Part shown: positions 1-64,000 of the stretch, one piece after another
Layout: every line of letters begins with the position of its first letter
Numbering within the stretch: position 1 is the stretch's first letter
Notes under the pieces: generated by a model
Told to the model about the DNA's origin: nothing
The model's database searches: none
Seen by the model: the letters and a program-made list of their open reading frames with translations, nothing else
Made by a program: the position numbers and the translations under genes
Assembly: GCA_965637545.1 (NCBI GenBank)
Contig: OZ281498.1
Coordinates: 434,001-498,000 of the forward strand
DNA from: Phallusia mammillata
Lineage: Eukaryota
Reading direction: 5' to 3'
DNA length: 64,000 nt

Positions 1-175
1 TTCAGTTATATTTTTATCAAAATTAGGACAGAAGAAAAAAGTTTTGGGTGCATTTATTTCTGGGTTTGCGCAGAAATCAAGTAGGTTCACTCGATTTCGC
101 TTCGTTGTTGCGTCGCAAGAAAAATGCCTGAAGTTTTAACTTTCATTTACCCCCTCTGTTTGGCAGGACAGCAAA

Positions 176-2402
176 ATGAAAGTCTGTGGTAATTTGTGGA
201 AAGTTGTTCTGGTCTCTGCAGCTGTTTGTGGCACTTTTGTTCAAAGTCACAGTTGGATTGCGTGCACAGATTATACGGAGAAGAACGGGGCGGATTGGAA
301 CCCAAATAAATGCCGAGGCTTTCCCAGAAATTCCGAAGAAAAATGCCCCAAGACAGGAGTGTTCGGACTCGATAAAGGTTTGTAGACGTTGAACCCAATA
401 ATTTCGTTGCTCTGACAACATGTTGTCCAGGTTACGACCACATTCCCAACAACGAGAATGCGTGTGGGGAAAAGAACCGCGTTTACACTGACAGTCATCC
501 AATGGCGGTTTACTACCCGGGTCAGCAAGTCGTTCTTGTTCACCCAATGAAGGTAAAATTATTGCTAATCCAACAATTAACGATGAAACAGCTGATATTT
601 TGACTTGACAGAATCACGGCGCCGACAGTGGATGTGGAAACATTTGGATTCCAGATTACGGCTCCTGGATATACAGAACAGGGGGACCCCCCAAACAGTC
701 GGATCCAACGCTCGAAGGATTCAAACAAAACCCAGTATTTGATCTCGGTGAGTTGGTCGGTGAAATTTTAACGGAAGATTCATTTATGTGACTATGATTT
801 TTGTGTCAGGTCGATCGCCGCGGGGTTCGGACTTCGGCACAGATCCGTCGTTGAGCAGCAAATATCCAAAACCCGGTTACGGCAATGCACCAAAATTCTG
901 CGCCAACACCGACAAAGCGATGGGAACGTACAGTTTCAATGTTCCACGGAACCTAAGGGCTGGGACGTACACCTTCATGTGGCTGTGGTCGTTCAACTCG
1001 GAGAATAATATGTACAGCACTTGCTTCGAAGTTGAAATCGCCGCAAACAAAGCAACTCGCGACGCCAAACTCAGGGTAACTGTTATCTTATAAACTCGGA
1101 AAAAGAATCTGCTAATAACATTTCTGATAATATAGTCGTCTATAGAAAGCGGCATGCTTAGGGCATCAAATTTTCGTACATAATACACACTAGTATCAGG
1201 AATATTGGTTTGTTAATAAAATGTTTAGAGATGTTCGGCCTTTCATCACAGAAGAATGCAATTATCATGATTAGACGGCGGGCCGCACCTTTGTTGAATT
1301 TACGTTGTCGGGTAGCAAACGTCTTTATGTTAAGTTAACAGCTTCTTGTTGAAGTTCGCTGGTGATTTTGGTCGCATTGCTACGAAGGAGAAAAATATTA
1401 CTGAGCGCATTGATCTGCATAAAAACACAAAAAATAACTGAAACTGCTTGTTAGCACTGCATTGATAGTATAGCTGGCCACACTTCTTATTTACTGCCGC
1501 TTCTTATAAATAACAGTCTTCTTTTAGAATTTCTATCATTACAATAACCGTTATTGTTTTTCATAGGCGAAAGGCTTCAATGACCTCACAGAGCCATGTG
1601 GCGGACTGACGTCAAACCCTGACGTCATGGGGAATTCCAACCCTGGCTGCACCAAGCAAGCGCAAGTTACGTACGCAGCAACAGCGGGAAATTCCTCTCC
1701 ACCCCCAGCAACGCAAGAAACCCCAGATGTAGAAAGTCCAACCGAATCCGTCGGATTTACCCCCTACCCATTCTGGCTGGGGTTAACGACGCCCAGCGCA
1801 CAACCCCCGTCTGGGGAAAATCCTGTAAGTGGATATCATCGGCCACCAAAACCTCACAGGTAAGCGTCAATAAAATCTTATGCAAGAGTGTGAATATTAA
1901 CCGGGTTTCAACCTTAACAACCCGTAACGTGCTACACGTCCCGGCAACAGATGGAAAATCAACCACATTTCATTGTATTTCATGTTTTCAGCATTCACAT
2001 GAGCGTGAATGTTCACATGAGCTCGCAGCAATTCTCGGGGGAAATGAGACTTCCGGTGGCGCGTGACCGAACAATCAGAAGATACGTCAGCGCAGATTTC
2101 ACTTGTGACGTCATAACTGCAAGTGTAAGTTCTCTATGGATTTTCAGAAACACGTGGATATTTGTCATGTGACAACTTTATACAAGGTTGAATGAACTCG
2201 TTGTTTAATTTTGTAGTTTTGGAACGCGATGACAATTTCGGACATGGAAGAATCGCTTAAATCACGCCACTTTGATATTATGCAACAAGGGTCGGAAGAA
2301 ATCAAAACAAATCGAGTGTTTTATCACGTGACGTTTGATGACGCGTGTGACCTCTCGATGCATCCGCCTGTTGTGAGACTAACACGCGAAGATCTGATGT
2401 AA
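176..2402 (+). CDS. Secreted LPMO-like (histidine-brace, putative copper) protein, ~445 aa, 7 exons: signal peptide, catalytic-like domain, P/T/S linker, C-terminal putative CBM2-like domain
   Basis: Exons 176-377, 431-552, 612-747, 810-1075, 1567-1859, 1992-2124 and 2217-2402 join with GT-AG sites in one frame (1338 nt). The signal peptide MKVCGNLWKVVLVSAAVCGTFVQS is followed by HSWIACTDY. A second His lies in HPMKNH, and the C-terminal strands read GTYTFMWLWSF...MYSTCFEVEI. The gene model is solid; the LPMO function is inferred. Confidence 0.75.
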
Positions 2403-2808
2403 ATATTTCCTGGTACTCAGTTTTGTTGCGCCCAAATACATTTGTATGTTGTAACGCTGTTGTGTGGTCTGTCCTACGATGACATAATTTCGTCGCGAAC
2501 AAATGAACACTTGTGAAAAAGGTGTGGCTCGTAATCTGATAATTTGCCGGCTATTCATGTACATGAGCTTACAATATCCGGTTGTGGCCAGAACAGTGTG
2601 ATATTCGTGAAGCAAACACAGAGGCGGTCAACCACAAGTAGTGACTACCAACTTCACGCGCCTAAGGGATAGTTACGTCACTCGCTAAACGAAACACAAA
2701 AGATGTTTGCACTGCCCAAGGACAGATCAGTTTTATTTGCATAATTCAAATCAAAATGTTTTTCAAATAAATAACAGTTGTCTGATCCGATGTTGGAAAT
2801 TCGCCGAT

Positions 2809-11060
<8,252 letters not shown>

Positions 11061-11221
11061 GATGGCGTTGAGATAAAAATCTTAAATATTATAAGACAGT
11101 TGTTAATGAGATCTTTTTGCCATTTGACAAAATGTCATATACAACGCAACGATATATGGATTGTCTGACCCTGTAACTATCGGAGTAAACCGTAGAATCA
11201 AACTGCCTTGTTAAACATTAC

Positions 11222-11410
11222 CTGTAGTTGATGAAGAACGTGAAGTTGAAATTACTCAACTGATGATCTTGGACTGCTCCAGCGCCGTTTATAAAGCCTG
11301 AGATTTTTTCTTCACTCTTTTCGAAACACAGCTGTTGCGTCATCACCAAACCATCTATGTCGTCACCATGCTTGTTATGTCGTCACCTCTTGTAGTTAGC
11401 GAGGGTGATA
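11222..11410 (-). promoter_or_regulatory. Myosin copy 1 promoter and non-coding exon 1: TATA, E-box, CRE-like and T-box-like sites
   Basis: Donor CAG|GTAATG at 11222/11221; TTTATAAA at 11288-11295; CAGCTG at 11329-11334; TGACGCA at 11336-11342 (minus strand); two GGTGACGACATA repeats at ~11356-11387. Confidence 0.7.
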
Positions 11411-13529
11411 ATGTCGGTGAGACAAAGCGAAGCTGAGCGAACAGTCACCGTTTGAATCTTGGCGGGAAGCCATTCTACCGGGAGTTAACCATTAACGAAC
11501 GGTTGCGTTTGGTGACGTGTCGGTCATATGATTGTTTGAATATCTGCACGTTTATGAAAAACTTGATGGCAACCATTTTATGTTGGCAACTTGAAGACTC
11601 CTGCATTGCCACAAAACATTTGGTTAGGGTCCAAAATTGCATCAAACCATTAATAGAATAAATCATTTAGCTTACTCAGCGGTGCTTTAATAATTAATTT
11701 CATATCGATTTACACACATATGCTTTGAAGTGGACTTTGTTTCACGGCCCAGAACACAAAATACCGGTTCACCAGGTTCTGGAATTACATCTGAATAAAA
11801 CAACGTTGCAAGTTTGGTTTGCGTCTGTGTAATGTGAGACGTTATAGTCTGGTTGTATTAACACAATAAAGCTATTTTCTTTCATTGTAGGTATAGTTTG
11901 CATGATAAACTTGAGCATAATGTCAGGGAAACAGGATTTCTAAAAAATTGCAATATACAAAGAGTTTGACATATTGGTAATATTTAGCACATATGTTAAT
12001 GTTATTCGGAGTTTTTTCCTAAATGATTAAAAGCCACCTGTTTTTTATTTTAGCTTTTGATTTATCTTTTTGCTATTCGTGTACATATTAGACTTCGAGG
12101 AAGTGTTCCTTTACATAAATCTGTTATCTATTTTTATGTAGTCCAACGCGAACTACGACTAGTTTTCAAGTTTAAAAATTTTGCAATTAGGTCAAATGTA
12201 CCATCACAATGTGTGTTCTGCACCCTTTCTTCCGGCGCTTAAACTATCCGGCAGGGTTTTTTGGTGGTTTCTTTTCCTGTCGAACCCCTACCTCTTTCCC
12301 TAACACGGGTGGTTAGATTAGATGCCAACTTGACCCTTTGTGTGTTGCTAAGCTGTGAACAGTTTTTGTGTTTGTTAAAAATGCAAGCTGTGACTATAAC
12401 TTAAATACTAAAATTAAACATGACCATATATTAATGACTGAATAGGAAGTGTGTTAGTCAGTGGTCATTGTTGTCCAACCCAACTACTCCGACTATCTTT
12501 TACATTTTTTAAAATCTTTATTATTTTTGTTTAGTGTATTTACAAGCACAACGTTTTGAACCTATATCGCGTGCGTTTTCGTGCCACATTACCAATGCGT
12601 GTTATTCAGTTTGGTTCGTCACTGTGTAACTGTAAGTGCATAAAATACACAAATGCTGTTTACACTCATATGCATTAATGAGTGGCGAAAACACGTCACA
12701 ATGGAGTTGCAAGTACAGAATTGCACTAAAACTACGAGCAGCATTAGAATTAGAATAACACTTCCTCAAAAACTATCAGGTAAACAAGAATTTGAATCAG
12801 AATTTTATTTACACCAACCAACTTTAGTTCATTTTAAATATGAACACCAAGATTTGTACGTTTTGCAGTATATACTTCGCCGACGTGACATTAAGCAACG
12901 AGTGCAAATTTACTCATGTCCATGTGGTGATGACGCGTGCCAACATTTTACTGAGTAGCAATGGTTTGTGCCAGCTGATTTCAATAATAAGGAGAAACCA
13001 GAGCGTTTTTTCCATAATGGCTGGATTTTAAGACTATTGAATGATAAAAAAAAAACTAAAAACAAGCAGTTCAAATTAGCACTTCAATTTTTATTGGCGC
13101 ACCATAAAAATCACCTCGAGTTGACACGCGTGCCAGGGGTTGCAGACACCTGGTGTAAACCTTTGTGTCTTTATACTACTTTGAGCTAAAAATCATTAAA
13201 AATCATTTGTTTCATACAAAAACTATCGAAACTACATTTCCCTATACTGTAAATCTAGAACCTAATGACTGAAGATACAAACTAAAAAAGAATACTAGTT
13301 TTCTTGATCTGGTGAACTGACAGACAAACTGTATTCTCTTTCACTACCAGACTATATATTATACCACAACACCAATGAGGTAGAGACTACGATTTAGTCT
13401 TGTTTGCAACTGTGTTTCTTGTTTGTAAGTACGAATTTAAAATATGTTTTAGTGATAAGGTTTGTTTTTGTGAGCTTTGGACATGAAGCGCATTCTCGTA
13501 TCACATGCCTCAAATGCAATTGGACACCT

Positions 13530-13565
13530 CCCTAAACGCCTAACCCTAACACTAAACCTAACCCT
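13530..13565. repeat. Short degenerate telomere-like (TAACCC) tract, also at ~25540-25575
   Basis: cctaaacgcctaaccctaacactaaacctaaccct lies immediately left of the MITE TSD. Confidence 0.5.
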
Positions 13566-13571
13566 CAAAAT

Positions 13572-14584
13572 TAGGGTTGGCCCGATACCAATATTTTGAA
13601 CCGATACCGATACCCGATATTTTACCCCAAAAGTACTGCGATCCGATACCGATACCCGATACTTTGCAAACAAGCAAAAACATTTTCAAACTGATGTATT
13701 TGTAATGTGTTTTCCCATCACAGTTAATTTAACAACACACTCAGTCTAATAAATCACTTAAGGCCGTAAAATGCCCAGGTCTGGTAAAGACTCTTTGGCA
13801 AATCAGCTGGCGAGCTAACGATGCCCTAACGACGGTGGTGCATTGGAGTCATAACTAACGATTGGTGCACTTGTTGTTACGCATCTGATCACGTGATTAC
13901 GTTTATGCTACGCGCTTTGCAACGTCTTACCGGCGTCTATTGTTTGTAACGTCTTACCGGCGTTAATGTTTTACGACTTTGACAACTAAAAACATTTAAC
14001 GATCATGGCTTTAGGCAGAGAATGGGATTGTCTGTTAATATCCTCAAAACAGTGAAGGAATCCCAAAACATATGACGTTTGGGTCATTTCTTAACGCCAA
14101 CTTTTGTATTGCAAAATCGCAGGTAGTTTAATTGGGATTCAAAAGTTCACCTAAAGTCATAGAAAATAATTTGTCACTGATAACACTAGGAATGTCTAAA
14201 TACACTTGGCCATACAAATTAAACACCCGCCGTTTCGAAACTTATGCTTACAAACGTCTACAATGAACTTTGTGTGTTGTGACGCTCGCTCGCAATTAAC
14301 GCGGGCCTAAAAACGTGTTGCGGCATTAAGTCGCTGTAGCGATTTAGGTCATCTTATTTCATTAAATCCAAAACGAACGCGTTTTTTAGTTGTAGTCCCA
14401 TAAATATTTTATCACAGCCGATGGTTGTTGTTTTTTGCCTCCTTTCATTTTCAATTTTACACATGATAAAGTCTCAAAGAAAGTATCGGTACTTGTACCG
14501 ATACCGCTAAAGTATCGGACGAGTACCGATACTGCTCGAAGCATCGGGTATCGGCGCCGATACAGTACTATCGGGCCATCCCTA
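13572..14584. mobile_element. Non-autonomous hAT-type DNA transposon (MITE), ~1.0 kb
   Basis: Termini TAGGGTTGGCCCGATA...TATCGGGCCATCCCTA; perfect 8-bp TSD CTCAAAAT; subterminal CCGATA/TATCGG repeats. Confidence 0.9.
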
Positions 14585-14787
14585 CTCAAAATGCTGTGGA
14601 TCAAACCGGTGTTTTTCAGCAAAACTACCAAATTAACGCGCCTAAGGGATGGTTACGTCACTCGCTAAACGAACACGAAAGATGTTTGCACTGCCCAAGG
14701 ACAGATCAGTTTTATTTGCATAATTCAAATCAAGAGGTTTTTCAAATAAATAACAGTTGTCTGATCCGTGGTGGGAAATTCGCCGAT

Positions 14788-23062
<8,275 letters not shown>

Positions 23063-23223
23063 GATGGCGTTGAGATAAAAATCTAAAATATTATAAGACA
23101 GTTGTTAATGAGATCTTTTTGCCATTTGACAAAATGTCATATACAACGCAACGATATATGAATCGTCTGACCCTGTAACTATCGGAGTAAACCGTAGAAT
23201 CAAACTGCCTTGTCAAACATTAC

Positions 23224-23412
23224 CTGTAGTTGATGAAGAACGTGAAGTTGAAATTACTCAACTGATGATCTTGGACTGCTCCAGCGCCGTTTATAAAGCC
23301 TGAGATTTTTTCTTCACTCTTTTCGAAACACAGCTGTTGCGTCATCACCAAACCATCTATGTCGTCACCATGCTTGTTATGTCGTCACCTCTTGTAGTTA
23401 GCGAGGGTGATA
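23224..23412 (-). promoter_or_regulatory. Myosin copy 2 promoter and non-coding exon 1
   Basis: Same module as 11222-11410, with TATA at 23290-23297. Confidence 0.7.
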
Positions 23413-25581
23413 ATGTCGGTGAGACAAAGCGAAGCTGAGCGAACAGTCACCGTTTGAATCTTGGCGGGAAGCCATTCTACCGGGAGTTAACCATTAACGA
23501 ACGGTTGCGTTTGGTGACGTGTCGGTCATATGGTTGTTTGAATATCTGCACGTTTATGAAAAACTTGATGGCAACCATTTTATGTTGGCAACTTGAAGAC
23601 TCCTGCATTGCCACAAAACATTTGGTTAGGGTCCAAAATTGCATCAAACCATTAATAGAATAAATCATTTAGCTTACTCAGCGGTGCTTTCATAATTAAT
23701 TTCATATCGATTTACACACATATGCTTTGAAGTAGACTTTGTTTCACGGCCCAGAACACAAAATACCGGTTCACCAGGTTCTGGAATTACATCTGAATAA
23801 AACAACGTTGCAAGTTTGGTTTGCGTCTGTGTAATGAGAGACGTTATAGTCTGGTTGTATTAACACAATAAAGCTATTTTCTTTCATTGTAGGTATAGTT
23901 TGCATGATAAACTTGAGCATAATGTCAGGGAAACAGGATTTCTAAAAAATTGCAATATACAAAGAGTTTGACATATTGGTAATATTTAGCACATATGTTA
24001 ATGTTATTCGGAGTTTTTTCCTAAATGATTAAAAGCCACCTGTTTTTTATTTTAGCTTTTGATTTATCTTTTTGCTATTCGTGTACATATTAGACTTCGA
24101 GGAAGTGTTCCTTTACATAAATCTGTTATCTATTTTTATGTAGTCCAACGCGAACTACGACTAGTTTTCAAGTTTAAAAATTTTGCAATTAGGTCAAATG
24201 TACCATCACAATGTGTGTTCTGCACCCTTTCTTCCGGCGCTTAAACTATCCGGCAGGGTTTTTTGGTGGTTTCTTTTCCTGTCGAACCCCTACCTCTTTC
24301 CCTAACACGGGTGGTTAGATTAGATGCCAACTTGACCCTTTGTGTGTTGCTAAGCTGTGAACAGTTTTTGTGTTTGTTAAAAATGCAAGCTGTGACTATA
24401 ACTTAAATACTAAAATTAAACATGACCATATATTAATGACTGAATAGGAAGTGTGTTAGTCAGTGGTCATTGTTGTCCAACCCAACTACTCCGACTATCT
24501 TTTACATTTTTTTAAATCTTTATTATTTTTGTTTAGTGTATTTACAAGCACAACGTTTTGAACCTATATCGCGTGCGTTTTCGTGCCACATTACCAATGC
24601 GTGTTATTCAGTTTGGTCCGTCACTGTGTAACTGTAAGTGCATAAAATACACAAATGCTGTTTACACTCATATCCATTAATGAGTGGCGAAAACACGTCA
24701 CAATGGAGTTGCAAGTACAGAATTGCACTAAAACTACGAGCAGCATTAGAATTAGAATAACACTTCCTCAAAAACTATCAGGTAAACAAGAATTTGAATC
24801 AGAATTTTATTTACACCAACCAACTTTAGTTCATTTTAAATATGAACACCAAGATTTGTACGTTTTGCAGTATATACTTCGCCGACGTGACATTAAGCAA
24901 CGAGTGCAAATTTACTCATGTCCATGTGGTGATGACGCGTGCCAACATTTTTCTGAGTAGCAATGGTTTGTGCCAGCTGATTTCAATAATAAGGAGAAAC
25001 CAGAGCGTTTTTTCCATAATGGCTGGATTTTAAGACTATTGAATGATAAAAAAAAAACTAAAAACAAGCAGTATAACAGGTCAAATTAGCACTTCAATTT
25101 TTATTGGCGCACCATAAAAATCACCTCGAGTTGACACACGTGCCAGGGGTTGCAGACACCTGGTGTAAACCTTTGTGTCTTTATACTACTTTGAGCTGAA
25201 AATCATTAAAAAACATTTGTTTCATACAAAAACTATCGAAACTACATTTCCCTATACTGTAAATCTAGAACCTAATGACTGAAGATACAAACTAAAAAAG
25301 AATACTAGTTTTCTTGATCTAGTGAACTGACAGACAAACTGTATTCTCTTTCACTACCAGACTATATATTATGCCACAACACCAATGAGGTAGAGACTAC
25401 GATTTAGTCTTGTTTGCAACTGTGTTTCTTGTTTGTAAGTACGAATTTAAAATATGTTTTAGTGATAAGGTTTGTTTTTGTGAGCTTTGGACATGAAGCG
25501 CATTCTCGTATCACATGCCTCAAACGCAATTGGACACCTCCCTAAACGCCTAACCCTAACACTAAACCTAACCCTCAAAAT

Positions 25582-26594
25582 TAGGGTTGGCCCGATACCA
25601 ATATTTTGAACCGATACCGATACCCGATATTTTACCCCAAAAGTACTGCGATCCGATACCGATACTTTGCAAACAAGCAAAAACATTTTCAAACTGATGT
25701 ATTTGTAATGTGTTTTCCCATCACAGTTAATTTAACAACACACTCAGTCTAATAAATCACTTAAGGCCGTAAAATGCCCAGGTCTGGTAAAGACTCTTTG
25801 GCAAATCAGCTGGCGAGCTAACGATGCCCTAACGACGGTGGTGCATTGGAGGCATAACTAACGATTGGTGCACTTGTTGTTACGCAGTTACGCATCTGAT
25901 CACGTGATTACGTTTATGCTACGCGCTTTGCAACGTCTTACCGGCGTCTATTGTTTGTAACGTCTTACCGGCGTTAATGTTTTACGACTTTGACAACTAA
26001 AAACATTTAACGATCATGGCTTTAGGCAGAGAATGGGATTGTCTGTTAATATCCCCAAAACAGTGAAGGAATCCCAAAACATATGACGTTTGGGTCATTT
26101 CTTAACGCCAACTTTTGTATTGCAAAATCGCAGGTAGTTTAATTGGGATTCAAAAGTTCACCTAACGTCATAGAAAAGAATTTGTCACTGATAACACTAG
26201 GAATGTCTAAATACACTTGGCCATACAAATTAAACACCCGCCGTTTCGAAACTTATGCTTACAAACGTCTACAATGAACTTTGTGTGTTGTGACGCTCGC
26301 TCGCAATTAACGCGGGCCTAAAAACGTGTTGCAGCATTAAGTCGCTGTAGCGATTTAGGTCATCTTATTTCATTAAATCCAAAACGAACGCGTTTTTTAG
26401 TTGTAGTCCCATAAATATTTTATCACAGCCGATGGTTGTTGTTTTTGCCTCCTTTCATTTTCAATTTTACACATGATAAAGTCTCAAAAAAAGTATCGGT
26501 ACTTGTACCGATACCGCTAAAGTATCGGACGAGTACCGATACTGCTCGAAGCATCGGGTATCGGCGCCGATACAGTACTATCGGGCCATCCCTA
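25582..26594. mobile_element. Second copy of the same hAT MITE, carried by the 12-kb duplication
   Basis: Same TIRs, same CTCAAAAT TSD and same flanks as 13572-14584. Confidence 0.9.
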
Positions 26595-26797
26595 CTCAAA
26601 ATGCTGTGGATCAAACCGGTGTTTTTCAGCAAAACTACCAAATTAACGCGCCTAAGGGATGGTTACGTCACTCGCTAAACGAACACGAAAGATGTTTGCA
26701 CTGCCCAAGGACAGATCAGTTTTATTTGCATGATTCAAATCAAGAGGTTTTTCAAATAAATAACAGTTGTCTGATCCGTGGTGGGAAATTCGCCGAT

Positions 26798-35052
<8,255 letters not shown>

Positions 35053-35189
35053 GATGGCGTTGAGATAAAAATCTAAAATATTATAAGACAGTTGTTAATG
35101 AGATCTTTTTGCCATTTGACAAAATGGATTGTCTGACTCTGTAAATATCGGAGTAAACCGTAGAATCAAACTGCCTTGTTAAACATTAC

Positions 35190-35385
35190 CTGTAGTTGAT
35201 GAAGAACTTGAAGTTGAAATTACTCAACTGATAATCTTGGACTGGTTCAGCGCCGTTTATAAAGCCTGACATTTTTTTTCGCTCTTTACGAAACACAGCT
35301 GTTACGTCATCACCAAACAATCTATGTCGTCACCATGCTGGTTATGTCGTCACCTCGTGTACTTAGCGAGGGTGATGAGAATGTC
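35190..35385 (-). promoter_or_regulatory. Myosin copy 3 promoter and non-coding exon 1
   Basis: TATA at 35256-35263; CAGCTG, TGACGTAA and both GGTGACGACATA repeats are retained. Homology to copies 1 and 2 stops at ~35385. Confidence 0.65.
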
Positions 35386-35447
35386 AGTTGTGTAAATATA
35401 AATCAGTTGTTAAATTTGTTCCCTGTACAAAAAGCATTGAACACGCC

Positions 35448-35785
35448 TCAAAAAGTTCGGGCCGAAACCGAACTTTTTGAATTGTTTTAATTGGATGAAA
35501 TTTATTTAAAAAAAATGCAAATATCGCCATCATGAAACGTCATGAACTAACTAAATGTTAGATCAATAAATATAAGCCACGTTGTCTGCAAAATATAAAA
35601 AGTTTACTTAAGCTTACGCATTTTGAAAGTGGTATTGGAGTGTCATAATTATGTTCACTAGCATCAAGACTCAAGGTTTAGTTGAAAACATCAATCAGAA
35701 ACGGAATTTAATATTCGACCTGATTCGGCCGAATATTCGGAAAACGGTATATTCGGCCGAAATGTTTCGGCCAACTGAAACTTTG
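35448..35785. mobile_element. Truncated copy of the 63507-63911 MITE family upstream of myosin copy 3
   Basis: 35448-35733 is the diverged reverse complement of ~63573-63826, while 35739-35783 matches ~63855-63898 directly. Confidence 0.7.
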
Positions 35786-37349
35786 TAGGTTGTCCCTGAA
35801 CCGGTCGAAAAATTCCTGACAAGGCACGGCTAAAGCCACATCCGTTTACAGTCGAAGTTAGTAAAGATGTTAGAAGTTGGCGTACAGGTCAAATCGACTG
35901 TTTAGTGTTTTGTAAAACTTTGTAAACTAACCCCGCGATTATAAATCAATAAATCTCGGAAAACCACACGATCAAGTTATGGTGTGCAGCCGAAACCTAC
36001 TGCTAAAGTGTGTTTGTTTAGTGCCGCTTACTTTGCAGTATATTAATATTTGATTTTTATATTATTTTTGCCCTTAGAAAGCTCCACTACGATGATGAAA
36101 ATTTTATTATGGTGCGTAAATTTCAACCAGCGAATTAATCTCCACTCAACTAGAGTCAACTTGAAATGACATAAACTTTAATATTTTGATGTTTTATTTG
36201 GTTCTGTGGGTTGATCTTGGTTCAAAAGCCATTGCACCGCGTCAAGGTGTCAACCCACGCAATAGGTTTCGTCTAAGGCAGCAGAGAAACCCTCGTTCGG
36301 TGCAAAACCACAACCGAAACGAGGAAAACAGACTGGCACAAAAAAGGTACTTGACGTGATCACCTAAAAACATAAAGTTGTTTGATTTTGGAAATATATT
36401 TCTATAAATGATAAATAATACTCACATTCGGCAAAACCGATGCACCAGTAACTCCGAGCTCCATTCATCCGTATCTAAACTTTGAAATCTAACTTTCCTC
36501 AAGATGGCGCTATACTGAGTAAATTACAAAATCTTGAACCCTCATGTTACCGTGTCGTAAATACAAACAAACCTATATTTAAATATATTTTTATGACGGT
36601 TACCGCGATAACGGCATTCGCAACTAGGAACATTGTTTAAAATCCGCTGAAATAATAAAAAAATAAAATTAAAAAATTAAAATAATAAAAAAATAAATAA
36701 TAAAAAAAGTAAACAAATAAAAAAAATGAAAATAAATTAGTAGCATGTGAAGGACCGTGCACTGCCTCCATGTTTTGTTTCGTGGCAAAATAAGAAAACC
36801 AGTGATGTAAAGAAAAAGGAAGTGAAATAAAGAGAAATAAAAACGAGAATATACAATGTTCCAAGGATTCCTATGTTTATTTACAAATTGTTTTGTCTTC
36901 CAATAAACGACTTGTTAAAAAACTTTAACATTTGTGGTTGTGAGTTTGGATGCATTGTGAGCCGGTTGCAGCTGGGTATTGAGATGTTAGTATTATTGAT
37001 TTACAGTTTGGCTGAGATGCATTTATAACATTACATTATACCAGACTACCATGAAATGATTTCGAGCTTTCGTAATTTTACCCAGTAGAGCACCACTGTC
37101 GCTTCTTTCCAACAACTTTCCTCAACTAACTAACCTCGCTCCTGCAAAACCTGAAAAACTTGAAAAACTTGAATGGTTATGGTTAGTTTAAAGCCTACAT
37201 GGTTAATATTACTATCAAGTTTATCATGACTATTTAAACAAAGATATTCAAGTCAAAACCTCCCGCCATTTTTATCGCTCGTGTCCCTAGTTTCCTCCAT
37301 CCAAGTTTAAAGCTTTGCTCAATCTCTTCAATCTACAGATTGCAGTAAC

Positions 37350-39100
37350 AAACATTACCGTAACTTTAGTAAAGTTCAAGTTTATGGCAAATACCAAAAT
37401 AAATTTTACCTTCGCAATATTTTCGCATTGTAACAGCGCTGGCATTGTGCCGGGGTTGGTCGACGTCTCTCAGCATTCCACGTGCGTTCGCCGCTTGTCG
37501 CTTCATCACTGGTCCCTCCCAACTCCAGCCTGCTGCTTGCGTCTGATCAATATATCATGATAGCAACTTTAGCAATGGTGAATGTTATGAAAAACATAGA
37601 AAGGTAGAGCTACTAACGTGAGAACTAATCAATCACCAATTATTGTCACTATAAACCAGGGGTGTCCAACCTTTTTGGCCAAACTTTTTGGCCAAAGGGC
37701 CACTTGCGGTTTACGAATGATTGCGCGGGCCACTTGAGTGTTACTGCTAATTTGGAATCTTAGAAATAGCTGTCTTAAAATTTTTAATTAAAATCCTCAC
37801 ACCGAAATTCTAATCTTAGAAATGTGTATTATCCTCGTTTACAGTTACAAGAACAATAACACCAATATATAGTTATGTCAACAAAGTTTTTACTACACGT
37901 CGACATTTCAATGTAAAGTTTGGCCCAGTTTTTTTCTAATAAGTTTGGCAATATTCGGTAAGATGGACGATGGAGCAATGCGAAGCGATTTTTCCATATG
38001 GCTGTCAGAAATTACTGATCTTAGAGGGGATTTGAAGTCACATGTCAACCTTTCTTGTAATATTCTGTTAGCGTTACTTGCTTTTTGTTTCCTGTTTGGC
38101 ATAACCTATATCACTGCAGAGTGCGGAAGAAGTCTTAATGATAACTGCGTTTTGCGCGAGTCTCCGATACCAGATGTATCTCAATGAACCAAGAAACATT
38201 ACTGATTGATGACTCTTGAAGCACGAGTCAGATTGTGACGTAACACTGTATAAATTGTGATTCGTGACAATGCGCATTGTGACGCAATAAAAGTAACTTG
38301 AACAGTTGTGTATTACTACTCTGTTAAAAGAGAAATAAAGCAAACAATAAATGCCAACTTTTCGGAATGAAAGTTTGCCATAAATTACGTAGGCGATTAA
38401 GTTGCCAATATAAGTCATTTCAAAAAATACCTCGCGGGCCACTCAAAACCTTCCTGCGGGCCACATGTGGCCCGCGGGCCGCGGGTTGGACACCCCTGCT
38501 ATAAACGCATATGCTCCGTTGCGCCACCTAGCCCAGACCTGGCTACTGTGAGTTCTTATGTTAGTAGTTCCAGCACATACAAAAGTTACCTCAGCAGTCT
38601 GTTCGCATTGTAGCAGCGCTGGCCTTGTTTCGGGGTGTGTGTCTTTCAGCACTGCAGGGTGTTCGCCGCCGGACATCGCTGGTTTCCCTCCCTCCAAAAC
38701 TTCAGCTGATGAAATAAATCACAATGACAACTTCAGCAATGTCAAAGTTTACGGCAAATATACAAAAAATACCTCAGCAGTTTGTTTTCAGTGTAAAGCG
38801 TTGGCCTTGTGTCAGGGATCGGTGTCCCTCAGCACTTGTCGTGTTTGCCGCTTGTCATCGTTGATCTCCCCCATTCAAACTTCAGCTAATCGAATAGATC
38901 ATAATGACAACTTTCTGCAATGGTGAAGTTGATGGCAAATTTACCAAAATACCTCAGGATTTTTTTCGCATTATAACAGAGCTGGCCTTGTACTAGAGTC
39001 GGTGGGTGTCATTCAACGTGTCGCCATTGCTTCTTGTTCCATCGCTGGTTCCCCTCCATTAAACTTCAACCTGTTACTCGCATCTGATCAAATAAACCAC
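37350..39100 (-). repeat. Diverged ~180-bp exon+intron-like repeat, 4 units, split by the 37657 MITE
   Basis: Units at ~37410-37543, 38590-38705, 38773-38885 and 38953-39083 share cattgtaacagcgctggccttgt-like cores. Each is bounded on the minus strand by YAG acceptors and AG|GTA donors. Confidence 0.7.
37657..38498. mobile_element. Non-autonomous hAT-type MITE, 842 bp
   Basis: 15-bp TIR CAGGGGTGTCCAACC/GGTTGGACACCCCTG; perfect 8-bp TSD CTATAAAC; subterminal GCGGGCC motifs. Confidence 0.92.
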
Positions 39101-39989
39101 AAATTACCACAAAATCAAATCTAAAATGATTATATTGACAAATTACAGCCCTGGATTACTGGGCACAACTATACAAGTTAAACAATTATGTCACAACTAC
39201 ATTCACCAGTTGTGGTAATGTAATGGTAGAAATTACAACCAAAACCACTTATTAATTAAACCATCCTCGCTAATAAAACTCGACGCCATCCGCTCCACCA
39301 GTGGCGCTGTTCTTCTGGAACTTTCTTGACGTCATGAACGGTGATTACGTCATCTGTTGTTTGAAACCTTCAGCATTTCGTTCTGATGTGTTCTATGTTA
39401 GTCAGGATAATGTCATTAGTGTGCCGGGCTTCACATTAAACAAGTAACTTACCTTCCACGAAGCGATCGTTTGCGTGTTCCGGTGCTCGGTTGACGTCAT
39501 GCAAATGTGACGAAACTATTATGAAATTGTGCGCGCGGGGGTTTTAATTGTTGCGTCACGTCGATTGTGAAACAAGTTGATCACAATCACATATTAAGAG
39601 ACGACTTACAAAATTTAGCTTGCGCTTGTAACATCCCAGAACTTTGTTTCAAACCGGGCCGTAACGTGAAGAACCGTGCACATCCTTCCCATTACGAGTC
39701 CGGCCAACATAAAATACAAATTGAACAAAAAGAAATAAAGAAAGTGAAAATAAAGAGAAATAAAACGAGACACACACACATGGAGGAAGGTTCTGGGAAT
39801 GTCGTTATTTATTGCGTCATGAATATGTTATTACTTATTAAATCATTTGACCAAAACAATCATAATGTTGTACATTTGCATGACGTCATCGTTTCATGCG
39901 TCATCAATTGCTGGATCAGCAAAATCTAAACATGAAAACAAAAGAACAAAATAAGTGTTGTGATAGTGGTTAAAAAAATGCAATTTACA

Positions 39990-40503
39990 TTACAAGAATT
40001 ACATTACAACCGCCAGTCAAAACAAGGTAAATTTAATCAAACAGCAATTCAACAATGTTGTCGTGAAGTGAAGCGACGTTGCGTTGCAAAGCCAAACAAT
40101 GGTTTGCGCATTGGTTTACATCTCAGTCAGCAGTCAAATTAAGTGTTTTCGCAAAGGGCATTTCGCTTTTGGTCTTTTGACAGGTTGGAATGTTGACGAA
40201 TCAACTTGGTCAAACGCAAGAAGTGGCTTAATTGTACTTGCACGGGTTTGCTTGCAGCATTGTTAGCAGCTGTAACACGACGGATTTGCGTATTCACTCG
40301 TGGTTTGGAGTAGTGGTGATTAAAATTAATCAACTCCTTTATGGAGTCTATTTGTTCCACGGTAACAGATGTGGTAAAAAAAACTTTGCAAGAATTACAT
40401 CACAACCACCAGCCAAAATAAGTTAAATTTAATCAAACAACTATACAATTCAACAATTGTGCTGGAGAGACGTTGCGCTGCAGGGTCAAACAATGGTTTG
40501 CGA
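39990..40503. repeat. Diverged ~120-bp direct duplication (39990-40110 vs 40387-40503)
   Basis: Both share caagaattacat.acaacc.ccag...aaatttaatcaaaca...caattcaacaat...gacgttgcg.tgca...caaacaatggtttgcg. Confidence 0.75.
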
Positions 40504-40853
40504 ACAATCAGCGCGCAGCGTTCATCTCCGAGCAAGGTTTGAATGAATTTCAGGTGTTAACAATCACTTAAATAGTTTTTGTTTTTTGTTGACCACGGCC
40601 AGCCAAATTACTTGTAAGTTATACTGCTTTAATCAATGTTTAACTTGAAAATCAAAACAAGAAATAAATGATGCACAGTCAGCATTTAGATGACCCACAT
40701 GTTAATAGTTATGTTTAAATCGATGCAGAGACCTGCCATAATTTATTTATCTAGACCTTATATTACTTTTGGGCTTCACAAATTCAATCAGTAGCTTTGT
40801 GCAACACCAATAAAACTTATTCAACAACACAACATTGCACAGCAAATCCTCAC

Positions 40854-40970
40854 CTGTGCAAATTCTCCGATTCAATATTTCCCTCTTCTTTCGTCAACTC
40901 CAGGTTAAAATGGCGTCACGAATCCAGGTTTCCAGGTTTTATATAAAACAGGGCGTGACGTCATGCCCCT
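40854..40970 (-). promoter_or_regulatory. Candidate Pol II promoter (perfect CRE + TATA) and first non-coding exon
   Basis: TGACGTCA at 40956-40963 inside a GGGC...GCCC palindrome; TTTTATATAAAA at 40937-40948; strong donor CAG|GTGAGG at 40854/40853. Confidence 0.5.
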
Positions 40971-41413
40971 GATTAAAGCTTTGGCGCGCTCGCAATTAAA
41001 TTATTTGTCGGTCACCTGCCTGAATATTTAGTTCCACTGTATAAAAATCTGCTTACAAAGATGAGAGTAAATGACTTAAGTAAGATAATTACCAATTTCT
41101 CAATGATTTAGTGATTTATTTGGATCAGATTTTTATTGTATTTATGATCTGTAAATCAACTACCGACAATTTTAATCCAAAAGTAAAAGTTTTTTGTGGC
41201 AAATATTTGTCAAAAAACAGTGGAATACTTCGATACGTTGCTTTCGTGAAATTTGGTTGATTCAGTTCTTAATTCACCAATATCATGCAATTGATTTGTT
41301 CTTAAACCGGATTTTAACAACAAAACAAAAATTCCAGTACATTTCGAAACATGTAAAATTCTTGGGTTTTTGTCTGACTCAAATGTCAGACGGCAAACAT
41401 TTGCGGTTTATTT

Positions 41414-41500
41414 GCGGGGTTCGAACCCAGGAGGGCATGAATTCCGATCGGATTTTATGCCCTCGTTCCAAGCGTCTTTTACCACTCGACCAAGTGGTTG
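41414..41500 (-). mobile_element. tRNA-derived SINE-like head (Pol III A and B boxes)
   Basis: The minus strand reads TGGTCGAGTGG ... GGGTTCGAACCCCG, with an insert related to the 60867 element. I could not fold a complete cloverleaf. Confidence 0.6.
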
Positions 41501-41549
41501 TAGAGCTCTTGAGCGGTAAATGAAGATAATTTATTTTTGTTCAGACAAA

Positions 41550-41617
41550 CCTATATTTACAGACATAAAAAACATGATTGGGATTCGTCCCCGGCAGCTT
41601 CCTGGGTTAAACCCCGT
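41550..41617 (+). mobile_element. 5'-truncated tRNA-derived SINE-like fragment
   Basis: ACAGACATAAAAAACATGATTGGGATTCGTCC...CCTGGGTTAAACCCCGT matches the reverse complement of ~60868-60926. Confidence 0.6.
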
Positions 41618-42037
41618 ACAAACATAAACACTCTATTGTCCTGTCTGGATTATTGAAGGCGCACGCATGAACACCGTGATCTATTGTTGCAGGTTCTGGG
41701 TTTGAACCCAAGGAAAAAAACTCACATTTATTCAGCGATAGATGTTTTACTTTATGTTGTCTTGCAACTGAAAACAAACTTAGGGGCCAAAATTCTGTTT
41801 TACGCAAACACGCACCAATAACGTGTGTAATACAAATAAAAGGTAACACAGTTACTAAAGATAAATATTAATCCATAAAATTGTGAAACAATTGTCGTTA
41901 CGCCCCGCAAGTTTTATTGTTTTTGTGTTTTAGTTTTACCATACCTCATGCGGATAACGTCATACAAGGAATACCTCTTCCAGCTTGGCAAATTGCAAAA
42001 TAACGAAATAACTCTGTTAAAAAACGAGAAAAAAAAG

Positions 42038-42123
42038 GAAAATCAGCATGTTTGTAGCAGGAAAGAAAAATCAGCATGTTTGTAGCAGGAAAGAAAAATC
42101 AGCATGTTTGTAGCAGGAAAGAA
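42038..42123. repeat. 28-bp tandem repeat x3
   Basis: Unit GAAAAATCAGCATGTTTGTAGCAGGAAA, with the core TCAGCATG at 42043, 42071 and 42099. Confidence 0.92.
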
Positions 42124-42305
42124 CAACTACATTTGTCTGTTTGTACGCATTGACGTAACAGTGGTTTAAGAGGTCATTCGCTTTTCACTCGTTTCAGCTC
42201 ATAAAAACTTGTTTATCGTTTCTTTATTTCTCAGGAATTGTTTGCGAAAATACGTTAAAAGCGAAGAAAATCTTGCGGCTGTTTTAAACATTTTTTAGTC
42301 CACAT

Positions 42306-42863
42306 TAGGGCTGTTATCAAATAAAGGTTTTTAATTTTTCAAATAATCAAATAATTTTTTTCCCTTCAAATCAAATAATTCAAATAATTTAGAATACCGG
42401 ATGCATAAGGCCCAGAGTTATTATTAAAAAAAGGTGGTTGAAAAAAATCAAGGCTACATTTTTTTCTGTTTAAAATAATAATTAGTACAGATAGAGACCT
42501 GTTTCAATTAATCTCTGTAATTTTGCAAAAGCACATGAACATATTCAGTGTGTATTTTTACACCATTGCAACAGCTTTTTCTTGGATAATGGCTGAATTG
42601 AATTGTGATCTATACCATTTTAATCACTTGCATGAAAAACTTGAATTATTCCTGGGTGTAACTAATACCGGAATGAACAGTAAATTGTCATGCTTTTTTG
42701 TCTAATATTTTTGGGGGAAAGGGTAATGAAAATTAATGTAAAGCTGAAAACATATGTTTAAGTGCTTCTGTGTTACCGCAATTCCATAACAATGTCATCA
42801 ATGTGTTCAAATAAATTGATAATTTCAAACAATCAAATAATTATTTGTTTGATAACAGCCCTA
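42306..42863. mobile_element. Non-autonomous hAT-type MITE, 558 bp
   Basis: TIR TAGGGCTGTTATCAAA/TTTGATAACAGCCCTA; perfect 8-bp TSD GTCCACAT; subterminal TCAAATAAT repeats. Confidence 0.92.
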
Positions 42864-42984
42864 GTCCACATGTTATCAACGAAATCTAATATCAGCGGGG
42901 ATTTAATGTTATTCATTAACTAATACATTGAAAACAACGTGATTTTGAAATTACTTTCGCTGCATCGACAGTGCCCGCTGCTTT

Positions 42985-43186
42985 CACTGTGATGTCACAA
43001 GCAGTGTTGTGACACCTAATGCGCAGTAACAGCAAGGGCTTTGTCACCTAACAGTGTGAAAGTTGTAATTTGTATCGAGCGATGACAAGGGCAGCGTTGA
43101 AAGTCACACGAGCGTGGAAGAAGTCTATATAAACCTGAGTGAGGGTTGTGGTAGCATTAGTCTAGTCGACTACAAGCAACTGTAAG
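42985..43186 (+). promoter_or_regulatory. Myosin copy 4 promoter (T-box-like half-sites, TATA) and unique non-coding exon 1
   Basis: TAGGTGTCA (minus) at 43010-43018, TAGGTGACA (minus) at 43042-43050, AGTGTGAA at 43053-43060; TATATAAA at 43126-43133; donor AAG|GTAAGG at 43186/43187; acceptor TTGCAG at 43730, 18 nt before the ATG. Confidence 0.65.
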
Positions 43187-43748
43187 GTAAGGTTTGTTTA
43201 CTAAGTGTTCTTAAAATGTAGAGAACACAGAATGTTTAAAAAGTTGATAAGATGGAAAACGCGCCGTGTAAAACAAGAAGCTTCAAATTCACAATTTTAA
43301 TCAGCAAAATAGTAAAAGCTTTCATATAAACGTTTGCTGTTATCAAGTTTATTGCGCAAGTTTGTTTATTTGGGATATGACATTGAACCTGTCAAGCAAC
43401 AGAGAGTAGAATGCTGTAGCAACACACCACAGTGTTTATCCTCTAAAGCAAACTTGACAGCATTTCACTATTACTAAGAATGGAAAGCATTTTCCAAGTT
43501 ACGAAATCCGTCAATGAATTAAATGGAATATAGATATTTCGCCTAATGGCATCATCAGTTCCTATAAAAACCACAAGATAATACATCAATAAAAGGAAAA
43601 GAAAAGTAAAAACACAACAAAACAAAGTGAGACGAAAACACTAAACTGAAAACAGAACACTACATTTCACTATTAAAAAGGTTTTAATCGATCTACAAAA
43701 TCTGTTTTCAAAAAAGTTTATTTCTTGCAGCTTAATTCAAAACCAAAC

Positions 43749-51953
<8,205 letters not shown>

Positions 51954-52355
51954 TTTCGAGCGGAAATCGGAAACCTACTCTGACGAATGCCTCAACTTTG
52001 TTTACTGTTTACGTTTTACTATCTTTCTTACTTGCATGAATAAAATATTACAATCAACACAATCTGTTGTGCGAATTAATATTCCAGGCAAAATACAGCA
52101 TATTGGCTAGGAGCAAACAGACAACTATCAGATACAGAGCAGAGTACATATGACTCGTAAAAAGTTAGTGTTAAGGCAACTAAGGTTATGTGCGAAAGAG
52201 GTACAAAACCCAAATACATGGAATTGCAAAAGGAGCACCAAATATGGTTGCTCATTTGATTGTGAACAGAGCAAACTTTTGTGTACATTACAAAAAAGGT
52301 ACATGAATAAATTTTAAATACATGTGCGGAGCTGTTGTTTGGCAACATTGTAACA

Positions 52356-55300
52356 TCAATTATCACTTTCAATGGAACGACTCCCTGAAGATGTTATCCT
52401 CTGTCGTATTGATTCATGTGATAGTTTTCTAACGAAAAGATGAAACACATTATGTCCACAAACAGAAATAGGCCCACCCTAACATCACTATAACTTGACT
52501 TCGAAAATAATACCTTCGTAGTTGAAACTAAATAGTTGATATTCTAATTGTATATTAAAGTTTAATGTACATTACATAGCAATCATTAAAACAACATGAC
52601 AATAAAATGTTTTAAATGGGAGCAGCTAATTGTTTTCGGTTCACACGTTTTCAACCAACTAAAAGCCACAACCAAGCAAAAAGTACTGAGAGTCATGATA
52701 TCTCAACTATATAATACATAGATGTTCAGGTGCAGAGTTCAAAGTCAAAGTTTGGCTACTTTGAAAAACACTTTACCTGTTTTTGTACAACTTCACTTCA
52801 TCATCACGAACAAGTGGAAGTAGAAGAAGATTTGTTTCCGGATCTTCCACACATCTTTTAATAAGTTCCAAATATGTCAAGTTCTCATTTGTATTGGGGT
52901 CCAAAAATCCCTTGGTGTCATCACTTGGGTCATCTAAAGTCTGGTGAAGCCGTTCATCAAATAAACCTTTGAATATCAACAAACACAGAAATCTAGAACA
53001 ATTCACCGAGACAAACCAGGAAAATACAAAAAAGACGTAACTAAGAATTGTAAATTTTGAAATATGCACAACATTAGCACTTAAAAATGTTTATGTGAAC
53101 ATGAGTAATTACTTGTGACACTTACCTCGCTCAAATGCAACCTCTACTGGCAATCGATGATTAGCAACCGGATCAATGATGCCTCCGGTGGCGATTTGTG
53201 CTTCCAGCAATCGAATTCCATGGTTCTCAACAATCAGCCCCTACACCAATATAAGCACAACAATAATTAAACGTATATAATTCCCAATAAGTAACATTTT
53301 GTCCTGCATCGATAAAAAAGTTAAATAGAAAAGACTCACTCTTTTCATTGCTTGAAACAAAGACAACTTTTCATCAGACCCACGTGGAGTGTAACCGGTA
53401 ACAGCTCGCTGAGCACGCACCAAAACTGCTGCAAATGCTCGATCGAGTAAGTTGTGTTCAAGTGCCTCCTCTACTGACATCTTATCGTCAGTTATCGGAT
53501 CAATAATACTCCCGACAGCTGCTTGAGCTTCAAGCAAGCTCAATGCGGTACCTGAAAACATCCAAGGCAAAATTAGGCAAAACAACAGTAAATAAGTTTA
53601 GTGGTTGACTGTGAAAAATACAACCATGATCAGATTTGTAAGCTATAGTTCTCAGAAATGTACAGTACATACAAAATGTAACAGTTAGCTCAGAAATAAA
53701 GAGACATATACAGACATGTACAGTGCATACAAAATGGTACAGTAAACATAGAAATGTACAGTTCTCTTAGAAATAAACAGTGTGTCGCAAACAGAATTGT
53801 ACTGTACACAGACATGTAATATATATACAAAAATGTACAGTATTTTCAAAAAGTAAAGTAAGCACAGAAATTCATACCTCTAGAAATAATTCGCTGTTTG
53901 TGTGCGTCAAATAAAGACATCTTTTGCCCAGTTTGGTCATTAAATATTCCTGCAATTGGATATTGGCCAATCAGGAAAGGTCTCAGCTCTCTTTCCACCT
54001 CTTCCTCAGTAATCTAAACAAATTTAACATTTGCCATTACAACAAATAAAACTAAAAAAATGACGCAATAGGTAAACTTTGGAACACTATATAACGATCT
54101 GTTCATAAGTTTATAGTATAAGGCCCAAATAGTACCGGCCCAAATAAACAGCATTTACCAAAACGTTTAAACTTTAATATACAAGTAATCTCCAATGTTT
54201 AAACACACCCAATGTTAAAGCTTCCAGTGTTTAAAACACAAACTTACCACTTGTTCTTCGAGTTCAACAACTCTTGATTCTTCTATGACTTTTGCACGAA
54301 TCAAGTCCTGCAGTTTCACAGTCTTCCTCCATCCCGATTTAAACACAATATCATCACGAGATTTCCTTCTCTCTAGGGTTCGAGGGGGAGCACTTTTCTG
54401 CACATTTGCGTTCACTAGAGGGGGTACTAGATCCTCCACACCCTCTTCTTTGATAGCATCAGCTTTTCAAAAACATACATATTTTTTTTACTTTTCAGGC
54501 ATTAGATAGACTTAAAAAATAAAGCTCTAATTATCAAAATGTTTTGAAAAAAATGCAAGATTTGTGATTTACTGCTGTTTAAAAGCTTTAAATCTGTTGG
54601 TCTAAAATAAATTTAAAACACTTGAAATTAGTGCTAAAAGCTTTTTATTGTTACCAGACATCAATGTATTCATATAAAGGTCCATTCAGTAATCAAAGCT
54701 GAAAACCACTGGTATAAAGATATTAATTGAACAAAAATAGTCACAGAACAAACCATTCGATGTTTTGGAATCAGTTTCGGTCCCAATTTTTCCATCATTC
54801 TCTGTCAGTTTTCCCTCTGCTTCAATAAGCACATCATATTCCTGTCAATAAAAGCAAAATTGATAGGAACTGAGCACCACTAAATGATTATTTCATTACG
54901 GGGAGAAACAATATAGAAATATGCAAAGAATTACAGAGTTGTAATTACAAGTACTTAAAACAAAAAGATACATTGTGATCACTTGAATGGTTTGTGGCTT
55001 TAGCATTAAATTCAAAATAATGCACTATGATCACTTGTACAGTGTGAAGTACTCCAAACACCCCAACTTAAAAACAGGAAATTTACACACCTTTTTAATC
55101 AACACAACCACATCTTCCGTTTGGGTGCTTGTATCTTTATGTTGCTTGGATTCTGGAAAAATATTTCGTTAAACCTTGATTGAATTACAATCCACCCACA
55201 GCAACATGTCTAACCTTGAGTGGCTTCAGTTTCATGTGCAACATTGTCATATCCGATAATCTTCCTTTCAACATCCTTTGTTGTACCTAAAAATATATAT

Positions 55301-57465
55301 TTCATTTATAAAAAATAAGCAAATACATTAAACCAAAACACAAAAATACAAATGCGTATATACGTTAAATATCTTTGTTAAATATATAAAAGTTTTTAGC
55401 CACAAAACTAAAGCAAAAACAGAGCTTGGATTTGCACTAACTAATAAAAACACAAATTCGATTATCCCTACTTTGTTTTGAGCCGAATTATTACTCAAGA
55501 CTGGGTAAAATTACCAATACTTTTAAGTAAGCACTAAAAACTTCAATTTTTATTTGCATTTAGTACTTTGCAGGCTGCAGGCAACCGTGTTTGCAGCAAA
55601 CAAAGTCAACAATCAAGAAACCTTTATCTGTTACATTTGCTCAATGAAGTGTGACCAAATGCGATCTAGCGTTACGCGCGCAAAAATCACTAGAGCGAAA
55701 CAAGTAAGTACAACAAGAGCTTTGGAAACTCTTCAATAAAAGGAAACAATTTTGACAGACAAAATCTTGAAAGAATTTCTTACGATGTTTCCACAAAAAT
55801 CGAAGCAGCAATAGAACAGCAAGCAAATCCACCAAAGCGATAAAGGCGATTAAATCGAGGAAGAACTCCAAATATCCGGGGCCATAATTAAAATTCAACA
55901 AATATGTCATGTTGCTTATGAAAACTGCAATTGAGATATCAAGAAGCATGTCACTTGCACTAAAAATCCAGGTGTCACTAAACAACTGCCTTGCCACATG
56001 TAGTACGCTATCAAAACTTGGAACTAACGACATTAAACAATGCAAATTCATCTCTGGTGGCTGATACACTGGCAAACTACCACTAAGTTCGTCATACCAA
56101 CAAGGCGCTGTTTCGAACATAAATGCGTCTTCATAATTCCCATGGGTGTTCGCGCAGTCGTGCTGCGGTCAATCAACGCTAATATTCCAGAATGCCTGAC
56201 AACAACATCTAACAAATATATTGGCTTGAAACCCGGCCTATTCGACTTAATCCAATTCACACCACAACTTAAGTTTTGGGGCCTGTTCATTTTCGCCGCA
56301 AACCACAGGCAGCCAGTGTTCCCTCATGTGTTTACGTAATAGGCCGATTCGGCGAATCGTCACGCAAAAACGCAGATCGAACCTTGAGACCAAACCAAGC
56401 GGAAAATGGTCGGCCTGCGCCTGACAGGTTGGGGTTTACCGCAGTTCATACAATACTAGTGTAACGCGAAAACTCCATTCAAATTTCTACTCGCCGACTG
56501 AGCCATTTTTAGGAGTTCTTCGCCTATTCACAATGACAATGGGTCAACATTTGCTTGTTCACGGACAAAAGAATCTAGAATGACTTTGTTCACCAAATAT
56601 CTCGCAATGTTTGGCGCAATTCACGCATGACAGGCACCAGTAATTTTAAGCCTATAAGTGTTTACCTCTTGTAAAGTAGAAAGAGCAAGGAATTATCCAA
56701 ACTCAGAGCATTTGAGAACTAGTAATGAGGCCGTTAGTCAGATGTTTCATATTTACCAGCACAATAACAGTATGTTTCTGTATTATAAGCGATGGTCCAA
56801 CGCTTTGTATTCACCTTTAACCCAGTGAATTTGTGCCGCGAAATGTAAGAGACCAATAAACGTCTCATGTTCTAAAGCTTGACGACAAAATATGAGTGTA
56901 TATGACAACTCTAAATCTTTATTTTTACATTATTTGTTCCAAAAGCAGTTTGTAACAATACAGAAAAATTGAAAAAGTATTTCTTTAGCCTAATATTTTT
57001 GTGATTTTAAACCATGAAGTGTGTTTCGAACAATAGTTTAGTTTGTTCGTGGTCATATACTTTGTAACTGACCCGGCTATTTCGGGTCTAACGTTTACAC
57101 TAGCTGAGAGAAATTTGCCCTACAGCAGTTAGGTTTATCACAGTGAAAACACGGTTTATTGCGGTACTCGGAATTCCTGTGTAAATATTGCCAACGGCGA
57201 TCACAATAAAAATTCGACAAAACACGAACTAATGCAAAGCAGAAATACTAAACTTACCTTTATTTGTTCGCCAGTAACGGCGAGCAGCTAGAAAGATTGC
57301 AACCAACGTGAGGAACACTGCCATAGCCACCATTGCGCCGCCGACGATGTACGGTGTAACTGGTTGATTAGAAGTAAGTTGGCCGCGAACTTGTAAAACA
57401 CAGCTCAACACCGCCACACAGCGGTAATAACCAAAAAACTTTTTGTTCGCGAAAAATAAATCCAT
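52356..57465 (-). CDS. Plakin-repeat-domain (desmoplakin/plectin PRD-B-like) protein, predicted single-pass membrane protein of ~456 aa, 10 exons
   Basis: Exons 57465-57258, 55286-55215, 55152-55091, 54841-54754, 54462-54248, 54013-53878, 53551-53340, 53240-53126, 52966-52777 and 52428-52356 are all phase-compatible (1371 nt). Plectin-repeat signatures: [52 protein letters not shown]. The PRD exons are high confidence; linkage of the TM exon over a ~2-kb intron is inferred. Confidence 0.75.
53630..53870. repeat. Degenerate ~19-20-bp minisatellite in an intron
   Basis: Recurrent agaaatgtacagtacatac-like units. Confidence 0.6.
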
Positions 57466-58245
57466 TCTTATACGATTGTTCTACCAAAGCACTATTTTAA
57501 AGTTTGTGTCTAAATGCGTAAAAATTAGAGAAAACAACAACAGGACAACAAAGATTTACGTTTCGCGCCTTTTCGACAGATGTTGTGTTATTATTATTAA
57601 AGTGAGCGTATAGACGAGGCTGTATTTAACGAAGACGCAAATTTTACTGGGTTTTGCTTTAAAATTGCATTTATATCAATTCACTACAGTTTTTGTTTTT
57701 GTTTGCCTTAATAAGGTAACGGCGAAAACGTCAAAAATTTCTCACAAATTGCACAAACACGTTGTAATTCCAACAGCGCACTTCACTATGTTTATTTAAC
57801 AATCAGTTTATCTAACAGGCCAACAAGCTGACAAACCTCACCCACTGACCACATAAAATCGAGTCATCCAACTAAACCCACCCTAAACCCGATTAGCTGC
57901 TTCCCTCCACTCATGCGTGTCCAAGAATGTCACCCATTGTTTGAAGGCGCAGTGATGTGACGTCACAAGTGTTTTTCTGCAAGACTTGTTAGCTTTGGTA
58001 ACGCCCACTATTTCCGCCTGACCAAAAAAAATTAACTAAATGCAAAGCGTTACGATATGTTGAATAAAGTTTGTTGGAAAACAATTTACATGACTTTGCA
58101 CCGTAGATGTGCAATGCGTAATGTTACGGATTAAAAACACAAATTTCACCATGAATTTTTTTTATTTCCATTCAAAAACATTTTAAATCCCATAAACCTC
58201 AGCCACAACAAATTAACAATTACATATTCCGGTTTCATCTGCAGC

Positions 58246-63493
<5,248 letters not shown>

Positions 63494-63506
63494 TTATGGT
63501 AATAAT

Positions 63507-63911
63507 TAGTGGTGCACCGAACCCTGCCTCGGGCCGAAACCGAATATTCAGCCACAAGGTCGAATAAATTCTGCCGAATCAGGCCGAACCTAAATGCCCC
63601 TTTCTGATCGATGTTTTCAACTAATTCTTGTGTTGTTGATACAAGTGAACTGGTTTATGTCAATCCAAAATCACTTTCACAATGCTTTAATATTTTGCAG
63701 ACAAATATAGGCTCGTATTTTTTTGGTGGAAACAATTAGTTAATTTATGATAATCATATTGGCAATATTGTCATTTGAGGCATTAATTTCATACAATCAA
63801 AAAGTTCGGTTTCGCCTGAATTTTTGAAAAGGTTCGGGCCAAAACCGAAACATTGGAAAACGGCATATTCAGCCGAAATGTTCAGGCAACCGAAGCTTCG
63901 GTACATCACTG
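63507..63911. mobile_element. Decayed hAT-type MITE in a chitinase intron
   Basis: Imperfect TIR TAGTGGTGCACCGAA/TTCGGTACATCACTG; TSD GTAATAAT/GTAAAAAT (7/8 match); many GCCGAA/TTCGG subterminal motifs. Confidence 0.8.
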
Positions 63912-64000
63912 GTAAAAATAGTGGGTTCCCTCACATGCCTTACGATATAAACGTTCATTAGTTCAAGGTTTTGGTTAAATTAGAAGTTAGAGTACATGCT

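Follow-up and report, generated by a model that had tools for sequence, protein, structure and literature searches.

A spliced gene of Phallusia mammillata for a predicted secreted protein of an apparently undescribed family with a lytic polysaccharide monooxygenase fold and conserved histidine-brace residues

The window analysed here, a 64-kb stretch of Phallusia mammillata DNA that is free of N, carries close to its start a gene of seven exons on the forward strand (176-2402), whose 1338 nt comprise 445 codons and a TAA stop. The coding part of exon 1 (176..377) holds a predicted signal peptide, His1 and the first 43 mature residues; over 43 aa this exon shares 77% identity with Ciona XP_004225509.2. 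Exon 2 (431..552) codes for a core strand, with HPMK at its end and then a phase-0 intron; exon 3 (612..747) follows, and exon 4 (810..1075) provides the last three core strands together with the W-x-W and Y-x-x-C motif. Exon 5 (1567..1859) encodes a conserved two-Cys stretch of about 38 aa and then a Pro/Ser/Thr-rich linker (29 of 67 residues), exon 6 (1992..2124) the first half of a C-terminal beta-sandwich that is remotely CBM2-like, and exon 7 (2217..2402) the second half of this domain and the stop codon TAA (2400-2402). The six introns (53, 59, 62, 491, 132 and 92 nt) are all of the GT-AG type. Contigs from runs X1-X3, which are RNA by guess only, precisely omit all six introns and contigs from the DNA run X5 retain them; since the exon-exon joints are present in X1-X3 and absent from the DNA run, the gene is transcribed. 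Nine other RNA-like Phallusia runs contained next to no transcript of it. The preliminary description of this locus had rightly recognised an animal gene with introns and had placed its end at 1075, where three further exons are in fact spliced on, adding the Cys pair, the linker and the beta-sandwich domain. The gene is real, expressed, spliced and intact.

All exons align in order with the orthologues Ciona intestinalis XP_004225509.2 and Clavelina lepadiformis P0172, at 45-77% identity per exon, and in Clavelina all six introns interrupt the gene at identical codons and in identical phases. Searches and comparisons with the Phallusia protein model took its exons singly, never as a joined sequence; the Ciona orthologue (P0002) and the proteins of other relatives served as input for folding, for profiles and for searches at full length. 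A second copy of the gene was searched for inside the 64-kb window and none was found. Intron 4 contains a short high-depth repeat (1255-1292) that matches other DNA contigs of the same run, and a piece of exon 7 (2236-2353) recurs elsewhere in the genome at 92% identity with a 1-nt gap. Three tandem myosin heavy chain genes lie on the reverse strand (2600-35400), with a period of 12.0 kb and 97-98.6% identity including introns, and a fourth, inverted copy (97.2%) is found on the forward strand at about 43700-51900; the array is the product of recent duplication or gene conversion. The Clavelina gene likewise adjoins a myosin heavy chain gene. The reverse strand also carries a plakin gene exon with a plectin repeat (53244-53585) and an exon with a weak CBM14 (peritrophin-A) match (58799-59146; E 0.008), followed by a Thr/Pro-rich stretch.

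The 24-aa signal peptide (176..247) was predicted from hydropathy and from the family pattern at positions -1 and -3; its n-region contains two Lys, its core is hydrophobic (up to 2.9 over 9 residues), and it ends in V-Q-S. His25 (codon CAC, 248..250), the putative first brace histidine, stands directly after this leader and would become residue 1 of the mature protein. A His-first start was found in 177 of 180 full-length domain matches, near-duplicates included, mostly after a leader of 10-30 residues, and the predicted cleavage context in these 180 sequences has A, G or S at -1 in 162 and V, A or T at -3 in 147. These counts favour the earlier prediction that cleavage would expose His25 and bear out the conservation of His1 among homologues. 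The candidate second brace histidine, His110 (mature His86; 615..617), had also been placed correctly, just 3' of the phase-0 intron at HPMK|NH, and is kept in 71 of 71 domains of our alignment A1. The axial residue is probably Tyr222 (mature Tyr198; 1013..1015), at whose position the same alignment shows 70 Tyr and one Phe. Neither of these two positions was a criterion for picking rows; H1, S2, W3, C6 and C203 are invariant in A1 through row selection and were excluded as evidence. The late motif YTFMWLW...YSTC, with its Cys codon at 1022-1024, is present as described, except that its spacer has eight residues and not seven. Exon 1 (248-376) encodes three mature Cys, which brings the catalytic domain to seven compared with the six conserved in the family, and one of them may be unpaired.

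The catalytic-type domain, of about 205 aa, was modelled for the Ciona orthologue with high confidence (pLDDT 96.6, pTM 0.92). When this model was compared with 48,161 solved chains, all 22 rows at Z≥8 were LPMOs or LPMO-like proteins, and the structural alignments began at residue 1 of the model, which was paired with the N-terminus of these chains; two further structure comparisons agreed. Z scores were 10.9 for AA10 and AA15, 10.5 for AA11, 10.0 for AA13, 9.1 for both AA9 and fusolin, 8.5 for AA14, 8.4 for X325 (124 aligned) and 7.7 for AA16, and the 22 rows showed 10-17% identity and an rmsd of 2.9-3.8 Å. No single LPMO family stands out structurally, as is expected of a separate family. 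The model thus points to the LPMO-type beta-sandwich that had been proposed for the Phallusia protein. The closest predicted structures were unnamed Mucoromycota clusters of the ESM Atlas (TM 0.74 and 0.70 over about 180 residues), which have a feature similarity of 0.93 and no Pfam family, and bear the automatic names 'Lytic polysaccharide monooxygenase' and 'Chitin-binding type-4'. A structure search of BFVD returned nothing close.

Exon 4 matched at least 238 relatives, counted as cluster representatives at E≤0.001; long multi-repeat matches (P0001, P0040, P0077, P0101 and P0122) look repeat-driven and were set aside. Tunicate members were found in Phallusia, Ciona (two), Clavelina (two), Styela (at least five) and Oikopleura, and other animal members in Branchiostoma (amphioxus), Lingula (brachiopod), Owenia (annelid) and Watersipora (bryozoan). 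The family is also present in the oomycetes Aphanomyces, Saprolegnia, Achlya, Thraustotheca and Pythium, the chytrid Rhizophlyctis and the alga Phaeothamnion. Named members are all annotated as uncharacterised, hypothetical or secreted, and a few bear the automatic UniProt name 'Chitin-binding type-4 domain-containing protein', to which the LPMO_10 profile gives no backing. Furthermore, six IMG/VR contigs, three of them labelled giant-virus MAGs, encode intact members, and two more members lie on intron-free contigs next to genes of ribonucleotide reductase and RNA polymerase Rpb1; in two lineages of such virus or virus-like contigs the family gene is flanked by the ribonucleotide reductase small subunit gene on one side and Rpb1 on the other. 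Several of the intact members on giant-virus or giant-virus-like contigs (L001-L010) have CBM1-type tails. In addition, a member that aligns with the Oikopleura protein (cluster P0182) is represented by 69 sequences from marine JGI data sets, and may thus be common in plankton samples. A link to oikosins was looked for and not found. No paper on such a family or its gene ids was found in a search made mostly without subscription journals.

The regions downstream of the catalytic-type domain offer hints about the substrate. Pfam matches in 70 non-animal tails comprised seven CBM1, one CBM49 and one GH5 cellulase, and no chitin module. The GH5 fusion (P0093) lies on a gene-dense, eukaryote-like JGI contig (3300059473). 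In amphioxus members the tail matches Pfam CBM_2 (E 1.4e-6), and the animal C-terminal domain was modelled as a beta-sandwich (pLDDT 90); like CBM2, it is a sandwich of about 105 aa preceded by a P/S/T linker, and its fold search gave CBM2 structures at Z 5.2-5.7 and cohesins at up to Z 6.5, scores that do not tell CBM2 from cohesin-like domains. The tunicate tails differ from CBM2 in matching no Pfam family, and the tunicate domain is without the first surface Trp loop of the amphioxus CBM2-like domain. In members from Owenia and Lingula (L132, L134) the LPMO-like domain is followed by a thrombospondin type 1 domain. Because the fusions are to CBM1, CBM2, CBM49 and GH5, and none of those scanned is to a chitin module, cellulose or a related beta-glucan is by analogy the likeliest substrate of the family. 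From CBM fusions of this kind, Sabbadin et al. inferred the substrates of AA15 (PMC5823890). The animals named as carriers all live by particle or suspension feeding, a habit with which an older role in digesting algal walls would be consistent.

We are slightly more inclined to accept than to doubt that the Phallusia protein is secreted, acts oxidatively on polysaccharides and belongs to a new LPMO family, as its motifs and the modelled fold suggest. Signal peptidase would release His1 as the mature N-terminus, one copper would be held by His1 (through its amine and ring N) and His86 with Tyr198 in axial position, and the reduced copper would react with H2O2 or O2, so that a glycosidic carbon becomes hydroxylated and an insoluble polysaccharide chain is nicked. 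The linker and the C-terminal beta-sandwich would anchor the enzyme on its matrix, which in the animal setting could be the walls of food particles or, after co-option in tunicates, the tunic.

A rather unlikely but serious alternative is a copper protein with a histidine brace that leaves polysaccharides uncleaved and takes part in copper handling of the kind proposed for X325/Bim1, or supplies peroxide for matrix chemistry. A second-sphere Glu or Gln is typical of described LPMOs and in AA9 and AA11 lies two residues before the axial Tyr, some AA10s positioning it elsewhere (PMC12186267), and Asp or Asn at this site impairs turnover in AfAA11B and NcAA9C (PMC12186267, PMC10472438). The Phallusia protein has neither Glu nor Gln at this position, where it carries Asn220 (mature 196; 1007..1009), as do its orthologues; the 71 domains have Asp in 38, Glu in 8, Ser in 8, Gln in 5 and Asn in 3. 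Moreover, Gly178 (mature 154; 881..883), on which the RNA contigs agree without difference, occupies the site of a near-invariant Gln that is found in 67 of 71 members; the Ciona copy also has Gly and the Clavelina copy keeps the Gln. This Gln might fill the second-sphere role in the family, although the Phallusia copy has Gly there. The atypical second sphere may indicate a family with another second sphere, copper binding without cleavage, or a detuned Phallusia copy. The predominance of Asp, together with the Asn and the missing Gln of the Phallusia copy, speaks for a non-cleaving protein: copper might have the family Asp as its fourth ligand, or the Phallusia orthologue group could be a detuned copy. 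Indeed, Asp fills the fourth copper site in X325, for which convincing LPMO activity was not demonstrated (PMC10952591), and the Asp near the end of our family's domain could parallel it. The C-terminus is hydrophobic in 26 of 87 non-animal members, a feature of surface-anchored proteins. Against this, X325/Bim1 (6IBH), like AA16 (7ZE9), shares the His-first LPMO-like fold but has a smaller domain and a lower Z (8.4 and 7.7, respectively), so that the domain of the Phallusia family, at about 205 aa and with its conserved Tyr, is nearer to the catalytic LPMOs (Z 10-11). In addition, the Pfam BIM1-like profile matched no member tested, and recurrent fusion to cellulose-binding modules and a cellulase argues for an enzyme acting on polysaccharides.

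It appears improbable that the protein is an LPMO from a distant offshoot of AA11, the chitin-active LPMOs of fungi, with chitin as its substrate. AA11 and AA16 were the only families with PDB sequence matches below or at E 0.1, AA16 standing at E 0.1 and AA11 giving the best ones (E 2e-4 to 9e-3); exon 4 itself matched AA11 at E 0.002-0.004. The AA11 structures (4MAI, 7P3U, 9EXJ) share with the Phallusia family the fold (Z 10.0-10.5), the His-first start, the strand before the second His, the axial Tyr and the W-x-W...N...Y-x-x-C ending. The second His aligns with that of AA11, in a weak segment, and Tyr198 with the Tyr of the AA11 motif E-x-Y-x-x-C. Chitin makers are among the named animal carriers, which would also suit this reading. 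However, the sequence match extends over about 40 of the 200 positions in the profile, the AA11 domain aligns over about 150 residues, and similarity to AA11 over the full length was not found; structural identity is 13-17%, with a Z not above that of AA10 or AA15. The Phallusia family has a longer domain and an N-terminal motif, H-S-W-x-x-C, that AA11 is without. The Glu two before Tyr in AA11 is mostly Asp in the family and Asn in the Phallusia copy, the Tyr-Glu pair that marks AA11 (PMC12186267) being present in just 8 of 71 members. The 70 non-animal tails, moreover, contain no fusion to a chitin module.

The remaining comparisons also place the family apart. AA15 (5MSZ) and AA10 share its fold (Z 10-11), and AA15 occurs in animals, oomycetes, algae and viruses and is fused to CBMs, a taxonomic spread and fusion pattern similar to those of the Phallusia family (PMC5823890). 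Nonetheless, LPMO_10 (PF03067, AA10/AA15) matched only 3 of 71 members (best E 0.0075), no AA10/AA15 sequence matched in PDB at E≤10, and structural identity was 8-15%, in agreement with the preliminary view that the protein lies outside AA15 and AA10. The tunicate LPMO orthogroup of the Didemnum paper (PMC8704543) is, by its label, probably LPMO_10/AA15. For AA9, AA13, AA14 and AA17, neither Pfam nor the PDB sequences (E≤10) gave a match. AA18 (CelOCE) has a jelly-roll fold without an N-terminal His (PMC11946906; family assignment as cited in PMC13431639), and this identity was excluded for a His-first protein with an LPMO fold. The family once called 'LPMO14' we take to have later become AA16. 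The 'LPMO14' of Voshol et al. (PMC5320794) has a different taxonomic spread, and was rejected as the same family. The best Pfam match was DUF7492 (PF24320), which 49 of the 71 members hit at E≤1, the lowest value being 9.6e-8. On this profile exon 4 scored 25.4 bits (E 9.5e-6) and its Ciona and Clavelina orthologues 22.5 and 24.9, for a cut-off of 27 bits, and other members reached 27-29.6 bits; the matches of Phallusia, Ciona and Clavelina lie mostly on profile positions 188-244 of 265. The nearest Atlas clusters by features also belong to DUF7492 (0.92-0.94). DUF7492 comprises mainly ascomycete proteins of unknown function, and the Phallusia family would be a sister or fringe group of it; no paper naming DUF7492 was found. 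By the Pfam and PDB sequence tests available, the protein does not appear to be a member of AA9-AA11 or AA13-AA18, and no described AA family so compared claims it, as had been suspected. The family is apparently undescribed, with an LPMO fold and conserved brace residues.

The origin of the gene was addressed with an IQ-TREE phylogeny of 81 rows with a midpoint root, from which every other unnamed non-animal row and a number of long branches were omitted, with nine unnamed rows labelled tunicate and three 'other animal' by tree position. The 29 animal rows form one clade (100/98) with the tunicates nested inside, and exon 4 adjoins the Ciona protein; FastTree agrees on the animal clade. This clade is joined (100/97) to the chytrid protein and the P0093 GH5 fusion, which group together, and the oomycete and most viral rows come together elsewhere (100/98). 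The intron at HP(M/T)K|NH, before the second His, is common to Phallusia, Owenia, Watersipora and Lingula, and a second one, lost in the Phallusia gene, to Owenia, Watersipora, Lingula and Clavelina. Intron positions common to protostome and tunicate genes imply that the gene predates the protostome-deuterostome split. No bacterial source was found when exon 4 was compared with GTDB, and a motif scan for bacterial relatives gave at least 120 chance loci and no homologue among the matches listed. A horizontal acquisition by tunicates, like that of cellulose synthase, for tunic remodelling is hence very improbable: the several copies per tunicate and the mobility seen in protist and giant-virus relatives would suit it, but the single animal clade, the shared introns and the lack of a bacterial relative among the matches listed oppose it, and contamination of the non-tunicate animal genes is unlikely given their introns and large contigs. 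A tunic-specific role is not supported either, the family being older than the tunic. An older transfer into animals is conceivable.

LPMO families in CAZy are few, and AA15 is to our knowledge the only one characterised in animals. As a tentative extension of the enzyme reading, which we doubt somewhat more than we believe, the Phallusia protein could be a chordate member of a new catalytic LPMO family that oxidises cellulose through a His-His-Tyr site with an Asp/Asn second sphere unlike those of described families, and that tunicates have expanded for their own tunic or for algal food. A further brace-intact family would provide proteins to express from chordates, from oomycete pathogens of fish, crayfish and fungi, and from giant viruses. 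It would bear on the remodelling or digestion of crystalline cellulose by the only animals that make this polymer, and on the passage of viruses through the walls of walled eukaryotes, and the natural Asp or Asn where other LPMOs need Glu or Gln would be a ready test of what the second sphere of the copper requires. If the proteins prove to be non-lytic, they would still represent a widespread histidine-brace family and give a likely meaning to DUF7492.

Follow-up and report, generated by a model that had tools for sequence, protein, structure and literature searches.

Introduction

Can a single plakin-repeat domain (PRD), placed directly behind a transmembrane (TM) helix, constitute a complete protein? 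Vertebrate PRDs are the ends of giant cytolinkers, which are brought to membranes by adaptor layers. Here we report the analysis of a locus in a window of 64,000 nucleotides of Phallusia mammillata DNA (contig OZ281498.1), for which a first-pass annotation had proposed a protein of this kind. The region 52356-57465 (minus strand) is probably one ten-exon gene for a small single-pass membrane protein with a cytoplasmic part made up of a disordered acidic linker, one PRD-C-type domain and a Ser/Arg tail; two mutually exclusive first exons supply the membrane anchor, and the PRD would tether filaments to the membrane.

Gene structure and transcripts

RNA evidence was taken from transcript-like contigs of four public runs (X1, X3, X5, X9) from three studies. 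Contigs of X1, X3 and X5, which come from two studies, span all nine junctions from exon 1a to exon 10, and the introns are bounded by GT..AG on the minus strand; contigs of X9 (third study) carry five of the downstream junctions (exons 4-5 through 8-9). The key splice from exon 1a to exon 2 (57258->55286), which had been predicted from the sequence, is present in X1, X3 and X5. Exon 2 begins after TTTTAG and requires phase 1. The summed exon lengths of the exon 1a form give a coding sequence of 1368 nt (456 codons), which ends with the stop codon TGA at 52358-52356 (minus strand). The public P. mammillata protein A0A6F9DAT3 (P0066; "Desmoplakin-like", 429 aa) corresponds to exon 1b plus exons 2-10 with zero mismatches. 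The features are as follows:

57258..57465, minus strand: exon 1a, alternative first coding exon; ATG at 57465, signal-peptide-like residues 1-28, short uncharged ectodomain, TM helix (residues 40-61), basic stop-transfer RRYWRTNK, donor G/GTAAGT in phase 1 (sequence; RNA contigs over 57255-57349)
55784..55910, minus strand: exon 1b, second, mutually exclusive first coding exon within intron 1; ATG at 55910, donor C/GTAAGA in phase 1, N-terminal TM segment of signal-anchor type with conserved YGPG-L motif (sequence; 100% identity to P0066 residues 1-42)
55215..55286, minus strand: exon 2, first exon common to both isoforms; juxtamembrane GYDNV motif (RNA joints 55283->57255 and 55152->55215; P0066 residues 44-66)
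55091..55152, minus strand: exon 3, part of the linker (RNA joints; P0066 residues 68-87)
54754..54841, minus strand: exon 4, acidic disordered linker (RNA joints; P0066 residues 88-116; pLDDT <50)
54248..54462, minus strand: exon 5, end of the linker, conserved 20-residue motif and start of the PRD module (RNA joints; P0066 residues 118-188; motif kept in 15 orthologues)
53878..54013, minus strand: exon 6, PRD, plakin repeat 1 (Pfam Plectin, E=0.0026; RNA joints)
53340..53551, minus strand: exon 7, PRD, plakin repeats 2-3, with R279 and R282 (Pfam Plectin, 1.2e-16; RNA joints; PDB alignment; conservation)
53126..53240, minus strand: exon 8, PRD, plakin repeat 4, with the invariant R333 (Pfam Plectin, 2.5e-14; RNA joints; PDB alignment; conservation)
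52777..52966, minus strand: exon 9, end of the PRD (half repeat 5) and start of the tail (RNA joints 52964->53124 and 52428->52777; P0066 residues 344-406)
52356..52428, minus strand: exon 10, Ser/Arg-rich tail, stop codon TGA and start of the 3' UTR (RNA joint; P0066 residues 407-429; contigs continue beyond 52300)

The elements on which the first-pass annotation had built its model, namely the TM exon with its GTAAGT donor in phase, the PRD exons, the tail and the upstream chitinase, are all in place (sequence, Pfam). The chitinase is a GH18+CBM_14 gene, also on the minus strand, whose transcript contig stops near 58165, approximately 700 bp short of the exon 1a ATG. The RNA contigs joined no further exons to the transcript. 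The details proposed for the 5' end fared less well. An upstream 5'-UTR exon with a donor at approximately 57841 was not confirmed, the interval 57500-58099 being without RNA depth, and the same applies to the role of the CRE, although the element itself (TGACGTCA) is present at 57958-57965. An acceptor-like AG does precede the ATG of exon 1a, but by 15 nt and not by 16 nt.

Two alternative membrane anchors

The proposal of a single anchor was borne out for the TM segment of exon 1a, but the second TM first exon, exon 1b, had been missed. Both exons end in phase 1 at the donor and both are joined to exon 2, exon 1a in the RNA contigs and exon 1b in the public protein. They thus qualify as alternative first coding exons for N-terminal hydrophobic anchors on a common set of exons, as in the plectin 1b and dystonin-a2 type. 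In exon 1a, about 11 uncharged residues separate the signal-like stretch from the helix, and the exon ends with AAA G/GTAAGT. The hydropathy maxima (Kyte-Doolittle) are 2.55 for the exon 1a helix (19-residue window) and 2.78 for exon 1b; TM segments and signals were predicted by hydropathy and charge rules only. In the AlphaFold model, the exon 1b anchor forms a helix at residues 13-50 (pLDDT 74-89).

The exon 1a product (456 aa) would have a type-I layout with signal peptide, ectodomain of about 11 residues, TM helix and basic cluster, and the exon 1b product (429 aa) would begin with a signal-anchor helix containing the YGPG-L motif, followed by basic residues. Each first exon presumably has its own promoter, and the choice between them may determine the membrane or the partner. 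None of the four runs gave RNA depth on exon 1b, which within P. mammillata is supported solely by the public protein record. No RNA covered 57350-57465, the first 116 nt of exon 1a, in these runs either, and because the contigs stop at 57346-57349, the ATG at 57465, the first 38 codons and the signal-peptide part are without RNA support in them.

It is somewhat unlikely, but to be taken seriously, that exon 1a transcripts begin within the exon and are translated from codon 45 (ATG at 57333, context GCAATGG), as the sole or as an extra form. The product of about 412 aa would lack signal peptide and ectodomain and would carry an uncleaved N-terminal signal anchor (17 residues, then RRYWR). The contigs of three runs, from two studies, break off at 57349, 57346 and 57346, with neither unaligned letters nor depth further upstream; the Clavelina gene range begins at a Met within the equivalent helix (L015:10001), and Styela P0067 and Logan P0074 likewise begin within the helix. 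However, the upstream 38 codons are open, resemble a signal peptide and can be aligned to the Ciona X1 and Clavelina signal peptides (RC[VL]A[VL]...), and full signal peptides are present in the transcript-derived P0076, P0079, P0075 and P0080. Moreover, transcript assemblies often lack the 5' end.

Exon 1a had no detectable homologue in a library of 1.84 billion proteins, and its kinship to the exon 1a-type exons of other species is therefore judged by position, phase, architecture and approximately 25% identity.

It is possible, and we suggest it tentatively, that a single minimal filament-binding module is directed by the two anchors to distinct membranes or membrane complexes: to the secretory pathway and plasma membrane by exon 1a, with its signal peptide, and to an organelle or a partner subunit by exon 1b, a moderately hydrophobic signal anchor with acidic residues. 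The gene and its tunicate paralogues would then form a lineage-specific, adaptor-free filament-membrane system, and this chordate lineage would attach filaments to membranes differently from vertebrates, which rely on adaptor-recruited desmoplakin or plectin.

Plakin-repeat domain and predicted filament binding

The Pfam Plectin model matched exon 7 with 60.7 bits and exon 8 with 53.2 bits (cut-off 20.5), which places the domain in PF00681, and whole P0066 with 149.9 bits. P0066 aligned to PDB 1lm7 with 245 bits, and Foldseek superimposed it on 1lm7_A with a TM-score of 0.95, an rmsd of 1.3 Å and 51% identity; the TM-scores for other solved PRDs were 0.89 (4qmd_A) and 0.90 (1lm5_A). With a pLDDT >85 across residues 150-421 of the AlphaFold model, the C-terminal 270 residues can be assigned with confidence to a predicted globular desmoplakin PRD-C fold of 4.5 repeats. 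Ahead of the PRD lies a disordered linker of about 100 residues (47-146 in the AlphaFold model). Plectin repeats were the only Pfam domains of P0066 and its orthologues, with no plakin domain, rod or actin-binding domain, and the AlphaFold model contains no long helix other than the TM helix and thus no canonical plakin rod. The absence of an N-terminal plakin domain (spectrin repeats with embedded SH3) is consistent across Pfam, the disorder of residues 47-146 and the lack of further exons in the transcripts. The spliced contigs, the identity of P0066 over exons 2-10, the orthologues and the PRD-C fold together support the proposed protein of about 456 aa with TM helix and single PRD, and without a plakin or rod region.

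The basic groove of envoplakin comprises R1876, R1895, K1901, R1914, R1952 and K1994 (PMC4782060). The residues aligned to these positions are K257, V276, R282, K295, R333 and L375, basic in four of the six cases. R282 aligns with the critical K1901 and R333 with R1952, and R279 lies three residues past the R1895 column; R279, R282 and R333 are invariant among 15 orthologues. The R1895 and K1994 positions are without a basic residue (V276, L375), and because of this and because K257 and K295 vary among orthologues, the binding mode could differ. The PRD would bind cytoplasmic intermediate filaments through this groove, like the PRDs of desmoplakin and envoplakin, and the protein would tether them directly to the membrane without plakin domain, rod or adaptor; the tail may have a regulatory function. 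The genome also has candidate ligands, with at least six loci for intermediate-filament genes. The role as membrane-to-filament anchor is one that we infer by analogy with characterised PRDs.

The protein could instead be membrane-anchored with a PRD that does not bind intermediate filaments and serves a different function, such as scaffolding of other acidic coiled-coil proteins, or signalling as an adaptor by way of the juxtamembrane Y-x-N motif and the RRKS or Ser-rich sites of the tail. Such a role would fit the loss of two of the six groove basics and the variability of two more, the position of the tunicate PRDs in the tree, where they form a radiation of their own, separate from vertebrate PRDs, and the GY[DES]N[VP] motif found behind the anchor in Phallusia, Ciona, Clavelina and Styela. 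We consider it unlikely in view of the similarity to desmoplakin PRD-C, which extends over the entire length of the domain, the invariance of R282 and R333, the presence of intermediate-filament genes in this genome, and the fact that all PRDs characterised to date bind intermediate filaments (PMC4782060).

Because basic residues lie C-terminal to the helix in both anchor forms, the PRD is expected to be cytoplasmic. The signal-peptide-like stretch at the start of exon 1a might suggest that the hydrophobic N-terminus is only a secretion signal and that the PRD is secreted or lumenal. This is very improbable: in exon 1a, four basic residues come after a second, 22-residue hydrophobic segment, the signature of a stop-transfer sequence, and exon 1b lacks a cleavage-type c-region and has basic residues after its helix. 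To our knowledge, all PRDs of known location are cytoplasmic.

Orthologues in other ascidians

Orthologues in other tunicates, which the first-pass annotation had named as a check, were found in Ciona, Clavelina, Styela and ascidian-like transcriptomes; they comprise 430-520 aa and have N-terminal TM segments. The mutually exclusive anchor pair (types a and b) is present in Phallusia, in Ciona intestinalis (X1, P0122, vs X2, P0069), in the transcriptomes of two further species (P0076 vs P0127 and P0079 vs P0129), and in Clavelina, where an exon 1a-type ORF at L015:9878-10084 ends with AAA G/GTGAGA in phase 1 and exon 1b is located at 12800-13009. Exon 1a aligns with Ciona isoform X1 and with the Clavelina exon, signal part included, and exon 1b is kept in Ciona X2, Clavelina and two further species. 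The exon boundaries of the Clavelina PRD (45, 70, 39, 63 aa) agree with those of the Phallusia gene, and in both species a same-strand GH18+CBM_14 chitinase gene lies directly upstream. In the PRD tree, the orthogroup forms a clade of 11 sequences (SH-aLRT 98). By PRD clade, intron positions and synteny, we regard the membrane-anchored single-PRD proteins ('desmoplakin-like' in Ciona, Styela and Phallusia; LOC143449392 in Clavelina) as orthologous.

Splicing of the PRD exons from a distant large plakin gene, the outcome that the first-pass annotation had set against its own model, is excluded. That the exons are nevertheless part of a large plakin gene of the conventional kind, or that the TM-PRD join is an assembly chimera of a MAP17-like small membrane-protein gene and a plakin fragment, as the sub-threshold MAP17 match of exon 1a (23.3 vs 29.6 bits) might suggest, has next to no probability, as the identical join occurs in independent runs of two studies with no other exon joined and with the chitinase transcript stopping at ~58165, the same short architecture is found in public Ciona, Clavelina, Styela and Phallusia proteins, the MAP17 match is absent from every orthologue, and the only spectraplakin-like locus (PRD+GAS2) on this contig is 15 Mb distant.

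Discussion

No description of the compact TM-PRD form with two anchors was found in the searchable literature, which agrees with the initial impression of an unrecognised architecture, but the family was already present in sequence databases under generic names; the labels "desmoplakin-like" and "plectin-like" hide its architecture and are corrected here. The accompanying view that PRD proteins reach membranes only indirectly was incomplete, since plectin 1b (PMC2426950) and dystonin-a2 (PMC3279385) have first-exon anchors. Such anchors are thus already known in giant plakins, and the present design is conserved among ascidians.

In the ascidian gene, a module of the filament-binding type is joined straight to a TM helix by a short disordered linker, with a choice of two anchors, and this arrangement has been kept across ascidian orders. 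Should the PRD bind ascidian intermediate filaments, the protein would be the simplest natural membrane-to-filament tether known (~430 aa), readily manipulated by electroporation of Ciona or Phallusia embryos in studies of filament attachment and cell shape, of first-exon targeting of cytolinkers and of the evolution of chordate filament anchorage.

Comparison with known systems

The layout of exon 1a (signal peptide, ectodomain of about 10 residues, TM helix, juxtamembrane aromatic or basic residue) resembles that of MAP17 / PDZK1IP1 (PF15807). The match (E=7e-5, 23.3 bits) is below the gathering cut-off of 29.6 bits, Ciona, Clavelina and other exon 1a-type N-termini gave no MAP17 match, and the above search of the protein library, a representative one, returned no relatives. 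Orthologous exon 1a-type exons match DAP10, CD34 and similar families equally weakly, and we treat the MAP17 match as generic TM similarity.

Like desmoplakin PRD-C (PDB 1LM7, 5DZZ), the Phallusia PRD is a full-length module with a pre-repeat extension, 4.5 plakin repeats and several of the groove basics, and it is likewise followed by a short Ser/Arg-rich C-terminal tail. Unlike desmoplakin (~2,870 aa), the protein (429-456 aa) has no plakin domain, SH3, coiled-coil rod, PRD-A or PRD-B; its PRD is distributed over five exons and not contained in one giant 3' exon, and it has its own TM anchor, whereas desmoplakin is recruited through plakoglobin, plakophilin and cadherins.

Plectin 1b obtains its N-terminal signal-anchor TM segment from an alternative first exon; the segment inserts this PRD-bearing filament linker directly into the outer mitochondrial membrane, so that exon choice sets location (PMC2426950). 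The Phallusia gene shares the principle of an anchor from an alternative first exon on a PRD-bearing protein, but plectin 1b (>4,000 aa) contains an actin-binding domain, plakin domain, rod and six PRDs, whereas the Phallusia protein has one PRD, set off from the anchor by about 100 disordered residues, and gains an anchor from either of its alternative first exons; the anchor sequences have no detectable similarity to that of plectin 1b. An alternative 5' exon also provides the N-terminal TM domain of dystonin/BPAG1 isoform 2 (dystonin-a2), which directs it to ER and perinuclear membranes (PMC3279385); dystonin, however, is a giant spectraplakin, whose neuronal a-isoforms have microtubules and actin as their main targets, whereas the Phallusia protein is a minimal TM-PRD protein.

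Similar tunicate proteins are Ciona 'plectin-like X2' (P0155), Styela P0108 and Clavelina P0112 and P0040, which also combine an N-terminal TM segment, a low-complexity linker and one or more PRDs, an arrangement that, as far as seen, is restricted to tunicate-type sequences. These proteins belong to other PRD sub-clades and, among the sequences seen, have single anchors, different linker lengths, additional PDZ-like regions or more than one PRD. Among the tunicate TM-PRD sequences examined, the pair of anchor exons was seen solely in the orthogroup of the Phallusia gene.

Gene structure and transcripts

The plakin-repeat domain (PRD) gene of Phallusia mammillata runs on the minus strand from 57465 to 52356 in ten exons, with canonical GT..AG introns throughout and compatible phases at all junctions. 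The coding lengths sum to 1368 nt, or 456 codons, which agrees with the length of about 456 aa given in the first-pass annotation for a protein with one transmembrane (TM) helix and one PRD. A second first coding exon (1b) was located inside the first intron; exons 2 to 10 are common to both isoforms.

Exons of the PRD gene (window coordinates)
57465-57258, minus strand: exon 1a, from the sequence
55910-55784, minus strand: exon 1b, inside the intron between exons 1a and 2
55286-55215, minus strand: exon 2, from the sequence
55152-55091, minus strand: exon 3, from the sequence
54841-54754, minus strand: exon 4, from the sequence
54462-54248, minus strand: exon 5, from the sequence
54013-53878, minus strand: exon 6, Pfam Plectin repeat (E = 0.0026)
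53551-53340, minus strand: exon 7, Pfam Plectin repeat (E = 1.2e-16)
53240-53126, minus strand: exon 8, Pfam Plectin repeat (E = 2.5e-14)
52966-52777, minus strand: exon 9, from the sequence
52428-52356, minus strand: exon 10, TGA stop included

Contigs from four public RNA runs (three studies) were compared with the interval 52300-58299. The Logan transcript-like contigs share about 20% of the words of this 6-kb stretch, which equals its exon fraction. Runs X1, X3 and X5 each yielded one contig of 1.3-1.5 kb in which all ten exons are joined, including the 57258-55286 junction that the first-pass annotation had singled out for checking (joint 55283 to 57255, CT..AC ends on the plus strand, cut +3), and the contigs of run X9 contain five joints, from the exon 4-5 junction through the exon 8-9 junction. 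In the contigs of the four runs across 52300-58299, no joint leaves the gene region, and a separate contig representing the 3' end of the upstream chitinase gene (58166-58299) has its end near 58165. An origin of the PRD exons in a distant large plakin gene, the alternative named in that annotation, is thereby excluded. Run X3 also yielded an extra contig of depth 63. Its matches are confined to two short, conserved PRD stretches (52894-52923 and 53188-53210), and its 255-nt ends find no match; a paralogous PRD gene with higher expression is its most likely source, not an alternative splice form at this locus.

Two anchor exons

Exon 1a encodes 28 signal-like residues, a further 11 residues, a 22-residue helix and the sequence RRYWRTNK, with a Kyte-Doolittle 19-residue maximum of 2.55. 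The product of exons 2-10 matches the public P. mammillata protein P0066 (UniProt A0A6F9DAT3, 429 aa) without a single difference, which identifies the window as P. mammillata DNA; the first 42 residues of P0066 correspond to exon 1b, not to exon 1a. Exon 1b ends in CAT C/GTAAGA (phase 1) and has a hydropathy maximum of 2.78. Since the N-terminus of P0066 is encoded inside the intron between exons 1a and 2, the gene possesses two mutually exclusive first coding exons, each of which is predicted to encode a membrane helix and, after it, basic residues. No RNA depth was found on exon 1b in the four runs, and its use in P. mammillata rests on the public record.

An exhaustive HMMER search of 1.84 billion representative proteins returned no orthologue of exon 1a, which is too short or too divergent to be found by sequence search; the sole match (P0001) is a repeat protein and was dismissed as spurious. 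A Pfam assignment to MAP17 was rejected (score below threshold, absent from the orthologues), as was a second genomic match to exon 1a (G000:C6:24532931, E = 0.06), which is weak and of insufficient hydrophobicity for a TM helix.

The contigs that contain exon 1a (X1, X3 and X5; two studies) all break off at 57349 or 57346, where the first TM-helix codons lie. The ends lie within 3 nt of each other and carry no unmatched letters, and no acceptor AG precedes them. There was no RNA depth in the four runs on 57350-58099, which covers the ATG at 57465 and the 38 signal-like codons; the 5'-UTR exon proposed in the first-pass annotation (donor at about 57841) is likewise without RNA depth in these runs. 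A perfectly palindromic CRE, TGACGTCA, is located at 57958-57965, about 490 bp upstream of the exon 1a ATG, in the interval that separates exon 1a from the 3' end of the chitinase gene, and has no RNA depth in the four runs. An internal start of transcription or translation could explain the coincident contig ends; so could assembly-graph breaks caused by polymorphism. In Phallusia, Ciona and Clavelina the exon 1a types agree in the motifs RC[VL]A[VL] (signal region) and QP[VI]TP (ahead of the helix), an agreement which argues that the portion without RNA cover codes for protein. The gene models of Clavelina and Styela and one Logan transcript start at a Met within the equivalent helix.

A juxtamembrane motif, G-Y-[DES]-N-[VP], encoded in exon 2 (55216-55284), comes after either anchor in Phallusia, Ciona, Clavelina and Styela; the Tyr is absent in a group of other transcriptome species. 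As a sequence pattern, the motif would be compatible with a YxxPhi sorting signal and with a pYxN SH2-binding motif.

Orthologues in tunicates

When a paralogous PRD encoded elsewhere in this genome (L003) served as query, numerous tunicate proteins annotated as "desmoplakin-like" were retrieved, with lengths of 400-520 aa. In Ciona intestinalis, RefSeq isoform X1 (XP_002129905, P0122, 451 aa) has a signal peptide and a short ectodomain ahead of its TM helix and RRLK, as in the exon 1a type, and isoform X2 (XP_018670703, P0069, 436 aa) begins with MYMDMSYFWSATYGPGFLGFFVDL, as in the exon 1b type; from SNGNLSTSS on they do not differ, and the exon layout in Ciona was deduced from these two isoforms only. 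Pairs of anchors were found in two further transcriptome species (P0076/P0126 versus P0127; P0079/P0130 versus P0129). In another species, a first exon encoding a coiled coil without a TM helix (P0124, P0125) alternates with the exon 1a type (P0075, P0123), which suggests a soluble isoform of the PRD protein in that species.

The orthologue of Clavelina lepadiformis (P0070; genomic locus L015) has its exon 1b at 12800-13009 and an ORF of the exon 1a type at 9878-10084, consisting of MTMDNYIRTLALIILLCRAEA, then LQIECDQPITPV, VVISIVCTMAVMLVILSIYLLY and NRCKSKG; this ORF ends in AAA G/GTGAGA, in the same phase as in Phallusia, and the introns within the PRD are at the same positions in both species. 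All exons of the 1a type have a common layout, and those of the 1b type contain an invariant G-x-G-x-L inside YGPG[YF]L.

In a maximum-likelihood tree of PRDs, the 11 orthogroup members (Phallusia, two Ciona species, Clavelina, Styela and six further sequences) form one clade with an SH-aLRT support of 98. The majority of tunicate PRDs cluster with one another (support 94), and vertebrate PRDs form a group of their own (support 89).

Fold of the plakin-repeat domain

Exons were searched singly, and P0066 represented the full-length protein in searches and folding. Residues 160-396 of P0066 align with desmoplakin PRD-C (PDB 1LM7; 245 bits); the protein also aligns with 5DZZ, envoplakin (4QMD) and plectin (2N03). 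An AlphaFold2 model of this exon 1b isoform, based on a 15-orthologue alignment, comprises a helix (13-50, pLDDT 74-89), a disordered stretch (47-146, pLDDT below 50) and a confident PRD and tail (150-421, pLDDT 81-95). Foldseek matched the model to 1lm7_A with a TM-score of 0.95, an rmsd of 1.3 Å and 51% identity. Domain search and model revealed no plakin domain, SH3 domain, rod or actin-binding domain in the protein. R416 and S422 in the Ser/Arg tail are invariant.

Six basic groove residues of envoplakin have been probed for vimentin binding, which is weakened by substitution of five of them, R1876 being the exception (PMC4782060).

Groove positions of envoplakin and their counterparts in the Phallusia protein (conservation among 15 orthologues)
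R1876: K257, varies
R1895: V276, invariant, not basic
K1901: R282, invariant
R1914: K295, varies
R1952: R333, invariant
K1994: L375, not basic

The groove is partly retained, which is compatible with filament binding but no proof of it. Intermediate-filament genes occupy at least six loci in the P. mammillata genome.

Genomic context

Genes adjoining the PRD gene (window coordinates)
58246-63424, minus strand: chitinase gene with a Thr/Pro-rich linker, directly upstream
63227-63424, minus strand: chitinase ORF with the DWEYPG motif
61255-62302, minus strand: chitinase GH18 exons (e.g. 61255-61392, 62126-62302)
58246-58431, minus strand: chitinase CBM_14
49948-51903, plus strand: myosin heavy-chain coiled-coil rod exons, convergent with the PRD gene at its 3' end

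The order of chitinase and PRD gene is the same in Clavelina, where the PRD gene is immediately preceded, on its own strand, by two GH18+CBM_14 chitinase genes (L015). The contig of the PRD-gene 3' UTR extends to about 52069, so the 3' ends of the PRD and myosin genes are very close.

The only locus in the genome that resembles a spectraplakin lies on the same contig, 15 Mb from the window, and is probably the conventional spectraplakin; it has multi-exon PRD matches (C5:15404159-15417156) and, about 52 kb downstream on the same strand, a GAS2 domain (C5:15468828-15469082). Dense PRD matches at G000:C2:25147434-25192563 include the long single ORFs L004, L001 and L003 (390-465 aa). At first sight these matches suggested a giant plakin, but the ORFs of L001 and L003 end soon after a PRD, a pattern consistent with a cluster of small PRD genes that are separate from each other. 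Searches of the genome with the TM-bearing tunicate proteins P0112 and P0155 recovered PRD exons and no TM exons.

Proposed mechanism and comparison with known plakins

The data document how the transcript is built, the two anchors, the PRD fold and its conservation; the mechanism is a proposal. Because basic residues follow the helix (RRYWRTNK in exon 1a, RFLWKHR in exon 1b), the linker, PRD and tail would be cytoplasmic in both isoforms according to the positive-inside rule. To our knowledge, all known PRDs act in the cytoplasm. By homology, the PRD groove would clamp acidic surfaces of intermediate-filament rods, and the protein would pin filaments to whichever membrane carries the anchor. 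Phosphorylation of the desmoplakin tail regulates binding; the Ser/Arg tail and a conserved RRKS site directly before the PRD may do so here. The first exon may select the membrane, by analogy with plectin 1b and dystonin-a2.

At least three other sub-clades of tunicate PRDs include TM-bearing proteins (P0108/P0112, P0040, P0053/P0155); none was present among the vertebrate matches inspected. A profile search with 15 orthologues retrieved mainly multi-PRD vertebrate fragments and one TM-bearing Ciona paralogue (P0155), with no TM-bearing case outside tunicates among its matches. As far as seen among the TM-PRD proteins examined, paired anchor exons are specific to the orthogroup of the Phallusia gene. 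Such proteins are already present in public databases under generic names; no description of the architecture was found in the literature searched. A Ciona homologue of plectin, desmoplakin and epiplakin, whose architecture is not given, is enriched in papilla cells (PMC7397655) and is possibly a different gene.

The first-pass premise that PRD proteins are brought to membranes by indirect means alone does not fully hold, since alternative first exons of two giant isoforms encode anchors: exon 1b of plectin is an outer-mitochondrial-membrane signal anchor (PMC2426950), and dystonin-a2 has an N-terminal TM helix and is associated with ER and perinuclear membranes (PMC3279385). In contrast to these isoforms, the Phallusia gene is minimal, combining an anchor, about 100 disordered residues and one PRD; it also uses two anchors and is conserved tunicate-wide.
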